64,000 nucleotides of DNA from Escherichia phage GADS24, in the sequence record OQ703618.1; one strand, 5' to 3'. Positions within the stretch are counted from its first letter, which is position 1. Every line of letters begins with the position of its first letter. The notes beneath the pieces were generated by a model. The model had not been told where the DNA came from. It was given only the letters and a program-made list of their open reading frames with translations, and did no database searches. Of this stretch, positions 1-64,000 are shown in pieces. The translations under genes were made by a program, and so were the position numbers.

Positions 1-744
1 CTCACCTTCTTGGCGGTCAGCTTCTAAAGATTGACTTGCTGCAATAGCACGACGAGAAATTTTAGTGCGAGCAATAACAGGCTTATCTTTACGTTTTTCT
101 TCTACAGCAGCAATAGAACCAGCGATAGCCGTTTCTTTGGTGACCTTTTCGCCAGTCTTTTTACTCACATAAACTTCGCCAACATCAGAATCTACTTTCG
201 TGTACAACTCTGTGTTAATGTTAGGGATGCCTTTAATATCTTCAATGTTGGCATTTTTACGGACCATCATCACATAGGTGTGTTTACCTGTGAATTGATA
301 CATTGCCGACAATACTTTAAAACGACCACCGGTTTTAGTAGAAACTAAACGAGCAAGAAGAGTTTGAAGTTGCTGTCCGCGTCCTTTCAATTTCTTGGTA
401 GGGAATCGGAACAGAACTGCATCCATACGAAGAGCTTTAACCTGCTCATATACTGTATTGAAAATGGTGTTGATTGCATCAATAGGAGCAGGACCAAGGC
501 CATTTTTCAATTCAGCGAGATTACCCTTTTCAGACAGACTCATAATAACAACATGAGCGTATTTGTCGCCAAGTTTAACTTGTTTTACAGCATCGCCTTC
601 AGAAAGGTAAGAGAATAAGCGAACTACGATGTTTGTATCAACATCACCAATTTTCCAGACTTGCGGAACTTTAGCTTTAGGGTTCAAATTGACGACAGGA
701 AGACTGCCTTCAGATTCAAACACTTCATTTAATTGTTCAGACAT
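1..744 (-). CDS. alt: Alt-like ADP-ribosyltransferase, N-terminal 248 codons only (gene continues beyond window start)
   Basis: ATG at 742-744 with AAGGAAAA RBS; frame open to position 1; N-terminal translation (MSEQLNEVFESEG...) resembles T4 Alt as recalled; position downstream of gene 30 matches T4. Confidence 0.6.
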   Translation of the reverse strand, partial: MSEQLNEVFESEGSLPVVNLNPKAKVPQVWKIGDVDTNIVVRLFSYLSEGDAVKQVKLGDKYAHVVIMSLSEKGNLAELKNGLGPAPIDAINTIFNTVYEQVKALRMDAVLFRFPTKKLKGRGQQLQTLLARLVSTKTGGRFKVLSAMYQFTGKHTYVMMVRKNANIEDIKGIPNINTELYTKVDSDVGEVYVSKKTGEKVTKETAIAGSIAAVEEKRKDKPVIARTKISRRAIAASQSLEADRQEGE

Positions 745-780
745 AGTGTTTTCCTTTTAGTAATAATTTATATTTATGCC

Positions 781-801
781 AAAAAAGAGCCCGAAGGCTC
801 T
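781..801 (-). terminator. CGAA/UUCG tetraloop hairpin (AGAGCC-CGAA-GGCTCT) followed on minus strand by U-tract
   Basis: Inverted repeat 786-801 preceded on plus strand by A6; lies right after stop of ORF 801-989. Confidence 0.5.
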
Positions 802-989
802 TAATCTACAATCGGGAGCAAAGTACGATAAACTTCAAAATTAGGGCCTTTTTCGTACTTATCAAAATTGTCCATAAAAATACGATAGGAATCATTATTA
901 GGAAAATCTAATACAATTTGGGAACAAGAGGTGGAAACATTGCGACCATCTTTATTAGCGACAACTACTGTTTCTAAATAAGCTTTCAT
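801..989 (-). CDS. hypothetical small protein (alt.-x-like), 62 aa
   Basis: ATG at 987-989 overlaps ligase stop (TAATG coupling); track ORF 801-1010 starts with GTG. Confidence 0.4.
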   Translation of the reverse strand: MKAYLETVVVANKDGRNVSTSCSQIVLDFPNNDSYRIFMDNFDKYEKGPNFEVYRTLLPIVD

Positions 990-2482
990 TATAAACCTGT
1001 CTGGGACCACGGTCCAAATACGTCTTCAAATGAATCCGCTTCTGTTTTATCAAAACGGAACCCTTTAATAATTGGAAGGAAAATACCTACAGTACCTTCA
1101 CGGCCTTTAGAATGAACCCAACCATTGCATTCGCAATCGGCGATACGTCCAATTAATTTACCTTCACGAGCTTCTGTCATTAATCGTTCACGGTCTAAAT
1201 CATGACGCTCGTCTAAAGGAATAAGAACCTTTACACCATCAACTGTTTTATGAGTTGTATCTTTAAAACCTGAACCACAATCGGTTGTAATACGACGACA
1301 ACGTGATACGAGTTCGACACCACCTAATTTGTTAGGGTCTTTAGAGTGTTCATAGTATCCTACAACTTCTAAAGCGATATCAATAACTTCTTTAAATTTA
1401 ATTAGGTTCTTAGAGCGTTTGTTTTCCCAATATGAATCACGGTTTTTAAGGATAATACCTTCAAGACCTTGGTCAACATATTTTTTATAAACCACTTTAG
1501 CTTCGTCAAGATTACGAACTAACTGATTTTCAATTGGCTCAATTCGCTTAAAGCCTTCAGCCATATTTTCAAGAGCAGCAAAACGAACATCGTATTTCTG
1601 ACCTTTAATTTTGCCATCAGAATAGACTTCATCTAAAGGAACATAGTCCCAGGCTTGAAGAACCATACCTTCCGCTTCTTTAGGAGAAATAGTCCCTTGA
1701 AGAGATTTATTTGCTAAACCATTTGAAGTGCTACGGTCTGCAACTTGTACTTCTTCGGATTCTTCATTATCACCAAATAAGAACGACAGATCATTTCCTG
1801 AGCTCACAGCCTTTTTAATATCGAATGAATGATAAACTAATTCACCATCGATTAAAACCCCATTAGGGTGTCTTTCACGAGCTTCTTTAGTCATTTCCAT
1901 TAGTTCATCCGCTAATAGAGTAAGACCGTGATATTCGTTACCGGCACGAGAAAAGAATTGAACACCATCATCGCGAACTTCAGCGAAACAACGAGCACCA
2001 TCTGCTTTTAATTGGGCAAATGCAGGCCATTTAATATTTTTAGTAATTAATTTCTCATCATATGCAGATGCTAACATCTGTGGTTGCAATTGAATAAGTC
2101 CAGGCCACACCTTATTCGCGATAGACACTGAAGCACCTACTTCAAGGTCGCGCATCATTACACGACGAAGGACTTCTACATCATCAGGTTTACCATCAGC
2201 TATATACCACATGAGCTCTTTAATTGCAGCATTACCAGTGAGTTTACGAGTGGCTAATGTGAACTCAATAAAATCCAACATGTCATCTAATTCAAGAAGT
2301 CCGTACGCTTGAGACCTTTCACCAGGTCCTGGCCATTTCTTAATATAATACTGGATACCACGTGCATATGTTAAACGATACACACGTTCAAGTAATTTGT
2401 TGTCCTTATTTTTCTTAAGGATTTCTTGTTTTGTTTTAGTAGAACCGATCGCAGCTATTTGGTTTAAAATATCTAAAATCAT
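989..2482 (-). CDS. 30: ATP-dependent DNA ligase (T4 gp30)
   Basis: 497-aa translation closely matches T4 DNA ligase over full length (MIL.ILN.IA.IGSTK.KQ.IL.KNKDN...FGP/DF...TGL). Confidence 0.97.
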   Translation of the reverse strand: MILDILNQIAAIGSTKTKQEILKKNKDNKLLERVYRLTYARGIQYYIKKWPGPGERSQAYGLLELDDMLDFIEFTLATRKLTGNAAIKELMWYIADGKPDDVEVLRRVMMRDLEVGASVSIANKVWPGLIQLQPQMLASAYDEKLITKNIKWPAFAQLKADGARCFAEVRDDGVQFFSRAGNEYHGLTLLADELMEMTKEARERHPNGVLIDGELVYHSFDIKKAVSSGNDLSFLFGDNEESEEVQVADRSTSNGLANKSLQGTISPKEAEGMVLQAWDYVPLDEVYSDGKIKGQKYDVRFAALENMAEGFKRIEPIENQLVRNLDEAKVVYKKYVDQGLEGIILKNRDSYWENKRSKNLIKFKEVIDIALEVVGYYEHSKDPNKLGGVELVSRCRRITTDCGSGFKDTTHKTVDGVKVLIPLDERHDLDRERLMTEAREGKLIGRIADCECNGWVHSKGREGTVGIFLPIIKGFRFDKTEADSFEDVFGPWSQTGL

Positions 2483-2748
2483 TTGATGTCCTCGATTTTG
2501 GTTACGGTTCTATTATAAGCCACTTCATCTAGAAGCGATTTCAGCGTTTTCTGATAAGTGGTAATCCATTTACCAAGACCTTCAACATAATATTCTGAAA
2601 TGTAGATGAACCCTTGTTCAACACACTCTTTAAATATTTCTGCGTCTTTTACTGAACGAAACACTGGCCAATCTCGAAAGAACATGTTAACGTGACCGTA
2701 GTCACGCGTTGTGTTTTTGCCATCTGTAATATCATGAACTACAAACAT
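2479..2748 (-). CDS. hypothetical protein (30.1-like)
   Basis: ATG start 2746-2748, overlaps ligase start; synteny. Confidence 0.55.
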   Translation of the reverse strand: MFVVHDITDGKNTTRDYGHVNMFFRDWPVFRSVKDAEIFKECVEQGFIYISEYYVEGLGKWITTYQKTLKSLLDEVAYNRTVTKIEDIK

Positions 2749-2757
2749 AATTAACCC

Positions 2758-3573
2758 TTAACAATTTACAGACCAAGTCCATTTGGACGAATCTAAAGGA
2801 AAGTTTTGAATCGTCCACCATGGCTGCATATTGGTTGGTCCTGGGGTTCGCCAGGTATACGGATTCGACGGAGTGCCAATTTGATTAGGCCATGCACCTG
2901 GACTTGTTGCACCAGATTCTTTAAGCAAATCCGCCAATCGTTTTAAAAGGTCTTCACGATCTGAATCTGAATTACGCTCTGGTGGAACCAAACGAGATTC
3001 AATATCATCCCATGTGTGTACGCGTTGTGCAGTACGAGGAATATCATCACGTTCACCACGAGCCAACCAATAAATCGGTACATTAAGAATTTCTGCTGCA
3101 TGGTCACAGTGATGAGCTAAATCGTCAACGTAACAAATCACGTTATATTTTGTTTTAGCTAGTTCGAATAATTGTTCCTTTGAAGAATCATGTCCACACA
3201 TCATTACTTCAGAAAAGGCGCCTGGGAACAAAGCATTCAAATTAAATTGTCTATTCAATCGAGCATCAATTGAATCACCTAGCGCCGTCACGGCTACAAA
3301 ATTATAGTCTTCTTTTAGTTTATTGATAACTCGAAGAGCATCCGAATAAGGCGCTAAGTAACGAATAAAATCAGAGCGATTATATTTTTCTATTAATTGT
3401 TTACCGAGGTTATCGTCGGTATTGAATAGTTTACCAGGAGAAATAAATTTTTCGTCCTGAATCATTTTTAAAATATGTTCTAATGGAAGATTATATTTTT
3501 GGGCAAAATAAGGAAGTCCAGATTGCCAGCTTAAACATACACCATCAATATCGGTCAAAATAGTAGGCTTCAT
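2758..3573 (-). CDS. HAD-superfamily hydrolase-like protein (30.2-like)
   Basis: N-terminal LTDIDGV motif (HAD motif I, DxDG); 271 aa; Trp-rich C-terminal tail. Confidence 0.55.
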   Translation of the reverse strand: MKPTILTDIDGVCLSWQSGLPYFAQKYNLPLEHILKMIQDEKFISPGKLFNTDDNLGKQLIEKYNRSDFIRYLAPYSDALRVINKLKEDYNFVAVTALGDSIDARLNRQFNLNALFPGAFSEVMMCGHDSSKEQLFELAKTKYNVICYVDDLAHHCDHAAEILNVPIYWLARGERDDIPRTAQRVHTWDDIESRLVPPERNSDSDREDLLKRLADLLKESGATSPGAWPNQIGTPSNPYTWRTPGPTNMQPWWTIQNFPLDSSKWTWSVNC

Positions 3574-4028
3574 AGAGAGTCTCTTAATAGGTTTAACACA
3601 TCAATAAATTCAGCTTCGGTTAGTATTGTATCATCTTTTGTTAGACCACTAGCCATGCTGTGCTTCAAAATTTTTCCTTTAGAGGCTTGTAATGCATCGC
3701 GAAAGCCCTTGTTTTGGATCGCTGCTTCAAAATATGCATTTGTATACAACTCTTTCCATGCTGCAGAGTATCTTGAAAAGGGAACTCCAATCCAGAAGAG
3801 GGTCCCACGGTCCTGAGCTCTAGCATAAGCTCGCCCAGCTTGTTGGGCGGCAAGCCCGGATAACCCAAATATACGTCTTTGTTGTTCAACATTTTTCACC
3901 TTACATCCTTGGAGAAATCCTTCAAGACCTCCGAATTGAATACCATCCATAACAAAAGGCCATTGGGCGAAATTACTTAATGCGCATGACGGCCATTTGA
4001 AATTGCTTCTTATTTCTAATTCACACAT
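3570..4028 (-). CDS. hypothetical protein (30.3-like)
   Basis: First ATG at 4026-4028 (track start at 4037 is GTG); overlaps next gene start. Confidence 0.5.
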   Translation of the reverse strand: MCELEIRSNFKWPSCALSNFAQWPFVMDGIQFGGLEGFLQGCKVKNVEQQRRIFGLSGLAAQQAGRAYARAQDRGTLFWIGVPFSRYSAAWKELYTNAYFEAAIQNKGFRDALQASKGKILKHSMASGLTKDDTILTEAEFIDVLNLLRDSL

Positions 4029-4239
4029 CTTTAACACTTATAATTTCAACATCGGCCCAATGACCGTATCCAGGTATACGGTCTTCGATAGATAAATTTC
4101 CGTCATTTTTAGGCATTTTAATTGACGTAACGTATGGTTCTAAACGGTTTTCTGCATAATATGGAAAAACGTCTGTTACACGATAAGTAACTTCGATCAT
4201 TTCCGTACCAAACAATTTCTGGATTAATTTATTCAACAT
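4021..4239 (-). CDS. hypothetical protein, 72 aa
   Basis: ATG 4237-4239; compact packing. Confidence 0.45.
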   Translation of the reverse strand: MLNKLIQKLFGTEMIEVTYRVTDVFPYYAENRLEPYVTSIKMPKNDGNLSIEDRIPGYGHWADVEIISVKDV

Positions 4240-4426
4240 GTTTCAACCCTTTAATAGGAGATAACTCTTTACCCATACGTATGTCAGAAGTCCAATCAAC
4301 CCATTGAACAGCATACGCTTCATTGATAATTCCAGCGGCGGTTTTAAATTCAGGGAGAACTTTAAAAATCACCCCAGGAATTCCAACACCTTTTAATTGG
4401 ACTGTTTGTGCTATTAAAAATTTCAT
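4229..4426 (-). CDS. hypothetical protein, 65 aa
   Basis: ATG 4424-4426. Confidence 0.45.
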   Translation of the reverse strand: MKFLIAQTVQLKGVGIPGVIFKVLPEFKTAAGIINEAYAVQWVDWTSDIRMGKELSPIKGLKHVE

Positions 4427-4480
4427 ATTTTTCCACTTACTAAAGAAATCATTATACTCTAATCCATCCTTGGATGTAAA

Positions 4481-5095
4481 CTACTTAATGAAATTAATTT
4501 CTACCGGATGAACAACAGGTTGAGCAGTGATATATTGAGTAATTGCTTTCATGACTAGAGCTTCAGAACCAGGATTTTTCTCAACGAATTCACGTGCTTG
4601 GTTATGAGCTTCAAGTTCACTTAGTAAACCACTTCGTTGGCATCCACGGTCTTGAGTACCTTGTTCAGATAAAAAGACGACGATGTATTTTTCATCGTCA
4701 TACGGTTTAGACGGTTGAGCAAATGTTCCTTTACTTCCAAAAGGAGAGTTATGACGCCACATCACGCCGTGAGGAGTTTCAACCTTCGTATATTCATGCG
4801 GGCCATTTTTCTTAGTTTCTTGATGTGGAACTTCGTGGACCTTAGGGTTAGGACATTCAATAAAATGCTCATCTAAATCGGTCGAGAATATTAAAGTAAA
4901 ACAATTACTAAATTTACCAACACCTGCCTGATAAATTTTACCTTCAGAAGTTCTAATTTCACAAACTGAGCCAGCATCAGTAACTTCTAAAACTTCAAAA
5001 GGCTCGATAAGGTCATATGAGAACATGTTTTTAAGGCGTGGAGTAATATCCCCATTTTTAAAATTCATTTTATAAAAAGTATTAACTTTAAACAT
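4481..5095 (-). CDS. hypothetical protein, 204 aa
   Basis: ATG 5093-5095 with GAGGAAA RBS. Confidence 0.55.
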   Translation of the reverse strand: MFKVNTFYKMNFKNGDITPRLKNMFSYDLIEPFEVLEVTDAGSVCEIRTSEGKIYQAGVGKFSNCFTLIFSTDLDEHFIECPNPKVHEVPHQETKKNGPHEYTKVETPHGVMWRHNSPFGSKGTFAQPSKPYDDEKYIVVFLSEQGTQDRGCQRSGLLSELEAHNQAREFVEKNPGSEALVMKAITQYITAQPVVHPVEINFIK

Positions 5096-5107
5096 AATTT
5101 CCTCAAT

Positions 5108-5123
5108 GGGAGCCGAAGCTCCC
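5108..5123 (-). other. GGGAGC-CGAA-GCTCCC tetraloop hairpin without U-tract (possible RNA stability/processing element)
   Basis: Perfect 6-bp stem with 4-nt loop in intergenic region. Confidence 0.4.
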
Positions 5124-5130
5124 AGTTAAA

Positions 5131-5496
5131 TTAGATATCAAATTCGTTAAGAACTACATCAAAGATTGCTTCGAGATGTTCAGGTTTAGCTCGGTTACTC
5201 AGGATATGACGAATCCAAGTTTTAACCAGAAGTTTACGATTAACACCATTCCAGCAAGGATGAGTACCTAAATCACGTTGACGGAAATCATCATCTAATG
5301 CAATTTTGAAGTTGGAACCTTCCATTGTGATTGAAACCGTGATGCCATTTTCAAATCGCATATAAACATAATTAGGAGTCATATACTGCTCAATTTCACA
5401 TACTGAACCATTTTTATGCTTCCACAAACAAACCATATCGATAGAACCAGCGATACCGTTAGAAACATATTTACGTTCGAAGTTGATGTAGTTCAT
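5131..5496 (-). CDS. hypothetical protein, 121 aa
   Basis: ATG 5494-5496 with GGAGA RBS; own upstream early promoter. Confidence 0.55.
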   Translation of the reverse strand: MNYINFERKYVSNGIAGSIDMVCLWKHKNGSVCEIEQYMTPNYVYMRFENGITVSITMEGSNFKIALDDDFRQRDLGTHPCWNGVNRKLLVKTWIRHILSNRAKPEHLEAIFDVVLNEFDI

Positions 5497-5536
5497 TTTA
5501 TTCTCCAGATGTTTAAGTTGTTTGTTGGTACAGGTC

Positions 5537-5566
5537 TATAATAACATAACCTGTACCAAAGTAAAC
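5537..5566 (-). promoter_or_regulatory. T4-type early promoter (GTTTAC, 17 nt, TATTAT)
   Basis: Minus-strand reading GTTTAC-N17-TATTAT upstream of ORF 5131-5496. Confidence 0.5.
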
Positions 5567-5569
5567 TGT

Positions 5570-5938
5570 TTATGCAACTTTAATCCAATTGTCTAAATTT
5601 AAAACACCTTTGGCTTTCATTTTTTCTATCAGGTTATCTGCTGTAATGCGTCCATTTTGATACCATGTAACATCTTCAGAGTAACCAGTTTCTTCGTCAA
5701 CGTATGTTTCTGAACGAATTTTACCGGTAATAATAGTTTTTAATTCGTATGTGTCACCTGTGAAAAAGTTTGCTAACACAATTTTCCAAGAGAAATCATC
5801 AGAAGGACCTTCAGGGGTCATACAACCTACGAACTCAAATTGCTCTTTGTATAACATCCACTGGAATTCTTTAATTTCGATAGCTTTATAACCATCGTGG
5901 TCTTTACATTTGATGTATGAGTTCAGATTGATTTTCAT
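5570..5938 (-). CDS. hypothetical protein, 122 aa
   Basis: ATG 5936-5938 with GGAGAA RBS. Confidence 0.55.
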   Translation of the reverse strand: MKINLNSYIKCKDHDGYKAIEIKEFQWMLYKEQFEFVGCMTPEGPSDDFSWKIVLANFFTGDTYELKTIITGKIRSETYVDEETGYSEDVTWYQNGRITADNLIEKMKAKGVLNLDNWIKVA

Positions 5939-5981
5939 TTTGTTCTCCAGGTGGTTTTATTGATTAGATGGTACAAGTCTA

Positions 5982-6009
5982 TAGTAACACATCCTACAGG
6001 AGAGTAAAC
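5982..6009 (-). promoter_or_regulatory. T4-type early promoter (GTTTAC, 17 nt, TACTAT)
   Basis: Motif match upstream of ORF 5570-5938. Confidence 0.5.
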
Positions 6010-6040
6010 ATCTTTTTAAACTTTTTCTGCCCTAAACGCA

Positions 6041-6063
6041 CAAAAGGGAGACCGAAGTCTCCC
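6041..6063 (-). terminator. Intrinsic terminator, GGGAGAC-UUCG-GUCUCCC hairpin plus UUUUG
   Basis: 18-nt hairpin 6046-6063 with A-tract on plus strand (U-tract on minus transcript). Confidence 0.55.
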
Positions 6064-6068
6064 TAAAA

Positions 6069-6248
6069 TTATGCAACAACCTTTCCAAAACGAGAAGCAT
6101 CATCTCGAAGAACTGCACGTGCTCTGCGCATGATCTTCTCAACTGTTTGATTAATACGAGAGTTCGACCCACGCTTGTATCCAGCGCGTTTAGAGGTACC
6201 ATCAACTTTCTTTTCGACTGCTTTCTTTGCTTTAGCTTGTTTTGCCAT
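6069..6248 (-). CDS. small basic Lys/Arg-rich protein, 59 aa (below ORF-track cutoff)
   Basis: Hand translation MAKQAKAKKAVEKKVDGTSKRAGYKRGSNSRINQ...; ATG 6246-6248, stop 6069-6071; terminator immediately downstream. Confidence 0.45.
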   Translation of the reverse strand: MAKQAKAKKAVEKKVDGTSKRAGYKRGSNSRINQTVEKIMRRARAVLRDDASRFGKVVA

Positions 6249-6613
6249 TATAAATTCTCTTTAAATGAAAATGCAGGACTTATTGACATTGCCTGCTCAA
6301 GCCCTCAAGGGGAACATAGGTTTTGGATATTTAACGACAGGATAACCATAAACCCGTCATCATACCTTATAGCTCTTATCTGTTGCACACCGTTAGCTTA
6401 AAGGTTCCGGGTCCGATTTCTCGAGGATAAGATATATACTGATGGATATATAGGCCTTGAGGCGTACTCCCGATTGGCCATCACCTCGGGGTAGCATGCA
6501 CTTACCGCTATAAGAACCACATTCAAGAGGTACACCGTAAAATTGTCGGGGTCTTAAAACTATAATGATTCGCAAATCATTAATCAGACAATTCGACGGC
6601 TCCTCGATTTAAC

Positions 6614-6862
6614 TTACTTCAGGGTAATAACAAAATGACGAACTGCTTTGCGTGCTGCAGAAGCCAGAGGCTTAGCATATTTCAATTCATCTTTCTGGAC
6701 CAGGATATCGCGAAGATCGGCTTGTGCTGGATTCAGATGTTTGAAATACTGTAAGATTTCAAGAGCTTCGGCTTCAACATCAATAGATGCACCGTAATTG
6801 TCATGACCATTATTCCATGCATGGCGTTGCAGTTCAAGAGCGTGTTGTAATTGTTTAGTCAT
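6614..6862 (-). CDS. rIII: rIII lysis-inhibition accessory protein
   Basis: 82 aa, same length as T4 rIII; synteny adjacent to gene 31. Confidence 0.8.
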   Translation of the reverse strand: MTKQLQHALELQRHAWNNGHDNYGASIDVEAEALEILQYFKHLNPAQADLRDILVQKDELKYAKPLASAARKAVRHFVITLK

Positions 6863-6978
6863 TTTAAATTCTCAATTCGAGATAATATTTAGTAGCCACG
6901 TTCTTCTGAATTTCACCTTCTTTCGACAAGTCTCTCAGTTGTAGGCTACTGCTTAGAAGAGTGTTCTCTTCATATAGT

Positions 6979-6986
6979 TATTTATA
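6979..6986 (-). promoter_or_regulatory. Late promoter core TATAAATA (minus strand)
   Basis: Exact TATAAATA just 3' of gene 31 stop, 117 nt upstream of rIII start. Confidence 0.35.
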
Positions 6987-7319
6987 TCACTTATAAAGAC
7001 ATGGAATAGCTTTATAGTGGCATGTTACGAATTTCTGTTTAATTTCTTTAGGTTGTTTAAGTCCTAAAGCCACAAATGGATGTGGAACATTTCGAATTTG
7101 TCCAACTGGTAGTGGAGTCAAATCACCGACTTCAACAAAACCTTCAGGAACATCAGGACCTACAGAATGAACTACACATAGTTCAGGAACTTCACCTTGA
7201 ACACGTTTACCGATCACAAGTCCTGATTCTGTAACTTCTTCATCACCTGCTTGAGCGGGTTCAGAAACCAGAATGACATATTCACCAACAGCACGAATTG
7301 GGAGTTGTACTTCAGACAT
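6987..7319 (-). CDS. 31: gp31 co-chaperonin (GroES analogue)
   Basis: 110-aa translation near-identical to T4 gp31 as recalled ([29 protein letters not shown]...KAIPCLYK). Confidence 0.95.
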
Positions 7320-7376
7320 CTTATTTCCTTGTTGTTTGACGATAGATTAATAATACCATACTATTCGTAAAGCATA

Positions 7377-7673
7377 TTACATAAGAAGCAAACGTTCTAC
7401 CGGAGTACCATCAACCGAAATTACTTTATCAAGGCGGAAAGAACGCCACTGACCTAACTTGGTATCGAATGCTCGAACTGATTCACGAGGTTCATAACGA
7501 ACTTCTGTTGCCGGATTGTTATTTTCGTATTTGACTTCAAGTTCATCGCGCGAAGCAAACATAGTGCGTACCTCGCCGTTAGCTTTTTCAAATACAACAC
7601 AATGAACGCCTACAGACAGAATAGTTTTAATACGTTCACGAAGAACCATAGTTTCTTTTTCAGTTAAAATCAT
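7377..7673 (-). CDS. hypothetical protein (31.1-like), 98 aa
   Basis: ATG 7671-7673 one nt from cd stop. Confidence 0.5.
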   Translation of the reverse strand: MILTEKETMVLRERIKTILSVGVHCVVFEKANGEVRTMFASRDELEVKYENNNPATEVRYEPRESVRAFDTKLGQWRSFRLDKVISVDGTPVERLLLM

Positions 7674-7674
7674 A

Positions 7675-8256
7675 TTATTCACCACAAAAGTTTCGGATTT
7701 GTTCCCAATTCAGAGAACGAAGATTATTACGAGAGTACTGAATTACTTCAATACCGGCTTGTTTAAGAATGTCTGCCCAATTTTCAGGAGATCGGTCATA
7801 TAATTCTGCATATACAACCTTTTTAATACCTGACTGTGTAATAGCTTTAGTGCAATCAGGACATGGAGAAAGTGTCGTATACAACGTAGCACCTTCAATA
7901 GAATTACCTTTACGAGCTGCAAACAAAATTGCATTCAATTCTGCATGGATTTCGTTATTAGCAGACCATGCACTATGAGCGGCCCGATGTTCTTTAGCCA
8001 AAACAAAATTATCTACCCGTCCAAATGCTGTAGTGCCTTCTTTATGTCCAGCAACTATGACCGGGCTTGGTTTATTCTTCAACCAACCATTTTCTGATGC
8101 GTGTTCACAACAGTTAACGCCACCTGCTGGTGAGCCATTATATCCAGTAGAGATAATGCGTCCATCTTTTTCAATGACGGCACCAACTTTCCATGAACAA
8201 CATTTTGATTCTTGAGAAATCAGATATGCAATCTGAAGGTATGTGCTAGCTTTCAT
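7675..8256 (-). CDS. cd: dCMP deaminase
   Basis: 193 aa; zinc-binding deaminase motifs HAE...PCxxC (HAELNAI, PCPDCTKAI); synteny. Confidence 0.93.
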   Translation of the reverse strand: MKASTYLQIAYLISQESKCCSWKVGAVIEKDGRIISTGYNGSPAGGVNCCEHASENGWLKNKPSPVIVAGHKEGTTAFGRVDNFVLAKEHRAAHSAWSANNEIHAELNAILFAARKGNSIEGATLYTTLSPCPDCTKAITQSGIKKVVYAELYDRSPENWADILKQAGIEVIQYSRNNLRSLNWEQIRNFCGE

Positions 8257-9248
8257 TATTGAACCTTATTAATATGAGTTAACAGCTCTTTAGTTTGTTC
8301 CCAACTGATGCACGCATCGGTAACGGAAACGCCATAGGACATATTATCAGAAATTTTTTGATTTCCTTCATGTAGGAATGATTCTATCATAATTCCTTTG
8401 ACCAAATCATTAGCTGCTAAATTTTTACCAATACCAATTTGATTGCTATAATGCCCATCAGCGTTTGCATGGCTACAGTCAACCATTACATAATGATTCA
8501 GACCTACTGCCCTTGCTTTGTTAGAAGCTTCTTGAATATCAGAAGAATGATAGTTCGGGCCGTTGGTCCCGCCACGCAATACGATATGCGTATTCTGATT
8601 ACCTTCAGCTTCAACAATGCCTACAGTACCATCGACGTCCATACCCATATACCGATGAGGCCAGGCGGCACTATACATCGCGTCTGTAGCTACTTTAATA
8701 GAACCATTGGTTGCGTTCTTGAAGCCTACGCACATCGGTAGACCTGAAGCAATTTCACGATGTGTCTGACTTTCAGTCGTACGGGCGCCAATAGCAACCC
8801 ATGAGAAAATACCAGAAAGATACTTAATCGTGAATGGGTCTAATACTTCAGTTGCTAATGGAAGTCCCATACGTAGAAGTTTACGACACAATGTTCGTGC
8901 AACTATAAGACCGTGGTTCATATCAAAACTTCCGTCAAGATATGGATCATTTACAAGACCTTTCCAACCTACGGTAGTTCGAGGCTTTTCAAAATAAACG
9001 CGCATCACTAACAGAACATTAGGAAGACGAGTTTGAAGTTCAGCCAGACGTTTGCCGTATTCAACAGCAGCAATAGGGTCATGAATTGAACAAGGACCTA
9101 CAACAATAAGTTTGCGTGGGTCTTCACCGTTCATAATCGAATTAACTTGTTCGCGATGAGAAGCCACTTGTGATGCGTAAGCTTCCGACAAAGGAATAAT
9201 CTCAGCCAGTTCTTTTGGAGAAATAAGTTTTCCGACGACAGGTAACAT
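8256..9248 (-). CDS. 3-deoxy-D-arabino-heptulosonate-7-phosphate (DAHP) synthase, class I (AroG/AroF/AroH-like)
   Basis: 330 aa with hallmark motifs shared with E. coli AroG: VVGPCSIHDP, VMRVYFEKPRTTVGWKGL, GARTTESQTHRE, VGFKN.T.G.IKVA, SHAN, ESFLHEGNQ, TDACI.WE; ATG 9246-9248 with AAGGA RBS; stop overlaps cd start. Confidence 0.9.
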   Translation of the reverse strand: MLPVVGKLISPKELAEIIPLSEAYASQVASHREQVNSIMNGEDPRKLIVVGPCSIHDPIAAVEYGKRLAELQTRLPNVLLVMRVYFEKPRTTVGWKGLVNDPYLDGSFDMNHGLIVARTLCRKLLRMGLPLATEVLDPFTIKYLSGIFSWVAIGARTTESQTHREIASGLPMCVGFKNATNGSIKVATDAMYSAAWPHRYMGMDVDGTVGIVEAEGNQNTHIVLRGGTNGPNYHSSDIQEASNKARAVGLNHYVMVDCSHANADGHYSNQIGIGKNLAANDLVKGIMIESFLHEGNQKISDNMSYGVSVTDACISWEQTKELLTHINKVQ

Positions 9249-9370
9249 AACAATCCTTAGGAGATATAAACAGATTCTGATTCAACAATACCTTTAACCA
9301 GATTAGACAGGCTAAGTTGGTAGTGCCTCAAGATTTATGACCATTCTCGATAGTAATGAGATAGCTCTCA

Positions 9371-9607
9371 TTATAGTGTTCCATATACTCGAGTTGCTTC
9401 AACAAGACCATCACTGCCTAATTTAAGATTAGTAATTTGGTCACCATCTTTAGGATTAACGATTATGAGAAAAGAACGTGGAGATTCTTGAATAACTCGT
9501 AATGTTGCATCTTGGAAACGTTCAGACACTTTATTGATGAGTGCTTGAGCAAATTCTTTTACTTTAATCTGAAATTCGTGTACTGTAATTGGGTTTTCAC
9601 TTAGCAT
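9371..9607 (-). CDS. hypothetical protein, 78 aa
   Basis: ATG 9605-9607; early promoter upstream. Confidence 0.5.
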   Translation of the reverse strand: MLSENPITVHEFQIKVKEFAQALINKVSERFQDATLRVIQESPRSFLIIVNPKDGDQITNLKLGSDGLVEATRVYGTL

Positions 9608-9635
9608 TTCTATTTCCTCATTTGTTGGTAGAGTT

Positions 9636-9665
9636 ATAGTATCACAACTCCACCATGTTGTAAAC
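9636..9665 (-). promoter_or_regulatory. T4-type early promoter (GTTTAC, 18 nt, TACTAT)
   Basis: Motif match. Confidence 0.45.
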
Positions 9666-9667
9666 CA

Positions 9668-9943
9668 TTAAATTGCTTTGCATTCAATTTTTTGTGTACC
9701 AAAATTGATATCACATTGGATAACTAAATCGCCGTCAAGATCAAATACCACTATGGCGTGTGCAGACCCAGGGAGAAGAGTAATAGCAATAGAATCTACT
9801 TGGTCCGGGAGCAAAGCATTGAGTACATGAGTTAGCTGAGCATGAACTCTGAGTTCGGCTGCATTATCAAGCACTTCAAACATATTATTAGCAATAATCT
9901 GACTGAAGACTACCTTTACAATTTCAGAATAAGTTGGGAACAT
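9668..9943 (-). CDS. hypothetical protein, 91 aa
   Basis: ATG 9941-9943. Confidence 0.5.
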   Translation of the reverse strand: MFPTYSEIVKVVFSQIIANNMFEVLDNAAELRVHAQLTHVLNALLPDQVDSIAITLLPGSAHAIVVFDLDGDLVIQCDINFGTQKIECKAI

Positions 9944-9950
9944 AATTACC

Positions 9951-10175
9951 TCAGTGTACAGTATTTACTTTAACTCGAACAACAAATCGCTCGGTCGGTT
10001 CACCTACAGGAACAAACTCTACATGATATTCGCCTTTGTAACGAGTATTCAGATCATTACGAATTCCTGCGAGTTTGTTGATTAATGTAGGACTCATATT
10101 AAGTCCCACTAATTTACGAAGCATTTTGTATGCTTCATCTTCGATTTCATGATGTTTATCGTACATAGTTTTCAT
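9951..10175 (-). CDS. hypothetical protein, 74 aa
   Basis: ATG 10173-10175. Confidence 0.5.
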   Translation of the reverse strand: MKTMYDKHHEIEDEAYKMLRKLVGLNMSPTLINKLAGIRNDLNTRYKGEYHVEFVPVGEPTERFVVRVKVNTVH

Positions 10176-10346
10176 TTAACCATTCAATTGCCTGGTCGAC
10201 GTTATCAAATATACCGCCGTCCAACCATTCTTCATGTTCATAGTCCAGCACATCAATACCGAACCGTCCATTTACTAAAGGCCATACTACAAACAAATAT
10301 TCTTTATGCTGTTCGATGACCTCAATCACTTCATATAATCGTTTCA

Positions 10347-10347
<1 letters not shown>
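10156..10347 (-). CDS. hypothetical protein, 63 aa
   Basis: ATG 10345-10347 overlapping pseT stop. Confidence 0.45.
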
Positions 10348-11433
<1,086 letters not shown>

Positions 11434-11434
<1 letters not shown>

Positions 11435-11733
11435 TATTTTATTCCTAAGAAAGTTTCAAGAATACGAATGTTATGCTCGCGCCGGTCTTTATTAATTTCA
11501 GCAACGTTTTTATTAATTGACTTACTTCTAACGTTTGAAGAAATAAATTTAATCATATGACTTTTGAGTTGTTGCAAATCCAACCCTTTTTCTTTAGCAG
11601 CTTTACGAAGAGCTTTACCAGCTTCATCTAGTGCCTTTGCTGCATCTTTGTCATAATTGGCAAGTGACATTCCACGGCAGATATCAATATACTCATCAGA
11701 CCGTTTGATGTAATTCTCTAGTAATGTTTTCAT
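11434..11733 (-). CDS. hypothetical protein, 99 aa
   Basis: ATG 11731-11733; early promoter upstream. Confidence 0.5.
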
Positions 11734-11752
11734 TTAGATTTCCTCAATTATC

Positions 11753-11781
11753 CATAGGAGCATTATACTCTGCTCCCGAGA
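11753..11781 (-). promoter_or_regulatory. T4-type early promoter (GTTTAC, 18 nt, TATAAT)
   Basis: Motif match. Confidence 0.5.
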
Positions 11782-11790
11782 GTTTGTAAA

Positions 11791-12015
11791 CTATTTTACT
11801 AAAGATTCAATATACTCATGAAGAGCTTTAGTCGCTACTGCCCACTTATTCTGATATTCATTTTTCAGATTAGCACGAGACTGAACTAACAAGCGGTCAT
11901 TAGTCGGAGGCAAAGATTCTAATCGTTGAATCTGTCGCCCGTAAATCATGGCCGCCATTTCAGATTCATAGATAAGCCCTTTAATGTATTCATGCTGTTC
12001 TTTAGTCATTGGCAT
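11791..12015 (-). CDS. hypothetical protein, 74 aa
   Basis: ATG 12013-12015. Confidence 0.45.
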   Translation of the reverse strand: MPMTKEQHEYIKGLIYESEMAAMIYGRQIQRLESLPPTNDRLLVQSRANLKNEYQNKWAVATKALHEYIESLVK

Positions 12016-12296
12016 TTTTCCTCTTTTAAACCACTACGATAATAACATAACATAGTCTTCTGGTCATGTACATATCTTTTTACGTCGTTTAACCAGATAC
12101 GAAATTCTTGAGAGTCTTCAAACGGCATTCCAACCCACGGATTACCATCAATAACCTTTACTTGCCATTTCTGGTTATATTCAACAATAGATTCAGGCCA
12201 TGGTGGATGTAAAGTTTCTTTAGGGCTTAAGGGCACATCCTGGGCACATCCGGCTAAAATGCCAATAGATAATACAACTGTGGTTAATTTAATCAT
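12006..12296 (-). CDS. outer-membrane spanin (o-spanin) lipoprotein, PseT.2-like
   Basis: Signal peptide with lipobox ILAGC, Pro-rich mature region, 96 aa; immediately downstream of i-spanin-like gene. Confidence 0.55.
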   Translation of the reverse strand: MIKLTTVVLSIGILAGCAQDVPLSPKETLHPPWPESIVEYNQKWQVKVIDGNPWVGMPFEDSQEFRIWLNDVKRYVHDQKTMLCYYRSGLKEEKCQ

Positions 12297-12649
12297 TCTG
12301 AGAGCTTCCTGAGGTCTTCTGCAAAGGAATCGAAGGACCTGTTGATTTGTTTTTCGACCAATCCTGGTTTACTTGCCACCACGTTCTTCTTCTTCGAATC
12401 CTTACGGAGCTTTTCATTTTCGGCCTTAAGTTGGTCAACTAAAACACGGTTCTTATAAGTCATTTCTTCGATTGACTGATATTGAGCCTTGAAGTCGTCT
12501 AATACTTTAGCATTGTTTTTAGCGGTCTCTTTGACAGAAGCTAATTCAGTATTCAACGAATCAATTTTGTTGTTTAAGACAACTATTGTTACCGTAGAAA
12601 CTAGAGCAAAAGCTGCTACTATAGCATAAATCGGATTTACTTTAAGCAT
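12293..12649 (-). CDS. inner-membrane spanin (i-spanin), PseT.3-like
   Basis: N-terminal TM helix followed by K/E-rich coiled-coil region, 118 aa; 4-nt overlap with lipoprotein gene. Confidence 0.55.
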   Translation of the reverse strand: MLKVNPIYAIVAAFALVSTVTIVVLNNKIDSLNTELASVKETAKNNAKVLDDFKAQYQSIEEMTYKNRVLVDQLKAENEKLRKDSKKKNVVASKPGLVEKQINRSFDSFAEDLRKLSE

Positions 12650-13137
12650 GTTTTAATAATCTCAATGATTTCGTCTCGGGATAATCCGTTGATAAGAACG
12701 GTTTTCGGACCATCACACTGGATTTTGTACGATTCAAACAATACACACAACTCTTCTGCTGTATGATAAGGACTTGAGATTCCGAGGCGGTTGAATTTGT
12801 CGGTAAGAGGGTCGCAAATAATGTAGAATTTTATACCTGCGATATGTACGTTTGGTTGACTAATATTAATGAACACATTAGCGTCATATTTAGTCAAATT
12901 GTTTTGAAGAAATTCTACCATGGTGTTAACTGCTTCTGGCATCGCTTCGCGTTTCTCTTCAGCGTATCGGGTGGAATATTCCTTTTGCTTTAACTTCTTT
13001 TTAGCATTTTTCGCTAGAGTAGTACGAAGGTCAGTAAGATAACCAACTGCACGGCCTTTCTTAAAGACCCGGATTCCATCTGTAGAATCACCAAATGCTG
13101 CCACAACCATATCGTTAGTAATCAATTGCATATTCAT
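12637..13137 (-). CDS. alc: Alc (host transcription elongation inhibitor)
   Basis: Start placed at ATG 13135-13137 (MNMQLITNDMVVAAFGDSTDG...) with GGAGAA RBS, giving 166 aa; track ORF has a 21-codon upstream extension. Confidence 0.8.
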   Translation of the reverse strand: MNMQLITNDMVVAAFGDSTDGIRVFKKGRAVGYLTDLRTTLAKNAKKKLKQKEYSTRYAEEKREAMPEAVNTMVEFLQNNLTKYDANVFINISQPNVHIAGIKFYIICDPLTDKFNRLGISSPYHTAEELCVLFESYKIQCDGPKTVLINGLSRDEIIEIIKTCLK

Positions 13138-13167
13138 AATTTTCTCCTCGTGTTGTTGATAAAAGCC

Positions 13168-13197
13168 ATAGTAACACCTTCCTTGGTGTTTGTAAAC
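13168..13197 (-). promoter_or_regulatory. T4-type early promoter (GTTTAC, 18 nt, TACTAT)
   Basis: Motif match upstream of alc. Confidence 0.45.
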
Positions 13198-13199
13198 CA

Positions 13200-14333
<1,134 letters not shown>

Positions 14334-14350
14334 TCAGTTAGTTTTTTTAA

Positions 14351-14381
14351 ATTGTACCACAATCCTTGTGGTATGTAAAAC
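14351..14381 (-). promoter_or_regulatory. Early promoter variant (GTTTTAC, 18 nt, TACAAT)
   Basis: Motif upstream of rnlA. Confidence 0.4.
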
Positions 14382-14791
14382 TACTTTTTCTTATGTTGGA
14401 TATTCCAAGGCGGGTTGAACTTTTTGATAAAAAGCGGTTCTTCAAGGTCCATTGTTGCGATGGTCATTGAACCAAGTTCGTTGGTGACTGAAAGGTCAAA
14501 ACATTGGCGGGCCCAGAATTCAACCTTTTTGCCTTGCATTAAGGCATCCAAAATCATAAGAGATTTTCTTGAATCTGAAGTCTGGTCTTTTCGATTTATA
14601 GCTGTTCGATAATAGTTAATGCGTTTCTTTAAATTCTTGGTTTTACCAATATACACAAGTTCGTCATCTATAGCAATAGCGTATATGACATTTTTCTTAT
14701 TAGGGACATCAACTGTTTTAATTGTTGCATCTTCTAATAGCTCCAATTCTGTATATTTAATAAAGGAATATTCGGCGGCAATATCTTTCAT
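14381..14791 (-). CDS. denA: endonuclease II (GIY-YIG family)
   Basis: 136 aa matching T4 DenA (VIYAIAI.DELVYIGKTKNL.KRINYYRTAINRKD...NPPWNIQHKKK). Confidence 0.92.
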   Translation of the reverse strand: MKDIAAEYSFIKYTELELLEDATIKTVDVPNKKNVIYAIAIDDELVYIGKTKNLKKRINYYRTAINRKDQTSDSRKSLMILDALMQGKKVEFWARQCFDLSVTNELGSMTIATMDLEEPLFIKKFNPPWNIQHKKK

Positions 14792-14799
14792 AATAAAGT

Positions 14800-14813
14800 G
14801 GGACCGAAGTCCC
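14800..14813 (-). other. GGGAC-CGAA-GTCCC tetraloop hairpin between nrdB and denA
   Basis: Perfect inverted repeat; no strong U-tract. Confidence 0.4.
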
Positions 14814-14817
14814 GTCC

Positions 14818-15996
14818 TTAGAAATATTTTTTGTATGAATTGATTACATTTTGGTCTACATCATTATCAATTTGTGCGACAAGATAAGAACTGATTTCAA
14901 CTTCCTGAGGAGCTGCTTGAACTAAATCAGAGTTCAGATATTCACGAATCCAAGGATACGGATGCTTGGACGGAGCATCAGTGATTGGGCATGGCAAACC
15001 GCACTGTTTCATACGAGACACAGTCAAGTAATCAACAAAAGCACACATACTCTGCGTATTGATACCTGGACATGTACCATCTTTAAAGAGGTGTGCAGCC
15101 CATTCCTTCTCTTGACTATTTACTTCCATAAAAATGTCAACTGCTTCTTGTTCACATTCTTTAGCAATTTGAACCCACTCATCACCGTCGGTACCAGATT
15201 GAAGTTGACGGATAATGTACTGAGTACCCTTGAGATGGAGTTGTTCGTCACGAGCAATGAACTTCATAATCTTTGCATTACCTTCCATAATTTCCATATT
15301 TTTATGGAAGTTGAAAGTACATGCAAATGATACGTAAAAACGAATAGCTTCTAAGGCGTTGATAACATGCAAACAGAGATAAAGAGACTTCATTAGGTCA
15401 TGTTTACATTCTTCCATGTGCATAAGACTATTTGAATACGCATCTAAATCATATTCATTTTCGGAAAAACATTTAAAAATTTCTTTAGCATTTTCCCATT
15501 CACGGGTTTTAATCAGAACGTCATCATAATAACGTCCAATGGATTCAGCTCGTTTCATGATTGCTTCGTCTAATACAATCTCATCAAATACTTTGGATGG
15601 ATCGGTATAAAGATTTCGCATAATATGAGTGTACGAACGAGAGTGAATAGTTTCACTGAATGTCCATGTTGCAACCCACGTATCTAATGAAGGGTCAGAA
15701 ATCAGTGCCATAAGTACCGCAGATGGGGCCCTGCCTTGGATAGAATCCAATAATGATTGATACTTAAGATTGTTTGTAAAGATGTCCTGTTGGAACTGAG
15801 GAAGCTTATTGAACTGCGCAGAGTCCAACATCAAGTTTACCTCTTCTGGGCGCCAGAAAAACGACAATTGCTTTTCAATAAGTTCTTCAAAAACTTTATG
15901 TCGCTGAATATCATAACGTGCGAGGCCAAGACCAGAACCAAAGAACATCGGTTCATTCAAAACATCGACTTGTTGCGTGTTAAAAACTGTACTCAT
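14818..15996 (-). CDS. nrdB: ribonucleotide reductase beta subunit, uninterrupted
   Basis: 392-aa continuous ORF with class Ia R2 features; synteny; no intron. Confidence 0.93.
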   Translation of the reverse strand: MSTVFNTQQVDVLNEPMFFGSGLGLARYDIQRHKVFEELIEKQLSFFWRPEEVNLMLDSAQFNKLPQFQQDIFTNNLKYQSLLDSIQGRAPSAVLMALISDPSLDTWVATWTFSETIHSRSYTHIMRNLYTDPSKVFDEIVLDEAIMKRAESIGRYYDDVLIKTREWENAKEIFKCFSENEYDLDAYSNSLMHMEECKHDLMKSLYLCLHVINALEAIRFYVSFACTFNFHKNMEIMEGNAKIMKFIARDEQLHLKGTQYIIRQLQSGTDGDEWVQIAKECEQEAVDIFMEVNSQEKEWAAHLFKDGTCPGINTQSMCAFVDYLTVSRMKQCGLPCPITDAPSKHPYPWIREYLNSDLVQAAPQEVEISSYLVAQIDNDVDQNVINSYKKYF

Positions 15997-16051
15997 TATA
16001 TTTTCTCACTTAGTTATTAACTCATCCATGAGTAAATTATAATCAAAAGTC

Positions 16052-18307
16052 TTAAAGCTTACAAGCAGAACAATCTTCAGCTTTAGGTGTTTCTAATTCA
16101 TAGTCATCTGTACCTGACCCATCACGAGTGTTATGATAGTAGAGGTTTTTTCCGCCAAAGTACCAGAAGTAAAGCAGATCGTCAAGCATTACCGACATTG
16201 GCACTTTACCTTTCTCAAATACTGCAGGGTCATAGTAAGTATTAGCAGAAGCAGATTGGCACACCCATTTCAACATGATAGCAACTTGGGTCAAATAAGG
16301 TTTATTACCTTTCTTAGCAAGTTTCCACGCGTAGTCGTAAAGATTCATGTTATGTTCGATATTAGGAACAACCTGACGGAAGTTGCCTTCTTTAGATTCT
16401 TTAATACTCACTGGACCACGCGGCGGTTCAATCCCGTTTGTAGAGTTTGATACTTGACTGCTTGACTCACAAGGCATGAGTGCAGACAACGTTGAGTTAC
16501 GAATTCCATGTTCTTTGAGTTCAGCTCGAAGTTCTTCCCAATCACATACGTAGTTCGGGGCTGCGATTTGGTCAATCTTTTTATTGTACCAGTCGATAGG
16601 TAATTCGCCTCTAGACCATTTAGTGTCTGAATAATACTCGCAACATCCTTTTTCTTTGGCGAGTTTGATTGAAGCTTTGATAAGGCCATATTGCAATCTC
16701 TCAAACAATTCATGAGTCAAATCGTTAGCGTCTTCATATGAAGCGAAGTTAGAAGCTAACCATGCAGCATAGTTCGTAACACCAACACCAAGATTACGAC
16801 GCTTTTTGGCTTTTAAAGCTTCTGGAACCGGATAATCTTGATAGTCTAACAGATTATCAAGTGCACGTACTTGTACTTCAGCAAGTTCATTAATTTTATC
16901 TTGATCTTGCCAATCAAATTTATCTAATACAAAAGCAGATAATGTGCATAAACCAATTTCAGCATCAGGACCATTCACATCATTAGTTGGAATAGCGATT
17001 TCACAACATAAGTTACTCTGACGAATTGGAGCTTTTTCACGAATAAACGGAGTGTAGTTATTCGTGTTATCAACAAACTGTGGATAAATTCGAGCAGTAC
17101 CAGAACGTTCAGTCATGAACAATTCAAAGAGTTCTAGTGCTTTGATTCTTTTCTTTCTGATTGTTGGGTCTTTTTCAGCTTTCTCATAAAGCTCACGGAA
17201 TTTATTTTGATCTTCAAAGAACGAGTAGTATAGTTCGCCTGACATTTCGTGAGGGCTAAATAAAGTAATATAATCATTTTTACCAAGGCGTTCCATCATA
17301 AGGTCATTAATCTGAATTCCGTAGTCCATATGACGAATACGGTTTTCATCCACGCCTTTGTTATTTTTCAGAACTAATAGGTTCTCTACTTCTAAGTGCC
17401 ACATCGGATAATACGCTGTAGCAGCACCACCACGAATACCACCTTGAGAACAAGATTTTACTGCAGTTTGGAAATGTTTCCAGAATGGAATAACACCTGT
17501 ATGTCGAACTTCACCCATACCGATCTTAGAACCTTCTGCACGAAGCATACCAACGTTGATACCGATACCAGCTCGTTTAGAAATATATTCAATAATTGAT
17601 GCTGAAGTTTTGTTAATAGATTTTAACGAATCACCGGCTTCAATAACTACACAACTAGAGAACTGGCGAGTCGGAGTACGAGCACCTGCCATAATTGGGG
17701 TAGGCAACGAAACTTGATGAGTAGAAACGGCATCATAAAAACGAATAATATGTTTCAAACGGTCATGAGTTTCGTCTTGATGTAAGGCCATGCCGATAGC
17801 CATGATAGCAAACTGAGGAGTTTCATAAATCTTCCCAGTTGTTTTATCTTTAACTAGATATTTTTCTTTAAGCTGCATAGCACCAGCATAAGTCAGGTCA
17901 AAATCTCGCTCGTGTTTAATCCGAGAATCAAGATAAATGATTTCTTCCGCAGAATATCTAGACAACAACTCAGGATCGTATTTGCCTTCATTAACACAAT
18001 ACGAGATATGGTCGATAAAAGCAGGAGGTTCAAACTGCCCGTATACATCTTTACGAAGTGCAAACATTAGCCCTTTGGCGGCGACATACTGATAATCAGG
18101 TTCTTCGACAGAAATCGAGTTAGCTGCAACTTTAATACAAATCTTCTGAATATCTTTGGTGCTCATCCCGTCAACAAGATGGGTCTTAATTTCTTCGTAC
18201 AATTCGTATGGGTCAATTTGTGTTCCTTCACATTGCCAAGTTAAGACTTGAATAATTTTCTGTGCATCAAAATTTTGGGATACACCACTGCTCTTAGTTA
18301 CTTGCAT
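16052..18307 (-). CDS. nrdA: ribonucleotide reductase alpha subunit
   Basis: 751 aa, class Ia R1 homolog; synteny. Confidence 0.95.
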   Translation of the reverse strand: MQVTKSSGVSQNFDAQKIIQVLTWQCEGTQIDPYELYEEIKTHLVDGMSTKDIQKICIKVAANSISVEEPDYQYVAAKGLMFALRKDVYGQFEPPAFIDHISYCVNEGKYDPELLSRYSAEEIIYLDSRIKHERDFDLTYAGAMQLKEKYLVKDKTTGKIYETPQFAIMAIGMALHQDETHDRLKHIIRFYDAVSTHQVSLPTPIMAGARTPTRQFSSCVVIEAGDSLKSINKTSASIIEYISKRAGIGINVGMLRAEGSKIGMGEVRHTGVIPFWKHFQTAVKSCSQGGIRGGAATAYYPMWHLEVENLLVLKNNKGVDENRIRHMDYGIQINDLMMERLGKNDYITLFSPHEMSGELYYSFFEDQNKFRELYEKAEKDPTIRKKRIKALELFELFMTERSGTARIYPQFVDNTNNYTPFIREKAPIRQSNLCCEIAIPTNDVNGPDAEIGLCTLSAFVLDKFDWQDQDKINELAEVQVRALDNLLDYQDYPVPEALKAKKRRNLGVGVTNYAAWLASNFASYEDANDLTHELFERLQYGLIKASIKLAKEKGCCEYYSDTKWSRGELPIDWYNKKIDQIAAPNYVCDWEELRAELKEHGIRNSTLSALMPCESSSQVSNSTNGIEPPRGPVSIKESKEGNFRQVVPNIEHNMNLYDYAWKLAKKGNKPYLTQVAIMLKWVCQSASANTYYDPAVFEKGKVPMSVMLDDLLYFWYFGGKNLYYHNTRDGSGTDDYELETPKAEDCSACKL

Positions 18308-18341
18308 ATATTCCTCAGTATAGGTTGATAGACATTACTCC

Positions 18342-18364
18342 AAACGGGATAGTATTTATCCCGT
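18342..18364 (-). other. Stable hairpin AACGGGATA-GTATT-TATCCCGTT upstream of nrdA RBS
   Basis: 9-bp perfect stem, 5-nt loop. Confidence 0.4.
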
Positions 18365-18394
18365 TAATTTATTATACACTTTTAAACTGAAGCG

Positions 18395-18649
18395 TTAATT
18401 ATCCTCAGCAATAATTTCTTCGTATTCTTTAGGTGTCAAGACTGTGATATTGAAATAAACCAATGGTTCTTTTTCCATACCGTAACCACCACAAAATTCA
18501 CGATAGTCATAAATCCGTTCATGCGAATAGCAAATGAATCGTTCACCTTTAACTGTGATTTCACTATTCGGTGAAGGGATATCCAGTTCACTAGGATTTT
18601 TCATTTCAAAAATTGTGGTGCCATATGAATTAATAAAACGTAAAATCAT
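18395..18649 (-). CDS. hypothetical protein, 84 aa
   Basis: ATG 18647-18649; between td and nrdA. Confidence 0.5.
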   Translation of the reverse strand: MILRFINSYGTTIFEMKNPSELDIPSPNSEITVKGERFICYSHERIYDYREFCGGYGMEKEPLVYFNITVLTPKEYEEIIAEDN

Positions 18650-18650
18650 T

Positions 18651-20336
<1,686 letters not shown>

Positions 20337-20338
20337 AA

Positions 20339-20587
20339 TTATTTCCTCAGATTTTTCTTAACAACTTTCCAATCAGCTTTAAACTGTTCAACATCAGAAT
20401 GGTAAATCCAGAATCCTGCGCTTTCTCCATCTTCGTAGAGCGGACATCCATCACATTCTTCGTTCCAACCCATTTCACGCAAAAGACGTTCAGCTTTTTC
20501 AACAAGTTCAGAATCTTTACCGATGATATTAAAATACCATTTACCTCTAACTTCTGAATCTTTAATGCTCTGGCGTTGCAATCTCAT
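20339..20587 (-). CDS. hypothetical protein (frd.2-like), 82 aa
   Basis: ATG 20585-20587; early promoter upstream. Confidence 0.5.
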   Translation of the reverse strand: MRLQRQSIKDSEVRGKWYFNIIGKDSELVEKAERLLREMGWNEECDGCPLYEDGESAGFWIYHSDVEQFKADWKVVKKNLRK

Positions 20588-20615
20588 TTTATTCTCCTCA
20601 GTAGTTGATAGGGTA

Positions 20616-20645
20616 ATAGTATCACACTACTACCCTTCTGTAAAC
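20616..20645 (-). promoter_or_regulatory. T4-type early promoter (GTTTAC, 18 nt, TACTAT)
   Basis: Motif match. Confidence 0.45.
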
Positions 20646-21037
20646 TACTTTTTGAAAGTTTTTTGCAAAAGTTCGATGACTTCGTCGACGTTGGTTTCAT
20701 CTACGATACAATGGATTTTTGTTACACCTAAAGTTATACCTTCGTTAGTAGGTTGAGGCTTTACTAAATCTACCTCAGTAAAGTATTTGAACTCGTCAGG
20801 ATAAATCTCAAAATAAGTTTCAATTTCGCCGCCGGCAGAACATACAGTACCATCTTCCATAGTTACACTTACTACGTTTGACGTATCGCTATCATAATCA
20901 GGTTCCATTCCGTTTACAACAAAACTAGGCCCGTGGAGTTCAATCAATTTTAACATCTTAGCGTTATTGTGTGGTGCTTCTTGAACAAAGACGTCTTTAA
21001 ATAAAGGATTAATGATATAAGATTTTCCGATTTTCAT
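20645..21037 (-). CDS. hypothetical protein (frd.3-like), 130 aa
   Basis: ATG 21035-21037. Confidence 0.5.
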   Translation of the reverse strand: MKIGKSYIINPLFKDVFVQEAPHNNAKMLKLIELHGPSFVVNGMEPDYDSDTSNVVSVTMEDGTVCSAGGEIETYFEIYPDEFKYFTEVDLVKPQPTNEGITLGVTKIHCIVDETNVDEVIELLQKTFKK

Positions 21038-21066
21038 TTTGATTTCCTCATGTTGTTGATAGAACT

Positions 21067-21095
21067 ATAATATCACATCTAGTGAAGAAGTAAAC
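21067..21095 (-). promoter_or_regulatory. T4-type early promoter (A-tract UP, GTTTAC, 17 nt, TATTAT)
   Basis: Motif match. Confidence 0.5.
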
Positions 21096-21121
21096 AACTT
21101 TTTTGGCAATTTACAGATACT

Positions 21122-21144
21122 CAAAAGGGAGACCGAAGTCTCCC
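21122..21144 (-). terminator. Gene 32 terminator: GGGAGAC-UUCG-GUCUCCC hairpin plus U-tract
   Basis: Hairpin 21127-21144 with A4 on plus strand, directly after gp32 stop. Confidence 0.6.
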
Positions 21145-21150
21145 GATTTA

Positions 21151-22053
21151 TTATAGACCAGCTAACAGGTCATCTAGGTCGCCATCATCAGAGGATGAGG
21201 TAGAGCTCATGAAGTCATCTTCAGTTTTTGCAGAACTAAAGGCTTCCATGTCTTTATCAAAATCGTCAAGGTCAGAAGCAACTTTATCTGCAACAGAAGC
21301 TGCTGCGGCTGCTGCACCGCCCAGAGCGGCAGTACCAAGAACCTTAGCGAAAGATTCATTTAATTTTTCAAAGGATTTGAACTGGTCTTTAGCCGTCAAA
21401 GTAGTAAGGTCTACCATCTGGTCATATAGTTCTTTCTGGAATGCTTCGTCATTAATACGAGGAATTTCAGATTGACCCAAGAATTTAGATTCGTCATAGT
21501 TGCTAAAACCAGAAACCTGCTTAGCTTTCAGAACGAAGTTAGCACCTTCAAACGGGCAAGTAACATCAACCGGAGTTTCACCCATTTCGGTATCAACTGC
21601 AATCATTGCATTGATTTTGTCCCAAATCTTTTTACCGAAACGATATTTAAATACTTTACCTTCATTATCTGGAGCTTGAGGGTCTTTAACAACCAGAATA
21701 TTAGCCCAATAAGAAGTTTTACGTTTCAGTTGAGAATATTCAGTTTTGTTGGTATTGTACAGGTCATTTTTACTAATGTACTGACATACAGGACAAGAGT
21801 CATAATCACCATGTGTAGAAGAGCAATTTTCAATATACCATTTACCATTTTTCTTGAAACCGTGGTTAACAAGAATTGCAAATGGTAGTGCATCATCAGT
21901 TTTTGCTGGCAAGAAACGAATTACCGCTTGACCATTACCGGATGCATCTAGCTTCAGCTTCCATTCGCCTTTATCTTCTGAAGAGAAACCTTTGTTACCA
22001 TTCAGTTTAGCCATTTGAGCAGCGAGGTCAGCAGTAGATTTACGTTTAAACAT
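21151..22053 (-). CDS. 32: single-stranded DNA-binding protein gp32
   Basis: 300 aa matching T4 gp32 ([35 protein letters not shown]...DLDDLL). Confidence 0.97.
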
Positions 22054-22125
22054 GGATTATTACCTTTATTTAGATTATTTAATTTATTTACAGTTGGTTG
22101 CTACGACACTTATACCTCGTAGCTG
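22054..22125 (-). promoter_or_regulatory. Putative gene 32 translational operator (AU-rich UUAAA/UAAA repeats plus upstream hairpin)
   Basis: mRNA-sense UAAAUAAAUUAAAUAAUCUAAAUAAAGG just 5' of AUG and a GCUACGA...UCGUAGC stem further 5'; T4 gp32 autoregulation is established. Confidence 0.45.
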
Positions 22126-22133
22126 GTATGATT

Positions 22134-22141
22134 TATTTATA
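22134..22141 (-). promoter_or_regulatory. Late promoter core TATAAATA upstream of gene 32
   Basis: Exact TATAAATA on minus strand about 80 nt upstream of gp32 start. Confidence 0.45.
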
Positions 22142-22170
22142 AAGTAATTTTAACACACAAGAAATAAAGC

Positions 22171-22824
22171 TTAATACTTACATGATTTGATTGTTTCTAT
22201 GAACAATTTCTTAGCAGCATTTCCATCGATTTGAAGTATTTTTCGATATGCCTTTAATTTGGTAGAATAATTTTGCCAGACTAAATTGTCAGTAAGTTCG
22301 TCGTGCTTATCTATAATATTCAAAAATGAGTCCAACAATAAGAAAGTCTCAAATGAAATTATATTGCTTTGTAGCAATTTGAATATGTAGCTCGACTGAA
22401 CGTTGTTATTATAATCAAATATCTCTTGAAGCGCACTAACTTCAACTTTCTTACTGAAATAATAGATGTTACGTACGTCTTCAGCAAACGTCTCCTTGGC
22501 TTGTTTGAGACGTCCAATATATTCCCTATAGAAAACTAATGCATCAGCGTCTGATATCTCACCAATCCATGCGTCTTGGTTAGCAACTAAGTTGCTTATG
22601 AATATCAAGGTGAGTTCCTTCAATTTATATTTCTCTGCTAGTTTTTCAAAGAAATATTTATCTCGGCGTTTTTGATACGCATTATCCGAAACACGCATGC
22701 ACCAGTTATATTTGATTACGTCATACCGACCATTAAAATGTTGTTTGCACATCAAGTATAGTTTGTATACCGATTTTCCGTTAATATAACGTTCTCCATC
22801 AGGAGGCATGCGTATTTTAATCAT
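22171..22824 (-). CDS. 59: gp59 helicase loader
   Basis: 217 aa, near-identical to T4 gp59. Confidence 0.95.
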   Translation of the reverse strand: MIKIRMPPDGERYINGKSVYKLYLMCKQHFNGRYDVIKYNWCMRVSDNAYQKRRDKYFFEKLAEKYKLKELTLIFISNLVANQDAWIGEISDADALVFYREYIGRLKQAKETFAEDVRNIYYFSKKVEVSALQEIFDYNNNVQSSYIFKLLQSNIISFETFLLLDSFLNIIDKHDELTDNLVWQNYSTKLKAYRKILQIDGNAAKKLFIETIKSCKY

Positions 22825-23159
22825 AATAAGAAATCTAACGTATTAGTTTTTTCACCACGAGCAACTGATGGACGAAGCATGTTTTCGTCAATTGCTTCGC
22901 TTGTAATTTTTTCAACAATTCCTGTAGGAATAAATTTAGCAAATTGTGTTTCTGGAATAGAATTTTCTTCCAAGAAAGCAGTTGTTGCTTCTAAATAAGA
23001 CATACCAAATTGTTCAACCATGGATTCGATAATGAATCCGTTTTCTTGACGGTCAAGCAATTTAGCGATATCATCTTTATCGTGTTTTACTGCTAATTCT
23101 TGTTCAGATAAACCGGCCTCATCGACCGGTTTAATATCACTTAGTGAAAACTGTGTCAT
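22821..23159 (-). CDS. 33: gp33 late transcription co-activator
   Basis: 112 aa, same length as T4 gp33; synteny; 4-nt overlap with gene 59. Confidence 0.9.
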   Translation of the reverse strand: MTQFSLSDIKPVDEAGLSEQELAVKHDKDDIAKLLDRQENGFIIESMVEQFGMSYLEATTAFLEENSIPETQFAKFIPTGIVEKITSEAIDENMLRPSVARGEKTNTLDFLL

Positions 23160-23406
23160 AAAGCTCGACTACCTCTTCGTTTTCAGCTTCAAATTGATCA
23201 CGAGCGTCTTTATGATAAAGAGCTAACAAACGATTAAACATTTTTCCATCAACGCCAAGCTCTTCTTTAGCACGAGTACGAATGTCTTTAATCAGTTCGT
23301 TATAACCAGAAATTTTAAGTTTGTTATCGGAAGCTTCCTTGACTAGTTTAGCCAGTTCTTCACCATGCACATCTTGATTAAATTCAACTGCTTCTTTCTT
23401 AGCCAT
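23137..23406 (-). CDS. dsbA: DsbA double-stranded DNA-binding protein
   Basis: Start placed at ATG 23404-23406 (MAKKEAVEF...) with GAGGT RBS, giving 89 aa as in T4. Confidence 0.85.
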   Translation of the reverse strand: MAKKEAVEFNQDVHGEELAKLVKEASDNKLKISGYNELIKDIRTRAKEELGVDGKMFNRLLALYHKDARDQFEAENEEVVELYDTVFTK

Positions 23407-23413
23407 GTTTACC

Positions 23414-24331
23414 TCAGAATTCATTAATTACACTTGTTAATTTAGAAAGACCAGATTTTACAAAGTATGAATAAATCTTGCCTTTAGGTTGTGGTTTATA
23501 TGAGTTATAATACTCTATAATGGTTGAAGCAATATTATCAGGGATATAATCAAAATCAATGAGAACCAAATTTTCTTGATACCGTTTATATTCTTCAGCA
23601 CTTAATAATACTTCAGCTTGAGAACGGTCGTTAGCAATTGCTTCAATAATTGATGTTTTCATGCTCGGAGTTCGTTCACCATCAACTCTAGTAAACCAGA
23701 AGTCGCCACGAACTCGAACAGATGCAACACCATCCTTACGGTCGCCTTTAAGAATTTTAGTCATGCAATCAATTTCAGCAGAACCGTTCTTAATTTTAAC
23801 CCATTTTTTCTGTGGTGGCGACCACTGTTTAACGTTAGGATATTTATGTAATTGTGTAAAGTCACCATCTGATGCAACAATACATACCTTATGTCCAGCT
23901 AATGACAAATATTTGGTTAATACACCAATATGGTCATCCGCTTCATACTTGTCAATATCCATTACAACGTATGGCATGTATTTCTTAATCTCATCAACAA
24001 CTTGATGGAGTGCAGTAAAATATCCTTCCCAATCCCACTTTGAAGCTTCACGATCGGTTTTACGATTTTTCTTGTAATAGTAAGCAAAGTCACGACGCCA
24101 ATAACCTGAAGTAGCATTATCCATACACAATACAAATTTTGTATAGCCTTGCTTACGGAACATCACTACGTTTTTACGAATTGAATTCAAGATTACATGG
24201 CGAACCATCGGAACAGTAATTTTATCGCCATCTTCAAAGTTGTTTAATGCAGCTGCCAATGCAATGTTACTAAAGTCGGCAAGTGCAATACCTTCTTTGT
24301 AATCTTCATCCAACATCATTTCTAAATCCAT
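23414..24331 (-). CDS. rnh: RNase H (5'-3' exonuclease/flap endonuclease)
   Basis: 305 aa matching T4 RNase H length and sequence; synteny. Confidence 0.95.
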   Translation of the reverse strand: MDLEMMLDEDYKEGIALADFSNIALAAALNNFEDGDKITVPMVRHVILNSIRKNVVMFRKQGYTKFVLCMDNATSGYWRRDFAYYYKKNRKTDREASKWDWEGYFTALHQVVDEIKKYMPYVVMDIDKYEADDHIGVLTKYLSLAGHKVCIVASDGDFTQLHKYPNVKQWSPPQKKWVKIKNGSAEIDCMTKILKGDRKDGVASVRVRGDFWFTRVDGERTPSMKTSIIEAIANDRSQAEVLLSAEEYKRYQENLVLIDFDYIPDNIASTIIEYYNSYKPQPKGKIYSYFVKSGLSKLTSVINEF

Positions 24332-24363
24332 ATGAACCTCTTGTTCAGTTAGTCAACTTGTCT

Positions 24364-24393
24364 ATAGTAACATACTCATTTGAAAGCGTAAAC
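24364..24393 (-). promoter_or_regulatory. T4-type early promoter for rnh (GTTTAC, 18 nt, TACTAT)
   Basis: Motif match in divergent intergenic region. Confidence 0.45.
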
Positions 24394-24396
24394 TGG

Positions 24397-24404
24397 TATA
24401 AATA
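24397..24404 (+). promoter_or_regulatory. Late promoter TATAAATA for gene 34
   Basis: Exact TATAAATA 32 nt upstream of gp34 ATG. Confidence 0.6.
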
Positions 24405-24435
24405 AGTATTATTGAAACAATAAAGGAAAAAACGA

Positions 24436-27400
24436 ATGGCCGACATCAAACGTAAGTTCAGAGCCGAAGACGGTCTGGACGCCGGTGGCGACAAGATTGT
24501 TAACGTAGCATTAGCCGACCGTACAGTAGGTACTGATGGCGTAAACGTTGACTTCCTGGTACAAGAAAACACCGTTCAAGTATATGATTCTACGCGTGGA
24601 TATAACAAAGGATTTGTTGTTCTTTATGACAACCGTTTATATCAAGCAATAAATGATATCGTGTCTCCTTCCGGGGCATTTAACCTTTTACAATGGCGTG
24701 CAGTTCGTACCGATGCACAATGGATAACTGTCGCTTCTGGGACTTATCAACTTTCTTCAGGTGAATCGATTTCGGTTAACACTGGTGCCGGCAATGATAT
24801 GGTTTTCACGTTGCCAAATGCGCCGGTTGATGGTGATACTGTTGTTTTGGCTGATATTGGTGGAAGAACCGGTACAGTTAAAGTACAGATTAACGCGTCT
24901 GTGCAGAGTATTTTAAACTTTAGAGGTGAACAAGTTCGTACAGTTTTAATGACGCGTCCGCGTTCACAACTATTGTTTGTGTTTAGTAATCGTTTGTGGC
25001 AGATGTATATTACCGATTATGGTAAAGAATCAATCACTGTTACACCTGCGGCACCATATCAAGCACAAGCAAATGATTTTATCGTTCGTCGTTTTACTAG
25101 TGCAGCACCAATCAACATTACACTTCCACGTAATGCTAACAATGGTGATATAATCAGCCTAGTCGATTTAGATGGATTAAACCCACTGTATCATACAATT
25201 GTTAAAACATTTGATGATACAACGTCTATTGGCGAAGTCGGGACTCATATTGCCGAAGGCAGAAATGACTCTGACGCGTTTTTTGTTTTTGATGCTGCAA
25301 GTAGTTTATGGCGTATATGTGAAGGCGACCAGAAATCGCGTCTTCGTATTATCCGTGCGGATTCAAATATTCGTCCAAATGAAGAAGTTCTTATTTTTGG
25401 CACAAATAACGCTACAACCGGAACTATTAATCTTACGCTGCCTACCGGAATTTTGAGTGGTGACACTGTTAAAATTTCAATGAACTACATGCGTAAAGGC
25501 CAAACAGTAAAAATTAAAGCTGCCGAAGGTGATACAATTGCTTCTTCTGTTGCATTGCTTCAGTTCCCTAAACGTTCTGAATATCCACCTGATGCTCAAT
25601 GGGTCTCTGTTACTGAACTAGAATTCAATGGCACTACTTCATATGTTCCTGTATTAGAATTAGCGTATATCGAAGACACCGATTCTGACACTCATTATTG
25701 GGTTGTGCAACAGAATGTCCCTACGGTAGAACGTGTTGATGCTGGATCTGATGCTACACGAGCTCGTTTAGGTGTTATTGCTCTTGCTACTCAAGCGCAA
25801 GCAAATGTTGATTTAGAGAATACTCCAGCTAAAGAAGTTGCTATTACTCCTGAAACGTTGGCAAATCGTACAGCAACTGAATCTCGACGTGGTATCGCCA
25901 AAATTGCTACAACAGCGCAAGTTAACCAGAATTCCACAGCATCATTTGTGGACGATACTATTGTTACGCCTAAAAAACTAAATGAGCGTACAGCAACTGA
26001 AACTCGTCGCGGTCTTGCTGAAATTGCTACTCAGACTGAAACCGATGCTGGTCTTGATGACACAACGATTATTACACCTAAGAAATTGCAGGCACGCCAG
26101 GGTTCTGAAACGCTGTCTGGTATAGTTAAATATGTATCAACTACTTCTGCTACTCCTGCTGAAACTCGTGGTGCCGCAGGCACTAATGTTTATAATAAAA
26201 CCATAAATAATTTAACTATTTCTCCTAAAGCCCTTGACCAATATAAAGCAACTTATGCTCAACAAGGTGCGGTAATTTTAGCTGTTGATAGTGAAGTAAT
26301 TGCTGGTCAATCACAAGCAGGTTATTCTCACGCTGTAGTAACTCCTGAAACACTACATAAGAAAACTTCTACTGATGGACGTATTGGTTTAATTGAAATT
26401 GCTACGCAAGCAGAAACTAATGCTGGGACTGATTATACACGTGCAGTAACGCCTAAGACGTTAAATGATAGGAGAGCGACGGAAGGATTATCCGGCATAG
26501 CCGAAATTGCTACGCAAGTTGAATTTGATACTGGAACTGATGATACTCGTATCTCGACTCCACTGAAAATTAAAACTCATTTTGATTCTTCTGACCGTAC
26601 CAGTGTTAATTCTGATTCCGGACTTATTGAAGAAGGAACCTTGTGGAACCATTATACTCTTGATATTTCTAAAGCAAATGAAACACAACGTGGTACACTT
26701 CGCGTAGCGACCCAGGCAGAATCTAATGCAGGAACTTTAGATGATGTTCTTATTACTCCTAAAAAGCTTTTAGGGACTAAGTCCACTGAAACGTCTGAAG
26801 GCGTAATTAAGGTTGCTACTCAGGCTGAAACTGTAACAGGAACGTCAGCAAATACTGCTGTATCTCCTAAGAATTTAAAATGGATTGTCCAGTCTGAACC
26901 AACATGGGCTGCTACTACGGCGATAAGAGGTTTTGTTAAAACTTCATCTGGTTCAATTACATTCGTTGGTAATGATACAGTCGGTTCTACACAGAACTTA
27001 GAGCTATACGAGAAAAATAGCTATGCAGTATCACCATATGAATTAAACCGTGTACTTGCTAACTATTTGCCATTAAAAGCAAAAGCTGCTGACGCAAATT
27101 TATTAGATGGCCTAGATTCATCTCAGTTCATTCGTAGGGACATTGCACAGACGGTTAATGGTTCACTAACCTTAACCCAACAAACGAATCTGAGTGCCCC
27201 TCTTGTATCATCTAGTACCGCTACGTTTGGTGGATCAGTTTCGGCAAATAGTACATTAACTATTTCTAATACTGGAACGGCAACTCGTCTGATTTTTGAA
27301 AAAGGACCTCAGACTGGAACTAACCCAGTACAGACGATGACTATCAGAGTTTGGGGAAATCAGTTTGGTGGTGGTTCAGATACAACACGTTCTACCGTAT

Positions 27401-28311
27401 TTGAAGTTGGCGATGAAACGTCTAATCACTTTTATTCTCAACGTAATAAAGCTGGTAATATAACGTTTAGCATTAATGGTACTGTAATGCCAATAAATGT
27501 TAACGCTTCGGGTTCATTGAATGCGAATGGCGTAGCAACATTTGGTAGTTCAGTTACTGCTAATGGCGAATTCATCAGCAAGTCTGCAAATGCTTTCAGA
27601 GCAATAAACGGTGATTACGGATTCTTTATTCGTAATGATGCTGCTAATACCTATTTTATGCTCACTGCATCAGGTGATCAGACTGGCGGATTTAATGGAT
27701 TACGTCCTTTAGCTATTAATAACGCATCTGGTCAAGTAACGATTGGTGAAAGCTTAATCATCGCCAAAGGTGCTACTATAAATTCAGGTGGTTTAACTGT
27801 TAACTCGAGAATTCGTTCTCAGGGTACTAAAACATCTGATTTATATACCCGTGCACCAACATCTGATACTGTAGGATTCTGGTCAATAGATATTAACGAT
27901 TCAGCCACTTATAACCAGTTCCCAGGTTATTTTAAAATGGTTGAAAAAACTAATGAAGTGACTGGACTTCCATACTTAGAACGTGGTGAAGAAGTTAAAT
28001 CTCCTGGTACATTGACTCAGTTTGGTAATACGCTTGATTCGCTTTACCAAGATTGGATTACTTATCCAACAACTCCGGAAGCACGTACCACTCGCTGGAC
28101 ACGTACATGGCAGAAAACTAAAAATTCTTGGTCAAGTTTTGTTCAGGTATTTGATGGTGGAAACCCTCCTCAACCTTCTGATATTGGCGCTTTACCTTCT
28201 GATAATGCAACAATCGGAAACTTGACAATAAGGGATTTCTTAAGGATTGGTAATGTCCGCATTATTCCAGACCCTGTGAATAAATCTGTTAAATTCGAGT
28301 GGATTGAATAA
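24436..28311 (+). CDS. 34: long tail fibre proximal subunit gp34
   Basis: 1291 aa; extensive match to T4 gp34 including N-terminus MA.IKR.FRAEDGLDAGGDKI.NVALADRTVGTDGVNVD and C-terminus. Confidence 0.97.
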   Translation: MADIKRKFRAEDGLDAGGDKIVNVALADRTVGTDGVNVDFLVQENTVQVYDSTRGYNKGFVVLYDNRLYQAINDIVSPSGAFNLLQWRAVRTDAQWITVASGTYQLSSGESISVNTGAGNDMVFTLPNAPVDGDTVVLADIGGRTGTVKVQINASVQSILNFRGEQVRTVLMTRPRSQLLFVFSNRLWQMYITDYGKESITVTPAAPYQAQANDFIVRRFTSAAPINITLPRNANNGDIISLVDLDGLNPLYHTIVKTFDDTTSIGEVGTHIAEGRNDSDAFFVFDAASSLWRICEGDQKSRLRIIRADSNIRPNEEVLIFGTNNATTGTINLTLPTGILSGDTVKISMNYMRKGQTVKIKAAEGDTIASSVALLQFPKRSEYPPDAQWVSVTELEFNGTTSYVPVLELAYIEDTDSDTHYWVVQQNVPTVERVDAGSDATRARLGVIALATQAQANVDLENTPAKEVAITPETLANRTATESRRGIAKIATTAQVNQNSTASFVDDTIVTPKKLNERTATETRRGLAEIATQTETDAGLDDTTIITPKKLQARQGSETLSGIVKYVSTTSATPAETRGAAGTNVYNKTINNLTISPKALDQYKATYAQQGAVILAVDSEVIAGQSQAGYSHAVVTPETLHKKTSTDGRIGLIEIATQAETNAGTDYTRAVTPKTLNDRRATEGLSGIAEIATQVEFDTGTDDTRISTPLKIKTHFDSSDRTSVNSDSGLIEEGTLWNHYTLDISKANETQRGTLRVATQAESNAGTLDDVLITPKKLLGTKSTETSEGVIKVATQAETVTGTSANTAVSPKNLKWIVQSEPTWAATTAIRGFVKTSSGSITFVGNDTVGSTQNLELYEKNSYAVSPYELNRVLANYLPLKAKAADANLLDGLDSSQFIRRDIAQTVNGSLTLTQQTNLSAPLVSSSTATFGGSVSANSTLTISNTGTATRLIFEKGPQTGTNPVQTMTIRVWGNQFGGGSDTTRSTVFEVGDETSNHFYSQRNKAGNITFSINGTVMPINVNASGSLNANGVATFGSSVTANGEFISKSANAFRAINGDYGFFIRNDAANTYFMLTASGDQTGGFNGLRPLAINNASGQVTIGESLIIAKGATINSGGLTVNSRIRSQGTKTSDLYTRAPTSDTVGFWSIDINDSATYNQFPGYFKMVEKTNEVTGLPYLERGEEVKSPGTLTQFGNTLDSLYQDWITYPTTPEARTTRWTRTWQKTKNSWSSFVQVFDGGNPPQPSDIGALPSDNATIGNLTIRDFLRIGNVRIIPDPVNKSVKFEWIE

Positions 28312-28319
28312 GAGGTATT

Positions 28320-29447
28320 ATGGAAAAATTTATGGCTAAGTTTGGACAAGGATACGTCCAAACGCCATTTTTATCGGAAAGCAATTCAGTACGATTTAAA
28401 TTAAGCATAGCGGGATCTTGCCCGCTATCAACATCTCCTGCTTATATTAAGTTTCAAGATAATCCACTTGGGTCCCAGGTTTTTTCCGTTGGATTAAACG
28501 TTCGTGTAATAAATCCTACAACAGGTGCAGTAGTTGAATCTAAGTCATATAATTTCTCTACTGAAAACGACGCCACGTCAAGTGCATTTGTTACTTACAT
28601 GGACACATATGCTTCAAATTTTATATTTGCTCTTGTTACTAACGCTAAAACAAACTTTCCACCTGAAGTTCTCGCATGGTTTACTAAAGCTGGGAGTTCT
28701 GTTATTCCATTAGCTCAACAAGTTTTAAATATAGTGGACATTTCTTATTCAGCATTTTATATTTCTGGTAAGAATGCTATAGCACTAGAACATATTAAGT
28801 ATAGTAATAAGAAAACTTCAACCGACTATAGTACACCACTTGATGTTGTGTACGACACGATTGATGATATTGGTGCTACCGGCTTCCCTAGACGTACGTA
28901 TGAATCGTCAGACACATTTTTATCTGCTGTTGGAGGTACTAATAATGAAATTAAAAGGATGCCTACAACATCCATTATTACACCTCTCGCTGGGTATAAA
29001 TTGAAGCCTGGAGATTTCCTTTATATGAAATTCCAACTAATGGCCGATGCTGATTTGTTAGCACAAGGGACGACACGACTTTCTATTCGTTTCTTTAAAT
29101 CTCCTTCTACTTCACCTATTTCATTTAAGGATATAAACTTTGATGGGGGCGCAGGTGAATGGAAGATATATGAAGACTACATAGAAATTCCTGGTGGTGC
29201 TGATGGGTTCACGATTTATTGTTATCGTACGGCTCCAGTCGGGCAAGGTGGATTAAGAAACGTTATATTCACTGAAGTATCATGTAATGGAAGCGTTTCA
29301 AAACCTGCCGAGTTTGGTATAAATGGTATTCGTGTAAATTACGTTTCAGAATCTTTAAGTGCTCCAGACATAATGACATTACCTACTCAATCTTCAACCG
29401 ATACTGGTAAGGTATTTGGTCAAGAATTTAAAGAAGCATCAGAATAA
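28320..29447 (+). CDS. 35: long tail fibre hinge connector gp35
   Basis: 375 aa; synteny. Confidence 0.9.
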   Translation: MEKFMAKFGQGYVQTPFLSESNSVRFKLSIAGSCPLSTSPAYIKFQDNPLGSQVFSVGLNVRVINPTTGAVVESKSYNFSTENDATSSAFVTYMDTYASNFIFALVTNAKTNFPPEVLAWFTKAGSSVIPLAQQVLNIVDISYSAFYISGKNAIALEHIKYSNKKTSTDYSTPLDVVYDTIDDIGATGFPRRTYESSDTFLSAVGGTNNEIKRMPTTSIITPLAGYKLKPGDFLYMKFQLMADADLLAQGTTRLSIRFFKSPSTSPISFKDINFDGGAGEWKIYEDYIEIPGGADGFTIYCYRTAPVGQGGLRNVIFTEVSCNGSVSKPAEFGINGIRVNYVSESLSAPDIMTLPTQSSTDTGKVFGQEFKEASE

Positions 29448-29452
29448 ATTTA

Positions 29453-29476
29453 GGGAGACTTCGGTCTCCCATTTTT
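29453..29476 (+). terminator. Intrinsic terminator GGGAGAC-UUCG-GUCUCCC plus T5
   Basis: Hairpin 29453-29470 followed by TTTTT after gp35 stop. Confidence 0.6.
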
Positions 29477-29477
29477 G

Positions 29478-29485
29478 TATAAATA
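29478..29485 (+). promoter_or_regulatory. Late promoter TATAAATA for gene 36
   Basis: Exact TATAAATA 25 nt upstream of gp36 ATG. Confidence 0.6.
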
Positions 29486-29509
29486 TGGTATACATATAAG
29501 GAGACAACT

Positions 29510-30172
29510 ATGGCCGATTTAAAAGCTGGTAGTACAACTGGCGGTGCTGTCATATGGCATCAAGGTAATTTCCCTTTAATGCCAGCAGGTGATGACGTCC
29601 TGTATAAAACGTTTAAACTCTATTCAGAATATAATAAACCACAAGCTGCTGATAACGATTTCGTTTCTAAAGCTAATGGTGGTACTTACGCTGCAACTGT
29701 TCGATTTAATGGAGGCGTACATGTTCCTACTGTAGGTAGTAGTCAACAATGCGGTGTTTATCCAGGTAACGGTGATGCAGCTACTTTTGCTATGGCAAAT
29801 ATTGACATCGTTTCGTGGAATGGTATTGGTTTTAAGTCATCACAAGGTTCAGCCGACCGAACTGTTGTAATTAATGCACGTAATGGTGATATTAGTACAA
29901 AAGGCGTTGTGTCAGCAGTAGGTCAAATAAGAAGTAATGCAGTTGCTCCAGTTGCAGCAAATGATCTCACAAGAAAAGATTATGTTGATGGACGAATAAA
30001 TATTGTTACGGATAACGCAAATTCTCGTGTATTGCGTAAAGGCGATACCATGACTGGTACTTTAACAGCACCAAACTTTTTCTCACAGAATCCGGCGTCT
30101 GAGGCTAATCATGTTCCTCGTTTCGACCAGATTGTAATTAAGGATTCTGTTCAAGATTTCGGCTATTATTAA
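29510..30172 (+). CDS. 36: long tail fibre distal connector gp36
   Basis: 220 aa; matches T4 gp36; synteny. Confidence 0.92.
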
Positions 30173-30180
30173 GAGGACTT

Positions 30181-33100
30181 ATGGCTACTTTAAAACAAAT
30201 ACAATTTAAAAGAAGCAAAATCGCAGGTGCCCGTCCTGCTGCTTCAGTATTAGCCGAAGGTGAATTGGCTATAAACTTAAAAGATAGAACAATTTTTACT
30301 AAAGACGATTCAGGAAATATCATCGATTTAAGCATTTCCGCTGGCGGTAATATCAGTGGAAATGTAACTATTGACGGAACTTTACGCGTCAATGGACCAA
30401 TAAACAATTTTGGAAATTTTTCCACAAGTGGCCAGATTACCGCTGGTAGTAGTATTTCAGCTCAAGTTTTTAGAGCATTGCAAGGTTCATTTTATACAAG
30501 AGCAACAAACGATACTGCAAATGCCCATCTTTGGTTTGAAAATACAAATGGATCGGAGAGAGGTGTTTTATATTCAAAACCACAGTCTGAAAATGAAGGC
30601 GTAATTACAATGCGTGTTCGCCAAGGAACCGCAGCAGGGGCTCAAAATTCAGAATTTCATTTCATTTCTACTGATGGTGGTATTTTCCAGGCACGCAAGT
30701 TAACTGCTTTAACTTCTATTAGTACACCAACTATTAGTGTTAATTTAATTAATCACGATTCTAAAGCCTTTGGACAATATGATTCTCAATCTTTGGTCAA
30801 CTATGTTTATCCTGGCACCGGTGAAACGAATGGTGTAAACTATCTTCGTAAAGTTCGTGCTAAATCCGGTGGCACTATGTGGCATGAGCTTTGTACTGCT
30901 CAGACAGGGCAAGCTGATGAAATGTCTTGGTGGACAGGTAATACCCCACAGTCAAAACAGTATGGTATTCGTAACGATGGTCGAATAGCTGGACGTAATA
31001 GCCTTGCATTAGGTACATTCACTACAGATTTCCCGTCTAGTGATTATGGTAACGTCGGTGTAATGGGCGATAAGTATCTTGTTCTCGGTGACACTGTAAC
31101 TGGCTTGTCATACAAAAAAACTGGTGTATTTGATCTAGTTGGTGGTGGATATTCTGTTGCTTCTATTACTCCTGACAGTTTCCGTAGTACTCGTAAAGGT
31201 ATATTTGGACGCTCAGAAGATCAAGGTACAACATGGATTATGCCTGGAACGAACGTTGCATTTTTATCAGTTCAAACCCAAGCTGATGAAAACACTGCTG
31301 GAGACGGTCAGACACATATTGGCTATAACTCAGGCGGAAAAATGAACCACTATTTCCGTGGTAAAGGCAAAACTAATATTAATACTCAAGAAGGCGTGGA
31401 AGTTAACCCGGGTATTTTGAAATTGGTAACTGGCTCGAATAATGTAATGTTTTATGCTGATGGCGGTATTACATCTGTTAAGCAGCTTTCAATATATAAC
31501 GGAATATATTTAGCAGCTAATAATTCTACTGCTGGGCTAACATTCGCTCCAACTACTACAGTTGATGGCACTAAGCAAATTTTGTGGGAAGGTGGTACTC
31601 GTGCTGGGCAGAATAAAAGCTATGTAACTGTTAAAGCGTGGGGTAATTCATTTAATGCATCTGGTGATCGTAATCGTGAAACAGTTTTTGAAGTAGCTGA
31701 CGGACAAGGTTATTATTTTTATTCCCAACGCGTAGCCCCAAGCGGCTCCGAAACTACTGGTCCTGTTGTAACCCAGTTTGCTGGAGCTGTTAATGCTAGA
31801 GGAAGTATTATTACTGACGGAAGTTTTAAAGTTAATGGATTAAGCACTTTAGTCGGTAATGTTACCATGTCTAATGGTTTGTTTGTTCAAGGTGGTTCTT
31901 CTATTACTGGACAAGTTAAAATTGGTGGAACAGCTGATGCATTAAGAATTTGGAATGCTGAATACGGGGCTATTTTCCGTCGTTCTGAAGATAAGCTTTA
32001 TATTATTCCAACTCCACAGAATGCTGGTGAATCAGGTGGTATTTCTAATTTACGTCCGTTCTATATTGCATTAAGTGATGGTAAAGTCAGCATGGGTCAT
32101 GATGTTGATATCGGCGGCGGTAGATTTAAAGTAGAAGCGGCTGGGACTACGGTTGGTCAACGCATAACAGTAAATATGGCATCAGATGCTATTAGAATAA
32201 ATGCCCCAACACAAGAATCTTCTAACTTCATCCAAGGACGTAAAGCAGATGTTCCAAAATGGTATTTAGGTATTGGCGATGGCGGCAACGTCGTTCGTAT
32301 GCACAGTTACACCTACTCCCATGGTATTGCATTAAACTCTGATACGGTTGATATAGCTAAACCTCTTAGAATAGGTTCAACCCAGATTGGTACTGATGGT
32401 AATATTACTGGTGGTTCTGGTAATTTTGCTAACTTGAATACCACAATAAATAACCTTAAGACGGATATTGTGTCGAGTTATCCAATTGGTGCTCCGATTC
32501 CTTGGCCAACGGATACTCCTCCTGAAGGTTATGCCATAATGGAAGGTCAAACATTTGATGTTGACTTGTATCCTAAATTAGCTGCGGTGTATCCTTCCGG
32601 CGCACTGCCTGATATGCGTGGTCAAACTATCAAGGGTAAACCATCTGGGCGTGATGTATTGAGTACAGAAGCAGACGGTGTTAAGTCACATAGCCATAGT
32701 GCAAGTGCATCAAGCACAGATTTGGGTACTAAAAATACGTCAAGTTTTGATTATGGTAATAAAACGACTTCAAGCTTTGATTATGGTACTAAGACCAGCA
32801 ATACCACAGGTAACCATGCTCATACGGTAAGTGGTACTACGAGTGCAGCTGGTAACCACCAGCACTCACAGACAGGCCCAAGAGGACCTAGTAACCAACC
32901 GACCGGGATATTTCCTAATGGGGCTACTCTAATTAGTGGGTCTCAGGTTGTTGGTTTTGGCCTAAGCAACGGTGTCGTGCCTGGTACAAGCCAATATATT
33001 GCAAAGTCGTCAACAGAAGGTAACCATACTCATAGTTGGTCTGGTACTACAAGCACTACAGGTAACCATGCTCATACGGTAGGTATTGGTGCTCATTCTC

Positions 33101-33237
33101 ATACTGTGGGTATTGGCGCTCATTCTCATACTGTTGCAATTGGTTCCCATGGACATACAATAACTGTAAATGCCACAGGAAATACAGAAAACACAGTTAA
33201 AAACGTTGCTTTTAACTATATCGTTCGTTTAGCATAA
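30181..33237 (+). CDS. 37: long tail fibre distal subunit gp37 (receptor-recognising), with C-terminal His-box array
   Basis: 1018 aa; N-terminal and central regions match T4 gp37 ([49 protein letters not shown]...); C-terminus [31 protein letters not shown] as in T4. Confidence 0.95.
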
Positions 33238-33267
33238 GGAGAAGGGACTTCTGTCCCTTTTTATAAT
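33236..33267 (+). promoter_or_regulatory. Gene 38 split ribosome-binding site: SD AAGGAG, GGGAC-UUCU-GUCCC hairpin, U-tract, AUG
   Basis: SD at 33236-33241 is 26 nt from AUG 33268 but hairpin 33245-33258 would bring them together; also acts as terminator-like element after gene 37. Confidence 0.5.
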
Positions 33268-33819
33268 ATGAAACTCTATCACTATTATTTTGACACTAAA
33301 GAATTTTACAAAGAAGAAAATTATAAACCATTAAAAGGCGTAGGATTTCCGGCTCATTCAACACCAAAAAAACCTTTAGACCCTAAAGAAGGCTATGCTG
33401 TTATATTTGACGAACGCGAGCAAGAATGGGTATATGTTGAAGACCATCGTGGAAAAACAGTATGGACTTATGATAAGCAAAAAATTGTTATTGACACCCC
33501 AGGTGCTCTTCAAAATGTTACTACAGAAGAACCTGGTGAATTTGACATTTGGACTGGCGACGGGTGGAAGGAAGATGAAGCATATAAACGCGTAGTTCAA
33601 CGTGATAAGAAAATTCATGAACTCTATAAATTATTCAGTGTTTTAAGTTCTCTTATTGACGCAGAGGTTGCTAATAGAGAAGAAAAACGAAAATTTAAAG
33701 AGCTCAAAAAATTCTTTGCCCTTTTAGAAAAACACGAACATCTTGGCGGTGAATTCCCTAAATTCCCTGACCTTGAAAACAAATCTATTGTCAAAGCGAT
33801 TATAAATATCTTTAAGTAA
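33268..33819 (+). CDS. 38: gp38 tail fibre assembly chaperone (T4-type)
   Basis: 183 aa matching T4 gp38 (M.IYHYYFDTKEFYKEENYKP...FALLEKHEHLGGEFP). Confidence 0.9.
   Translation: MKLYHYYFDTKEFYKEENYKPLKGVGFPAHSTPKKPLDPKEGYAVIFDEREQEWVYVEDHRGKTVWTYDKQKIVIDTPGALQNVTTEEPGEFDIWTGDGWKEDEAYKRVVQRDKKIHELYKLFSVLSSLIDAEVANREEKRKFKELKKFFALLEKHEHLGGEFPKFPDLENKSIVKAIINIFK
33801..33808 (+). promoter_or_regulatory. Late promoter TATAAATA for holin t
   Basis: Exact TATAAATA inside 3' end of gene 38, 21 nt upstream of t ATG. Confidence 0.55.
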
Positions 33820-33828
33820 GGAGGTATT

Positions 33829-34488
33829 ATGGCAACACCAAAAGTATCATTTTCACTTAGTGATATTCTATTTGGGTTGCTAGATCGTATTTTCAAAGAT
33901 AACGCTACTGGAAAGGTTTTAATGTCCCGAGTAGCGGTAATTATTCTTTTGTTCCTAATGGCACTAATATGGTACAAAGGAAGTATTTTGCTGGATTATT
34001 ACGTAAGAGCTAAGTATGATACTTATACTGAAATAATCCAAAAAGAACGAGCTTTACGTTTTGAATCTGCGGCTCTAGAACAACTGCAAATAGTTCATAT
34101 CTCATCTGGTGCAGATTTTAGTGCTGTGTATTCTTTCAGACCTAAAAACTTAAATTATTTTGTCGACCTTATAGCTTATGAAGGCAAACTACCTAGCACA
34201 ATTTCTGAAAAGTCCCTTGGTGGATTCCCGGTGGATAAAACGGCCGATGAATATATAATTCATTTAAGCGGCCGTCATTTCTCATCTAAATCAGAATTTG
34301 CATTTTTGCCTACAAAATCTAAGACTGCCGAACTTTCTTATATGTATAGTTGTCCATACTTTAATTTGGATAACATCTATGCTGGAACTGTGACGATGTA
34401 TTGGTATAAGGGGAATAATATACTTGAGGAGGACCGCTTAGCGGCTATATGCAACCAAGCGGTCCGAATACTAGGAAGGGCTAAATAA
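33829..34488 (+). CDS. t: holin T
   Basis: 219 aa matching T4 holin (..SFS.SDILFG.LDR.FKDNATGKVL.SRVAV...CPYFNLDNIYAGT.TMYWY). Confidence 0.93.
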   Translation: MATPKVSFSLSDILFGLLDRIFKDNATGKVLMSRVAVIILLFLMALIWYKGSILLDYYVRAKYDTYTEIIQKERALRFESAALEQLQIVHISSGADFSAVYSFRPKNLNYFVDLIAYEGKLPSTISEKSLGGFPVDKTADEYIIHLSGRHFSSKSEFAFLPTKSKTAELSYMYSCPYFNLDNIYAGTVTMYWYKGNNILEEDRLAAICNQAVRILGRAK

Positions 34489-34761
34489 TTAGTTGTTAGA
34501 ATACATCGCTAAATGACGATAAATATTTTCAAAACCTTCATTGAATTCACTAATCAGTGTTTTCTTTTCTTCGGCAGTTAAATTTGTAATTAGTTTTCTG
34601 AACGAATTCTGATTTAACTGCCGACCATCTTTTTTAATTCCAATCTCATTCAAGAATCCGATGAAACTTGCTCGGTCTTCAACAATATCTTCCCTAGAGA
34701 ATTTAATCAAAATAGAAGCAATAGTAATAATTTCACGTACGATTTCAATGTCTTTATTCAT
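34489..34761 (-). CDS. asiA: AsiA anti-sigma70 factor
   Basis: 90 aa matching T4 AsiA (MNK.I..VREIIT.ASILIKFSREDIVE.RA.FI.FLNEIG...). Confidence 0.93.
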   Translation of the reverse strand: MNKDIEIVREIITIASILIKFSREDIVEDRASFIGFLNEIGIKKDGRQLNQNSFRKLITNLTAEEKKTLISEFNEGFENIYRHLAMYSNN

Positions 34762-34807
34762 AACGTTTTATTCATTCCACTTAGTTGATATGGATATAGT
34801 ACCATTA

Positions 34808-34969
34808 TCAGTGTTGATTGTAAACGGCTTTTTCTACGCTTTTAACGTAATTGGTATAGTCTTCCTGTTCGTACGAGTGTAAGGCCAAGAACGGAACTAA
34901 TAGTTCATTATAGACTAAAGCCTCACGCTCACGTTCGGCCTCTACTACGTTCTGAAGATTATGACTCAT
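34808..34969 (-). CDS. hypothetical small protein, about 53 aa (start uncertain)
   Basis: Internal ATG 34967-34969 preceded by AAGGAA; track ORF 34808-35023. Confidence 0.35.
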   Translation of the reverse strand: MSHNLQNVVEAEREREALVYNELLVPFLALHSYEQEDYTNYVKSVEKAVYNQH

Positions 34970-35345
34970 ATCGTTCCTTATAACTATCAATGTAGTCCTG
35001 TATGTCGAAGAACGACATTTCATATTCTAGGGCATTAAGAGCCCGTTCTTCAGTATAGTCAGAACCAAAGACGATAGTGATTTCACCAGGCTTCATGTGA
35101 TTGAAATCAACACTAAAAGGAATACGAGAACATACTTCGTCTGCCATATCTGCAACAACACTACGATACACTTCTCGGTTAACCTGATAAAGCTCTGCGA
35201 GTTCTTCAGAACGAATAACAAGTTCAGTGGCAGGATTTTCTTTGATTTTAGTAAGCATAGTCTTTACCCTTATGTTTTTGTTTACGTTTAGATTGAAGTT
35301 CTGATTTCTTCTTGTCCTTATGGACGGAAGCCTTATTGAAATCAT
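34959..35345 (-). CDS. acidic protein in arn position (possible Arn-like DNA mimic); alternative start at 35258
   Basis: ORF between asiA and motA; residues after MLTKIKENP are strongly acidic; ATGA overlap with upstream ORF at 35342-35345. Confidence 0.35.
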   Translation of the reverse strand: MISIRLPSIRTRRNQNFNLNVNKNIRVKTMLTKIKENPATELVIRSEELAELYQVNREVYRSVVADMADEVCSRIPFSVDFNHMKPGEITIVFGSDYTEERALNALEYEMSFFDIQDYIDSYKERYES

Positions 35346-35557
35346 GTTTTGCTACAAGATTGTTCATAATGCTTTATAACCTCGTTTAAACATTTACTAG
35401 TGAAAGAAAACTTTTTAGCCACTGAACATTCGATAATGTGCTCTTTCAAATCTTTAGAGTCGGTATATCCCATCTCAGTAATAAAGTGGCGAATTAAAGC
35501 TTTATTCTTATCATTAACAGAATTAAAATAATCTGCTTTAGAATCAATTATTCTCAT
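35342..35557 (-). CDS. hypothetical protein, 71 aa
   Basis: ATG 35555-35557. Confidence 0.45.
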   Translation of the reverse strand: MRIIDSKADYFNSVNDKNKALIRHFITEMGYTDSKDLKEHIIECSVAKKFSFTSKCLNEVIKHYEQSCSKT

Positions 35558-35825
35558 CGTCTAATTTCCTTAATTGATATTGCAACGAGCTAATAATTTC
35601 TTCGTTCATTTTAATATACATGTCACGCAAGAAAGATTTTAACCCGTCACGAATAATTGCTAACGTATCACCTTTACATAAATTAACCAAATAAGGATGG
35701 TCTAAAGCGTCCCAACCAGGCTGATTAGCATACATACCATAGTTTTCTTCCATCATATGATTAAGACGTTTGATATCTTGGATACGTGATTCAATAGCAT
35801 CTTTCTGGAGTTGTTTAATATTCAT
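35544..35825 (-). CDS. hypothetical protein, 93 aa
   Basis: ATG 35823-35825. Confidence 0.45.
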   Translation of the reverse strand: MNIKQLQKDAIESRIQDIKRLNHMMEENYGMYANQPGWDALDHPYLVNLCKGDTLAIIRDGLKSFLRDMYIKMNEEIISSLQYQLRKLDDENN

Positions 35826-36286
35826 TAATAAAGGTCCTCTGAATAAAGTTCTTTCTCACTTCCGCCACGTTCAATACGTACCTGTCCAGCATACGTTGCA
35901 ATAATCATTGCTTCTTCACGAGTCCAGTAATTAGAGTATTGGTCGATAAAGCCTTGGTCATCACCACAAACTTGTTGCGAGACTAATTGAGGACCAACTA
36001 TATCAAGTACTTCAGCCATATCTTTAGAGTAATGACGAACTCCAGGAATAACCAGAGTTCCACCGCTCTTCAATTTAAATCTATTAGCTGCACATACTAT
36101 AACACGTTGAACTTTTTGGTCATTATTCCAATAACACGTTTGCCAACAGATTTCAGGAACTTCATTCATTACATCATCAGCAGAATAATTATAACCATAG
36201 GACTGAAATTTTTCTGCTAGACTTTCAGGAGTCTCACGAGACAAGGCCAAATCTAATAGCTCTAAACGTTCTTTAAATGATTTCAT
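35825..36286 (-). CDS. hypothetical protein, 153 aa
   Basis: ATG 36284-36286. Confidence 0.5.
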
Positions 36287-36612
36287 TTAAACCATTCCTT
36301 AATACGTTGCCAAATAGATTTTTGTGCTTGTTTATTTACACCAATCGAACGAATAACTGGTTGTGACTGCTGATATTCTTTATAATCTTCTTTATAGATT
36401 TCGTAAGCTGCATCAACAAATGAACTGATCGCTGCCATAAAGTTTTTACGAAGGCCAAATGGTGCGTCATTATTTTCACGAATAACCATATATTGGCCTG
36501 CTTTAATCTTTACAATTGTCCCTAAATAAGCCCCGTGGTACCAAATATCCCATCCTTCCTGAGTAGGTTCTGCACATTTACGAAGTTCGTTAATAATATT
36601 CAGCTTATTCAT
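36283..36612 (-). CDS. hypothetical protein, 109 aa
   Basis: ATG 36610-36612. Confidence 0.5.
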
Positions 36613-36622
36613 TATGTATTCC

Positions 36623-37255
36623 TCACAGTACGTTAGTTACAAGGGTAATGATTTCTTTGGAAACATTAGGGAAGTCGATGTAGGTATATTTACCACCGAT
36701 CTTAATCTTAACATCATTTTCAAGAGAAGTAAACAGCTTTGATTCAGTTTCTGACATGTTGTATGCAAAGATTCTAAGAGAACCATTTCGACGAATTTCG
36801 ATCTGTCGAATACCTAGAACTCGTTTTGCAAATCGAACTTCCAAGTTACTACGGTTTTCACCGATTTCTTTAACTTCAACTTTATCTTTAATATTTTCAA
36901 AAACAAAGTTTGCTAATTCATGCATTTCAGGAGTAACTCCACGTGCTTTTCTGGTGTTACGTTTCTGAAGAAGTTCTGGAGCATTTTCTTGAGCAAATAG
37001 GTCTGCAGCTTTTTGGATAATATCCATTGCTTCACCTGTTGCTATAAGTCCATCACCAGATTTTTCGACTAAACCTTTCTTAATCAATACACCAATGTTA
37101 GAGTTAACAACCGATGCATTGTATTCCGCTTCCAGAGCTTCACGGACATTGGCAGCAGTGGTGAAGTTGTTCTTAATGATATAAACCATTATTGCAGCAG
37201 TTTTTTCATTCAGAGCGTTTTCAGAAGCTTTGATGATGTAAGTAACTTTAGACAT
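36623..37255 (-). CDS. motA: MotA middle-promoter transcription activator
   Basis: 210 aa; N-terminal domain matches T4 MotA (MSKVTYIIKAS...VVNSNIGVLIKKGLVEKSGDGLI.TGEA.DII..AA.L.AQENAPELL.KR.TRKAR). Confidence 0.9.
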   Translation of the reverse strand: MSKVTYIIKASENALNEKTAAIMVYIIKNNFTTAANVREALEAEYNASVVNSNIGVLIKKGLVEKSGDGLIATGEAMDIIQKAADLFAQENAPELLQKRNTRKARGVTPEMHELANFVFENIKDKVEVKEIGENRSNLEVRFAKRVLGIRQIEIRRNGSLRIFAYNMSETESKLFTSLENDVKIKIGGKYTYIDFPNVSKEIITLVTNVL

Positions 37256-37294
37256 TTTATTTCTCCAATTTGGTTGTTTTGTTTTGATAGGTCT

Positions 37295-37323
37295 ATAATA
37301 TCATGTTTGAAGCATATGTAAAC
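37295..37323 (-). promoter_or_regulatory. T4-type early promoter for motA (GTTTAC, 17 nt, TATTAT)
   Basis: Motif match. Confidence 0.5.
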
Positions 37324-37346
37324 TGTTTTGTGAGAAAAAAATGCAC

Positions 37347-37366
37347 AAAAGGGAGCCGAAGCTCCC
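37347..37366 (-). terminator. Intrinsic terminator GGGAGC-UUCG-GCUCCC plus U-tract (after gene 52)
   Basis: Hairpin 37351-37366 with A4 on plus strand. Confidence 0.55.
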
Positions 37367-37442
37367 TAATCATGTTTGTCCAACCAATACAGCCAAATCA
37401 CTAGTGCAGCTATTGCACCGAGAAATCCTAAGGCTAGGGCAC

Positions 37443-38768
37443 TCAAAGTGCCTCCAAGTCTTTAGTGTACTCTGTCACAACATCAGTAGACTTCCAATAC
37501 TCATTTTCTTCTTTCTTAGCTTTAGCTTCTTCTGCTAGTTTACGTGCTTCGTCGGAAGTGATATGGAAGATGTTAAGACCTACCAGTTTATCGACATGTT
37601 CTTTATACATTTCGATTTGTGCTAGCTCTTCAGTCAAAGCTTTACGAGTCTTGCCCTGAATCACAATTTCACCACTGATAACTTTTTTGATGAAGTGTGC
37701 CTTAGCAAAAGCAAGTTTAAATGCTTTTTCAGATTCAAGGATTTTGTTGTCAATACGTTTCTGAACGTAAGTCTTACGGACTTCAACAAAATCTTTGATT
37801 AAGTCCACTACGTTATCGTAGACAGCTAATTTACCCTTTTCATTAATCACTGTGATGTTTTGTGAACGACGTTCGATTAGACTAAAATCTTTCATGATTT
37901 TTTCATGACGTAGCTCTTCGTCATCAGGAAGCGAGTACTCTTTACGGAACTTCACCTTAAACCCAAAGCCGTGTTCACCGCAATCATCTTCCCATGAGAT
38001 TAGACCTTTGTCTTCCAACGGGTCGAGAACCTTACTCACATACGTTTCACGGTCGAATTTATATGGGATTTCAGTTATCTGCATTTGAGTGCGAGATGTG
38101 AACTTATATGTTCCGTGAATCTCATAACGCCCATCAACTTCATGTACTTCACCACGGAATTCCGGGAATTCAACTTTTGGCTTAGTGACATTTTTACCTT
38201 GAAGAGCTTGTAATACAGCCTTTTTGACTGATTTAAAACTATGAGGCAGAATATTTGTTGCGTAACCGGTTGCAATACCAGAGACGCCATTCAAAAGAAC
38301 TGTCGGAATAATAGGAAGATAGAATTTTGGTGGAATGTGTTCTTTATCTTCATGAGCTGGAGCATATTCAGTATCTTTATATACGTTATAGAAATTTTTA
38401 CTTACACGAGCAAAAATATAACGAGATGCTGCAGCTTTTTGGACTGTTCTAGAACCAAAGTTGCCTTGGCCATCTAACAGTGGATAGTTGTTGTTCCATG
38501 TGTTAGCCATCAATGCACCTGCATCTTGTGCAGAAGATTCACCATGGTGATAACCTAAATCTGCAACACCGCCTGCAATTGACGCAAGTTTATGAAATTT
38601 TTCTTTATTACCACGAGCCAAATCTAATGCACGATGAACCACAAAACGTTGAACCGGCTTAAATCCATCAATCATGTTTGGGATTGCACGGTTTTCAACG
38701 GTGTACATCGCATATGCTAAGGCTTCGTTATCAATAATACTTTTTAGATTACGAGAATTCAATTGCAT
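37443..38768 (-). CDS. 52: DNA topoisomerase II medium subunit gp52 (GyrA-like)
   Basis: 441 aa matching T4 gp52 length and N-terminus; synteny. Confidence 0.95.
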   Translation of the reverse strand: MQLNSRNLKSIIDNEALAYAMYTVENRAIPNMIDGFKPVQRFVVHRALDLARGNKEKFHKLASIAGGVADLGYHHGESSAQDAGALMANTWNNNYPLLDGQGNFGSRTVQKAAASRYIFARVSKNFYNVYKDTEYAPAHEDKEHIPPKFYLPIIPTVLLNGVSGIATGYATNILPHSFKSVKKAVLQALQGKNVTKPKVEFPEFRGEVHEVDGRYEIHGTYKFTSRTQMQITEIPYKFDRETYVSKVLDPLEDKGLISWEDDCGEHGFGFKVKFRKEYSLPDDEELRHEKIMKDFSLIERRSQNITVINEKGKLAVYDNVVDLIKDFVEVRKTYVQKRIDNKILESEKAFKLAFAKAHFIKKVISGEIVIQGKTRKALTEELAQIEMYKEHVDKLVGLNIFHITSDEARKLAEEAKAKKEENEYWKSTDVVTEYTKDLEAL

Positions 38769-38772
38769 ATTT

Positions 38773-38913
38773 TCACCATATTAATGAACGAATAGCCATT
38801 ATAACATCTGAAATGAAAAGCACTACTTGGATTAGTCCAAACATCACACCATAGTACAGAACCGTAAGCAACAACAAGAGCCCGAAGGCTCCTGCTAAGA
38901 TTTTCTTAATCAT
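38773..38913 (-). CDS. small hydrophobic membrane protein, 46 aa (below ORF-track cutoff)
   Basis: Hand translation MIKKILAGAFGLLLLLTVLYYGVMFGLIQVVLFISDVIMAIRSLIW; ATG 38911-38913 overlaps upstream stop (TAATG). Confidence 0.4.
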   Translation of the reverse strand: MIKKILAGAFGLLLLLTVLYYGVMFGLIQVVLFISDVIMAIRSLIW

Positions 38914-39059
38914 TACTCGCCTTTTAATACGTTAAGAAGAGCTAAGACCGCTAAGGTACCTTGTGACACCGCCTGTTGAAATACTGTTGTTTCGCCTGTA
39001 ACTAAAGTGTTAACGAATAAAAACGACCAACACAGCAATGCAATAATCCATGCTACCAT
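38913..39059 (-). CDS. small hydrophobic membrane protein, 48 aa (below ORF-track cutoff)
   Basis: Hand translation MVAWIIALLCWSFLFVNTLVTGETTVFQQAVSQGTLAVLALLNVLKGE; ATG 39057-39059. Confidence 0.4.
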   Translation of the reverse strand: MVAWIIALLCWSFLFVNTLVTGETTVFQQAVSQGTLAVLALLNVLKGE

Positions 39060-39111
39060 TTTAATTACCTCAAAAATAAATTAAAGGCCCAACTTAATAG
39101 GCCCGTATAAA

Positions 39112-39558
39112 TTAGTAACTCTGCAGAATGAATTTGAAATTATCTGCCAGAAGACGGTTCATTTCAGTGAGTGTTTGATATTCTGATGTATGATTGCGAG
39201 TGAATGCCAGAGCCAATTGTCCTTTACCATAACCAGTGGTCAGAGGTTTCATGTTCTTAGCTGCAACAAAGATTACATCATATTCAATATTGTTAGTGCC
39301 CATGGTACGGGCTAGTTGCGAACGGCCTTGACGAATGTGAGAAAGAATTGCATCCAACCCTTGTTTAGAACGTTGACGTCCTACAAAGAATCGTGCTGCA
39401 ACTTGACGCCAATCAGATGAACCTTTAACAAAGAAGTAAAAACCTTCACGAGAACGAAACTCTTTAGAAACTTCAGAACCGTACTCGCCATTACGAACTA
39501 CTGCAACAACTTCACCGCCAACTGCCAGAAGGTCTTTACGAGTTAAATATTTGGACAT
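39112..39558 (-). CDS. ndd: Ndd nucleoid disruption protein
   Basis: 148 aa; C-terminal half matches T4 Ndd (RSKQG..A.LSHIRQ.RSQLART...[40 protein letters not shown]). Confidence 0.88.
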
Positions 39559-39602
39559 GCTAATTTCCTCAATTGATTAATGTTTTTGTAATCCATGAGA
39601 GC

Positions 39603-39632
39603 ATTATACTCTGCTCTCAAGAGTTTGTACAA
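39603..39632 (-). promoter_or_regulatory. Early promoter variant for ndd (TTGTAC-like -35, 18 nt, TATAAT)
   Basis: Same context as promoter at 11753-11781 with one substitution in -35. Confidence 0.4.
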
Positions 39633-39634
39633 TT

Positions 39635-39835
39635 TTATTCGGCTATATCAGAACGTTCAAAAAGCTCTTCAACAGTTAAACATTCAGTGTCATCTTCAAT
39701 AAAGAATCGAGTCCAACACGTTGGGGCGATACAGTTATGAGTTTGTCCGGCTATAGAAGCTACACGAATAAGCTGTTGGCCATTATTCAGGACAAATTTT
39801 TCGCCAATTTCAACATCTTTAAAAAGCTTAGCCAT
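39635..39835 (-). CDS. hypothetical protein, 66 aa
   Basis: ATG 39833-39835. Confidence 0.45.
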   Translation of the reverse strand: MAKLFKDVEIGEKFVLNNGQQLIRVASIAGQTHNCIAPTCWTRFFIEDDTECLTVEELFERSDIAE

Positions 39836-39895
39836 TTTGTGTTCCTCGTGTTTTGATAGGACTACTATACCATAATCCTACCTTGATGTAAACAA

Positions 39896-40006
39896 TTAAA
39901 TTACATTAAAGTATGTTAAAGCCAACCATGTTCCAGTGAACGAACATGCGATGTAAAAACCCGTATCACAAATTGTTCTTAGTACAATAATAAGTGCATT
40001 TTTCAT
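39896..40006 (-). CDS. small hydrophobic peptide, 36 aa (below ORF-track cutoff)
   Basis: Hand translation MKNALIIVLRTICDTGFYIACSFTGTWLALTYFNVI; ATG 40004-40006 with GAGGT RBS. Confidence 0.3.
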   Translation of the reverse strand: MKNALIIVLRTICDTGFYIACSFTGTWLALTYFNVI

Positions 40007-40085
40007 AAGTACCTCAACACAATTGAAAATATTATACAAATCATTGGGATACTAAGCAACCATATTCCGATCCACATTTTAGAGC

Positions 40086-40349
40086 TCATATCTCAACTTC
40101 CGCGAGTTCCATATATCCTTTGTTGATAACCTCTTTAAGGTCTTTAGAAAGAATAACACAAAAATGGTCGTTCATATGCCCATTAACCAGACGAGTTATT
40201 TCGGCTTCAGATGACATATAAGGCACGTCTGAGTCCCAATGAGATAGTCCCAAATGGGTATAAATCATCCCTTCGTCATCTGCAGTGTTGTACATTGAAA
40301 CAAATTCGCCTGTTACTTTATGTTTTGCGTAGAAAAATTTAAATTTCAT
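40086..40349 (-). CDS. hypothetical protein, 87 aa
   Basis: ATG 40347-40349. Confidence 0.45.
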   Translation of the reverse strand: MKFKFFYAKHKVTGEFVSMYNTADDEGMIYTHLGLSHWDSDVPYMSSEAEITRLVNGHMNDHFCVILSKDLKEVINKGYMELAEVEI

Positions 40350-40417
40350 GATGTTATCCTCTTTTAGATAGGACTACTATATCATAGTCCTACTTAGTTG
40401 TAAATACTTTTATGAAA

Positions 40418-40975
40418 TTAAAGTTGAAGATACCACCCGTTGTAGTTGCTCTTGCGGACGATTTTCTTTAGGTCTTCATGGTCTCCCACAAACTTTATAG
40501 AATAAGAGAAGACGTCAGGTGAGGTTTCTTTGGCATCTAATATAATAATGCAATCTGCGACTCGATGGTTCAAGAAGGGGCCTATATTGATTCCATTACC
40601 ACCCGGATAATCACCACTGTATCCTGTGGTAACCGAAATCCATTTAGAATCTATCTGATGTGTCTTGACTTCTACACGAATTCCACAATACTTCGGATGG
40701 GCTAACACGTCCCATGCATACGTGTACGGGTCTTCTACGTCTTCAATACCTTTATTAACATATCCGTCTAGCCAATTTGCTACTACATACTCTGCAAAGA
40801 CCGCAACCTTACAACGTCGAACTACATCTTCTTTGTTTTGGTCAGGATTTTGGCTCAGGGAATACCGAGCAGTGTCAGCAATCTTCACCTTCATTTCACT
40901 AGTCAAAAACTCATTCGACAGGATAAATGTCGGAAGATTCTTCAGTCTCAACAGTCCCAAGTTCGTCTTTACCAT
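40418..40975 (-). CDS. denB: putative endonuclease IV (DenB) by position and size
   Basis: Start placed at ATG 40973-40975 with GAGGT RBS, giving 185 aa (T4 DenB length as recalled); adjacent region to rIIB as in T4; sequence identity not verified. Confidence 0.4.
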   Translation of the reverse strand: MVKTNLGLLRLKNLPTFILSNEFLTSEMKVKIADTARYSLSQNPDQNKEDVVRRCKVAVFAEYVVANWLDGYVNKGIEDVEDPYTYAWDVLAHPKYCGIRVEVKTHQIDSKWISVTTGYSGDYPGGNGINIGPFLNHRVADCIIILDAKETSPDVFSYSIKFVGDHEDLKKIVRKSNYNGWYLQL

Positions 40976-41198
40976 AGATACCTCTGATGTGTAGTTCGCC
41001 AAAATAAATGCGGTCACCTTCTTCAAGATATTCTGCATCTACAGGCGGAATTTCAATAACAACTTCGTCACATTCTAACCACCCGTAGTGTGCATCGCCA
41101 GGATGTTTTACCAATTTAGCACAATAAACTGATTTACATTTATGATGGCCACGAAGATTAGCGATTTTGGATTCTGATACGTCAAATGGATGAATCAT
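40911..41198 (-). CDS. hypothetical protein, about 95 aa, overlapping putative denB start by 65 nt
   Basis: ATG 41196-41198; track ORF begins with TTG at 41249. Confidence 0.3.
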   Translation of the reverse strand: MIHPFDVSESKIANLRGHHKCKSVYCAKLVKHPGDAHYGWLECDEVVIEIPPVDAEYLEEGDRIYFGELHIRGIYGKDELGTVETEESSDIYPVE

Positions 41199-41212
41199 AA
41201 TTACCCCTAAAG

Positions 41213-41233
41213 AAAAAGGGGACCGAAGTCCCC
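41213..41233 (-). terminator. Intrinsic terminator GGGGAC-UUCG-GUCCCC plus U5 (after rIIB)
   Basis: Hairpin 41218-41233 with A5 on plus strand. Confidence 0.55.
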
Positions 41234-41238
41234 AATTA

Positions 41239-42174
41239 TTATTCTGCAAATAATTCAGTAACGTCTGAAATTACTTCATAACGACAAGTACGCATCTTAG
41301 CATCGCCGTAGTCAACTGGGATGGACACAACATCACGTGGATGAACTTTAACCTTAACAACTTTATCTGAGCTAGAACCAAAGTAACGAATATATGATTT
41401 AGCACAAACATGTAGACCACGGGAACAAGTTTGTGTATCATCATCGTTAACACGAGTACGAGGCATTGAAACAACTTTACCAGGTGAGTTATCAAATGTA
41501 CCACTATAGCAGTCTAAATAGTCCTTACGAACTACTTTCCACGCATAGAAATGCCCATCTTCAGTGATTTCAATATCGTTTGCAACCAAGAAGTCGAATA
41601 AACGTTGTACAGCTTTTTCGCTTGGGTTTTCTAACAGGTTTTCAAGGAATGGCAGATAGAATTTAAAGTCTTCGCCTTTTTCCATAGAATCAATAATACG
41701 ATTAACCAGCCCTGAACGAATCTCTATACCTTGATAAAATAAACTACCACCTTCAATAGTAACATTACCATCAACAAACTTAGTAATAGCTTTCTTGACG
41801 TTAATAAGTTCGACAGCTTTACTAAGGTTTCCTGCGACCAGATTAGCTTTAATTTCTTCAAAATTTGCATGACTTGATGGAGTCGCATTGTATGCTACGC
41901 GTCCTTCAATAATTGAAATAAATTTAGATGACGCGTTCCATACGATTTCAGGACGATGTCCGCCGATAATAGGTTCATCATTTTCTGGGACCTGTTCTTC
42001 GTCTTCAAATTCAGCTGCTTTCTCTTCAGCTTTAAAATTCTTAACAATCTTACGAAGAGTATCTGTTGAAATGTCGAAGTAATCGGCAATTTCTTTACGG
42101 GTCCATTTGCCTGATTCGACCAGGCCGTAAGCTTCTAACTGTTCTTCTTGGGGCAAGCATTTGATATTGTACAT
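41239..42174 (-). CDS. rIIB: rIIB
   Basis: 311 aa; N-terminus MYNIKCL and C-terminal two-thirds match T4 rIIB (NATP..H.NF.EI...LVA..L..A...INV..A..KF..G.V.IEGGSL.YQ.IE.RSGLV.RI.DSMEKGE.F.FY.PFLENLLENPS.KAV.RLFDFLVANDIEITEDG.FYAWKVVR). Confidence 0.93.
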   Translation of the reverse strand: MYNIKCLPQEEQLEAYGLVESGKWTRKEIADYFDISTDTLRKIVKNFKAEEKAAEFEDEEQVPENDEPIIGGHRPEIVWNASSKFISIIEGRVAYNATPSSHANFEEIKANLVAGNLSKAVELINVKKAITKFVDGNVTIEGGSLFYQGIEIRSGLVNRIIDSMEKGEDFKFYLPFLENLLENPSEKAVQRLFDFLVANDIEITEDGHFYAWKVVRKDYLDCYSGTFDNSPGKVVSMPRTRVNDDDTQTCSRGLHVCAKSYIRYFGSSSDKVVKVKVHPRDVVSIPVDYGDAKMRTCRYEVISDVTELFAE

Positions 42175-42183
42175 AATGTTTCC

Positions 42184-44397
42184 TTATTTGGCCGCTTCCA
42201 CGGCCTTCATGAATTTAACGATTTGAGCGACCTGTTCTTTAGAAAGAGTACCACGTCGTCCCATGTATTCTGACACAATATGATAATTGGTTTCAAATTC
42301 AATAACCATTTTATCATCATTATCGTAAGCATTATCTTTAAGCTTATCGAAAATTTTAGCACACAGTTCTAACTTCCTGTTCAGGTCTCTGTTATTAGCA
42401 CCTGCGAATCGATTCCATCCCCAACGATTATTTACTGTTGAAAGTTTTGCAAAATCTTTACTGATTTCTTTGTTCTTAGAGCTAAAATACTTACTAAGGA
42501 AGTTAAGCTCTTCATTACGAGTAATATGGTTTAGATAGGGCTGTGCTCTACGACTTGGTGATACATACTCATCATAATCTACTTTATCGATTAGCGTAAT
42601 GTAGTCATTAATTGATTTTTCGAACAAGCATTCTACTTCACCAAGTTTACGAACTTTCTTAGCAATCTGTGGGCGGACCACAGTGAACTCTTTAATACCT
42701 GACAAATCGGCAATACGAGTCAAGAAACCAGAATCATAGTTCAACCAACCTTTATCTGCGTCAAGACATTCAGCATTAGAACGATTACGAACTATAGCAT
42801 AACCTTGGATTTCATCAGCTTCACTCGCCGGAATAAAGAGATCTTCTGATACCCAAACATCGTTTTCGTTCTTAAAGAACCGATGAGCACTTGGGGATTT
42901 AGGACGAGGCCCATTAGAACGAGTCTTGACTTCAATCCATGGCTTAACGATTTGTAAAAGCTCTGAAGTCTTGTACATGTTAATGTTGTCGCCATCAAAG
43001 ATAACTTTAAGGCGTTCCAGAAGTTTCATTGCATCTTCGTCTGTAGGGTCAACGAATAGTACGCTTTTACCAAAACCGCGTGGAACTTTACCGGTTAATT
43101 TAACCTCGTCTTTAGACATTTCAATTGAATTAAGAGCTCGCATTAATGGAACACGTCCCTTAACGTCGTCAATAACAATTTCAACGTTTTTAATGTTAAT
43201 GCCAATCAGACTGTTAATTGAAATAGTTGCAGATGAGCTACCACTTTCACGAATACGACGAAGACGAGGGTCTTCAATGATATCGTATACGACGCCGAGA
43301 TTACACCATTCGGGTCCCATTTTAAAACGTTTGTACAACTCAGAATAAGTTAGTTGTTCTTTAGAATATTTCAGAGATTCAATATTAGTCCCAGCCTTTT
43401 CCATGTATTTGCGAGCGGTATAGCCAAGAGAATCAATTTCACGGAACACATGACGCGGGTATTTACAATCAATCCATTTCTTAGAATCTTCAGCGAACAA
43501 TTTAGCATCGATTTCTGCAACGCGTTTATGGATATTTGCTACTGTACGTTTATCAAATGACAATGCTTCACGAGACGGGGCTACATCTAGTTCACCCATA
43601 GGGAATTTAATATAAGCTGTAGTGCATCGCGTCATCATCCATGTTTGTTCTTTAATAACACTTCCGATTGGATACACAATACCACCATAAACAGCCATGA
43701 TATTACCACGTTCACCCCATGGAGCTTCCTTGGCCAAATATACATCATCAAATTCAGGAAAGTATTTGATATCTTTAACACCACGAACTTCTGCAATATC
43801 ACCTAGAGGACGCATAACATAAGCAATTTCGGATGCGAACTTTTCAAAATCTTCTGGGTTAACAGGCACAACTACTTCAACGCCAGTCCGGTCATCAGGT
43901 CCCATCTTATCTACGAAGGTTGGCTTAATTTGTGGACCACTGTCATCTTGGTAGATTACGTAACCACGAACTTCACCATTGTGATAAGACGTAAGGTTAA
44001 ACGTATCGGTATATGCTAGTGGAGCTTTAGAGCCGAGTCCGAATCCACCAATGAAATCGTTACTCGATGTTTTAGTTGAAGCAAAATATGAGTTATAGAT
44101 TCCTGGCTCTTCGTCATTACCTCGAATGGTGAAATCACTCATACCAGGACCAAAGTCTCTAACTACAAAACGTGGGTCTAAACGACCTGGAGCCTGAACA
44201 ATAAACTTATCAGTGCAACCATTAAGAATTTGTCCATCGATACAGTTTGTGATTAATTCACGTACACAAGCCAATTCTTTGTTTGTATAAAGGTCATTAG
44301 ACAAAATCTTATAAACTTTGCTATTGCCTTGAATAGTAAATGCTGTGCTCTTACCGCCTGAGCCAATAATCGTTTCTTTAGCCGTTTCAATAATCAT
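42184..44397 (-). CDS. rIIA: rIIA
   Basis: 737 aa; synteny and size; GHKL-like N-terminus. Confidence 0.92.
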   Translation of the reverse strand: MIIETAKETIIGSGGKSTAFTIQGNSKVYKILSNDLYTNKELACVRELITNCIDGQILNGCTDKFIVQAPGRLDPRFVVRDFGPGMSDFTIRGNDEEPGIYNSYFASTKTSSNDFIGGFGLGSKAPLAYTDTFNLTSYHNGEVRGYVIYQDDSGPQIKPTFVDKMGPDDRTGVEVVVPVNPEDFEKFASEIAYVMRPLGDIAEVRGVKDIKYFPEFDDVYLAKEAPWGERGNIMAVYGGIVYPIGSVIKEQTWMMTRCTTAYIKFPMGELDVAPSREALSFDKRTVANIHKRVAEIDAKLFAEDSKKWIDCKYPRHVFREIDSLGYTARKYMEKAGTNIESLKYSKEQLTYSELYKRFKMGPEWCNLGVVYDIIEDPRLRRIRESGSSSATISINSLIGINIKNVEIVIDDVKGRVPLMRALNSIEMSKDEVKLTGKVPRGFGKSVLFVDPTDEDAMKLLERLKVIFDGDNINMYKTSELLQIVKPWIEVKTRSNGPRPKSPSAHRFFKNENDVWVSEDLFIPASEADEIQGYAIVRNRSNAECLDADKGWLNYDSGFLTRIADLSGIKEFTVVRPQIAKKVRKLGEVECLFEKSINDYITLIDKVDYDEYVSPSRRAQPYLNHITRNEELNFLSKYFSSKNKEISKDFAKLSTVNNRWGWNRFAGANNRDLNRKLELCAKIFDKLKDNAYDNDDKMVIEFETNYHIVSEYMGRRGTLSKEQVAQIVKFMKAVEAAK

Positions 44398-44409
44398 ATT
44401 TTTCTCTCA

Positions 44410-44610
44410 TCACAAGTTACGTTTAAAAATTTCTGCTACTTCAAGAAGTTCTTCTTTAGTAGCTGTATCGGTTTGTATTTTATATCGAATTTCTTTAAAG
44501 CGTTCTTTAAAGGACTCTGCTGACTCGATATCAAAAAATCTTTGGATAAGCCGGAATTCCCGGAGCACCGCTTTATCAAAAAGGTCCAAGTCCACGTTAT
44601 ATGTTCTCAT
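44410..44610 (-). CDS. hypothetical protein (rIIA.1-like), 66 aa
   Basis: ATG 44608-44610; synteny. Confidence 0.5.
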   Translation of the reverse strand: MRTYNVDLDLFDKAVLREFRLIQRFFDIESAESFKERFKEIRYKIQTDTATKEELLEVAEIFKRNL

Positions 44611-44635
44611 AATATTCTCTTCAGTAGATTCCTAG

Positions 44636-44688
44636 GGCACTATTATTAAAGACCATATAATCTATCATCTTATGTGTAATAGTGCCTC
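44636..44688. repeat. 10-bp perfect inverted repeat (GGCACTATTA ... TAATAGTGCC) flanking a 33-nt AT-rich spacer containing TATAAT
   Basis: Read directly from sequence; lies between the glycosyltransferase-like gene and rIIA.1. Confidence 0.5.
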
Positions 44689-44702
44689 AGGCGATTCAGG
44701 AT

Positions 44703-45803
44703 TTACGCTGTGAAGATTTTATCCCACATCGCAACAACTGCATCTCGGTTATACTTCTTCCATACTGCTTCAGCGCGTTTAACTCGAGCTTCGTATGTGT
44801 CAGTGAATTCTAATACAGCTTTTGTGTAAAGCGCAACTACTTCTTTCTTAGGAGTAGAGGAATCAATTTCTACACGCACAGTATCTGGGTCGTATTCGAA
44901 TGTCGCATGAGGATAATCCTTAAAAACTAACTGGATTACAGGGACACCTTTAGAGATGGCTTCAATAGAACTATTCTCTACTGTACCTGTGTCAGGACAC
45001 GTATTAATAAGTGCTTTAGCTGTTTTAAGACGTTCCATGATTTCACTGTGTGGAGCATCAATAATAACAGGATATTTAGCTGGTGGTGCCCATTTACTAG
45101 GACAGTATCCTACACCATTTTCGCCTAGTGCTTTAATCGCTTCAAGAGCAACATCAGTACGACGCATTTTAGTGTCATAACGTTGTGCACTAATAATCAA
45201 ATCAGTTGCCGGGAGAACTTCTGGTTTTTCAGTCAAACAAATAACCGGATAATCTTCGGCTTCAAACAACGGATTTGCTCGCCAATAATCATAATCAATT
45301 TTGTCAGTCAGACCTGAAGTCATATAACAATATTTGCGTTCAAATTCACGGAAGGCTTTAGTAGGAGCATAACTCTTACCACCATTCTTATGAATTTGAA
45401 TAGTCTGGTCCCAAATTTGAACAATGCCACGAGATACCGGTTCAAATGGTGTTGCCATAAAATTCTTATGAACTTTAGAGAGACCTGCGTCTTTAATTGC
45501 CTGAACGGTTAGTTTAGTCGGTTCCATAGTAACAACAAAATCGTATTCATGTATGCCGGCTAGTTCGACAATCTTACGAGCCATAGTATAACTCATACCT
45601 AGACTGAATTTAGTCAGATGTCCAACAGGGTGGTGTGTAACTTTCCAGTCACCAAACGTGTCATTATCAAAGCCGATATAATCAATATCAGCACCGATGG
45701 ACACAAGATATTTCAACACATTTAAATGTACTGCTTCAAGACCACCTTGTACACGGTCAGGATTAAATGGGACTGCACGAGATGGGATAAACATAACTTT
45801 CAT
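44703..45803 (-). CDS. GT-B fold (GT4-like) glycosyltransferase-like protein, 366 aa
   Basis: N-terminal RVQGGLEAVHLNVLKYL (GGxE-type motif) and C-terminal TGTVENSSIEAISKGVPVI (E-x7-E-like / G.PVI motif) typical of GT4 family; ATG 45801-45803 with AAGG RBS; no resemblance to T4 alpha- or beta-glucosyltransferase as recalled. Confidence 0.5.
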   Translation of the reverse strand: MKVMFIPSRAVPFNPDRVQGGLEAVHLNVLKYLVSIGADIDYIGFDNDTFGDWKVTHHPVGHLTKFSLGMSYTMARKIVELAGIHEYDFVVTMEPTKLTVQAIKDAGLSKVHKNFMATPFEPVSRGIVQIWDQTIQIHKNGGKSYAPTKAFREFERKYCYMTSGLTDKIDYDYWRANPLFEAEDYPVICLTEKPEVLPATDLIISAQRYDTKMRRTDVALEAIKALGENGVGYCPSKWAPPAKYPVIIDAPHSEIMERLKTAKALINTCPDTGTVENSSIEAISKGVPVIQLVFKDYPHATFEYDPDTVRVEIDSSTPKKEVVALYTKAVLEFTDTYEARVKRAEAVWKKYNRDAVVAMWDKIFTA

Positions 45804-45828
45804 AATTAAGCCTTATTAAAATTAAAAT

Positions 45829-45847
45829 GAAGCTCCCGAAGGAGCTT
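45829..45847 (-). terminator. Hairpin AGCUCC-UUCG-GGAGCU followed by U-rich tract (after gene 39)
   Basis: Inverted repeat around CGAA loop immediately after gp39 stop. Confidence 0.45.
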
Positions 45848-47663
45848 AGGACATCCATTCTTTACGAAGTTCTGAATCATCACCCAACAACATTTCAAAG
45901 AGTTCTTTCCAGTTTTCAGGAAGTTTAACTACGTCGTACACAGGGTTCTGAATCATTTCACGATATTCTGACTTTTCAAGGGAGCCTAATCCCTTGATGT
46001 ATCGAATACTATGCTTAGGCAGTGTATCTTTAACTTCTTCATACTCAGCTACAGTATAAAACCATTTTTGAGTTTTGCCAATTTGTGCAATAATTACAGG
46101 CGTTTTAACAAAGCGAATACGTCCTTGTTCAAACAATTCAGGCCAATTACTAAAGAAAGCAAGCAAAGCCGGATAAATACTTCCAAGGCCGTCATGATCG
46201 GCATCGGTCATAATTGCAATATTACGATAGTTCGTATTCTCTGCCTTTTCACCAAGAATAAGACCTGTGATAGCACAGATATCAAAGAGCTCTTTGTTCT
46301 TCATCATATCAGCATATGACATACCCCAGCTATTCATCACCTTACCACGTAATGGGAATCCACCGTGTAGTTCACGGTCACGAACATCAATGAGATAACC
46401 AATTGCCGAATCACCTTCTGTTAAGAACAATGTCGTATCTGCATCTTTACCACATTGGTTAGCTTTAATATGCTTATGAACCTTAGCTTTAGTTGCCTTT
46501 TTAGCTGCTTTAGTTTCTGCAGCCTTTTCTGCTGCCAATTTACGAGCTAATGCTGCTTCAACAATAGGCATAATCAAGGCTTCGTTTTTAAGAAGTGCCT
46601 GAGCAATTTTCTTAGCATCTAATTGGATATGATTACGAATATCACCATACGTTGACGTTAATCGTTCTTTAGTCTGAGAATCAAAACGCATGTTGCTCAT
46701 GTCTCTAATAAACATCAACATTGTGAGGCATTCTTTAACACGAGCTTTAGTGACTTCAATACCCTTATATTTCTTTTTAATACCAGGCAAAAGATGTTCG
46801 CAGATATCATCCATTACACATTCAACATGATGACCACCGTTTTTAGTATGGATGTTATTCACATAAGTTAAATGACGGAAGCCGTCTGGTGATGTTGTGA
46901 ATGCTATAGAGACTTTATCATTTTCTTGAATGATGTTATCTTCGCCAAATTGTTTAGCAAATCGTTTAAAATTACCATCAACCTTTTTACCATTAAATGT
47001 GAACTTGATATCAGGATAAACGACTGCCAATGTTTGAAGTCGGTCTAAAGTAATATCTAAATAAATTTGAGATAAATTATGCTCTTCAAACGAAGAGAAA
47101 TCAGGAGTGAAGATTACTTTAGTGCCTTTACCTTTAGATTTCTTAGAAGACCATGATTTGTTTTCCATTCCGTTTGAACAGTTAACAGTGATTTCATTTT
47201 CGCCATCCGACGTGATGCCTGTAAACAACGTGGAGAAGATATTAGTTAAACTACTCCCGACGCCGTTCATACCACCAGTCTTGCGTTCAGAGTCATCACC
47301 AAAGTTACCACCGGCCTTTGGAATAGTCCAGGCTGCTACAGGCCCAGGAATTTGTTCACCTGTTTGGTCGGTAACTAAACCTTGAGGAATACCACGTCCG
47401 TTATCTTCCACCGAAACTTGATTATTTTTAATTTGCACATCAATTTTATTTGCAAACTTAAATGATGTACGAATAGCTTCATCAACCGAGTTGTCAATAA
47501 TCTCATCGATTAATTTAACCAGACCAGGAACATATTCAACTTGTTGATATTTACCAAACAAAAAACGCTCATGGGCTTCTTTAGCAGAAGAACCAATATA
47601 CATACCACTACGTTTCTTAATATGTTCTACATCTGACAATACCTTAATTTCATTTTTAATCAT
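45846..47663 (-). CDS. 39: DNA topoisomerase II large subunit gp39 (GyrB-like ATPase/TOPRIM), unsplit 605-aa form
   Basis: Continuous 605-aa ORF covering GHKL ATPase and TOPRIM regions; unlike T4 where the C-terminal part is the separate gene 60. Confidence 0.95.
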   Translation of the reverse strand: MIKNEIKVLSDVEHIKKRSGMYIGSSAKEAHERFLFGKYQQVEYVPGLVKLIDEIIDNSVDEAIRTSFKFANKIDVQIKNNQVSVEDNGRGIPQGLVTDQTGEQIPGPVAAWTIPKAGGNFGDDSERKTGGMNGVGSSLTNIFSTLFTGITSDGENEITVNCSNGMENKSWSSKKSKGKGTKVIFTPDFSSFEEHNLSQIYLDITLDRLQTLAVVYPDIKFTFNGKKVDGNFKRFAKQFGEDNIIQENDKVSIAFTTSPDGFRHLTYVNNIHTKNGGHHVECVMDDICEHLLPGIKKKYKGIEVTKARVKECLTMLMFIRDMSNMRFDSQTKERLTSTYGDIRNHIQLDAKKIAQALLKNEALIMPIVEAALARKLAAEKAAETKAAKKATKAKVHKHIKANQCGKDADTTLFLTEGDSAIGYLIDVRDRELHGGFPLRGKVMNSWGMSYADMMKNKELFDICAITGLILGEKAENTNYRNIAIMTDADHDGLGSIYPALLAFFSNWPELFEQGRIRFVKTPVIIAQIGKTQKWFYTVAEYEEVKDTLPKHSIRYIKGLGSLEKSEYREMIQNPVYDVVKLPENWKELFEMLLGDDSELRKEWMS

Positions 47664-47708
47664 GTTGTCTCCTCGTTATGAAGGTATTCTATCATCCGAA
47701 ATCTAAAG

Positions 47709-47727
47709 CAAAAAGGGCCGAAGCCCT
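47709..47727 (-). terminator. Hairpin AAGGGC-UUCG-GCCCUU plus U-tract upstream of gene 39
   Basis: Inverted repeat 47712-47727 with A5 on plus strand. Confidence 0.45.
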
Positions 47728-48002
47728 TATTTAAATTTAATTTTCTGAAGTGCATCAATTGCAGCCAAACGCCCTTGTTCACTTTTAACTGTAATGACCA
47801 CATCGCCTGATACGATCACCGAACCATCAACAAATTCTATAGAGCCTTTTTTGAAATCGACCGCTGTATCTGGTTCCGGAACTTCTTCAAAGAATTTAAA
47901 TTCTGCACCATAAAGCAGAATATCACCTTGCATACTATGAATAGTTCGACCATAATCACCTACGGCTTCTACAGCAATAACAGAAACGCCGTAACCAATC
48001 AT
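47727..48002 (-). CDS. hypothetical protein (39.x-like), 91 aa from first ATG; possibly 3' part of a frameshifted gene
   Basis: ATG 48000-48002 with GGAAGAG RBS; track ORF starts with TTG at 48086; an RBS-preceded ATG at 48152-48154 opens a 23-codon frame that ends at 48083. Confidence 0.35.
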   Translation of the reverse strand: MIGYGVSVIAVEAVGDYGRTIHSMQGDILLYGAEFKFFEEVPEPDTAVDFKKGSIEFVDGSVIVSGDVVITVKSEQGRLAAIDALQKIKFK

Positions 48003-48156
48003 CTCTTCCACAATAAAATCTTTGGACAATAAAGTAGTATGCAGATTAGTATTAAGACGTTTACCAGTCGTATTAAGAAGTCTCAAGAAATTATCTTCTT
48101 GTCCTTTGATAATACGATATATTTCTTACCAATTTCAAAACCTTTAAAAGCCATAA

Positions 48157-48336
48157 TTAACCCTTCTTAAGTAAGTCGTAAAAACCACCATTTACATGTT
48201 TAGGAGCAGAAACCCGACGAGTAGACAGACGATGACATTCAGGGCAAACATCGTTTTCTCGTTCAGAGATCCTTTTAATTTTTTCATATTCATGACCACA
48301 ATCTTCAGATTGACATTTATAGTCGTATAACGGCAT
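48157..48336 (-). CDS. FmdB-family zinc-ribbon protein, 59 aa (below ORF-track cutoff)
   Basis: Hand translation MPLYDYKCQSEDCGHEYEKIKRISERENDVCPECHRLSTRRVSAPKHVNGGFYDLLKKG; CxxC...CxxC with FmdB-like N-terminus MP.Y.Y.C..CGH.YE. Confidence 0.5.
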   Translation of the reverse strand: MPLYDYKCQSEDCGHEYEKIKRISERENDVCPECHRLSTRRVSAPKHVNGGFYDLLKKG

Positions 48337-48338
48337 TA

Positions 48339-48749
48339 TTATTCCTTAAAATGTGCTTTCAACATTTGATACAAAGACCATGCCTGGTCGGTATTTTCGA
48401 TAGTAATCGTCATCACCGGAAATTCAGACAATTCGTCAAGTTCACCAGAATCTTGCTCTTCAGACGCTTGATACGGATTTCCAACTTCGTCAAAGAACTC
48501 TGCTTCATTCGTAGAGAGCCAGATAAAGTTTTCATCAAGGATATCACCACCTGTTGCGTATCCAACCGCACCAGTAGATGTTAAAATTTTAGTAGGACGT
48601 CCGAGATGGTCAACATCTAAAATTTTAAAAGGTTCCATGCCAAGACGTCGTGCATAAATCCCATTATCAGTGTGGTCTTTAATAAACTCTTCTTGGGCCC
48701 GTTTATCTATAAATTGGTACCATGAGTTAACGCGGAATTTATTAGCCAT
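48339..48749 (-). CDS. hypothetical protein, 136 aa
   Basis: ATG 48747-48749 overlapping upstream stop (TAATG); track ORF has 6-codon extension. Confidence 0.5.
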
Positions 48750-48976
48750 TAGTAAGTTTCCTTCCAATAAGTTGTACCATTTTCAGTGATTTCACGGAAG
48801 ATGCCATAGATAGGCATTTCGTCACCGAGTTTTTCGTAAACGTAAACCACTTCGGTGTAGCATAAAAATTCAGTCCAGCTTTTTTGTACAACAACTAAAT
48901 CAGGATTAAACAGAACATCTTCAAACTCATTGATGTTTGAATCAGTAGTTACGTTTTTAATGATTTGACGTTTCAT
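48749..48976 (-). CDS. hypothetical protein, 75 aa
   Basis: ATG 48974-48976 with GAGGAGAA RBS; upstream extension in track would run through the promoter. Confidence 0.5.
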
Positions 48977-49004
48977 AATATTCTCCTCTTGTTTTGATAG
49001 GTCT

Positions 49005-49034
49005 ATAGTATCATAGACCATAGTTGTTGTACAT
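49005..49034 (-). promoter_or_regulatory. Early promoter variant (ATGTAC -35, 18 nt, TACTAT)
   Basis: Motif match. Confidence 0.4.
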
Positions 49035-49558
49035 CATTTTAGCAAAATAAAATCAACTTGTTCTGCCAATGAACGTCTGAACATTAATTGACAACTTCCG
49101 AGGATGAAATCAGGTGCTTCATAGACCGCGATGTAGTATCCTTTAGCTTTCAAGAGTTCAACATCCACCTGGTCATCAAACCATGCATAAACCGCGTCAA
49201 CACTTTCAAATCCAAAATAGAACCCTTGAGCCCAATCTTCGCTCAATTCAAATGCGTGATCAATTCTATAGTATCTTAAGATATTTTGTTCAAGGAGTTT
49301 GTCTTCATTTACTGTAGGACGATTAGGGACATTATAGTTGTCGCCGTGATGGTAGAAGTTACCTGAGAGTATTCCATGCTTATCAAGGAACTCCCATGTT
49401 TCTTCAGAGTTGTCGGTGCCCGACCAACCGTATGGCGAGCGAGGTTCTTTATTCCAAGAGGTTTCCCAAATTCTGACGGCTTTACCGTCTTCGATAGCAA
49501 TTCCAGGTAATGATTCACGTTGAGTACAAAAACTACGTTCTACGCGGTAAACTAACAT
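49034..49558 (-). CDS. hypothetical protein, 174 aa
   Basis: ATG 49556-49558 with GAGGAGAA RBS. Confidence 0.55.
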   Translation of the reverse strand: MLVYRVERSFCTQRESLPGIAIEDGKAVRIWETSWNKEPRSPYGWSGTDNSEETWEFLDKHGILSGNFYHHGDNYNVPNRPTVNEDKLLEQNILRYYRIDHAFELSEDWAQGFYFGFESVDAVYAWFDDQVDVELLKAKGYYIAVYEAPDFILGSCQLMFRRSLAEQVDFILLK

Positions 49559-49584
49559 ATTATTCTCCTCTGGTTGATATGGTT

Positions 49585-49613
49585 ATAATATCAAAACCAG
49601 AGGAGAAGTAAAC
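49585..49613 (-). promoter_or_regulatory. T4-type early promoter (GTTTAC, 17 nt, TATTAT)
   Basis: Motif match. Confidence 0.5.
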
Positions 49614-49617
49614 AACT

Positions 49618-50037
49618 TTATGCAAAAGCAGCTGGGCTATATTTTTTAATTTGGAATTCAGGAACTACCATGAACTGTCCAGCGAAAACGATGTTATAAA
49701 GCTTGACACCATCTTCTACCCAACGGTCGCTAATAAATCCAGCGATTTGCTTAGTTTTCCACGGCGTTCCATCAGTTGCCGCAGCAATAGTGAATTCATG
49801 GTCTTTTTCAACAGAAACTGATCTGCATAGTCCCCATTTGAACGCTTTTTCTTCTGGTTCAATGAATTGGCTTTTAACGTAGCCAATATTACCATTAGCA
49901 TCACGAACTTTAACTTGGTTACGGCCAAAAACCGGATCACTCACAGAAAGAACTTCAACCAACTTCCCGGCAACTTTAGAGCGAGAAGCAACAGATACAT
50001 ATACGTAATCACCTGTAGAGAGATTTACAATATTCAT
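49618..50037 (-). CDS. paralog family member A, 139 aa
   Basis: Shares C-terminal motif FISDRWVEDGVKLYNIVFAGQFMVVPE and N-terminal SRSKxAGxLVEV with neighbour. Confidence 0.55.
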   Translation of the reverse strand: MNIVNLSTGDYVYVSVASRSKVAGKLVEVLSVSDPVFGRNQVKVRDANGNIGYVKSQFIEPEEKAFKWGLCRSVSVEKDHEFTIAAATDGTPWKTKQIAGFISDRWVEDGVKLYNIVFAGQFMVVPEFQIKKYSPAAFA

Positions 50038-50046
50038 AATAATTCC

Positions 50047-50544
50047 TTAAGCTTTACGAGGAGACACATAGCGAGTGATTTCAGATTCTTTAACAACTCG
50101 GAAGTCACCTAAGAATACGATATTGTATAACTTTTCACCATCTTCAACCCATTGGTCACTAATGAAGCCACACATAATATCAGTTTTGCTTGGATATCCG
50201 TATTCGTCGATGTAATCAAATTCTTTATCGGTTATAAATTCAACGCCTTTGCAAAGGGCCCATTTAAACTGTGTAGTAGGCTCAACGATATCGTTTGAAG
50301 CAAAGTGTGCAGGTGCAACTTCTTCGCTTGAAGCAAATTGGACTCGTATATGTTTTTCCAGGAATTTAGGACTTACGTAAGCATACTGGGCATCTTGTCC
50401 GCCAAAACTAGGAATGATTCGAACTTTAACTTCTTTAATACGTCCCATGCCATTTGTGCGAAGTCCGACAACTTCAACCAGACGACCTGCGGCTTTAGAC
50501 CGGGATGCAGTTGATACACGTTTAATTTCACCAATAGTAATCAT
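50047..50544 (-). CDS. paralog family member B, 165 aa
   Basis: ATG 50542-50544; C-terminal FISDQWVEDGEKLYNIVFLGDFRVV. Confidence 0.55.
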   Translation of the reverse strand: MITIGEIKRVSTASRSKAAGRLVEVVGLRTNGMGRIKEVKVRIIPSFGGQDAQYAYVSPKFLEKHIRVQFASSEEVAPAHFASNDIVEPTTQFKWALCKGVEFITDKEFDYIDEYGYPSKTDIMCGFISDQWVEDGEKLYNIVFLGDFRVVKESEITRYVSPRKA

Positions 50545-50574
50545 ATTTTTTCTCTCTTTGTTTAAGTTGAATTC

Positions 50575-50604
50575 ATTATACTCCATCCATCCTTGGATGT
50601 ACAA
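50575..50604 (-). promoter_or_regulatory. Early promoter variant (TTGTAC -35, 18 nt, TATAAT)
   Basis: Motif match. Confidence 0.4.
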
Positions 50605-50606
50605 CA

Positions 50607-51101
50607 TTAATTTAGAATATTAACTACTGCACTACGTGGAACCACACTAAAGTCACCGGCATGAACAACGTTCAGAAGTTCAACCCCATCTTCAATCCAC
50701 TGGTCAGTTACCCAGCCACTTACCGGTCCAGCGAATGGTCGACGAATTGAAACTGCTTTACACAACAAGTCTGTAGGCTCAATAGGCTTAATCAGAGTAC
50801 CGTACATACAAGCGATATCCATATCAAAGTGGAGACCATCTTTAACAGGTGCTTCTTCAATCAACAGTTCAAAGTCAGTGCTTGGAATGGCGGTAGTAGA
50901 AATTGTACCGTGTGAATTTTTAATTTCTAAGAATAACCAAGGGCCTTCAGCTTGTTTGATGAAGTTAACAATAGTGAAACTATTACCTTGAGTGGCACCT
51001 AAAATTTCACAAAACTTTTCATAAGCTCGCACTGAAGCACCGTACCAGTTGATTTGTTTTTCGTCTTTCAGGATGTAAGTAGCCGTAGTATTGATATTCA
51101 T
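50607..51101 (-). CDS. paralog family member C, 164 aa (MotB candidate by position and size)
   Basis: C-terminal WVTDQWIEDGVELLNVVHAGDFSVVP; gene immediately before dexA as motB region in T4; identity not verified. Confidence 0.5.
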   Translation of the reverse strand: MNINTTATYILKDEKQINWYGASVRAYEKFCEILGATQGNSFTIVNFIKQAEGPWLFLEIKNSHGTISTTAIPSTDFELLIEEAPVKDGLHFDMDIACMYGTLIKPIEPTDLLCKAVSIRRPFAGPVSGWVTDQWIEDGVELLNVVHAGDFSVVPRSAVVNILN

Positions 51102-51132
51102 AATGTTTTTCCTGTTTGGTTAAGATAGAAAG

Positions 51133-51162
51133 ATTATACTCCAACCATCCTTGGTTGTAAAC
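51133..51162 (-). promoter_or_regulatory. T4-type early promoter (GTTTAC, 18 nt, TATAAT)
   Basis: Motif match. Confidence 0.5.
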
Positions 51163-51167
51163 TGATT

Positions 51168-51845
51168 TTATCGCTGTTTTACACTTAACGGGTCAGGATT
51201 CTCAGGGACATCTTCAAGGCCAAGCGCATAACGCTGAGCATATTTTAACATCAAAATATCTTTAGCACAATCATGAATACTATCATGGGCAACGAATCCT
51301 TTTAGCGTACCCATCGGTAATGGACACATACTTAATCCTCGTGTCAACGAGTAAGCTTCGATTGCCGTACGAATATCGCGTTGAGCCCAGAATTTAACCG
51401 GTTCTAATTTATCGGTATCAATCTCTGGTTCAAGAACACCTTCATCACGATAGAGGTCACGAATCAAATCGACCAATATCGGGAAGTCAAAGCTCATACC
51501 ACGGCACCACATCTGTGATTTCCATTGGTCAACTTTATTAGCTCGGCAATAATCTAAAAAGATTTTAATGCCTTCAAGCGTAGTGACATCGTCTTCAGAC
51601 GGAGCTAGGTTTTTACGTGCTTCTGCTGATTGTTCTTTCCACCATTTCATAGTGGATTTAGCGAAAACTCGCTTCCCTTTCTGAGAAGCTAAATTAAATT
51701 TAATTCGCTTACCTCGTTGAACAAGTTCTTCAAATGATTCAACAACTTCAGGGTCGGAATTATATGCAATAACCGCAAGGTCAATAACAGCCGCTTTTGA
51801 TGTATTGCCGAATGTTTCAAAATCTATAATAACATCAGTGCTCAT
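51168..51845 (-). CDS. dexA: exonuclease A (DnaQ-like 3'-5' exonuclease)
   Basis: 225 aa matching T4 DexA (IIDFET.G...AAVIDLAVIA...CRGMSFDFPILVDLIRD...GFVAHDSIHDCAKDILM.KYA.RYA.GLED). Confidence 0.93.
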   Translation of the reverse strand: MSTDVIIDFETFGNTSKAAVIDLAVIAYNSDPEVVESFEELVQRGKRIKFNLASQKGKRVFAKSTMKWWKEQSAEARKNLAPSEDDVTTLEGIKIFLDYCRANKVDQWKSQMWCRGMSFDFPILVDLIRDLYRDEGVLEPEIDTDKLEPVKFWAQRDIRTAIEAYSLTRGLSMCPLPMGTLKGFVAHDSIHDCAKDILMLKYAQRYALGLEDVPENPDPLSVKQR

Positions 51846-51854
51846 AATTTTCTC

Positions 51855-53168
51855 TCAAATAAAATGGACGTCAAACCGACCACGAGTTGTGCCAACATAC
51901 AATAACTGTTTAGCTAATTCTGAATCGGCATAATGGATACACGGTGTATAAACAAAGGCCGTGTCAACAGACATACCCTGGGCCTTATGGAAGGTTGATA
52001 CTGGTAGTGCCTTCACCTTAGTGAACATACGTTTAGCATCCCAGAATTCGCTCCATGGAGCTTTACCACCTTTATTCCAAAATTTGTATGTTTCTGCGGT
52101 TTTAGCCAAAAACAAATTGAATTTATAAAGCTCTTCTTCAGAAGAAATAACCTTTATATCTTCGCGGATGTATTCTTCATCATCCCCATATGTTTCTACT
52201 GTAAGATTCCAGTATCGTATCATATATTCGCCTGAAACACCCCGTGCTTTAACAAATGTAGACGTTTCTACAGCATCTCGAATACGAACGAATTGTCCGT
52301 TATTGAAAAGCATTTCAGTCATATTTTTGCCATCTAACTTATATGTCTTGGTAAACGGCTCTTGTAGAACAATGACTTCATCTTTAATAAATGGCTTTTC
52401 TGTTTCGAGAAGTTTTCGGCGAATAATTGAATTTAACTTGTCTACTGACTTATTTGTGAATGCCATCATTCGATTTTCGAAAAGGTCTTCAGGAGTTTTA
52501 ACGACGTTAAAATAATTCATCATATACGATTTAAGGTCTGTATATCCGTGAACACCGTGCCCATCAACTACTTTATCGTAAATCCATTTGCCATTACGAA
52601 TATCAGTCGCAACATCAATAATTGGTGCATTGCTACGTTTAACTTCTGTAAGGTTGCATTGCACGAAGTCTTTGTGTGTGAAGAAAGGACTTAGATACGC
52701 AGTTGATTCGCCTGGGTCTACCGGACGAATTTGGCATCGGTCGCCGATTCCAATTACTGTACACCATTTAGGGATACTAGCTAACATTATTTTAAACAGA
52801 GAACGGTCGCACATTGACGCTTCATCAAATAACAGCACACGGCACAAGGCTAAGTCTGGAACCTTTTTCTGTTCAAATAATACGTTTTCTTCGTATGTAG
52901 TTGGGTTGATTTTAAGAATGCTATGAATAGTCGATGCTTCTTGACCTGCGAGTTTGCTTAGAACCTTTTTAGCAGCATGTGTAGGGGCTGCTAAAATAAT
53001 ACCTGATTCTCCAGAAGAAATAAGGGCTTCAACGATGAATCTAGTAAGGGTTGTTTTACCTGTACCAGCAGGCCCATTAATAGTTACGTGATGTTTCTTT
53101 TCTTTAATAGCGTTCATAACAACGTTGAAGGCGTTTTTCTGGCCTTCAGTCAAATCATCAAATGTCAT
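51855..53168 (-). CDS. dda: Dda DNA helicase (SF1B)
   Basis: 437 aa; Walker A GPAGTGKTT; matches T4 Dda. Confidence 0.95.
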   Translation of the reverse strand: MTFDDLTEGQKNAFNVVMNAIKEKKHHVTINGPAGTGKTTLTRFIVEALISSGESGIILAAPTHAAKKVLSKLAGQEASTIHSILKINPTTYEENVLFEQKKVPDLALCRVLLFDEASMCDRSLFKIMLASIPKWCTVIGIGDRCQIRPVDPGESTAYLSPFFTHKDFVQCNLTEVKRSNAPIIDVATDIRNGKWIYDKVVDGHGVHGYTDLKSYMMNYFNVVKTPEDLFENRMMAFTNKSVDKLNSIIRRKLLETEKPFIKDEVIVLQEPFTKTYKLDGKNMTEMLFNNGQFVRIRDAVETSTFVKARGVSGEYMIRYWNLTVETYGDDEEYIREDIKVISSEEELYKFNLFLAKTAETYKFWNKGGKAPWSEFWDAKRMFTKVKALPVSTFHKAQGMSVDTAFVYTPCIHYADSELAKQLLYVGTTRGRFDVHFI

Positions 53169-53476
53169 CGTAAAGTCCCTGCAATCGGAATACTAACAAT
53201 ACGGCCTGTGTCCAGGATTCGTTGATACAATTTTTGCGTCTCCGCATCTAGTTTAATGTGTTTCATTTCAAGCTTATTAAACCAGAACTTACGCGGAGTT
53301 TCGACCATTCTTAGAACTCCCATTTTTAAATCTGTTTTATACTGTGTTTTCAAAGTATCGAAAACTTTATCTGCAATATCCTTTCTAAAAAATACTGCAG
53401 GACGATGCTCATCAAGTGGAACCGGGACAGTAAATCCTTCCATATCTCGATAAACTATTGCATATACATAAACCAT
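53165..53476 (-). CDS. hypothetical protein (dda.1-like), 103 aa
   Basis: ATG 53474-53476; 4-nt overlap with dda. Confidence 0.5.
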   Translation of the reverse strand: MVYVYAIVYRDMEGFTVPVPLDEHRPAVFFRKDIADKVFDTLKTQYKTDLKMGVLRMVETPRKFWFNKLEMKHIKLDAETQKLYQRILDTGRIVSIPIAGTLR

Positions 53477-53478
53477 AA

Positions 53479-54225
53479 TTAACCTTTAATCAGTTGGAAT
53501 AATGATGCGCTAAGTGGTAGGCCACGTTTCAATTTTAATTTACCAATGAAACCGATCTTTTCAAAACGTTGCAGACCTTGGATAACTTTATCATATGTAT
53601 CGAAAAGCGATTCAGCGTCAGTTAATTTAGTTTTAGTTTTCCAGTCAGAGCCTTTAAGAAGAACATTGAGTTTAGTAAGTTCATGGCCTTCTGCTTGATG
53701 TGAGCCATTAATGCGTGCTTTCAAAGCAACAATTCTAAGTTTAGATTCGTTAGATAAAGGTTGATTTTTCATCATGTTCGCCATATGCTTAACACGATTT
53801 TCACGTTTTGCTCGGATTTTTAAAATAGTACCATAAACCTTTTTAATTTGGGCCCATTTCTTCTCGTCGAGATTAAGTTTCTCTACTTTACGGGCAGAAG
53901 GATTAGCAATACGTCTTGCAACAGCGTCACGTTTCTCAATAAGTTCTTCTAATGTTAAATCAGAACGAGCCGTGTTATATTTTTTCTTAACTGGGATAAC
54001 ATTACCTTTAATGTAGCCTATATCATTATTAAAACGTTCTAAGGATAATTTCTCACCTTCAACAGAGTTATTGAAAGATTCACCTGAGTAAGCGCAGACC
54101 TTTTGATCAAGAATGTTTTTAAGGTAATTAAAGTCTAAGTTAAAATCCTTAGAGCGTCTCTTCGCAGAAGCTCTAGTGTGGTCAAGACGACGATTGATTT
54201 TGTTAATTTTATTATTTGATAACAT
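53479..54225 (-). CDS. srd: Srd-like protein (by position and size)
   Basis: 248 aa basic protein in the srd position between dda.1 and modA; sequence identity not verified. Confidence 0.5.
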   Translation of the reverse strand: MLSNNKINKINRRLDHTRASAKRRSKDFNLDFNYLKNILDQKVCAYSGESFNNSVEGEKLSLERFNNDIGYIKGNVIPVKKKYNTARSDLTLEELIEKRDAVARRIANPSARKVEKLNLDEKKWAQIKKVYGTILKIRAKRENRVKHMANMMKNQPLSNESKLRIVALKARINGSHQAEGHELTKLNVLLKGSDWKTKTKLTDAESLFDTYDKVIQGLQRFEKIGFIGKLKLKRGLPLSASLFQLIKG

Positions 54226-54274
54226 AATATTTTCCTCTGTCTTACGGACGTTAGGTCATTTAGCTGATAGGTCT

Positions 54275-54303
54275 ATAATATCACGCCCTCAGGTAGTGTA
54301 CAC
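54275..54303 (-). promoter_or_regulatory. Early promoter variant (GTGTAC -35, 17 nt, TATTAT)
   Basis: Motif match. Confidence 0.4.
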
Positions 54304-54377
54304 TCTTTTTTCGTAAAATGCTTTAATTTTTTATGTGTTATAATGGTTCTGAGTTCCATCCGGTTATTCCAATCCAG

Positions 54378-54986
54378 TCAGTAACTGACAATAGACAGAT
54401 TCCAGATTGTATAACGTCCATCTTGAATAATAGAATCTACACGCAGTGTAGTCCCTATAGGGAGCATAAATTCACATTCGTCAGATATAAGTCTAGCATT
54501 AGACCGTCTTGTCGCTTCAGGGAAAGCTCCATTGAACTCGCAAGATGGTGCAGCCAGAATCATATTAAGCATATGTTCACGGAAGTTGAAAGCAAATGGT
54601 GCATCTTTGATGCAGAACATATTAAATGTTCCATAAAAATTATATGAAGCGAAGTTACGTGCTACACCAAACACCGGACTAAAGCTCATTACTCTATCAA
54701 ATTTAATAATACTACCAACGCCTTTATCGTCGAGTGTGGCCATAGTTTTCTTAGAGATTCCACGATACATTGTCTCAGGAACTGAAGAAGACCAATTTCT
54801 ACGAACGATTGAACTTAACTCCTGTTGAATACAGTCTGGCTTGTTTTCCATACACTGCCAAAGGATGCTTTGTTCATTATCGTTGAATTGACTATCAATT
54901 TCGTACTGCAATACATCTTGATATTCGGGGTTTTGAGCACGACGAACCATTTCTTCAATTTCACACTCGTTATACGGCATAAACAT
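54378..54986 (-). CDS. modA: ModA-like ADP-ribosyltransferase
   Basis: 202 aa; ART signature YRG...SFSP...ARNF...ECEFM (R-S-ExE pattern); synteny. Confidence 0.75.
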   Translation of the reverse strand: MFMPYNECEIEEMVRRAQNPEYQDVLQYEIDSQFNDNEQSILWQCMENKPDCIQQELSSIVRRNWSSSVPETMYRGISKKTMATLDDKGVGSIIKFDRVMSFSPVFGVARNFASYNFYGTFNMFCIKDAPFAFNFREHMLNMILAAPSCEFNGAFPEATRRSNARLISDECEFMLPIGTTLRVDSIIQDGRYTIWNLSIVSY

Positions 54987-55014
54987 TTTGGTTTCTCCTC
55001 TGGTTGATAGGACT

Positions 55015-55044
55015 ATAGTATCATCGTCCTTGTTGTTTGTACAC
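55015..55044 (-). promoter_or_regulatory. Early promoter variant (GTGTAC -35, 18 nt, TACTAT)
   Basis: Motif match. Confidence 0.4.
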
Positions 55045-55625
55045 TAAAAATTCAACATTTTTAAATGAATGATTTTGTATAACCGAGATAAAGGGTCATA
55101 TTCTAAGTCTTCAATTTCCACAATCTCAAATCTAGAGATACCTGAGACCATGTACTCTTGTTCAGATTCAATCATATCTAGGACGTCAACACGTGTTTCT
55201 TCCATAACATGCTTAGGGTTCTTTCCGGCAAGTACAATGTTAACCATGTTTTGGTAGTAATCAAAAACGAATGGAGCATTCCTGAGACTAAGAATAGTGT
55301 ACGTCTGGTATTCCCAACTCCCGGAGAATTGACGAGCTGTACTGAAATCAGTTGTGAACGATGTTACTCGTCCAGGAGACCAATGGCATCCAACAGAAAG
55401 AAGTGAAAGACGTTCTACTTCTTCTGGAGTTACACCACGGTAGAGTTCTACTGGTACTGTAGAAGTCATATGCTTACGAACAAGATGGTCTAATTCATAG
55501 TGGAAATCCGGGTCTTCCTTAGAATCGGTGCAAGCCCAGAGAATGTTTTGTTCTTGGCGGGTGAATTTGCTATCAATCAGATTTGTTAGGTATTCACGTT
55601 CTTGAAGTTCAGATTGACATGTCAT
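55044..55625 (-). CDS. modB: ModB-like ADP-ribosyltransferase
   Basis: 193 aa; ART signature YRG...SFTT...ARQF...EQEYM; paralogous to preceding gene. Confidence 0.75.
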   Translation of the reverse strand: MTCQSELQEREYLTNLIDSKFTRQEQNILWACTDSKEDPDFHYELDHLVRKHMTSTVPVELYRGVTPEEVERLSLLSVGCHWSPGRVTSFTTDFSTARQFSGSWEYQTYTILSLRNAPFVFDYYQNMVNIVLAGKNPKHVMEETRVDVLDMIESEQEYMVSGISRFEIVEIEDLEYDPLSRLYKIIHLKMLNF

Positions 55626-55652
55626 GATAGACCTCCATTTAAAGATAAGCCT

Positions 55653-55681
55653 ATCATAACACGAGAGGAGGGAATGTAAAC
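55653..55681 (-). promoter_or_regulatory. T4-type early promoter (GTTTAC, 17 nt, TATGAT)
   Basis: Motif match. Confidence 0.4.
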
Positions 55682-55841
55682 TACTTTTTAAGCTTTCCTA
55701 CTAAAGGACCATCAGGGCCAGGTTGTTCTAACATGAATAAGGACGCTTTAAAAAGCAATGTCAACCCTTTCACCATTCGATACCATGTCTCAAAGTCTTT
55801 TTCCTTGATTTCTAGTAAGAATTTCTCTTTAAATTTCTCTT

Positions 55842-56021
55842 TCATTTCCATGGACTCCATGGTGGAGGGTCGTCATAATAAGAGGCAAGGTCTTTCAGGG
55901 CTTCAACAGGTAAACTAAAGCCGTGTCGTTGTATAATACTATCTAGTTCATCAACAAGTTCACTACGATGCACTTTAGGAGCCTCAACTTCAGGCTCGTC
56001 AAACATACTCATCAAGTCCAT
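55842..56021 (-). CDS. hypothetical acidic protein, 59 aa
   Basis: ATG 56019-56021 adjacent to upstream stop; track start is TTG. Confidence 0.4.
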   Translation of the reverse strand: MDLMSMFDEPEVEAPKVHRSELVDELDSIIQRHGFSLPVEALKDLASYYDDPPPWSPWK

Positions 56022-56022
56022 A

Positions 56023-56487
56023 TTATTCACCAAGATAAAAACTAGCAGGTTCAGAGAATGTTTCTAGTGCTACGCCTTTTGTCTTAAAAAATTTCCAAAT
56101 AGCTCGTTGCAAATGGGTTAAATCTGCTAATGATGTAATAAAGTATTTTTTGGCAAAATACTTATGGTCTCGCTTTTCAAATAAGTCTAAACGCTTTTCA
56201 GGATTCACATAAACTGCATTTTCCGTAGATTCATAACCTAAGTCCTTTATGCCTTCTTCAAGACTAAACGGAGAATTTTTAGAATGAGTAATAGCTCCAA
56301 CTCGCTCTACACGAATTTTGTAACCTTTAGGAATCTGCAATTTGCAGAATTCTTCTACGATATATTGCGGATTATTTAGACTTTTGTTAATGAGAATAGC
56401 TATTTCTAGTGGAGTCTTATCTTCTACTGGTATATGTTTAAACGACTTGGCTTCAAGCAAATACATTTTAAATAACATAGCATCCAT
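56023..56487 (-). CDS. hypothetical protein, 154 aa
   Basis: ATG 56485-56487 with GAGGAAA RBS. Confidence 0.5.
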   Translation of the reverse strand: MDAMLFKMYLLEAKSFKHIPVEDKTPLEIAILINKSLNNPQYIVEEFCKLQIPKGYKIRVERVGAITHSKNSPFSLEEGIKDLGYESTENAVYVNPEKRLDLFEKRDHKYFAKKYFITSLADLTHLQRAIWKFFKTKGVALETFSEPASFYLGE

Positions 56488-56666
56488 TATAATTTCCTCG
56501 ATGGTTCACCCATATAAAGTTTTACAATACGTTCGCCTTCATCTTCGACGAGCTTCTCTTCGTGTTTCTGGAATTCTTTAGCCATATTCTCTTCAAGAAC
56601 ATCCAGCCAATCTTCTGGACCGACACCATCGTCCCAGCTTTTAAACCATTTAACTATCTTGTTCAT
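56487..56666 (-). CDS. hypothetical protein, 59 aa
   Basis: ATG 56664-56666 with AGGGAG RBS; track start is TTG. Confidence 0.4.
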   Translation of the reverse strand: MNKIVKWFKSWDDGVGPEDWLDVLEENMAKEFQKHEEKLVEDEGERIVKLYMGEPSRKL

Positions 56667-56911
56667 TCGCAGCTCCCTGAGCTTGAACCACAATCAGAAT
56701 AACTTGACCCGGAATCACCAGGCCAAGACGATACGTATGAATGATTATAACTTGAAGAGCTTGAAGCGTTAACCTGTTTTGTTTTTGGACGAATAACTTC
56801 TTCCATCATGCCGTCACCAATGTATTCCCAACTTTTTTCGTGTGTATCAGGAATAGGCATCATACCTTCGCCTGGTTTAACAGCAAACAACTTCTTCAGC
56901 ATCGTAAGCAT
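56663..56911 (-). CDS. hypothetical protein with Ser/Gly/Cys-rich C-terminal tail, about 82 aa
   Basis: ATG 56909-56911 with GAGGAA RBS; tail SSSSSYNHSYVSSWPGDSGSSYSDCGSSSGSCE. Confidence 0.4.
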   Translation of the reverse strand: MLTMLKKLFAVKPGEGMMPIPDTHEKSWEYIGDGMMEEVIRPKTKQVNASSSSSYNHSYVSSWPGDSGSSYSDCGSSSGSCE

Positions 56912-57104
56912 TAATTGTTCCTCGAACAAAACGAACACCACCATCGTCCCAACGAATTTCGGAATTAAATTTGACGTCTTCACCATCCATCATGAATGAG
57001 TGTACGACTACATCATCATAATATCCAAGACCATATTTCAACGAAACTTCTTGAGCAATCAAAGCACCTAATGTGTTATTAGGTTTAATCCAACGATTTA
57101 ACAT
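56877..57104 (-). CDS. hypothetical protein, 75 aa
   Basis: ATG 57102-57104 with GAGGAG RBS. Confidence 0.45.
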   Translation of the reverse strand: MLNRWIKPNNTLGALIAQEVSLKYGLGYYDDVVVHSFMMDGEDVKFNSEIRWDDGGVRFVRGTINAYDAEEVVCC

Positions 57105-57171
57105 ATTGTTCTCCTCTTGAGTAAGTAGGAATATCTTAACACAGTTTTTAGTGGTTGTAAACTGTAGAAAC

Positions 57172-57198
57172 AAAAAAAAAGGAATCCCGAAGGATTCC
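57172..57198 (-). terminator. Intrinsic terminator GGAAUCC-UUCG-GGAUUCC plus U9 (after soc)
   Basis: Hairpin 57181-57198 with A9 on plus strand. Confidence 0.65.
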
Positions 57199-57207
57199 TT
57201 AAATTAT

Positions 57208-57444
57208 TTAACCACTTACTGGTGTAGGGGTAAACATTGCAGCGTTCTTAGTTTTCCAAGTTGCTGCATCAGAAACTACAGTAGAATATGCTGCCTTTTC
57301 TGACGGAAAGATTTGATAATGAGAATCCGCAATCCGATGTTCGTTTGAATAAATCTCAAACGGTACAGAAACTTCCATACCTTTAACTTCTTTACCTTCA
57401 CCAGCAGGATGCGTAAAGGTTTTGATGTTTACATAACCACCCAT
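57208..57444 (-). CDS. soc: Soc small outer capsid protein
   Basis: 78 aa matching T4 Soc (GYVNIKTF...HYQ.FPSEKAAYSTV). Confidence 0.9.
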   Translation of the reverse strand: MGGYVNIKTFTHPAGEGKEVKGMEVSVPFEIYSNEHRIADSHYQIFPSEKAAYSTVVSDAATWKTKNAAMFTPTPVSG

Positions 57445-57475
57445 AATTAACTCCTTTGTTGTTTAATTACAGGTG

Positions 57476-57483
57476 TATTTATA
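57476..57483 (-). promoter_or_regulatory. Late promoter TATAAATA for soc
   Basis: Exact TATAAATA on minus strand 32 nt upstream of soc ATG. Confidence 0.55.
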
Positions 57484-57489
57484 ACTTAA

Positions 57490-58011
57490 TCAGTAACCAT
57501 TATCCTGGCGTTCAAAGTTGTGTTGGTTTTTCAAGTAGTAAAGTTTAAAGATTTCTTCAGCGGAAAGACCCAGACCTTGGAACATATTCAGAACAAAGTG
57601 GAGAATATCAATCATCTCAAATTTAATTTCAAGCTGGTCTTCAGGAGACAGTTCATCGATACGACGATTTCGATATTCAGCATGTTGTGCTTTCCATGGC
57701 TTCCATACAGAGCTAGCGGCTTTTTCACCATTGCTCATACCACCGAGTGAAGTCAGCAGTTCACGGAATTCATCATCAATATAATCTTTCTGATTACGCA
57801 GCCAATCAACAACATCACCGGCAGTGGCCAATTCATCAGGATGTTTGTTATGTTCAGGCTTGTCATTTGCCAGACGAACCTGTAAAGATTTCTGCATATC
57901 AAGCATTACCTGAAGTGGGTCTTTATCTTCGTGAATCAGAGCATTAAAATAAGCTTCTTCTGCTTTATCAACACCAGAAATAAGTTGTGAACATTCATTA
58001 AAGTGCGCCAT
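57490..58011 (-). CDS. 56: dCTP pyrophosphatase (dCTPase/dUTPase) gp56
   Basis: Start at ATG 58009-58011 (MAHFNEC...) with AAAGGAAA RBS; 173 aa matching T4 gp56. Confidence 0.93.
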   Translation of the reverse strand: MAHFNECSQLISGVDKAEEAYFNALIHEDKDPLQVMLDMQKSLQVRLANDKPEHNKHPDELATAGDVVDWLRNQKDYIDDEFRELLTSLGGMSNGEKAASSVWKPWKAQHAEYRNRRIDELSPEDQLEIKFEMIDILHFVLNMFQGLGLSAEEIFKLYYLKNQHNFERQDNGY

Positions 58012-58099
58012 TATTTTTCCTTTCAATTCAGTATAAGAGAGTTAATTCTAACATTAATTTTATAAAGCGTAATAAATAATAGGTAACTAAGGAGATATT

Positions 58100-58297
58100 A
58101 TGTTTAAACTTCCGTCGTTAATCAACGCTATTAAAGGCAATAAAAAGAAAACTGCTATCGCTGCAATAGTTGTAGGTGGCATTATTTCATGGAACTTCGG
58201 GATTGCACCATTGTTAGTTGCTAATGGTATTATAGTTCCTTCTGTTCCATTGGATACTGTAGTTGATTTGGCCTTTGCTATTATAGGGCTTATTTAA
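58100..58297 (+). CDS. small membrane protein, 65 aa, divergent from gene 56
   Basis: ATG 58100 with AAGGAG RBS; two hydrophobic segments; near-consensus AATAAATA 20 nt upstream. Confidence 0.5.
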   Translation: MFKLPSLINAIKGNKKKTAIAAIVVGGIISWNFGIAPLLVANGIIVPSVPLDTVVDLAFAIIGLI

Positions 58298-59316
58298 ATC
58301 TTTGAATAACGAGATAATCTCATTTTAGCATGCAACCCACTTGAAATATTCTGTTTCATATATTCTAAAATTTCTTGTGGTGTTGCATTTTCTTTCATTA
58401 CCATATCATTCACGTCCTTTGATCTCCACGGAGCTCGGTCCCAGAACATGACACGTTCGCCTGCATCAACTAATCGCTTCATGCGAGCTATAGTGTCCGG
58501 ATGCCTAGGTTCATTATCCATTACCCATACCCGACGTTCTTTAAATGGTACCACATCTAAATCTATTGAGCCGCCTGTAATAGCGATTGCATTGGGTATG
58601 AATAAACTATCAATAGGGCCTTCCATTACCCAGACGTCTCCTTCCTTAACACGTTCAACACCATAAATTTTTGTTGCAGACTCAAACGCTTTAATAGTGA
58701 TATATTTCTGAGGAGCATCTTTACGAAGTGCACGTCCTTGGAATGACTCAGCCTTCCCATCTTTATTAAAAATAGGAATCACTAAACGTGGCTCGGGAAT
58801 CTCTTTCTTATACGTACCAGGTTGAATCTTGTTGACCAATTTAGGCCATTCTAATGTGAACCATAATCTGTTCCATGATTCTTTAGGAATACACCGAGAC
58901 TTAACATATTTCACAATAGGATGCTCTTCAGGCAGCTTGTCCAGACGAGAACAAGACGGCAAAGAATTTATAGTCTTTTTCTCCGGTTCTGGTTTATGTT
59001 CAGGAACCTTTTCAATCTTTGGTTCCATTCTAGCTTTTTCTTTACGAACTTCCATTAGATATTCGCGATAAAGCTCTTCATCATACTCTTTTAAGTATCC
59101 GGAAATTGTATTATGGTATTGACAATTATAGCAATGTACATTACCAGGAGTACCGCCATAATACCATCCGCGAGCTTTCATTGCATCTGTCTGGGAGTCG
59201 CCACAAACTGGACATCGAAATGTTAATTTAAATGTGCTTGAATTATTGATTTGTCTAAAACGAGGTAGGTGAGAAAACGCACGATAAGCAAATTCATTAT
59301 CTATCCATTCAGCCAT
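58294..59316 (-). CDS. 61: DNA primase gp61
   Basis: 340 aa; zinc-ribbon CPVCGDS...CYNC and TOPRIM region; matches T4 gp61. Confidence 0.95.
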   Translation of the reverse strand: MAEWIDNEFAYRAFSHLPRFRQINNSSTFKLTFRCPVCGDSQTDAMKARGWYYGGTPGNVHCYNCQYHNTISGYLKEYDEELYREYLMEVRKEKARMEPKIEKVPEHKPEPEKKTINSLPSCSRLDKLPEEHPIVKYVKSRCIPKESWNRLWFTLEWPKLVNKIQPGTYKKEIPEPRLVIPIFNKDGKAESFQGRALRKDAPQKYITIKAFESATKIYGVERVKEGDVWVMEGPIDSLFIPNAIAITGGSIDLDVVPFKERRVWVMDNEPRHPDTIARMKRLVDAGERVMFWDRAPWRSKDVNDMVMKENATPQEILEYMKQNISSGLHAKMRLSRYSKI

Positions 59317-59355
59317 AGTATTCTCCAGAGGCCTTAAATTAATAAGGCCATCATA

Positions 59356-59823
59356 TCACAACTTATTAATATTTACTTTAATTCGCTTTCTTTTCTTGGA
59401 AGGAATTTGTTCTGGACCTTTATTTACGACTGCACCTGTAGTTGTTCCTGATGCAATAGCTTGAGGACTACCGCCTGAATCACCAGCAACCATATCCTCA
59501 AATAAAGGGAGTTCTTTAAATATTTCTTTCTGTTGTTCTTCCGTAATGTTATAGCGTGAAGCTACAGCACTCCAGGCAGACATCATTGAGGCCATTCCAT
59601 TAAGACCTGGAACAGTGCTCATCATTCGCTTCATTGAACGAACTGAAGCATGAAAAGGTGTATACGCCGCTTTCTCTTCGGGAGTAGAAGGACGTTTAAG
59701 AACACTTCCACGTTCATCGATGATTTTGGCTTCGTATGCTTTCCATTCGGTAAAAGGTTTTTGCATTAGTCGAATAAACTTATATGCGTAAACAGAATCT
59801 ATTGCAGTGTTAATAATACCCAT
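59356..59823 (-). CDS. hypothetical protein (61.1-like), 155 aa
   Basis: ATG 59821-59823 with AGGAGGT RBS; track start is TTG. Confidence 0.5.
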   Translation of the reverse strand: MGIINTAIDSVYAYKFIRLMQKPFTEWKAYEAKIIDERGSVLKRPSTPEEKAAYTPFHASVRSMKRMMSTVPGLNGMASMMSAWSAVASRYNITEEQQKEIFKELPLFEDMVAGDSGGSPQAIASGTTTGAVVNKGPEQIPSKKRKRIKVNINKL

Positions 59824-59842
59824 AGGTACCTCCTGAGTATAT

Positions 59843-60040
59843 TTAATCAATTACAAAGATTGCTTTGTCACCATTTATATCTGTGACTTCATATGTAGTG
59901 CCTTCATACTGTGGAATATTCCAAATTACACCATCATTAGCTTTTACGCTAATATGGCATTGGTGTTTTGAAACAACTTCATAATCTTCAAAACTTGTAA
60001 AAACACTAATTTTAGAACCAGTGCAAATTGCAGTAGTCAT
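59843..60040 (-). CDS. hypothetical protein, 65 aa
   Basis: ATG 60038-60040 with GAGGT RBS. Confidence 0.45.
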   Translation of the reverse strand: MTTAICTGSKISVFTSFEDYEVVSKHQCHISVKANDGVIWNIPQYEGTTYEVTDINGDKAIFVID

Positions 60041-60041
60041 T

Positions 60042-60692
60042 TTAACCTCGATTCATAAATGCATTAAATATTTGGTCATCAACAGAAATTTCTAATTCGA
60101 CTTCAATTGTTTCAGCCTTTTCTTCAGGTGGTAATTCGTATCCACACACTACAATTTTTTCATCGATACCAAAATATACAGAAGCAATACGATTAATGTT
60201 ACTTTCAGTTAAGTCTAAATCAACATCAACATCTTTTTGACATACACTTAAAGGATAACTAATACGGGTTATTTTATTATCTTTAACAAAGAGTCCGCCA
60301 ACATACTCTGTACTACGTTTGAAGTTTACACGTTTCCGAATTGAAAGATATGATACATCTTTACCGTGAGCTCGGCTCATAGGACATAATGAATAGCTAG
60401 AATAAGAGATGTCAAATCCTACACCTTCAATATGAGCCAACGCGTCATGATTAAACCAATTATAATCATATGCCAAATCCATTATATTGTAATATGTGAA
60501 AGGCATCGGATTAACATCATACGTTGTACCTTTAAAATCTGCCCAGGCGACGATTTCGTTATCTTTAACAATTACAAAAATTACACCAATATGATATCCG
60601 TTATTATTTTCGTTAGGCGTTATATTATAACATTGTGCATTAGGAAATTTACCATATTTAAATGGCGCATTTTTGTGCATATAATAAATCAT
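60042..60692 (-). CDS. hypothetical protein (61.2-like), 216 aa
   Basis: ATG 60690-60692 one nt from upstream stop; track start is GTG. Confidence 0.5.
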   Translation of the reverse strand: MIYYMHKNAPFKYGKFPNAQCYNITPNENNNGYHIGVIFVIVKDNEIVAWADFKGTTYDVNPMPFTYYNIMDLAYDYNWFNHDALAHIEGVGFDISYSSYSLCPMSRAHGKDVSYLSIRKRVNFKRSTEYVGGLFVKDNKITRISYPLSVCQKDVDVDLDLTESNINRIASVYFGIDEKIVVCGYELPPEEKAETIEVELEISVDDQIFNAFMNRG

Positions 60693-60693
60693 A

Positions 60694-60987
60694 TTATTCA
60701 CCTGTGATTTCGGTTACGATATCTTTGTTATCGAAATTAGGGTCACAATACAAAACATAATTGTACTGCATGATACCGCCAGACTTAAGTTGTTCAACAA
60801 CTTTATTAACCATATTAGGACGGTCTCTTTTAGTGATGTTCATGATATCAGAGAAGATTTGTTGTTCAACATCTTCTTGATTTGCAGTCATTGACCACTC
60901 ACAGAGGTCTTTATCATAACCTGCCGTAACTGGAGCTGGTGCACATGATACTGCAAGTAAGATTGCTGCCAATGATAACTTTTTCAT
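60694..60987 (-). CDS. sp: secreted periplasmic protein, Spackle (Sp)-like by size, signal peptide and position
   Basis: 97 aa with N-terminal signal peptide MKKLSLAAILLAVSCAPAPVTA; AAGGAG RBS; T4 sp is a 97-aa periplasmic protein in the 61.x region. Confidence 0.45.
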   Translation of the reverse strand: MKKLSLAAILLAVSCAPAPVTAGYDKDLCEWSMTANQEDVEQQIFSDIMNITKRDRPNMVNKVVEQLKSGGIMQYNYVLYCDPNFDNKDIVTEITGE

Positions 60988-61016
60988 TTTAACTCCTTAG
61001 TTGATTTGATAGGACT

Positions 61017-61046
61017 ACTATACTATAGTCCATCTATAATGTAAAC
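61017..61046 (-). promoter_or_regulatory. T4-type early promoter (GTTTAC, 18 nt, TATAGT)
   Basis: Motif match. Confidence 0.45.
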
Positions 61047-61050
61047 AAGT

Positions 61051-61299
61051 TTATTCTTTTTCGCGAATAATAATTACTTGTTGAGGCTGCTGAGCAGATT
61101 TCTTTTCGGCAACGATAGACCAAATTAAAGTTCCAATCCAACCAACCATCGTCCAGTTAAAGAGTAAAGATACAAAGAAGATTGCTGTTGTGCTTTTTGT
61201 GCCACGAATAAGTGCGATTACCCAAGGCAACATGTAAATGATGATTGAACCAATACCTGCGATTAAAACCGCTACTGAACTAGCTACGAATAATTCCAT
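61051..61299 (-). CDS. small two-TM membrane protein, 82 aa
   Basis: ATG 61297-61299; two hydrophobic helices. Confidence 0.5.
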   Translation of the reverse strand: MELFVASSVAVLIAGIGSIIIYMLPWVIALIRGTKSTTAIFFVSLLFNWTMVGWIGTLIWSIVAEKKSAQQPQQVIIIREKE

Positions 61300-61327
61300 G
61301 TTAATTTCCTCTTGATTTGTTATGTTT

Positions 61328-61357
61328 ATAATATCTTATTTTAACTTTGGTGTAAAC
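61328..61357 (-). promoter_or_regulatory. T4-type early promoter (GTTTAC, 18 nt, TATTAT)
   Basis: Motif match. Confidence 0.45.
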
Positions 61358-61360
61358 CAA

Positions 61361-61729
61361 TTAGTTAAATTTGTTTAAACGTTCAATACACTGGACGTAG
61401 TTATTTGCGATTTGTTTCTGGGTAGGCTCTTTACCAGTTGTTTCAACATAGCGAATGAATGCGATTTCAGTAGCCTGTAGACAATGTTCTTTAACGCGTT
61501 GTTCTTTTGACATAGCTACAGTATCAGAATCACGATAACGTTGAGCATGTGCATCAGCTTGAATCATTCGATTACCTACAGTAACCGGGTCTTCCACTTC
61601 AACTTTAGGTTGGTCATACTGTTTAACATTTGGATTGTAAATCAGTTGGCCAACGTTATTAGGGATAAAGCCATGGGCACCACATCCGGTTAATCCAAAT
61701 ACCATTGCTAAAGCGATTAATTTTTTCAT
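61361..61729 (-). CDS. lipoprotein, 122 aa
   Basis: Signal peptide with lipobox LTGC; ATG 61727-61729. Confidence 0.55.
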   Translation of the reverse strand: MKKLIALAMVFGLTGCGAHGFIPNNVGQLIYNPNVKQYDQPKVEVEDPVTVGNRMIQADAHAQRYRDSDTVAMSKEQRVKEHCLQATEIAFIRYVETTGKEPTQKQIANNYVQCIERLNKFN

Positions 61730-61757
61730 TTCAATTTCCTCTGTGGTTGATAGAAAG

Positions 61758-61787
61758 ATAGTAACACAGTATGCGATGCTTGTAAAC
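61758..61787 (-). promoter_or_regulatory. T4-type early promoter (GTTTAC, 18 nt, TACTAT)
   Basis: Motif match. Confidence 0.45.
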
Positions 61788-61789
61788 AG

Positions 61790-62002
61790 CTATTTTAAAC
61801 TTTTGCGAAATTTGCGTTTTTCTTGACGAATCTGTCGTTTAGTCGGACGTACAGCAAATTTAACGAAGTCCACTTTGCCATGTGGAAACTTTTCAGATGC
61901 TTCACAGTCCATCATTAGTTCCCATCCTTCCAGAATAAGAGCTTTCCATTGTGTAGTTGATGCAAATTCGTATGTTGATGGTTTAAACACAGTTGAATAC
62001 AT
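61790..62002 (-). CDS. hypothetical basic protein, 70 aa
   Basis: ATG 62000-62002 with AGAGGA RBS, one nt from upstream stop; track start is TTG at 62047. Confidence 0.4.
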   Translation of the reverse strand: MYSTVFKPSTYEFASTTQWKALILEGWELMMDCEASEKFPHGKVDFVKFAVRPTKRQIRQEKRKFRKSLK

Positions 62003-62003
62003 A

Positions 62004-62195
62004 TTATCCTCTGAAATCAGCTTCAAAAACTTTCTCGTCATTAACAAATGCTTTAACTAATGCTTTGTTCACTTCAGCAAGTTGTACCGTAACCCACTCG
62101 ATTTCTTCGCGATCACCTGATAACATGATATCTTTAGTGAACATCTCACCACTTTTAAACCAACCAATAAAAGTAACTTTAGTTAATTTGCTCAT
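62004..62195 (-). CDS. Dmd-like small protein (tentative), 63 aa
   Basis: ATG 62193-62195 with GAGGAAAT RBS and ATGA overlap with upstream stop; small 61.x-region protein; assignment is by weak recollection of T4 Dmd, not verified. Confidence 0.3.
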   Translation of the reverse strand: MSKLTKVTFIGWFKSGEMFTKDIMLSGDREEIEWVTVQLAEVNKALVKAFVNDEKVFEADFRG

Positions 62196-62509
62196 ATTTC
62201 CTCGCAAAATGCCCATTCAGCGTGATAAACTGTAGCACCTTTAGTATTATTCATTTGAACTACGTCTACCGGAGAAATTACTCGATAGAGACGTGGTTCA
62301 CCTCCATAAGAGCGTGCTGCTCGTCCTGCATAAATCTTTGCTAAACCAATATCTTCAGTAAAGAATACACGATCCAGGTTTTTCTTACGTCCAGTTTCAG
62401 ACAGAACTCCTGTTTCCTCAGGAGGACAAAGCATGTTTTCGATGTTAGCTGAACTACTTGAACCGTGATAAAAAATCTTAAATTCTGCTTTACAATCGAT
62501 GGTTTTCAT
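62192..62509 (-). CDS. hypothetical protein, 105 aa
   Basis: Track ORF; early promoter upstream. Confidence 0.5.
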   Translation of the reverse strand: MKTIDCKAEFKIFYHGSSSSANIENMLCPPEETGVLSETGRKKNLDRVFFTEDIGLAKIYAGRAARSYGGEPRLYRVISPVDVVQMNNTKGATVYHAEWAFCEEI

Positions 62510-62535
62510 TTTGTTCTCCAGTAGTTGATAAGTCT

Positions 62536-62564
62536 ATAATAACACAACTACTGGAGAAGTAAAC
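62536..62564 (-). promoter_or_regulatory. T4-type early promoter (GTTTAC, 17 nt, TATTAT)
   Basis: Motif match. Confidence 0.5.
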
Positions 62565-62939
62565 TTAAAAACGTAATTTAGATACATCTACGTTGATTTC
62601 GCTTTGGTTTGCGTCGTATGCAATTAAACGAACCGCTTTAGATGGGTCATTCAATGCATAGAAATGATGGAACATTGCTCGAACGATATCACCATTTACG
62701 AGTTCTACCTGGATAGGAGAACCTTTTTCGAGTTGGAAATGTTCATAAGCTTTGATGGTTCGCAGATAATCAAGTTTTTGATTTCCGGCTCCAACAATTT
62801 GTACGATACGTTTGCCCATGTTTTCCATACGAGATACAATAGTTTTAGGAGCAAGAATAACGTAGGTTGCCAGTGGAGAAACTACTTCAACAGTTGTGTT
62901 TTCGGTGATTGCAGTAAAAATTGCTTGAGACATATTCAT
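62565..62939 (-). CDS. hypothetical protein, 124 aa
   Basis: Track ORF. Confidence 0.5.
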   Translation of the reverse strand: MNMSQAIFTAITENTTVEVVSPLATYVILAPKTIVSRMENMGKRIVQIVGAGNQKLDYLRTIKAYEHFQLEKGSPIQVELVNGDIVRAMFHHFYALNDPSKAVRLIAYDANQSEINVDVSKLRF

Positions 62940-62968
62940 AATGTTTTCCTCTTGGTTGGTGTAAGTAC

Positions 62969-62998
62969 ATCATATCATGCCTAGAGGAAGATGTAAAC
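62969..62998 (-). promoter_or_regulatory. T4-type early promoter (GTTTAC, 17 nt, TATGAT)
   Basis: Motif match. Confidence 0.4.
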
Positions 62999-63005
62999 CC
63001 CGAAA

Positions 63006-63021
63006 GGAGACCGAAGTCTCC
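63006..63021 (-). other. GGAGAC-CGAA-GUCUCC hairpin after gene 41 stop (T-tract on plus side, weak U-tract on minus side)
   Basis: Perfect inverted repeat; orientation of termination ambiguous. Confidence 0.4.
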
Positions 63022-63027
63022 TTTTTA

Positions 63028-64000
63028 TTAAAATTTTAACTCATTGGCTAAGCTATCTAGGTCAGCACGTGTTGTTTTGGCTTTACCTACGCGTTCCGTA
63101 CGATTCACCTCTGCCTGACGCATCTGAGCACCTGCGTTTTCATTTACTGTGTTAGGTGTGTTCATGCCTTCTTGCTCAATCTCAATCCATTTCTGGTTGC
63201 CTTTACGTACACCCATCAGGAATTTATTCCACTTATTCTTATCACCGTATCGTGATTTGATTTGTTTGATAAGTTGTTGTTCAGCTTGTGCAAGTTCTTC
63301 TGTTTCAATTACGGCCAACATGAAATCTGCCGTTGCTGGTAAACCTGCTGATTCTGCAATATCACTCATGTTCATATCCGAAGCATCCCATGCTGCACGT
63401 CCTACTTGAGCTGCAGTCCATAGAACTGTTTCAGATTCTACTGCTAATGCACGAAGTTCTTCTGCGATAGCTTTAACTAATGTGTAGCTATTTTCAGTGT
63501 AAACTCTGATACGACAAGACCCACAAATACCTAAGTAATCAACCATGATTACAGATGGCACAAAGTTCTTCTTGAGTTTCAATTCATTAAGCAATGCACG
63601 GAATGTATTAGCATTAGCTCCACCAGTAGGATACTGTTTAACTACTAAACGTCCTAATGTTGTTTTTGAACGCCATTTTTCCATCTTAGCTTTATATTCA
63701 GCATAAGATACGTTACCATCATCGATATCATCGAGTGATACGTCAAGCATGTTTGCATCTATACGCTTAGCGCAAACTTCTTCGGCCATTTCCATGGAAA
63801 TATAAAGAACATTATGACCTGTTTGAAGATAATCTGCAGCAAGTGAACAAAGGCCTAAAGATTTACCGACGTTAACACCAGCCATTAAAACGTTTAGTGT
63901 ACCTGTTTCTGCACCGCCTTTGGTGATTTTATTCAAAATGTTTAATTTGAACGGGACCTTACGTGCTTTATTTAGATAAGAAAGCCAGCGTGCTTCGTAG
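63028..64000 (-). CDS. 41: replicative DNA helicase gp41 (DnaB-like), C-terminal part; gene continues beyond window end
   Basis: Translation matches T4 gp41 C-terminal two-thirds (GVNVGKSLGLCSLAADYLQ.GHNVLYISMEMAEEV...); frame stays open upstream of the track's TTG start to position 64000. Confidence 0.93.
   Translation of the reverse strand, partial: YEARWLSYLNKARKVPFKLNILNKITKGGAETGTLNVLMAGVNVGKSLGLCSLAADYLQTGHNVLYISMEMAEEVCAKRIDANMLDVSLDDIDDGNVSYAEYKAKMEKWRSKTTLGRLVVKQYPTGGANANTFRALLNELKLKKNFVPSVIMVDYLGICGSCRIRVYTENSYTLVKAIAEELRALAVESETVLWTAAQVGRAAWDASDMNMSDIAESAGLPATADFMLAVIETEELAQAEQQLIKQIKSRYGDKNKWNKFLMGVRKGNQKWIEIEQEGMNTPNTVNENAGAQMRQAEVNRTERVGKAKTTRADLDSLANELKF

Follow-up and report, generated by a model that had tools for sequence, protein, structure and literature searches.

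The intergenic gap between rIII and 30.9 in Escherichia phage GADS24 contains a core element of about 153 nt which, as comparison of its homologues supports, would form an independently folding, multi-helix RNA domain with a predicted tertiary contact. The window analysed is a stretch of 64,000 nucleotides of this phage (sequence record OQ703618.1). Our preferred reading, with a probability of roughly 0.55, is that the core is an accessory RNA domain of the rIII–30.9 transcript that acts by its fold through the binding of a specific partner. Only 153 of the 365 bp of the gap form this complex conserved RNA; the remainder consists of simple hairpins common to T4.

The window comes from a T4-like (Tequatrovirus-type) phage, and the region around the gap is 99.7% identical to phage Ec3-ASingh and 95–98% identical to NHEP29, phiC120 and others. 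The genes around the gap all lie on the minus strand, as does the core (Table 1); 30.8 and 30.7 come after 30.9, also on that strand. Neither Pfam nor PDB gave a match that would mark gp30.9 as a recognisable RNA-binding protein. The gap extends over 6249–6613 (365 bp), exactly as delimited in the original prediction, where it was described as free of open reading frames. This description was borne out: no other internal stretch of the window that lacks an ATG-initiated ORF of at least 50 aa is as large, and the two next in size (343 and 250 bp) each hold an ORF of 46–48 aa. The single ATG-initiated ORF within it encodes 26 aa on the plus strand, opposite to the neighbouring genes. ORFs starting with TTG or GTG (27–60 aa) are found on the minus strand, and a TTG-initiated ORF of 84 aa (6147–6401, plus strand) overlaps the low end of the gap. 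GC content reaches a local maximum of 47% at the core. The proposed comparison with the syntenic T4 region was run and showed the gap to be a mosaic: T4 aligns at its two ends only (57% coverage) and lacks the central core.

Table 1 Features in and around the rIII–30.9 gap, in order of transcription (positions in the window; RNA helices are predicted)
Feature	Positions	Strand	Description
cd	7675–8256	−	Gene near the gap
31.1 homologue	7377–7685	−	Gene near the gap
gp31	6987–7319	−	Gene near the gap
rIII	6614–6862	−	Upstream neighbour; lysis-inhibition accessory protein; PHROG 1457, E 8e-42
Module A	6527–6605	−	Long, imperfect hairpin immediately after the rIII stop codon
Core structured RNA domain	6364–6516	−	About 153 nt; RNA 5′ end at 6516
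P0 closing stem	6366–6514	−	5′ arm 6514–6507 CUUAUAGC pairs with 3′ arm 6373–6366 GCUAUAAG
P1	6453–6506	−	GGU (6506–6504) pairs with GCC (6455–6453)
P2 long hairpin	6462–6495	−	5′ arm 6495–6484, 3′ arm 6477–6462; 1x1 mismatch and bulged C
Kissing interaction	6441–6482	−	P2 loop GAUGG (6482–6478) with P3 loop CCAUC (6445–6441)
P3 hairpin	6433–6452	−	UAUAUAU / GUAUAUA; repeat D2
P4	6374–6432	−	UCUUAUC (6432–6426) with GAUAAGA (6380–6374); inverted repeat I1
P5 hairpin	6413–6424	−	UCGA-GAAA-UCGG
P6	6387–6412	−	ACCCG (6412–6408) with CGG(U)GU (6392–6387)
Module C hairpin	6332–6362	−	UGAUGACGGG-UUUAUGGUUAU-CCUGUCGUUA; from fold and covarying inner-stem variants
Small hairpin CCCCUUGAGGG, then CUUG	6302–6312	−	Near-invariant block in alignments A1/A2
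GCAGG...CCUGC hairpin, then AUUUUCAUUU	6273–6296	−	From fold; T4-type leader only
AUUUUC-AUUUAAA-GAGAAU hairpin	6254–6272	−	Encloses purine-rich AAAGAGAA upstream of the 30.9 start
30.9	6069–6248	−	Downstream neighbour; 59-aa basic protein; PHROG 1427; ATG 6248–6246
GGGAGAC-UUCG-GUCUCCC hairpin	6046–6063	−	After 30.9; from sequence

In the predicted fold the closing stem P0 leads, with no unpaired linker, into a perfect four-way junction of P0, P1, P3 and P4. P1 and P2 make up a long arm, in which P1 encloses P2 and an internal loop that is conserved (AAGUGCAU / CUCAAG). P3 forms a short AU hairpin, and the fourth arm, P4, branches into P5 and P6 at a three-way junction. The tertiary contact is the kissing interaction between the loops of P2 and P3.

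The fold was derived from alignments A3 and A4, which comprise 28 distinct copies of the core. RNAalifold predicted 39 pairs on the alignment, 17 of them with compensatory changes. The extended model of 51 pairs consists of the RNAalifold pairs, P0 (seen in the flanks) and the kissing loop (seen in the loops); an apical pair placed in P2 by RNAalifold (columns 35–40) was replaced by the kissing loop, which fitted the variation better. On A4, 96.4% of the pair cells of the extended model were paired and 26 of the 51 pairs had changed on both sides, in copies that are phylogenetically related and mostly at least 80% identical, such that several helices rest on few independent events. Column-shuffled alignments did not reach any of the five measures (0 of 500), and sliding the partners by 1–3 columns left 29–43% of the cells paired and 5–10 pairs changed on both sides. 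A covariance analysis across related T4-like genomes had been put forward in the original prediction, which listed a structured non-coding RNA among its options; this option is supported by the covariation found here across 28 distinct homologues, by the excess of G·U over A·C and by the absence of a conserved reading frame.

P0 is AU-rich and corresponds to inverted repeat I6, with all eight positions complementary in the window; seven of its eight pairs change on both sides (columns 9/155 are occupied by G-C, A-U and U-A), and its sequence varies by lineage with complementarity kept (UAAAC/GUUUA in Klebsiella phages, UAUAAUC/GAUUGUA in Cronus). The five pairs of the kissing loop are 100% paired, with G-C in 24, A-U in two and U-A in two copies at columns 36/78, and G-C in 26 and A-U in two at columns 40/74; the variants are UAUGG/CCAUA in Muldoon-type phages and AAUGA/UCAUU in Cronus and EcS1. 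Seven of the 12 pairs of P2 (98.5% paired) and three of the seven in each of P3 and P4 (both 99.5% paired) have changed on both sides. Within the three-way subdomain closed by P4, three of the four pairs of P5 have done so (100% paired); its loop, as counted on the printed alignment, is of the GNRA type (GAAA/GUAA) in 23 of 28 copies and UAAA/UAAU in the other five. P6 has five pairs, 100% paired, one of which has changed on both sides (phage Cronus has U-A in place of A-U), a conserved loop of 15 nt (GAACCUUUAAGCUAA, 6407–6393) and an invariant joiner on its 3′ side (GCAACA, 6386–6381). P1 is likewise 100% paired but near-invariant (C-G in 26 copies, U·G in two), so that covariation is uninformative; it was predicted by RNAalifold and in the single-sequence minimum free-energy (MFE) structure. 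P1 and most of P6 never vary, and both helices are given by prediction only.

The pairs also distinguish the strands. Among the paired cells 62 are G·U and 10 are A·C, which fits a transcript of the minus strand and not the opposite strand or duplex DNA, and the loops of P5 read as GNRA on the minus strand only. Compensatory changes beyond those of the controls, together with strand asymmetry, as expected of a conserved structured RNA in general, were both found. Invariant columns number 69 (about 45% of positions), and many of them are unpaired. Identity to the window copy is 70–97% for the core, 67–83% for rIII and 64–79% for 30.9; the core is thus better conserved than both flanking genes. 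The single-sequence MFE structure of the window copy recovers the same helices as the comparative model, and its folding energy is unremarkable (z = −1.0 for the whole gap, z = −1.3 for the core); since these z-scores are not significant, the case for more than chance rests on the comparison.

The sequence motifs singled out in the original prediction are all present, but the fold gives them other roles. The repeat GATATATA (6431–6438 and 6445–6452) is formally direct; functionally its copies would be the two arms of P3, because (AT)n is self-complementary. The palindrome GGTAGCATGCACTTACC spans the 5′ arm of P1, the conserved internal loop and the 5′ arm of P2. Its GGTA/TACC ends are complementary only in the window phage, most homologues having GGCA, and are not a conserved pairing. 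The palindrome CCGGGTCCG spans the boundary between P5 and P6. Three candidate pseudoknots, judged on the alignments by eye, were dropped as they showed no covariation: GGCC in the P2 loop with GGCC in the junction, junction CCUCAAGG with the downstream CCUUGAGG hairpin, and 5′ UGCAUG with 3′ UGUGCA. The second of these is complementary in the window (inverted repeat I5) and not in AmPh_EK29 or Roth21. A search of the window for the complement of the P6 loop, as a sign of targets in trans, gave no excess of matches.

The remainder of the gap is a series of simpler elements. Module A contains an inner hairpin (UAAUGAUU-UGCG-AAUCAUUA; inverted repeats I2 and I7), has identical MFE and centroid structures (z = −2.2), and is common to T4 and absent from other genera. 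Module C is kept in T4 and in every group aligned; it lies downstream of the core in the window and upstream of it in Klebsiella and Muldoon phages. The small CCCCUUGAGGG hairpin is kept in core-plus phages and in T4. The GCAGG/CCUGC hairpin was not scored as a terminator by the scan. The purine-rich AAAGAGAA is taken to be the Shine–Dalgarno sequence of 30.9, and analogues of the hairpin enclosing it were recognised by eye in Klebsiella phages and Merlin (UUUCUCC..GGAAGA) and in Cronus (CACCUC..GAGGAU).

Promoters and terminators were scanned for over 5900–7400; no site was found in the gap, and the counts were at or below shuffle expectation. In the core-less phage ATK47, the only terminators annotated in the corresponding stretch (by ARNold) lie directly downstream of 30.9, and the GGGAGAC-UUCG-GUCUCCC hairpin is probably their counterpart in the window. 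In Merlin, Moon, PG7, EnC07 and EcS1 the core starts 2–18 nt after the rIII stop codon, which leaves no room for a promoter of its own. The distance from the core to the 30.9 start is 36–152 nt and is filled by modules that differ between lineages. From strand and context we infer that the core is transcribed within the rIII–30.9 message.

The core was found in about 408 phage records, one copy per record among the matches listed. Neighbours were examined for about 40 loci, and in each of these the core is flanked by rIII and 30.9 and shares their strand. The genera include Tequatrovirus, Moonvirus, Karamvirus, Marfavirus, Muldoonvirus, Roskildevirus and others, and the central block is 80–97% identical in phages of Klebsiella, Citrobacter, Enterobacter, Serratia, Erwinia and Edwardsiella and in many E. 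coli phages. R1, a covariance model built from alignment A4, gave a single match in the window, the core itself (181 bits, E 1.5e-35), and none in T4, T2, T6, RB69 or ATK47; on rIII-anchored IMG/VR loci it found the core in 15 of 40. The core was not found in rIII-anchored loci of more distant phages, in a conserved-pattern scan of 185,579 bacterial and archaeal species genomes or, with regard to a host origin, in 5,426 E. coli genomes. In IMG/VR and metagenomes, the pattern scans turned up nothing beyond contigs of T4-like phages and short fragments that carry the same core. A looser pattern for the 5′ domain gave 38 new loci; one was the missing half of a known copy, and none of the others scored with the covariance model. 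The core appears to be restricted to T4-like phages of Enterobacterales.

Within this range the core is an optional cassette. Locus L046 carries it, and L045 has an unrelated segment of about 45 nt at the same spot; the aligned N-termini of 30.9 are identical between the two and the downstream leaders are near-identical. A similar contrast was seen between JS98-type and RB69-type phages, and between PG7 and a relative. According to the original prediction, a region that is absent and unexpressed would count against it; in T4, T2, T6 and RB69 the absence holds as far as the core is concerned, and shows that the core is accessory, not meaningless. The suggestion that the region is a mobile-element remnant fits in part at best: the core behaves as a presence/absence cassette, but every copy examined occupies the same intergenic gap, one per genome.

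In our preferred reading the core would be made as part of the rIII–30.9 transcript and would act at the RNA level through its three-dimensional fold, binding a specific protein or small ligand as an accessory phage function. It may persist as a stable trimmed fragment, as the orphan stable RNAs of T4 do, and its action would be neither that of a gene or DNA site nor that of a plain stabilising hairpin. More speculatively, the core might be the first member of a new functional class of RNA in T-even-type phages, being a ligand-sensing aptamer, a ribozyme, or a decoy or sponge for a host factor such as an immunity protein; we regard this wider claim as possible and put it forward tentatively. 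If it were true, the patchy presence of the core among close relatives would reflect an arms race.

The main rival, which we consider rather doubtful, is a riboswitch-like cis leader of 30.9 that would sense a metabolite or protein and relay the signal through the weak P0, with the downstream hairpins controlling read-through or a sequestered 30.9 ribosome-binding site. The position of the core is the one expected of a riboswitch, upstream of 30.9 and on the same strand in every copy examined, and its build resembles that of an aptamer, with a junction closed by an AU-rich stem, arms tied by their loops and many invariant unpaired bases. The apparent Shine–Dalgarno sequence of 30.9 lies within a hairpin in all lineages, and P0 could compete with module C in JS98, Merlin, PG7 and EcS1, as its 3′ arm there overlaps the base of the module. 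An expression platform is, however, not conserved, since module C is upstream of the core in Klebsiella and Muldoon phages; the spacing to the 30.9 start and the modules that fill it differ as given above, and no terminator-like site follows the core. Moreover, core-plus and core-minus relatives are near-identical in the 30.9 protein, the downstream leader and the Shine–Dalgarno hairpin, and the same arrangement of genes is expressed in T4, T2, T6 and RB69, which do without the core.

The short distance from the rIII stop codon in several genera would also suit an element for mRNA processing or stability, either shielding rIII mRNA, as a structure in its 3′ UTR, against 3′ exonucleases or separating the rIII and 30.9 messages by endonucleolytic cleavage. 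Hairpins follow one another along the whole gap, as is typical of T4 intercistronic regions, and the core is dispensable in many phages. A stable hairpin would suffice to block an exonuclease, however, and the four-way junction, the covarying kissing loop and the invariance of about 45% of the bases, unpaired ones included, exceed this need; the core is also better conserved than the genes that it would serve. We therefore judge this role improbable.

A self-cleaving or otherwise catalytic RNA that would cut the polycistronic transcript is very improbable. The compact junction, conserved internal loops and tertiary contact invite comparison with the four-way-junction hairpin ribozyme and the twister-sister ribozyme, but six divergent copies gave no match to a ribozyme model of Rfam 15, even at E up to 10, and a conserved position that might serve as the scissile site could not be pointed out.

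A role at the DNA level, as a cassette for recombination, a remnant of a mobile element, an origin or a site of protein binding whose inverted repeats are incidental, finds some agreement in the sharp boundaries of presence, absence and replacement, which recall the cassette shuffling of hyperplastic regions in T4-like phages as presented in PMC4122927 and PMC2839356, and in an 'ori type 2 repeat' annotated beside 30.9 in ATK47. These papers describe PeSLs as conserved intergenic cassettes at insertion, deletion or replacement boundaries in variable T4-like regions; they are small composites of a simple stem-loop and an early promoter, for which PMC4122927 gives the T4-group consensus TTTACW-N17-TAYWAT. 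A PeSL identity was rejected for module C and for the core, as the consensus does not fit; no sigma-70-like site for such an early promoter was found inside 6249–6613, and the core, with 153 nt and seven helices, is unlike a simple stem-loop with promoter. The ratio of 62 G·U to 10 A·C is not expected under duplex-DNA or strand-neutral constraint, loop–loop covariation and GNRA loops are features of RNA, and the core occurs at the same locus in every copy examined and once per genome among the matches listed. A DNA-level role is accordingly given hardly any weight.

That the core encodes a small protein is effectively refuted: hypothetical proteins of 36–60 aa are annotated over it in several records of Klebsiella and E. 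coli phages, but every frame on both strands contains stops across the 28 sequences, no frame being kept open, frame-shifting indels (1, 2 and 7 nt) occur among the copies, and the 41-aa frame of the Klebsiella phages is interrupted in 20 of 28 sequences (in the window copy by TGA at codon 7), lacks its start codon in two more and is intact in just six, which also leaves the idea of a decayed gene unsupported.

No virulent phages have been studied more intensively than the T4-like ones, yet the core has seemingly been overlooked, T2, T4, T6 and RB69 all being without it; that it is undescribed so far is probably due to its absence from these classical laboratory phages. Folds of comparable complexity are usual for riboswitches, ribozymes and dedicated protein-binding RNAs and not for ordinary intergenic hairpins. 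If the core were an RNA-based device for host takeover or counter-defence, a new sensor or a new catalyst, the region, regarded as a set of small orphan proteins, would gain an RNA layer. The RNA reading would in addition set right the spurious 'hypothetical protein' entries in genomes of Klebsiella and E. coli phages. Natural near-isogenic pairs with and without the core, in culturable hosts (E. coli, Klebsiella, Citrobacter and Enterobacter), make its function directly testable.

Known RNA families were searched with Rfam 15 (4227 models), which covers riboswitches, ribozymes, tRNA-like RNAs, sRNAs and group I introns. The scan suggested in the original prediction gave no match in the whole 64-kb window at gathering thresholds. 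At E up to 10, nothing was found on the core within 5900–7000 except mir-1275, which touches its 3′ edge and is a chance match (17 bits against a threshold of 71), and five divergent copies had no match on the core. ARAGORN found no tRNA or tmRNA gene in the window, and a tRNA T-loop sequence was not conserved on the printed core alignment. A literature search returned no description of the core, which may yet be one of the 10,000 unnamed candidates of a 2023 viral structured-RNA screen. The core thus appears to represent a new RNA family with no detectable relative, where newness refers to the family and not to the mechanism.

The nearest parallels within T4 are species 1 and 2 (rnaC and rnaD), which are annotated in the T4 record only as 'small, stable RNA'. 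Like the core they are small structured non-coding RNAs (119–139 nt) from a polycistronic early region. In contrast to the core, they are present in T4, which lacks it, they belong to the tRNA cluster, at a distance of about 60 kb, and bear no resemblance in sequence by eye; rnaC, by reading of its sequence, carries a tRNA-like T-arm, in which the core differs. A type III antitoxin RNA (ToxI-like), which needs tandem repeats of about 34–36 nt and an adjacent toxin gene, was rejected because the gap holds no tandem array (the only direct repeats are two-copy repeats of 7–10 nt), the core is present once per genome among the matches listed and its neighbours are rIII and 30.9.

HK022 put, a cis-acting antitermination RNA, and phi29 pRNA are examples of structured phage RNAs (70–170 nt) whose fold is what acts on a protein machine. 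The put RNA consists of two simple stem-loops, unlike the core, and shows no similarity in sequence or model. The pRNA has a multi-way junction and loop–loop pairing, its kissing contact being intermolecular; it differs from the core in serving a type of packaging motor that is absent from T4-like phages, and is again without similarity in sequence or model. The purine and lysine riboswitches are junction aptamers with L2–L3 loop–loop contacts. The core differs from such aptamers in having no Rfam match, in combining a four-way junction with a three-way subdomain, and in the lack of a conserved expression platform, the downstream gene and leader being unchanged in core-less relatives. It resembles them in its multi-helix junction with a weak, short closing stem, in its parallel arms joined by a covarying kissing loop, in its many invariant unpaired bases and in preceding a gene that lies on the same strand.

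Module C, a small hairpin beside the ~153-nt structured core RNA of the rIII–30.9 gap, is carried by all aligned groups, T4 included (coordinates are given in the table). Its flanks (GUAUGAUG ... CGUUAAAUA) and loop (GUUNUNGGUUAUC) are conserved, and its inner stem covaries. Since it lies on one side of the core RNA or the other according to lineage, module C may represent a small conserved RNA in its own right or a protein-binding motif. In two core-less loci, which are IMG/VR relatives of VR26 and JS98/RB69, a short cassette was found instead of the core RNA; on sequence comparison, this is a replacement and not a simple deletion.

Downstream, in every lineage, a small hairpin encloses the apparent Shine–Dalgarno sequence of 30.9, the gene for a 59-aa basic protein. 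The sequence of this hairpin changes in step with the Shine–Dalgarno sequence (GAGAA, GGAAGA and GAGGAU), which suggests conserved masking of 30.9 translation on the long transcript. In the Klebsiella phages, Moonvirus, Karamvirus, Marfavirus and Roskildevirus, a GGGAGC/GUGCUCCC helix encloses a ~60-nt segment standing in place of the T4-type 30.9 leader; the window lacks this enclosed segment. Three spaced CGRAAGAAS repeats were identified by eye inside it, suggesting a series of binding sites or a further structured leader.

Features in and around the rIII–30.9 gap of the window and of compared phage loci.
Feature	Location	Strand	Remarks
~45-nt cassette GUACUAUCACGCGUCAGAAAAAGGUUAUCUGUCUAAGUCGUGGUU	L045 and L055, about 1870-1920	+	Exact site of the RNA element
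Module C hairpin	Window 6332-6362	-	Also in T4 (L001), Klebsiella phages (L002), Cronus (L007) and EcS1 (L022)
'Hypothetical proteins' annotated across the RNA element and flanks	L002 1504-1629, 1637-1753	-	Public records
'Hypothetical proteins' annotated across the RNA element and flanks	L004 1033-1143, 1148-1330	-	Public records
~60-nt leader segment of 30.9	L002 about 1418-1500	-	Also in L003, L008, L009 and L007
Hairpin around the apparent 30.9 Shine–Dalgarno	Window 6254-6272	-	Equivalent positions in L002, L003 and L007

The 'hypothetical protein' annotations over the RNA element look like annotation artefacts, because the 41-aa Roth21 frame, the only annotated frame tested, is broken in most homologues. 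The next largest stretches of the window without long ORFs (38769-39111 and 39836-40085) contain ORFs of 46-48 aa, two of them hydrophobic; judged from sequence, these stretches are not truly non-coding.

Directly downstream of cd, the window encodes a 330-aa member of the DAHP synthase I family (8256-9248, minus strand; Pfam PF00793, E 5e-75). DAHP synthase catalyses the first step in the synthesis of aromatic amino acids. In T4, cd is followed by 31.2; in the T6, T2 and RB69 records, small cd.x genes flank cd on its opposite side, and DAHP synthase was not found within the stretches listed for these three. Three genes upstream of the RNA element lies a gp31.1 homologue (7377-7685, minus strand), which matches WYL_2 (Pfam PF10902, E 2e-9), an Sm-like SH3 β-barrel. 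This fold often binds nucleic acids or ligands. T4 has gp31.1 too.

Follow-up and report, generated by a model that had tools for sequence, protein, structure and literature searches.

A DAHP synthase gene of T4-like phages with a conserved catalytic core and a rebuilt inhibitor site, predicted to be insensitive to aromatic amino acids

Background

What does a lytic phage gain from its own gene for an enzyme at the entry to the shikimate pathway, and does that enzyme still obey the feedback control to which its cellular counterparts are subject? The question is raised by a locus of Escherichia phage GADS24 (sequence record OQ703618.1), of which 64,000 nucleotides were analysed and are referred to here as the window. 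At positions 8256-9248 the window holds a gene for a DAHP synthase (3-deoxy-7-phosphoheptulonate synthase) next to cd, the gene for dCMP deaminase. A preliminary description of the sequence proposed that the gene is an integrated auxiliary metabolic gene, and that its product possibly escapes feedback inhibition.

The gene is already known at the level of annotation, and its presence is not news. The DNA of this region is 98-99% identical to that of JS09-like Mosigvirus genomes, for example ST0, HX01, F2 and 308Ecol101PP, which belong to Straboviridae, Tevenvirinae, and the phage is itself of this type. A tblastn search with the synthase gave about 210 records in the phage collection (212), of which 139 were at least 95% identical to it; in more than 130 records the identity is 98-99.7%. 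Phage NHEP10 (PQ511148.1) has an annotated product with 100% identity, and the proteins of ST0 and 308Ecol101PP differ at 5-6 residues, among them residues 5-6 at the tip of the N-terminus. Records with 57-77% identity come from phages of Enterobacter, Edwardsiella, Erwinia, Klebsiella, Serratia and Proteus. The protein matches phrog_5045 over residues 1-330 (E 5.4e-182), a family that PHROGs files under 'moron, auxiliary metabolic gene and host takeover'. With a full-length profile match in a lytic phage genome, the synthase is a member of this family, and it shows no substantive difference from the annotated phage members, which are found at the same locus.

The family has been mentioned in passing for Mosigvirus phiC120, where an ORF with a DAHP synthetase domain was noted (PMC8022965), and a DAHP synthetase of Kanagawavirus KLB31 has been proposed as an auxiliary metabolic gene for amino acids (PMC11845039). 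A full-text literature search found mentions at annotation level only. Neither biochemical nor genetic work on a phage DAHP synthase turned up, and for no family member did the search yield an assay of the enzyme, a transcript measurement or a knockout in the phage. What appears to be new here is the combination, read from sequence comparison, of a conserved catalytic core with an inhibitor site that seems to have been selectively rebuilt and then conserved.

Results

The open reading frame and its surroundings

The synthase is encoded on the minus strand, as are all features located below. The 330-amino-acid ORF was found at exactly the position given in the preliminary description and begins with an ATG, and a Shine-Dalgarno sequence AAGGA (9254-9258, read from the sequence) lies 5 nt upstream of this start. 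An in-frame TGA is located 11 codons upstream of the ATG with no ATG, GTG or TTG in between, so a longer N-terminus is ruled out. The protein starts with a shortened N-terminus (MLPVV..., 9233-9248), whose first residue corresponds approximately to Ile11 of AroF and Ile10 of AroG. The signature blocks of AroG, AroF and AroH that had been quoted were all located in the ORF: CSIHD at residues 53-57, KPRTT at 88-92, GARTTESQTHRE at 154-165, SHAN at 259-262, EGNQ at 294-297 and TDACISWE at 310-317. In composition the gene is phage-like and AT-rich like its neighbours, as had been described, with a GC content of 41.4% compared with 38.1 ± 2.2% for the ORFs of the window, and a GC3 of 29.6% compared with a mean of 29.0 ± 4.5%.

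The gene order is pseT, ORFs similar to cd.5, cd.4 and cd.3, a promoter, a cd.2-like ORF, the DAHP synthase gene, cd, 31.1 and 31. The downstream neighbour cd (7675-8256; PF00383, E 1.6e-26) is annotated in related phages. Its ATG (8254-8256) and the TAA stop codon of the synthase gene (8256-8258) have one base in common, forming a TAATG junction at 8254-8258. The reported overlap is therefore real, but the functional weight that had been placed on it as translational coupling does not hold. Overlaps are the rule in this region, since cd.1 and cd in T4 and cd.2 and cd in RB69 overlap likewise, and the overlap is thus uninformative on function. The synthase and cd genes are moreover apart in two other phages, with homing-endonuclease genes between them in Marfavirus EI and small ORFs in Bragavirus PM2.

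Upstream of the synthase gene, and presumably on the same transcript, lies the cd.2-like ORF of 78 amino acids (9371-9607; DUF7320, phrog_1504). It is preceded by a candidate sigma-70-like early promoter at 9636-9664 (GTTTACA-17-TACTAT with an upstream TG), whose homologue in T4 is the early promoter Pe133295, which lies between cd.3 and cd.2; the alignment with the T4 site and with RB69 is near base-for-base. No terminator-like site was found on the minus strand within 7300-11500, which includes the stretch from the promoter to cd. The site at 9664-9636 is the likely source of a transcript over cd.2, the synthase gene and cd, and because this early promoter is conserved and no terminator is evident between it and cd, the synthase gene is probably transcribed early together with cd.2 and cd.

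The catalytic core

The product is a class I DAHP synthase (type I-alpha, AroF-like), and its assignment to the family can hardly be due to chance. The match to Pfam PF00793 (DAHP_synth_1) has an E-value of 5.2e-75 and 252 bits against a cutoff of 25.5, and the match to the aroFGH equivalog of NCBIfam, TIGR00034 (cutoff 173.2 bits), scores 428.7 bits. The protein exceeds the cutoff of NF009395 (455.9 versus 343) and falls below those of the AroG model NF006723 (363.9 versus 568) and the AroH model NF009396 (386.5 versus 463). Its identity to AroG, AroF and AroH of E. coli is 47, 51 and 44%, respectively, and the best match among solved structures is the Tyr-sensitive AroF of E. coli (PDB 6agm, E 3e-105).

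The metal ligands are intact, as had been claimed: C53, H260, E289 and D311 align with C61, H268, E302 and D326 of AroG. The codon for Cys53, within GPCSIHD, is located at 9090-9092, and the residue is a cysteine in all 25 phage and all 98 cellular sequences compared. The PEP and E4P residues R83, K88, R90, G154-A155-R156, K177 and R225, equivalent to R92, K97, R99 (with the KPRTT motif), G163-A164-R165, K186 and R234 of AroG, are likewise all present and invariant. Taken together, none of the 12 residues that bind metal, PEP or E4P varies in any of the sequences compared, 25 from phages and 98 from cells.

An AlphaFold2 model of the synthase (pLDDT 91.5, pTM 0.92) was superposed on 4hso, 1kfl and 8e0u, a set of solved type I-alpha enzymes that includes NmeDAH7PS and E. 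coli AroG, with TM scores of 0.95-0.96 and an rmsd of 1.5 Å. The model keeps the (beta/alpha)8 barrel, N-terminal helices at residues 11-17 and 22-39, and the beta6a/6b hairpin with strands at 198-203 and 209-214. The top 50 structural matches to the model were all type I-alpha DAHP synthases. Judged from the sequence and the model, the gene product is predicted to be a type I-alpha DAHP synthase that is capable of catalysis.

The inhibitor site

The inhibitor site of the type I-alpha enzymes has been defined in several studies (PMC9529685, PMC6520568, PMC10349828). Nine residues of AroG, M147, Q151, D155, L179, S180, F209, S211, V212 and K214, were listed from co-crystal structures of AroG with Phe and AroF with Tyr (PMC9529685). 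According to the same source, the main chain of the inhibitor is bound by Q151 and S180 (Q152 and S181 in AroF), and a salt bridge between D155 and K127 has a stabilising effect. The importance of the N-terminus is based on the Asp6 and Asp7 residues of AroG (PMC6520568) and on data for yeast Aro3 (PMC10349828).

None of the 25 members of the phage clade has the N-terminal segment that forms the lid of the inhibitor pocket. The catalytic cysteine is found at position 49-53 in all of these proteins, compared with position 59 or later in all 98 cellular homologues, and the missing piece corresponds to residues 2-8 of AroG, including the Asp6-Asp7-Leu8 segment. The pocket itself has also changed. 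In an unbiased scan of the 123 columns conserved to at least 90% among the 98 closest cellular homologues, only six were fixed differently in the phage clade, P150I, Q151K, D155G, S180P, F209Y and T223A in AroG numbering, and the six phage states are fixed at 96-100%. Four of the six columns are in the list of nine inhibitor-site residues and a fifth adjoins Q151, an enrichment with a hypergeometric P of 5.6e-5 given that seven listed residues are among the 123 conserved columns. The phage protein has K142, P171, G146 and Y200 at the positions of Q151, S180, D155 and F209, so that both contacts to the main chain of the inhibitor are replaced, Gln by Lys and Ser by Pro. The salt-bridge pair K127-D155 has become T119 and G146, with both partners changed. 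In its D6/D7 segment, Q151, S180, D155 and F209, the synthase does not have the canonical site for aromatic amino acids.

In homologues, substitutions at these positions are known to relieve inhibition. The Q159A and S188F variants of AroFcg are uninhibited by 50 µM Tyr, and the S180F and D6/D7 variants of AroG are resistant to Phe (PMC6520568). The suggested escape from feedback inhibition has consequently gained specific sequence support, in the short N-terminus and the fixed substitutions, but is still a prediction. The phage protein retains the AroF-state Gly at the position of AroG Ser211 and the Pro at the position of AroF Pro148; with this Gly and the hairpin kept, the enzyme may still show residual binding of Tyr.

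Most of the changes fall within residues 131-175 (LATEVLDPFTIKYLSGIFSWVAIGARTTESQTHREIASGLPMCVG, 8724-8858), a block that contains I141, K142, G146 and P171 as well as the GAR motif for PEP binding. The column entropy of this block is 0.02-0.15 in the phage clade versus 0.15-0.82 in the cellular homologues, and the block is identical across genera whose proteins share only 58-66% of their residues overall. Conservation this strong is easier to reconcile with a site that has kept or gained a function than with one that was simply lost; its cause may be the neighbouring GAR motif together with the dimer interface, or else a new role of the site.

The contrast between phage and cell is narrowed by the wider family. 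The idea that the pocket residues are invariant in all cellular DAHP synthases was rejected, as only the 98 closest homologues bear it out. In a set of 150 diverse representatives of clusters at 50% identity, no more than 75 carry the canonical pair of Q151 and S180; half deviate, and the contrast is therefore restricted to the closest homologues. Non-canonical pockets are common in the wider DAHP synthase family and are not specific to phages. They were found in 15 of 16 representatives with a short N-terminus (cysteine at position 45-56) versus 44 of 92 longer forms (Fisher P = 6.5e-4), which suggests that the N-terminal lid and the pocket tend to be gained and lost together. Some of the short representatives have Lys at the position of Q151.

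Origin and history of the gene

In T4, only cd.1-cd.5 are found between cd and pseT, as previously stated, and an unrelated cd.1 occupies the place where the synthase gene would be. The possibility that T4 Cd.1 is a degraded remnant of the synthase was rejected because the proteins show no similarity (BLASTP E = 12). In RB69, also a Mosigvirus, cd.2 abuts cd and the synthase gene is absent. Elsewhere the gene is located within the interval from pseT to cd in Mosigvirus, Kanagawavirus PEi26, Marfavirus EI and Bragavirus PM2.

A neighbour-joining tree of 25 proteins from the phage clade and 98 cellular homologues groups the phage proteins as monophyletic in 60 of 60 bootstraps, on a long stem and with a gammaproteobacterial AroF-like group as sister. 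The best cellular identity to the synthase is only 51-55%, in taxonomically scattered bacteria. Recent capture from a host was rejected on the basis of this low identity, the monophyletic clade and a GC3 equal to the phage mean. Compared with Kanagawavirus PEi26 the dN/dS is 0.15, with dS saturated, and compared with near relatives the nonsynonymous to synonymous differences are 6:1 (ST0) and 5:0 (308Ecol101PP), counts that are too small to distinguish from neutrality. The view of the gene as integrated and not recently inserted is supported by the single clade, the position in four genera and the dN/dS, and the synthase gene is best described as an old phage gene that has been kept by selection, with lineage-specific loss or exchange.

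Candidates for independent acquisition were also considered. Contigs named 'Acinetobacter phage MD-2021a' look bacterial, with cobS and ribazole phosphatase, and the 'Bacteriophage sp.' contigs from faeces are unverified and unannotated. Aeromonas phage HJ05 was the sole usable case, which is too few, and a convergence test was dropped.

Discussion

The reading that we favour, with a probability of roughly 0.65, is that the gene encodes an early-expressed and catalytically competent DAHP synthase that is predicted to be uninhibited by Tyr, Phe and Trp. The gene belongs to an old lineage specific to phages, which in several genera of the T4-like phages of enterobacteria resides between pseT and cd, and the enzyme would probably be made early, alongside the products of the genes for nucleotide metabolism. 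Its catalytic barrel is untouched relative to the closest cellular relatives, and the inhibitor site is specifically rebuilt by removal of the N-terminal segment with which the partner subunit closes the pocket and by replacement of the two residues that form hydrogen bonds to the main chain of the inhibitor, Gln by Lys and Ser by Pro. The most likely consequence would be that the aromatic amino acids no longer inhibit the phage enzyme. Carbon flow into chorismate and the aromatic amino acids could then be maintained while AroF, AroG and AroH of the host are feedback-inhibited and not resynthesised.

The main rival to this reading holds that the converted pocket binds a new effector, or a protein of phage or host, so that the enzyme is re-regulated and not deregulated. 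The gain of a Lys and the loss of acidic N-terminal residues would suit, for example, an anionic metabolite other than an amino acid. The low entropy of residues 131-175 and the identity of this block between distant genera point in this direction, as do the six substitutions, which are fixed states and not drift, and the joint change of both partners in the salt bridge. However, nothing in the locus points to a candidate ligand or partner, and the conservation could equally stem from the PEP-binding motif next to it and the dimer interface. It is conceivable but rather doubtful that the DAHP synthases of T4-like phages form a natural type I-alpha subclass with a site converted in this way; if they did, entry to the shikimate pathway would be tied to a signal of the phage itself instead of to the aromatic amino acids of the host. 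The protein might also be an ordinary extra isozyme of the AroF type that is still inhibited by Tyr and merely adds copies of the enzyme in infection. The Tyr-sensitive AroF as best solved match, the Gly and Pro in the AroF state and the hairpin of the model all agree with this. We nevertheless regard it as improbable given that the Asp6/Asp7 segment is absent throughout the clade and that the main-chain contacts Gln151 and Ser180 are both replaced, when a single substitution at either position relieves inhibition in homologues.

Two further explanations concern whether the gene is useful at all and which reaction is catalysed. A passenger gene of a hyperplastic region, of no benefit to the phage and drifting toward loss, would account for the absence from RB69 and T4 and for the nearly all nonsynonymous differences between near relatives. 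An ORF that is intact in about 210 records from several genera, with every catalytic residue invariant and a long-range dN/dS of 0.15, makes this very unlikely, and the short-range counts are too small to tell from neutrality. The KDO8P synthases are also covered by PF00793, and the domain has been loosely linked to lipopolysaccharide (PMC8022965), so a different reaction or another sugar phosphate might be considered. With an aroFGH equivalog score of 2.5 times the cutoff, KPRTT and all E4P and PEP ligands the same as in AroG, and structural matches confined in the top 50 to type I-alpha DAHP synthases, this is scarcely credible.

Among known enzymes, E. coli AroF (PDB 6AGM and 6AGL) is one of the nearest to the phage protein. 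The two proteins are 51% identical over the full length, share the metal, PEP and E4P residues, the barrel and the beta6a/6b hairpin, and agree in the Gly at the position of AroG Ser211 and in Pro148. They differ in that the phage protein starts at about residue 11 of AroF, is 5 residues shorter around positions 289-293 of AroG and 3-4 residues shorter in the loop that follows EGNQ, and has I, K, G, P and Y in place of P151, Q152, D156, S181 and F210 of AroF. Engineered feedback-resistant enzymes, AroG S180F, AroG D6G-D7A and AroFcg Q159A/S188F, are changed at the same positions as the phage clade. These are point mutants made in the laboratory, whereas in the phage enzyme an entire group of fixed changes occurs together and has been kept by selection. 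Engineered variants at these positions are often unstable (PMC9529685), and such mutants are often less active. A natural parallel is the type IIB enzyme PhzC (PaeDAH7PS PA1901), a short-form and unregulated DAHP synthase without the accessory elements that make up the allosteric sites. On the other hand, PhzC is a type II enzyme with less than 10% identity to type I, the elements it loses are the alpha2a/2b helices, and it belongs to bacterial secondary metabolism and not to a phage.

The benefit to the phage is less easily assigned. The region homologous to the window contains no other gene for shikimate or folate synthesis, only td, frd, nrdAB and cd, and the phage enzyme must consequently feed the remaining pathway of the host. 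Among the residues encoded by the large ORFs of the window, 4.4% are Phe, 4.2% are Tyr and 1.5% are Trp. The corresponding values for the E. coli proteome are about 3.9, 2.8 and 1.5%, so that the demand for Tyr in particular would be higher in infection. T4, with a similar composition, manages without the gene, which makes this argument weak. The benefit could equally lie in chorismate supplied for folate or quinones. Neither RB69 nor T4 carries the gene, so phages can do without it in the laboratory, and any advantage would depend on conditions.

Conclusions

If a whole lineage of phage DAHP synthases is naturally deregulated, as predicted, this would be a clear case where a virus keeps the chemistry of an enzyme and strips away the control that the host exerts over entry to the pathway. 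The protein would also be a stable DAHP synthase with feedback resistance tried by evolution, of potential use for production of aromatic compounds. JS09-like phages with the gene and RB69 without it offer a ready-made comparison of the conditions under which the gene is worth having. For the T4-like phages it would mean that they manipulate aromatic or chorismate metabolism of the host in addition to its nucleotide pools.

Results and discussion

Directly downstream of cd in the window lies a gp31.1-like ORF (7377-7685, minus strand) that matches the WYL_2/Sm-like SH3 barrel domain PF10902 (E 2e-9); in T4 a 31.2 ORF is located between cd and 31.1, whereas the window has no such ORF at this place. 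The td region (18651-20095, minus strand) encodes a thymidylate synthase of 286 amino acids in one uninterrupted ORF, and the td start overlaps the frd end. The td gene lacks annotation in record OR062945.1 because the ends of that record cut through it.

Directly upstream of the DAHP synthase gene there is a small ORF (9257-9382, minus strand), whose counterpart in phage ST0 is annotated as a CDS of 41 amino acids (FDI17_gp163). A 2-nt indel disrupts the frame of this ORF in the window, and it is therefore unlikely to be a genuine conserved gene.

When the DAHP synthase gene (8256-9248) is compared with those of ST0 and 308Ecol101PP, nearly all differences are nonsynonymous, although the nonsynonymous to synonymous counts (6:1 and 5:0, respectively) are too small to interpret. 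The N-terminal tip of the enzyme varies among the three, with VG, IR or TR at residues 5-6.

Two proteins in the representative library of DAHP synthases, P0121 (799 amino acids) and P0122 (730 amino acids), have two DAHP synthase domains in tandem. In P0122 the metal-binding Cys is missing from both domains, which read GPVSAHD and GPEAIHD. In the DAHP synthases P0143, P0154 and P0185, a short N-terminus occurs together with Lys at the position of Gln151 in AroG, a pairing shared with the phage clade. Their composition is rich in K, N and I, which hints at an origin in AT-rich genomes or other phages.

A distant DAHP synthase of 387 amino acids (38% identity), annotated as hypothetical, is encoded at 3899-5062 in Aeromonas phage HJ05 (OQ594355.1), a 79-kb phage that is not T4-like. 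This enzyme has a His-rich N-terminal extension and, like the phage clade, Pro at the position of Ser180 in AroG, with His at that of Gln151. The aroF gene on contigs labelled "Acinetobacter phage MD-2021a" (CAKLQH020000056.1) adjoins cobS and alpha-ribazole phosphatase genes. These contigs look like bacterial chromosome, thus some of the "phage" DAHP synthase matches in the collection are probably mislabelled.

In T4 an unrelated ORF, cd.1, takes the place of the DAHP synthase gene (3119-4035 in the T4 locus). RB69, which belongs to the same genus as GADS24, Mosigvirus, also lacks the gene and has cd.2 adjoining cd (NC_004928.1, 7743-8503). Thus, a single genus is polymorphic for the presence or absence of the DAHP synthase gene.

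What the first reader, a model, noticed from the sequence alone, without database searches (positions are those of the whole stretch)
32688..33165. gp37 C-terminal histidine-box array (GNHAHT, GNHQHS, GNHTHS, GAHSHT x2, GSHGHT) in the receptor-binding tip
The distal tail-fibre tip carries at least seven H-x-H boxes, some embedded in near-identical repeats (TTSSFDYG twice, GIGAHSHTV twice). In T4 such His boxes coordinate metal ions in the needle domain. The repeat structure here differs from T4 and the protein is slightly shorter, implying a different tip architecture and possibly different receptor specificity; the nucleotide repeats are also recombination-prone.
Basis: partly seen in the sequence, partly recalled or inferred. 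Interest (0 to 1): 0.5.

Follow-up and report, generated by a model that had tools for sequence, protein, structure and literature searches.

The report
Ordinary T4-type tail-fibre tip, eight His boxes
This is the receptor-binding end of the long tail fibre (gp37) of a Mosigvirus (T4-like) coliphage: a known variant with eight metal-binding His-x-His boxes instead of T4's seven, and a tip already present in sequenced phages, one of which uses the porin OmpC.

Summary
gp37 (30181-33237, 1018 aa) has exactly eight H-x-H boxes, all between nt 32689 and 33156. No shuffle out of 20,000 reached that count. The region matches the solved T4 gp37 tip (PDB 2XGF, E 1.6e-86). The next gene is a T4-type gp38 chaperone.

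Compared with T4 there are three differences:
- one extra 10-aa TSSFDYGxK unit on the outgoing arm;
- one extra 9-aa GIGAHSHTV box on the returning arm;
- an unrelated, longer stretch between the two central boxes (53 aa against 34).

None of this is new. Phage lambda Stf and many Mosigvirus gp37 proteins show the same eight-box spacing. The tip is 100% identical in phages SSE1, HY126 and ECO111 5-P. It is 48/53 identical in JK42, whose receptor was mapped to OmpC in a genome-wide screen. A different receptor from T4 is therefore unlikely.

One regularity emerged. The two repeat types change copy number together in 237/237 database representatives and 37/38 IMG/VR sequences. PhiZZ6 and PhiZZ23 carry almost the same tip on 8-box and 7-box needles. 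The single exception is a clean 27-nt deletion of one returning-arm unit.

Verdict: already known; low interest.

The parts
30181..33237 (+). gene 37, long tail fibre distal subunit (1018 aa)
   Evidence: ORF. Pfam Collar, gp37_trimer and Gp34_trimer domains. 61% identity to T4 gp37 over its full length.
32488..32631 (+). collar domain (corresponds to T4 domain D10), aa 770-817
   Evidence: Pfam PF07484 Collar, E 1.5e-11. Aligned to the 2XGF collar.
32689..32865 (+). outgoing (ascending) arm of the needle, aa 837-895. It holds H-x-H boxes 1-3 (aa 837, 879, 893) and three 10-aa units between boxes 1 and 2: [27 protein letters not shown].
   Evidence: T4 has two such units, and the spacing from box 1 to box 2 is 42 aa here against 32 in T4.
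32725..32792 (+). 30-nt tandem repeat (2.3 copies) encoding the xxSSFDYGxK units
   Evidence: Tandem Repeats Finder score 101, 84% matches. Repeat family D3. The two units are 24/30 nt identical.
32866..33024 (+). tip (head) region, the 53 aa between boxes 3 and 4: [53 protein letters not shown]. This is the presumed receptor-contacting part.
   Evidence: Occupies the position of the T4 tip subdomain, residues 932-959 (PMC6957217). No similarity to the T4 tip. 100% identical in SSE1, HY126 and ECO111 5-P. 48/53 identical in the OmpC phage JK42. 56% identical to a prophage side-tail-fibre tip, P0007.
33025..33156 (+). returning (descending) arm of the needle, aa 949-992. It holds H-x-H boxes 4-8 (aa 949, 963, 972, 981, 990), the last four spaced exactly 9 aa apart.
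   Evidence: spacings 14, 9, 9, 9. T4 has four boxes on this arm.
33067..33134 (+). 27-nt tandem repeat (2.5 copies). The two GIGAHSHTV units lie at 33082-33108 and 33109-33135.
   Evidence: Tandem Repeats Finder score 108, 90% matches. The units are 25/27 nt identical, with a 17-nt exact run in register.
33157..33234 (+). conserved C-terminal strand that returns to the collar ([25 protein letters not shown])
   Evidence: Nearly invariant across 35 homologues. Aligned to the C-terminus of 2XGF.
33238..33270 (+). gene 37/38 junction. GGAG lies 26 nt upstream of the gene 38 ATG (33268). Between them is a GGGAC-UUCU-GUCCC hairpin (core 33244-33257).
   Evidence: RNA fold of -16.7 kcal/mol, z-score -3.0. 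T4 has GGGGC-TTCG-GCCCC at the same place, which differs by one base change on each side of a stem pair.
33268..33819 (+). gene 38, T4-type tail-fibre assembly chaperone (183 aa), not a T2/T6-type adhesin
   Evidence: Pfam Caudo_TAP. 66% identical to T4 gp38 over 179 aa, 99% to SSE1 and 96% to AV117.

Best explanation
The region encodes the collar, needle and tip of a T4-type gp37 adhesin. These correspond to T4 domains D10 and D11.

Proposed mechanism:
- The chain leaves the collar, runs out to the tip and doubles back, so three chains together make a six-stranded beta needle.
- Each H-x-H box, contributed by all three chains, supplies six histidines around one metal ion (iron in T4).
- Eight boxes therefore predict eight metal sites, one more than in T4.
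- The extra layer comes from a matched pair of insertions: one 10-aa TSSFDYGxK unit on the outgoing arm and one 9-aa GIGAHxHTV box on the returning arm.
- The 53 residues between boxes 3 and 4 form the distal head that contacts the host, most probably OmpC.
- The gp38 encoded directly downstream is the folding chaperone, not the adhesin.

Shown here: the homology, the number and spacing of boxes, the paired change in repeat copy number across relatives, and the identity of the tip to sequenced phages.

Inferred: metal occupancy, trimer geometry, the extra needle length (roughly 3 nm from generic beta-strand rise), and the receptor.
For: - Homology to the solved T4 tip 2XGF: E 1.6e-86 over aa 740-1018.
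- Collar domain and gp34-38 gene order.
- gp38 is 66% identical to the T4 chaperone.
- Eight boxes; 0 of 20,000 shuffles reach that number.
- T4 has seven H-x-H boxes and seven irons (PMC6957217), which gives one box per iron.
- The chain doubles back to give six strands, and the number of boxes is suggested to scale with needle length (PMC12609058).
- T4 residues reported as structurally critical are G921, H929, H931, G964 and F970. Counting from the boxes in the alignment, they correspond to G885, H893, H895, G947 and W953.
- Paired modules: the box 1 to box 2 spacing and the number of 9-spaced returning boxes occur only as (22,2), (32,3), (41 or 42,4) and (52,5) in 235 of 237 cluster representatives. 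The other two lack a second outgoing box but still have two units against three boxes.
- Each class carries many unrelated tips.
- PhiZZ6 and PhiZZ23 carry almost the same tip on an 8-box and a 7-box needle, with both arms changed.
- Receptor: JK42 has the same layout, 94% identity from PDMRG to the C-terminus and 48/53 identical tip residues. Its screen hits were ompC, envZ and ompR.
- AV117, with the same eight-box layout, uses OmpC.
Against: - No trimer model or metal analysis was possible. The AlphaFold2 monomer model was unusable (mean pLDDT 53, pTM 0.21).
- One natural sequence breaks the pairing rule. L004, an IMG/VR metagenome contig, has three outgoing units but only three 9-spaced boxes because of a clean 27-nt deletion. 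A mismatch may therefore be tolerated, or that gene may be defective.
- The counts are not phylogenetically independent.
- The receptor inference rests on a relative whose tip differs at five positions, and on a preprint.
- Some Mosigvirus or Tequatrovirus phages that use T4-type gp37 appear to depend on LPS rather than OmpC (AV116, AV122).
Confidence: 0.85

Rival explanations
1. The divergent tip recognises a receptor other than OmpC, such as another porin or LPS alone. On this reading the first reader's suggestion of changed receptor specificity is correct.
For: The tip shows no detectable similarity to the T4 tip and is 19 aa longer. AV116 and AV122, which also use T4-type gp37, appear LPS-dependent. 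The window's tip differs from JK42's at five positions.
Against: JK42 has 48/53 identical tip residues and the same architecture, and its screen hits were ompC, envZ and ompR. All 17 Straboviridae with receptor-determining Gp37 C-terminal domains in that screen are OmpC-specific despite extensive variation in the tip. AV117 and AV118 also use OmpC.
Confidence: 0.15
2. The His boxes matter mainly at the DNA level. On this reading they are conserved sequence islands that act as crossover points for swapping tips, and as slippage sites that change copy number. This is the older 'His box' idea, recalled from memory of the Tetart and Krisch papers, which I could not read. Metal binding would then be secondary.
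For: - Many unrelated tip families sit between near-identical box modules: 11 to 27 families per needle class.
- Similar tips occur on different needles in PhiZZ6/PhiZZ23 and in P0007/the window.
- L004 carries a clean 27-nt single-unit deletion.
- In the window, the core of unit 2 (CATTCTCATACTGT) matches unit 3, whereas SSE1 and L004 differ there. This looks like conversion between units.
- The relevant paper titles are cited in PMC3157838.
Against: - The histidines themselves are invariant at the protein level.
- Alanine substitutions of H929 and H931 abolish T4 plaque formation.
- The exact repeats are short: 13 to 17 nt in register.
- The two roles are compatible, so this is an addition to the main explanation rather than a replacement.
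Confidence: 0.3
3. The extra repeat pair is a neutral length variant with no effect on function. On this reading the apparent pairing of the two arms reflects shared ancestry of a few ancient needle types rather than a structural constraint.
For: Only four or five needle classes exist. Cluster representatives are related to each other. One mismatched sequence exists in nature.
Against: The variable tip lies between the two arms, so a single crossover inside it between parents of different classes would create mismatches. Only 1 mismatch is seen in 275 sequences. The closely related PhiZZ6 and PhiZZ23 differ on both arms at once. A six-stranded antiparallel needle requires both arms to span the same length.
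Confidence: 0.15

Closest known systems
Bacteriophage T4 gp37 receptor-binding tip (PDB 2XGF; domains D10-D11)
   Same: - Collar, six-stranded needle with H-x-H boxes, distal tip and conserved C-terminal strand, at E 1.6e-86.
- Same gene order, and a homologous gp38 chaperone at 66% identity.
- Same hairpin between the Shine-Dalgarno sequence and the gene 38 start codon.
   Different: - Eight boxes against seven.
- One extra 10-aa unit on the outgoing arm and one extra 9-aa box on the returning arm.
- The stretch between the central boxes is 53 aa against 34, with no detectable similarity.
- The shaft is about 46 aa shorter.
gp37 of Mosigvirus phages JK42, SSE1, HY126, ECO111 5-P, mar005P1 and pEK20
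   Same: - Same eight-box layout and the same tip family.
- The tip is 100% identical in SSE1, HY126 and ECO111 5-P.
- JK42 is 94% identical from PDMRG to the end, with 48/53 identical tip residues.
- HY126 is 97% identical over the last 279 aa.
   Different: - The rest of gp37 is mosaic: only 63% identity to SSE1 over the full length.
- No record in the phage collection exceeds about 94% nucleotide identity over the tip-encoding 841 nt.
Phage lambda side tail fibre Stf with its chaperone Tfa, and related E. coli prophage fibres
   Same: - Lambda Stf box spacing is 42, 14, x, 14, 9, 9, 9, with eight boxes as here.
- A chaperone of the same Pfam family lies downstream.
- Prophage fibres P0007, P0009 and P0010 carry a tip 56% identical to the window's.
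   Different: - A different N-terminal fibre body on a siphovirus.
- The lambda tip itself is unrelated.
- The prophage fibres with the related tip have the seven-box needle.
- No nucleotide-level match to the tip in 5,426 complete E. coli genomes.
Felixounavirus Bas63 long and short tail-fibre tips (cryo-EM, PMC12609058)
   Same: Collar, H-x-H needle and head architecture. The number of boxes varies (six or seven) and was suggested to scale with needle length.
   Different: Distant sequences, at about 31-38% identity in Felixounavirus hits. Fewer boxes.

Membership tests
T4-type gp37 receptor-binding tip (2XGF fold; gp37 itself is the adhesin) | Significant sequence homology to T4 gp37 residues 785-1026 | tested here: met
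   phmmer E 1.6e-86, aa 740-1018 aligned to chain residues 2-242.
T4-type gp37 receptor-binding tip (2XGF fold; gp37 itself is the adhesin) | Collar domain immediately before the needle | tested here: met
   Pfam PF07484, E 1.5e-11, aa 770-817.
T4-type gp37 receptor-binding tip (2XGF fold; gp37 itself is the adhesin) | H-x-H boxes on both an outgoing and a returning arm, flanking a variable tip | tested here: met
   Three boxes before and five after a 53-aa variable stretch. 0 of 20,000 shuffles reach eight boxes.
T4-type gp37 receptor-binding tip (2XGF fold; gp37 itself is the adhesin) | Conserved C-terminal strand ...[19 protein letters not shown] | tested here: met
   Present in the ORF. 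These columns are invariant or nearly invariant in 35 homologues.
T4-type gp37 receptor-binding tip (2XGF fold; gp37 itself is the adhesin) | A T4-type gp38/Tfa chaperone encoded directly downstream, rather than a glycine-rich gp38 adhesin | tested here: met
   183 aa, Pfam Caudo_TAP. 66% identical to T4 gp38.
T4-type gp37 receptor-binding tip (2XGF fold; gp37 itself is the adhesin) | Homotrimer with one octahedrally coordinated iron per box | not testable with these tools
   Only a monomer could be modelled, and the model was poor (pLDDT 53). Metal content needs experiment.
T4-type gp37 receptor-binding tip (2XGF fold; gp37 itself is the adhesin) | Binds OmpC and/or LPS through the tip | not testable with these tools
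   Indirect only. JK42, with 48/53 identical tip residues, gave ompC, envZ and ompR as screen hits.
T2/T6-type distal fibre (gp37 capped by a gp38 adhesin of about 260 aa) | A gp38 of about 260 aa that serves as the adhesin; per the papers read, its C-terminal part has glycine-rich motifs and hypervariable segments | tested here: not met
   The gene after gp37 encodes a 183-aa homologue of the T4 chaperone. gp37 keeps its own needle and tip. The adhesin features are described in PMC3157838 and PMC10844046.

The most novel reading that the evidence does not exclude
The gp37/Stf needle may be a quantised ladder. Its length would be set by obligatorily paired modules.

- Proximal layers pair a 10-aa box-free unit on the outgoing arm with a 9-aa H-x-H unit on the returning arm.
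- Distal layers pair 14-aa H-x-H units on both arms.
- Together these give 4 to 9 metal sites across the family.

Slippage in one repeat array, as in contig L004, would produce a mismatched fibre that needs a compensating change in the other array. The window would be an ordinary eight-site example of this rule.

The papers I could read note only that the number of boxes may scale with needle length. I did not find the pairing rule stated anywhere, and I could not read the original 2010 structure paper.
Probability: 0.55. Interest if true: 0.3.

Novelty: already known. Interest (0 to 1): 0.15.

Why it matters
It matters little as a discovery. The domain, its metal-binding boxes, its chaperone and this exact tip allele are already in public phage genomes, and a near-identical tip has an experimentally assigned receptor (OmpC).

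There are two practical points:
- For host-range prediction or fibre engineering, this phage should be treated as a gp37-adhesin, OmpC-type Mosigvirus rather than a gp38-adhesin type.
- Anyone grafting tips between T4, lambda Stf and Mosigvirus fibres should keep the outgoing and returning arms of the needle matched in unit number. Natural sequences almost never mix them.

Tried and rejected
- AlphaFold2 on the last 279 aa with a 35-sequence alignment gave mean pLDDT 53 and pTM 0.21. This is expected for one chain of an intertwined trimer. I did not use the model and ran no fold search. A trimer could not be submitted.
- A protein search with the 53-aa tip alone found no candidate sharing the required words. 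Full-length T-even gp37 proteins also did not appear, so that database seems not to index them. I used tblastn against the phage collection instead.
- A nucleotide search of the tip against 5,426 complete E. coli genomes gave no match. The prophage tips related at 56% protein identity are therefore not recent exchanges.
- The 2010 T4 tip structure paper could not be retrieved by DOI or by a guessed PMC id. Structural statements are taken from PMC6957217 and PMC12609058.
- Searches for 'His boxes' and 'GXHXH' in full text found nothing usable. What I say about the 1996 and 1998 Tetart and Krisch papers beyond their titles comes from memory.
- My first regular expression for the outgoing units miscounted divergent sequences, giving apparent off-diagonal classes. 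Using the box 1 to box 2 spacing removed them. The two '(69,3)' cases are sequences with no second outgoing box, not exceptions.
- The stem-loop after gene 37 is not called a terminator by the pattern scan. I read it as the gene 38 ribosome-binding-site hairpin.
Full report
**What is there.** The window comes from a T4-like phage of the genus Mosigvirus. Neighbouring sequence is 97-98.6% identical to Mosigvirus genomes such as AV112, AV113 and ECO111 5-P. The tail-fibre block reads as follows:
- gp34, 24436-28311
- gp35, 28320-29447
- gp36, 29510-30172
- gp37, 30181-33237, 1018 aa
- a 183-aa gp38, 33268-33819
- holin, 33829-34488

The finding covers gp37 aa 836-995.

**Checking the observation.** gp37 contains eight H-x-H boxes, at aa 837, 879, 893, 949, 963, 972, 981 and 990 (nt 32689-33156). 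There are none elsewhere in the protein. All 16 histidines of the last 200 residues sit in the boxes. In 20,000 shuffles of the whole protein or of the last 200 residues, none reached eight; the means were 0.58 and 1.18.

'TTSSFDYG twice' is really [10 protein letters not shown] followed by [10 protein letters not shown], with 24/30 nt identical. Tandem Repeats Finder reports the 30-nt and 27-nt arrays.

**What it is.** The last 279 aa match the crystallised T4 gp37 tip (2XGF) at E 1.6e-86. Pfam finds the Collar domain at aa 770-817. The downstream protein belongs to the Caudo_TAP family and is 66% identical to the T4 gp38 chaperone. This is therefore the T4 arrangement, in which gp37 itself is the adhesin. 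It is not the T2/T6 arrangement with a gp38 adhesin.

In T4, D10 is the collar. D11 is a stem (882-931 and 960-1009) plus a tip subdomain (932-959). Seven irons are coordinated along the needle, and H929 and H931 are essential (PMC6957217). The chain doubles back at the head, so the needle has six strands (PMC12609058). T4 has seven H-x-H boxes in this region, which gives one box per iron. The window therefore predicts eight sites.

**How it differs from T4.** The alignment and the module breakdown show three differences:
- an extra 10-aa unit between boxes 1 and 2, giving a spacing of 42 against 32;
- an extra 9-aa GIGAHSHTV box on the returning arm, giving four 9-spaced boxes against three;
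- a 53-aa stretch between the central boxes, against 34 in T4, with no detectable similarity.

The protein is 8 aa shorter than T4 only because the shaft is about 46 aa shorter. The tip region is 38 aa longer.

**The paired-module regularity.** I measured two quantities in 237 homologues: 118 cluster representatives at 90% identity, and 119 at 50% identity. The quantities were the box 1 to box 2 spacing and the number of terminal 9-spaced boxes.

| Box 1 to box 2 spacing (aa) | Terminal 9-spaced boxes | Sequences |
|---|---|---|
| 22 | 2 | 1 |
| 32 | 3 | 147 |
| 41 or 42 | 4 | 81 |
| 52 | 5 | 6 |

Two further sequences lack a second outgoing box, but they still have two units against three boxes.

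The distal 14-aa box modules are also matched between the arms. The pairs seen are (2,0), (3,1) and (4,2), counting outgoing boxes against returning boxes outside the 9-spaced run. Total boxes per protein range from 4 to 9. Eight boxes occur in 28 of the 237 sequences.

Each class carries many unrelated tips, 11 to 27 families. This argues against simple co-inheritance, because the tip lies between the two arms.

An independent IMG/VR set gave 37 of 38 distinct sequences on the rule.

Named phages make the point directly:
- Lambda Stf, VR7, PhiZZ6, APCEc01 and JK42 share the window's spacing of 42, 14, x, 14, 9, 9, 9.
- PhiZZ23 carries almost the same tip as PhiZZ6 on a seven-box needle, with both arms one unit shorter.

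If the boxes of the two arms interleave along the axis, the residue offsets give roughly even steps of 7 to 9 residues between successive sites, both in T4 and in the window. This is my inference; no coordinates were available.

**The exception.** L004, an IMG/VR metagenome contig, has three outgoing units but only three 9-spaced boxes. Against the window and SSE1 this is a clean 27-nt deletion of one unit, within otherwise near-identical sequence. It also shows that the pairing is not absolute, or that this gene is defective.

In the window, the core of unit 2 is identical to unit 3, whereas SSE1 and L004 differ there. This suggests conversion between units.

**The tip and the receptor.** The 60-aa tip query is 100% identical in SSE1, HY126 and ECO111 5-P. 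About 30 phage records carry it at 75% identity or more. The phage collection contains nothing above about 94% nucleotide identity for the whole 841-nt region, and gp37 as a whole is mosaic (63% to SSE1).

JK42 has the same layout, 94% identity from PDMRG to the C-terminus and 48/53 identical tip residues. In a genome-wide screen its top hits were ompC, envZ and ompR, and it is listed as OmpC primary and Kdo secondary (supplement of bioRxiv 10.64898/2026.04.02.716166).

That study found 17 OmpC-specific Straboviridae whose Gp37 C-terminal domains show extensive allelic variation in the tip. Mosigvirus AV117 and AV118 also use OmpC (PMC10844046), and AV117 has the same eight-box needle. OmpC is therefore the most likely receptor here. 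This is the same protein T4 uses, despite the unrelated tip sequence.

A related tip (56% identity) occurs on seven-box side tail fibres of E. coli prophages. There is no nucleotide-level match in complete E. coli genomes.

**Comparison with what is known, and novelty.** All sequence-testable defining features of the T4-type gp37 tip are met. The trimer, the metal content and receptor binding could not be tested.

Variation in box number with needle length has already been noted for Bas63 fibres. The eight-box layout is that of lambda Stf. The finding is a correct description of a known domain and a known allele, so I rate it already known and of low interest.

The only new element is the strict pairing of outgoing and returning modules. 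I did not find it stated in the papers I could read. It is a modest structural regularity rather than a new kind of system.

**Limits.** The monomer AlphaFold2 model was unusable. The counts across homologues are not phylogenetically independent.

Noticed in passing
window 33238-33270: Between the gene 37 stop codon (33235-33237) and the gene 38 ATG (33268), the only Shine-Dalgarno-like GGAG lies 26 nt upstream of the ATG. A GGGAC-UUCU-GUCCC hairpin lies between them (-16.7 kcal/mol, z-score -3.0). T4 has GGGGC-TTCG-GCCCC at the same spot, so one stem pair has changed on both sides. From memory, this resembles the 'split ribosome-binding site' described for T4 gene 38. The terminator scan does not call it a terminator.
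   Followed up: partly
L004 1750-2010 (IMGVR_UViG_3300030021_000020): A metagenomic gp37 74% identical to the window keeps three outgoing TSSFDYG-type units. It has lost exactly one 27-nt GIGAHxHTV unit relative to the window and SSE1. It is the only arm-mismatched sequence among 275 examined. The gene is intact and is followed by a 183-aa gp38-like ORF.
   Followed up: partly
L089 (PhiZZ6) and L087 (PhiZZ23): These two related Citrobacter Tequatrovirus phages carry almost the same tip (NEGTYFSSYGYFMNGYNTRQSSGAAIETSNR...). PhiZZ6 has it on an eight-box needle and PhiZZ23 on a seven-box needle. They differ by one unit on each arm, a natural paired insertion or deletion.
   Followed up: partly
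window 30181-32397 versus 32398-33237: gp37 is mosaic. The last 279 aa are 97% identical to HY126, and the tip is 100% identical to SSE1. Full-length identity to SSE1 is only 63% and to T4 61%. AV117 matches the first 756 aa at 71%. The shaft is about 46 aa shorter than in T4.
   Followed up: partly
window 33082-33135: The two GIGAHSHTV units share a 17-nt exact run. In SSE1 and L004 the first of the two units has a different core (CATACCCAT/C...). The window's copy therefore looks homogenised towards its neighbour, as gene conversion between units would produce.
   Followed up: partly
proteins P0047, P0048, P0066, P0070, P0072, P0077: Several E. coli assembly proteins join the needle-and-tip C-terminus to unrelated N-termini. 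These carry terminase small-subunit, terminase large-subunit or tape-measure Pfam domains, and the proteins are named accordingly by their sources. They are probably products of prophage deletions or rearrangements, and they are misleadingly annotated.
   Followed up: no
window 28320-29447 (gp35): The hinge protein gp35 gives a weak Pfam match to the ILEI domain (interleukin-like EMT inducer): E 5.6e-07, 30.4 bits against a cut-off of 27, aa 58-128.
   Followed up: no

Follow-up and report, generated by a model that had tools for sequence, protein, structure and literature searches.

How is gene 38 of Escherichia phage GADS24 translated when the only good Shine-Dalgarno (SD) sequence ahead of its start codon lies far upstream, on the other side of a GC-rich hairpin? 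We addressed this question in a window of 64,000 nt (from record OQ703618.1), the whole stretch of DNA that was analysed, which belongs to a T4-like (Mosigvirus-like) myovirus. The closest genomes are those of Mosigvirus phages, including SSE1, which is 97% identical over 701 nt. The features that bear on the question are these:

29478-29485, + strand: late-promoter motif TATAAATA upstream of gene 36, the nearest one upstream of gene 38
30181-33237, + strand: gene 37, long tail fiber distal subunit, 1018 aa (ORF list; orthologous CDS in T4T, SA79RD and G2469)
33235-33237, + strand: gene 37 UAA stop (sequence)
33236-33241, + strand: SD AAGGAG, sharing bases with the gene 37 stop as UAAGGAG (sequence; best anti-SD duplex)
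33239-33262, + strand: extended MFE helix of 10 bp, with lower A-U/G-U pairs joining 33239-33243 to 33258-33262 (folding)
33244-33257, + strand: core hairpin GGGAC-UUCU-GUCCC of 5 bp with a 4-nt loop, made up of GGGAC (33244-33248), loop UUCU (33249-33252) and GUCCC (33253-33257) (sequence and folding)
33258-33267, + strand: U5 run (33258-33262) and AU-rich spacer, UUUUUAUAAU (sequence)
33268-33270, + strand: gene 38 AUG (sequence)
33268-33819, + strand: gene 38, T4-type (Tfa-like) distal tail-fiber assembly chaperone, 183 aa (ORF list, tblastn)
33801-33808, + strand: late-promoter motif TATAAATA within the 3' end of gene 38, ahead of t; annotated as a late promoter in SA79RD
33829-34488, + strand: holin t (ORF list)

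Gene 38 has the same neighbours, 37 and t, as in T4. In tblastn comparisons its product is 100% identical to that of phage TU01, and it aligns with T4 gp38 from residue 1, with 66.5% identity over residues 1-179. The whole 37/38 junction reads GCA-UAAGGAGAAGGGACUUCUGUCCCUUUUUAUAAU-AUG, with a gap of exactly 26 nt (33242-33267) between SD and AUG. The earlier note had placed the SD, the AUG and a 26-nt gap between them, and all three proved exact on direct reading of the sequence; the hairpin sequence it gave was also right, but its coordinates of 33245-33258 are one base off and become 33244-33257. Neither the sequence nor an anti-SD scan revealed an SD-like motif in the UUUUUAUAAU spacer, and the U-run within it serves both as a terminator-like tail and as the 3' arm of the lower stem.

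Genes 37 and 38 are late genes, and RegB cleavage at GGAG was considered. Near the region, + strand TATAAATA motifs occur only at 29478 and 33801, and the motif scan assigns no separate late promoter to gene 38. A candidate late promoter within UUUAUAAUAUG was dropped because it has no TATAAATA match. With the nearest upstream motif at 29478, a 36-37-38 co-transcript is implied. An Rfam scan of 32800-33700 found no family at gathering score, its snoRNA, miRNA and sRNA matches being at chance level (E > 1).

The split ribosome-binding site (RBS) of T4 gene 38 is a case that reportedly stems from 1980s work of the Gold laboratory. According to the review PMC3014915, T4 genes 38 and 25 have a suboptimal SD-AUG spacing that is made functional by intervening secondary structure. 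At gene 38 the structure between SD and AUG cuts the spacing from 22 to 5 nt, and mutations that destabilise the structure lower initiation, a statement made for genes 38 and 25 jointly with reference to Nivinskas et al. (1999, J Mol Biol 288:291). We consider it likely that 33235-33270 corresponds, as an orthologue, to the region where translation of T4 gene 38 is initiated, and that it is a split RBS at which the 30S subunit opens the foot of the helix and a 7-bp hairpin is looped out. The split-RBS site as such is already published for T4, and that of GADS24 is a close relative's copy.

The resemblance to T4 extends over the entire junction. A 96-nt stretch is 88% identical to T4, where the 37/38 junction reads UAAGGAGAGGGGCUUCGGCCCCUUCUAAAUAUG, and the junction is present in 208 phage records. 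It likewise lies between gene 37 and a gene 38 of the T4 type, carries an identical UAAGGAG over the gene 37 stop, and continues with a 5-bp GC-rich core stem, a 4-nt loop, a U/A-rich spacer and the AUG. At stem pair 4, GADS24 has A-U where T4 has G-C, and its loop is UUCU where T4 has UUCG, a loop reported to be unusually stable; with A-U for G-C and without the UUCG loop, the GADS24 hairpin is weaker than that of T4. GADS24 also has one more A-U pair at the foot of the stem, a tail of UUUUUAUAAU rather than UUCUAAAU, and a linear gap of 26 nt compared with 23 nt in T4 by our count (22 in PMC3014915). Its tail is more terminator-like than T4's, and its SD is more paired in prediction. The initiation region of T4 gene 25, at the 26-25 junction, resembles these sites in that a stem-loop cuts the SD-AUG distance from 27 to 11 nt and is kept in close T-even phages (Nivinskas 1999; Malys & Nivinskas 2009; both as summarised in PMC3014915). 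It differs in belonging to another gene with unrelated sequence, and the 26-25 junction lies outside the window.

Folding predictions agree with such an arrangement. The hairpin was the dominant predicted structure in all four of the sequence contexts folded, with SD-AUG stem-loop folds of -12 to -16 kcal/mol overall (z ~ -3.3) and -7.7 kcal/mol for the core hairpin by itself. A 35-nt segment gave -14.5 kcal/mol (z = -3.5) and a 51-nt segment -15.9 kcal/mol (z = -3.3), and in each case 1 of 200 shuffles was equally stable. The MFE stem, at 10 bp (G33239-U33262 to C33248-G33253), is longer than the 5 bp given in the earlier note. At its foot the SD bases GAG (33239-33241) are paired with the U-run (P unpaired <= 0.06 in the partition function), and free RNA is thus predicted to sequester half of the SD; in the predicted fold of T4 the SD is less occluded, with P unpaired of 0.2-0.65. 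An outer helix, CAUA/UAUG, that pairs the gene 38 AUG with the last gene 37 codon was also seen in the MFE structure, and we did not count it as a feature because it consists of only 4 AU-rich bp and is not kept in phage TH58.

The cost of gaining access to the SD is modest next to what its pairing returns. Holding the whole SD single-stranded costs about 4.3 kcal/mol in a constrained fold, compared with about -9.3 kcal/mol for the UAAGGAG:anti-SD duplex, so 30S binding should win. UAAGGAG is the sole strong site upstream of the gene 38 AUG, and an anti-SD hybridisation scan found nothing at or below -3 kcal/mol in the -15..-1 region. When the SD is constrained open, a 7-bp hairpin (33242-33259) persists in the computed structure and 8 nt (33260-33267) are left before the AUG. 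The earlier note had claimed that no closer functional SD exists and that the folded hairpin would put SD and AUG at a workable distance, and it had let its proposal stand or fall with the structure and with the lack of a closer site. The hairpin forms in every context folded (z -3.3 to -3.5), the anti-SD scan finds UAAGGAG only, and the 8 nt computed with the SD held free lie in the range of about 5-11 nt taken as functional.

On the split-RBS model, genes 36, 37 and 38 would be read from one late transcript. The 30S subunit would pair with the SD and displace the weak A-U/G-U pairing of the lower stem; the stable 7-bp hairpin (33242-33259) would remain folded and be looped out of the mRNA path; and the roughly 8 unpaired nt then lying between SD and AUG would provide a workable spacing. 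We infer that 30S binding opens the lower stem and that translation of gene 38 depends on the hairpin in GADS24.

Comparison among relatives is consistent with this model. About 30 loci were fetched and yielded 13 distinct T4-type junctions, in all 13 of which the SD UAAGGAG is invariant. Pairs were counted on an ungapped 18-nt alignment; a MAFFT alignment of the full junctions was not used for this purpose because it placed a gap inside the stem. Over nine distinct hairpins, standard pairs fill 63 of 63 cells, compared with 30-78% once the partner strand is shifted out of register. Stem pair 4 (A33247-U33254) is A-U in GADS24, G-C in T4, G-U in ESh33 and phage 55, and C-G in ESCO47 (GC:4, AU:3, CG:1, GU:1 over the nine hairpins), and the extra 5' A of the window-type stem is matched by an extra 3' U. 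The observed covariation score was reached by 5 of 500 shuffles. Only one stem position covaries, which makes this modest evidence, and the pattern is consistent with a selected stem. The parts around the stem vary more freely: loops among the relatives are UUCG, UUCU, UUAU, UUAG and GUUA, and the tail is U4, U5 or U6, with UUCUAAAU in its place in T4. Searching IMG/VR with the gp38 protein returned 2 loci, and a 16-nt DNA pattern returned 10, of which 2 were real junctions, both on contigs that had already been found. As IMG/VR gave no new junction diversity, variants were taken record by record from GenBank phages.

Some of these records combine features of both junction types. Phage slur08 has a T4-type 5' side and stem joined to a window-type U5 tail and gene 38 5' end, Mosigvirus moha and AV117 carry a T4-type junction, and the Tequatrovirus ESh33 carries a window-type one. 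These mosaics suggest recombination breakpoints in or beside the hairpin. In Salmonella phage Lv5cm (MZ150757, locus L019, 490-610), the hairpin and the first 18 codons of gene 38 are duplicated in tandem, over 77 nt; copy 1 follows the SD and ends at TAG, and the annotated copy 2 has the hairpin without AAGGAG. The duplication could be a slippage product or an assembly artefact. The early T4 record J02509 (locus L033, 130-160) reads GGGGCUUCGGCCC, with one C fewer than the modern sequence, probably a sequencing error in the GC hairpin.

A different picture emerges where gene 38 is of the T2 (adhesin) type. In RB69, PP01, Shf125875 and Klebsiella phage KMI9, the same hairpin directly follows the gene 37 stop, and a canonical SD comes after it. 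These junctions share the post-gene-37 hairpin with GADS24, but their gene 38 is non-homologous to the T4-type gene and their RBS is unsplit, with a strong SD (GGAGGU or AGGAG) 3' of the hairpin and 4-8 nt before the AUG. RB69 (locus L034, 6356-6390) and PP01 read UAAUAAGAGGGGCUUCGGCCCCUU-GGAGGU-N4-AUG, and the Slopekvirus KMI9 reads AGGGGCUUCGGCCCCUUUU-AGGAG-N8-AUG. In Shf125875 the hairpin is GGGCC-UUCG-GGCCC, where pair 4 has flipped from G-C to C-G as in ESCO47. In the anti-SD scan, the RB69 SD in the -15..-1 region reaches -13.2 kcal/mol. Because T2-type junctions keep the hairpin with an unsplit SD, its conservation cannot be credited to bridging alone. The split-RBS interpretation of the earlier note is supported by T4 orthology, the lack of a closer SD and covariation, with the correction that the T2-type junctions show the hairpin to be more than a bridge. 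The hairpin is probably a conserved element that punctuates the 3' end of gene 37 and is older than the split arrangement; it probably has a role at the mRNA level too, as a protector of 3' ends or a weak attenuator, and the T4-type junction would use the SD on its upstream side.

Taken further, this comparison could mean that the hairpin is primarily an element of the gene 37 mRNA, such as a 3'-exonuclease barrier or a stabiliser of a processing end, and that bridging is a secondary accommodation, which we regard as quite possible while leaning somewhat against it. A hairpin of the form AGGGGC-UUCG-GCCCCU or GGGCC-UUCG-GGCCC after the gene 37 stop of T2-type phages, even in a Slopekvirus, with a canonical SD after it, speaks for such a role, as do 13 further GC-rich UUCG hairpins in the window, most of them preceded by TAA and followed by an SD and an AUG. 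However, gene 38 has no SD within 26 nt and its translation would need bridging or coupling here too; a purely mRNA-level role leaves that translation unexplained and so complements the split-RBS model without excluding it. Coupling could take the form of termination-reinitiation, in which ribosomes sited at the stop melt the hairpin and 30S or 70S particles are passed to the AUG 30 nt downstream, with de novo entry making a minor contribution. At gene 37/38 junctions the overlap of stop and SD, UAAGGAG, does not vary, the corresponding UAAGG is nearly invariant at the nrdB/denA junctions described below, and the 5' arm of the stem begins 7 nt past the stop, where a ribosome at the stop codon is expected to unwind it. 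Yet the same overlap is expected at any compact phage junction, and by sequence alone reinitiation is both compatible with the split-RBS model and indistinguishable from it. The T4 effect is described as one on initiation in PMC3014915. Reinitiation as the main route seems somewhat unlikely to us.

The predicted pairing of the SD invites the opposite reading, that the hairpin is a negative element and that pairing of the SD bases GAG with the U-run restrains production of the gp38 chaperone in comparison with the structural protein gp37. G33239-G33241 lie in the helix by both MFE and partition function (P unpaired <= 0.06), and adhesin-type gp38 genes, whose product is a structural fibre part and hence needed stoichiometrically, have a much stronger, unsplit SD. 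But the sequestering A-U/G-U pairs are weak, with 4.3 kcal/mol to open against -9.3 kcal/mol from SD pairing; the SD of T4 is predicted to be less occluded; and destabilising the structure lowers initiation and does not raise it, according to PMC3014915. We therefore think a primarily negative role quite improbable.

The earlier note had also joined two functions in one structure, with the hairpin and U5 forming a leaky intrinsic terminator after gene 37 and the same hairpin activating translation of the transcripts that read through. The GC-rich hairpin and U-tract on which this rested are present: the core stem (-7.7 kcal/mol) followed by UUUUUAUAAU scores +11.9 on a rough d'Aubenton-Carafa-type scale calculated from ViennaRNA energies, and the GenBank records of G2469 and WFbE185 carry a software-made putative terminator annotation here. 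Without a late promoter of its own, gene 38 is transcribed through the hairpin, so any termination must be leaky, and a catalytically needed chaperone could tolerate attenuation. Nevertheless, with 5 bp the core stem is short to terminate transcription efficiently, and a terminator scan of the window did not list the site, apparently because no tail is left once the extended stem has taken up the U-run. Orthologous junctions do not conserve the U-tract: UUCUAAAU in T4 scores -9.3, RB69 and PP01 have UUGGAGG, and junction variants score anywhere between -9 and +25. In RB69-type junctions the stem is followed by no more than UU, and the U-run is clade-specific and absent in T4. Literature searches on T4 terminator maps turned up no transcript-end evidence. 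Set beside rho-independent terminators and the C(UUCG)G hairpins of T4, the GADS24 structure has the short GC-rich stem, a UUCG-like tetraloop, the C-G closing pair and, here, a U-run; it differs in its UUCU loop, its 5-bp core and a U-run that is unconserved, and any terminator is putative. From these sequence features, terminator coupling is plausible for the GADS24 clade and unsupported as a conserved function, and the coupled model as a whole appears unlikely.

We scanned the window for an upstream SD, a GC hairpin, no normal SD and an ATG opening an ORF, and obtained 22 candidates, among which gene 38 ranks first and denA is the only other accepted gene start. High-ranking candidates at 51650, which is not an ORF start and lies inside a 225-aa ORF (51168-51845), and at 17404, which is not a listed ORF start, were dropped. 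The denA locus has the following parts:

14818-15996, - strand: nrdB, overlapping the upstream end of the denA module
14822-14789, - strand: denA module of stop-SD, hairpin, U-rich spacer and AUG (window scan)
14381-14791, - strand: denA (endonuclease II), downstream of nrdB

The module reads UCUAAGGAC-GGGAC-UUCG-GUCCC-ACUUUAUU-AUG, with UAAGGAC as its stop-SD part, and its T4 counterpart (T4T, locus L038, 95-160) is UAAGGAG-U-GGGCC-GCAA-GGCCC-A-UUUUAUU-AUG. We compared about 20 distinct denA junctions drawn from 29 IMG/VR loci (L041-L069), plus one Klebsiella and one Citrobacter phage. In almost all, UAAGG(A/U)N or UAAAGGA overlaps the stop (UAAGAGAGG in L063 and L065), and a GC stem of 5-7 bp and varied sequence, a U/A-rich spacer of 7-10 nt and the AUG come after it; L062 is without the design. 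Stem covariation is extensive across these roughly 20 lineages, and in the junctions that keep the design no SD was found downstream of the hairpin. A targeted literature search returned no description of a split design at denA, and the review PMC3014915 names only genes 38 and 25. Judged from the junction sequences, denA may be an undescribed third member of the split-RBS class.

In the light of the T2-type and denA comparisons together, what was an old textbook curiosity comes to resemble a regulatory module that can be reused. Their modest addition to the T4 literature would be twofold: the hairpin that is bridged is a generic element of punctuation, older than the bridging, and denA is a further site of the split design. 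We tentatively propose, with more doubt than confidence, a modular design in T4-like phages in which a post-stop hairpin is combined either with a downstream SD or with an upstream SD that is bridged, the split form setting a low output, and in which the hairpin here is also a leaky terminator. If that were true, junctions with a downstream SD, such as that of adhesin-type gene 38, would be the usual form, with high output; the split form would occur at at least two junctions beyond the published 25 and 38, nrdB/denA being one; and low output would suit catalytic or toxic proteins such as the gp38 chaperone and endonuclease II.

The 13 further GC-rich UUCG-loop hairpins in the window, counted besides the gene 38 site, mostly lie within about 12 nt past a TAA triplet and are followed by a U-run or by an SD and AUG in ordinary order. 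Examples, all on the - strand, are at 57179-57200, 41218-41233, 21127-21144, 6045-6064 and 785-802. Near-identical stems recur, with GGGAGAC/GUCUCCC in 4 of the 13. In the segment 29453-29485 (+ strand), between gene 35 (28320-29447) and gene 36 (which begins at 29510), a 7-bp hairpin, GGGAGAC-UUCG-GUCUCCC, is followed by AUUUUUG. This terminator-like hairpin is directly ahead of the TATAAATA motif at 29478-29485, the expected promoter of genes 36-38.

The split arrangement has practical consequences for both engineering and annotation. When gene 37/38 host-range cassettes are swapped, UAAGGAG, the hairpin and the spacer should be retained together, as expression of the chaperone may otherwise fail. 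Gene finders mis-handle split sites because they seek an SD 5-10 nt upstream of the start. In the record of Escherichia phage 55 (locus L032, 148-150), a 'GGT' within the hairpin is marked as the gene 38 RBS. In T4T (locus L038, 116), the denA start is set at a GUG inside the hairpin, giving a protein of 144 aa, where the conserved AUG would give 136 aa. E. coli O157 typing phage 3 (NC_041863, locus L025, 131-167) has a loop, UUAU, that creates an AUG within the hairpin (GGGAC-UU-AUG-UCCC), and an extra T (U6) sets this AUG in frame with gene 38; RefSeq starts gp38 at it, which makes the gene 570 nt long instead of 552. The loop AUG stands 9 nt past the SD, so that a gp38 longer by 6 residues is conceivable in that phage.
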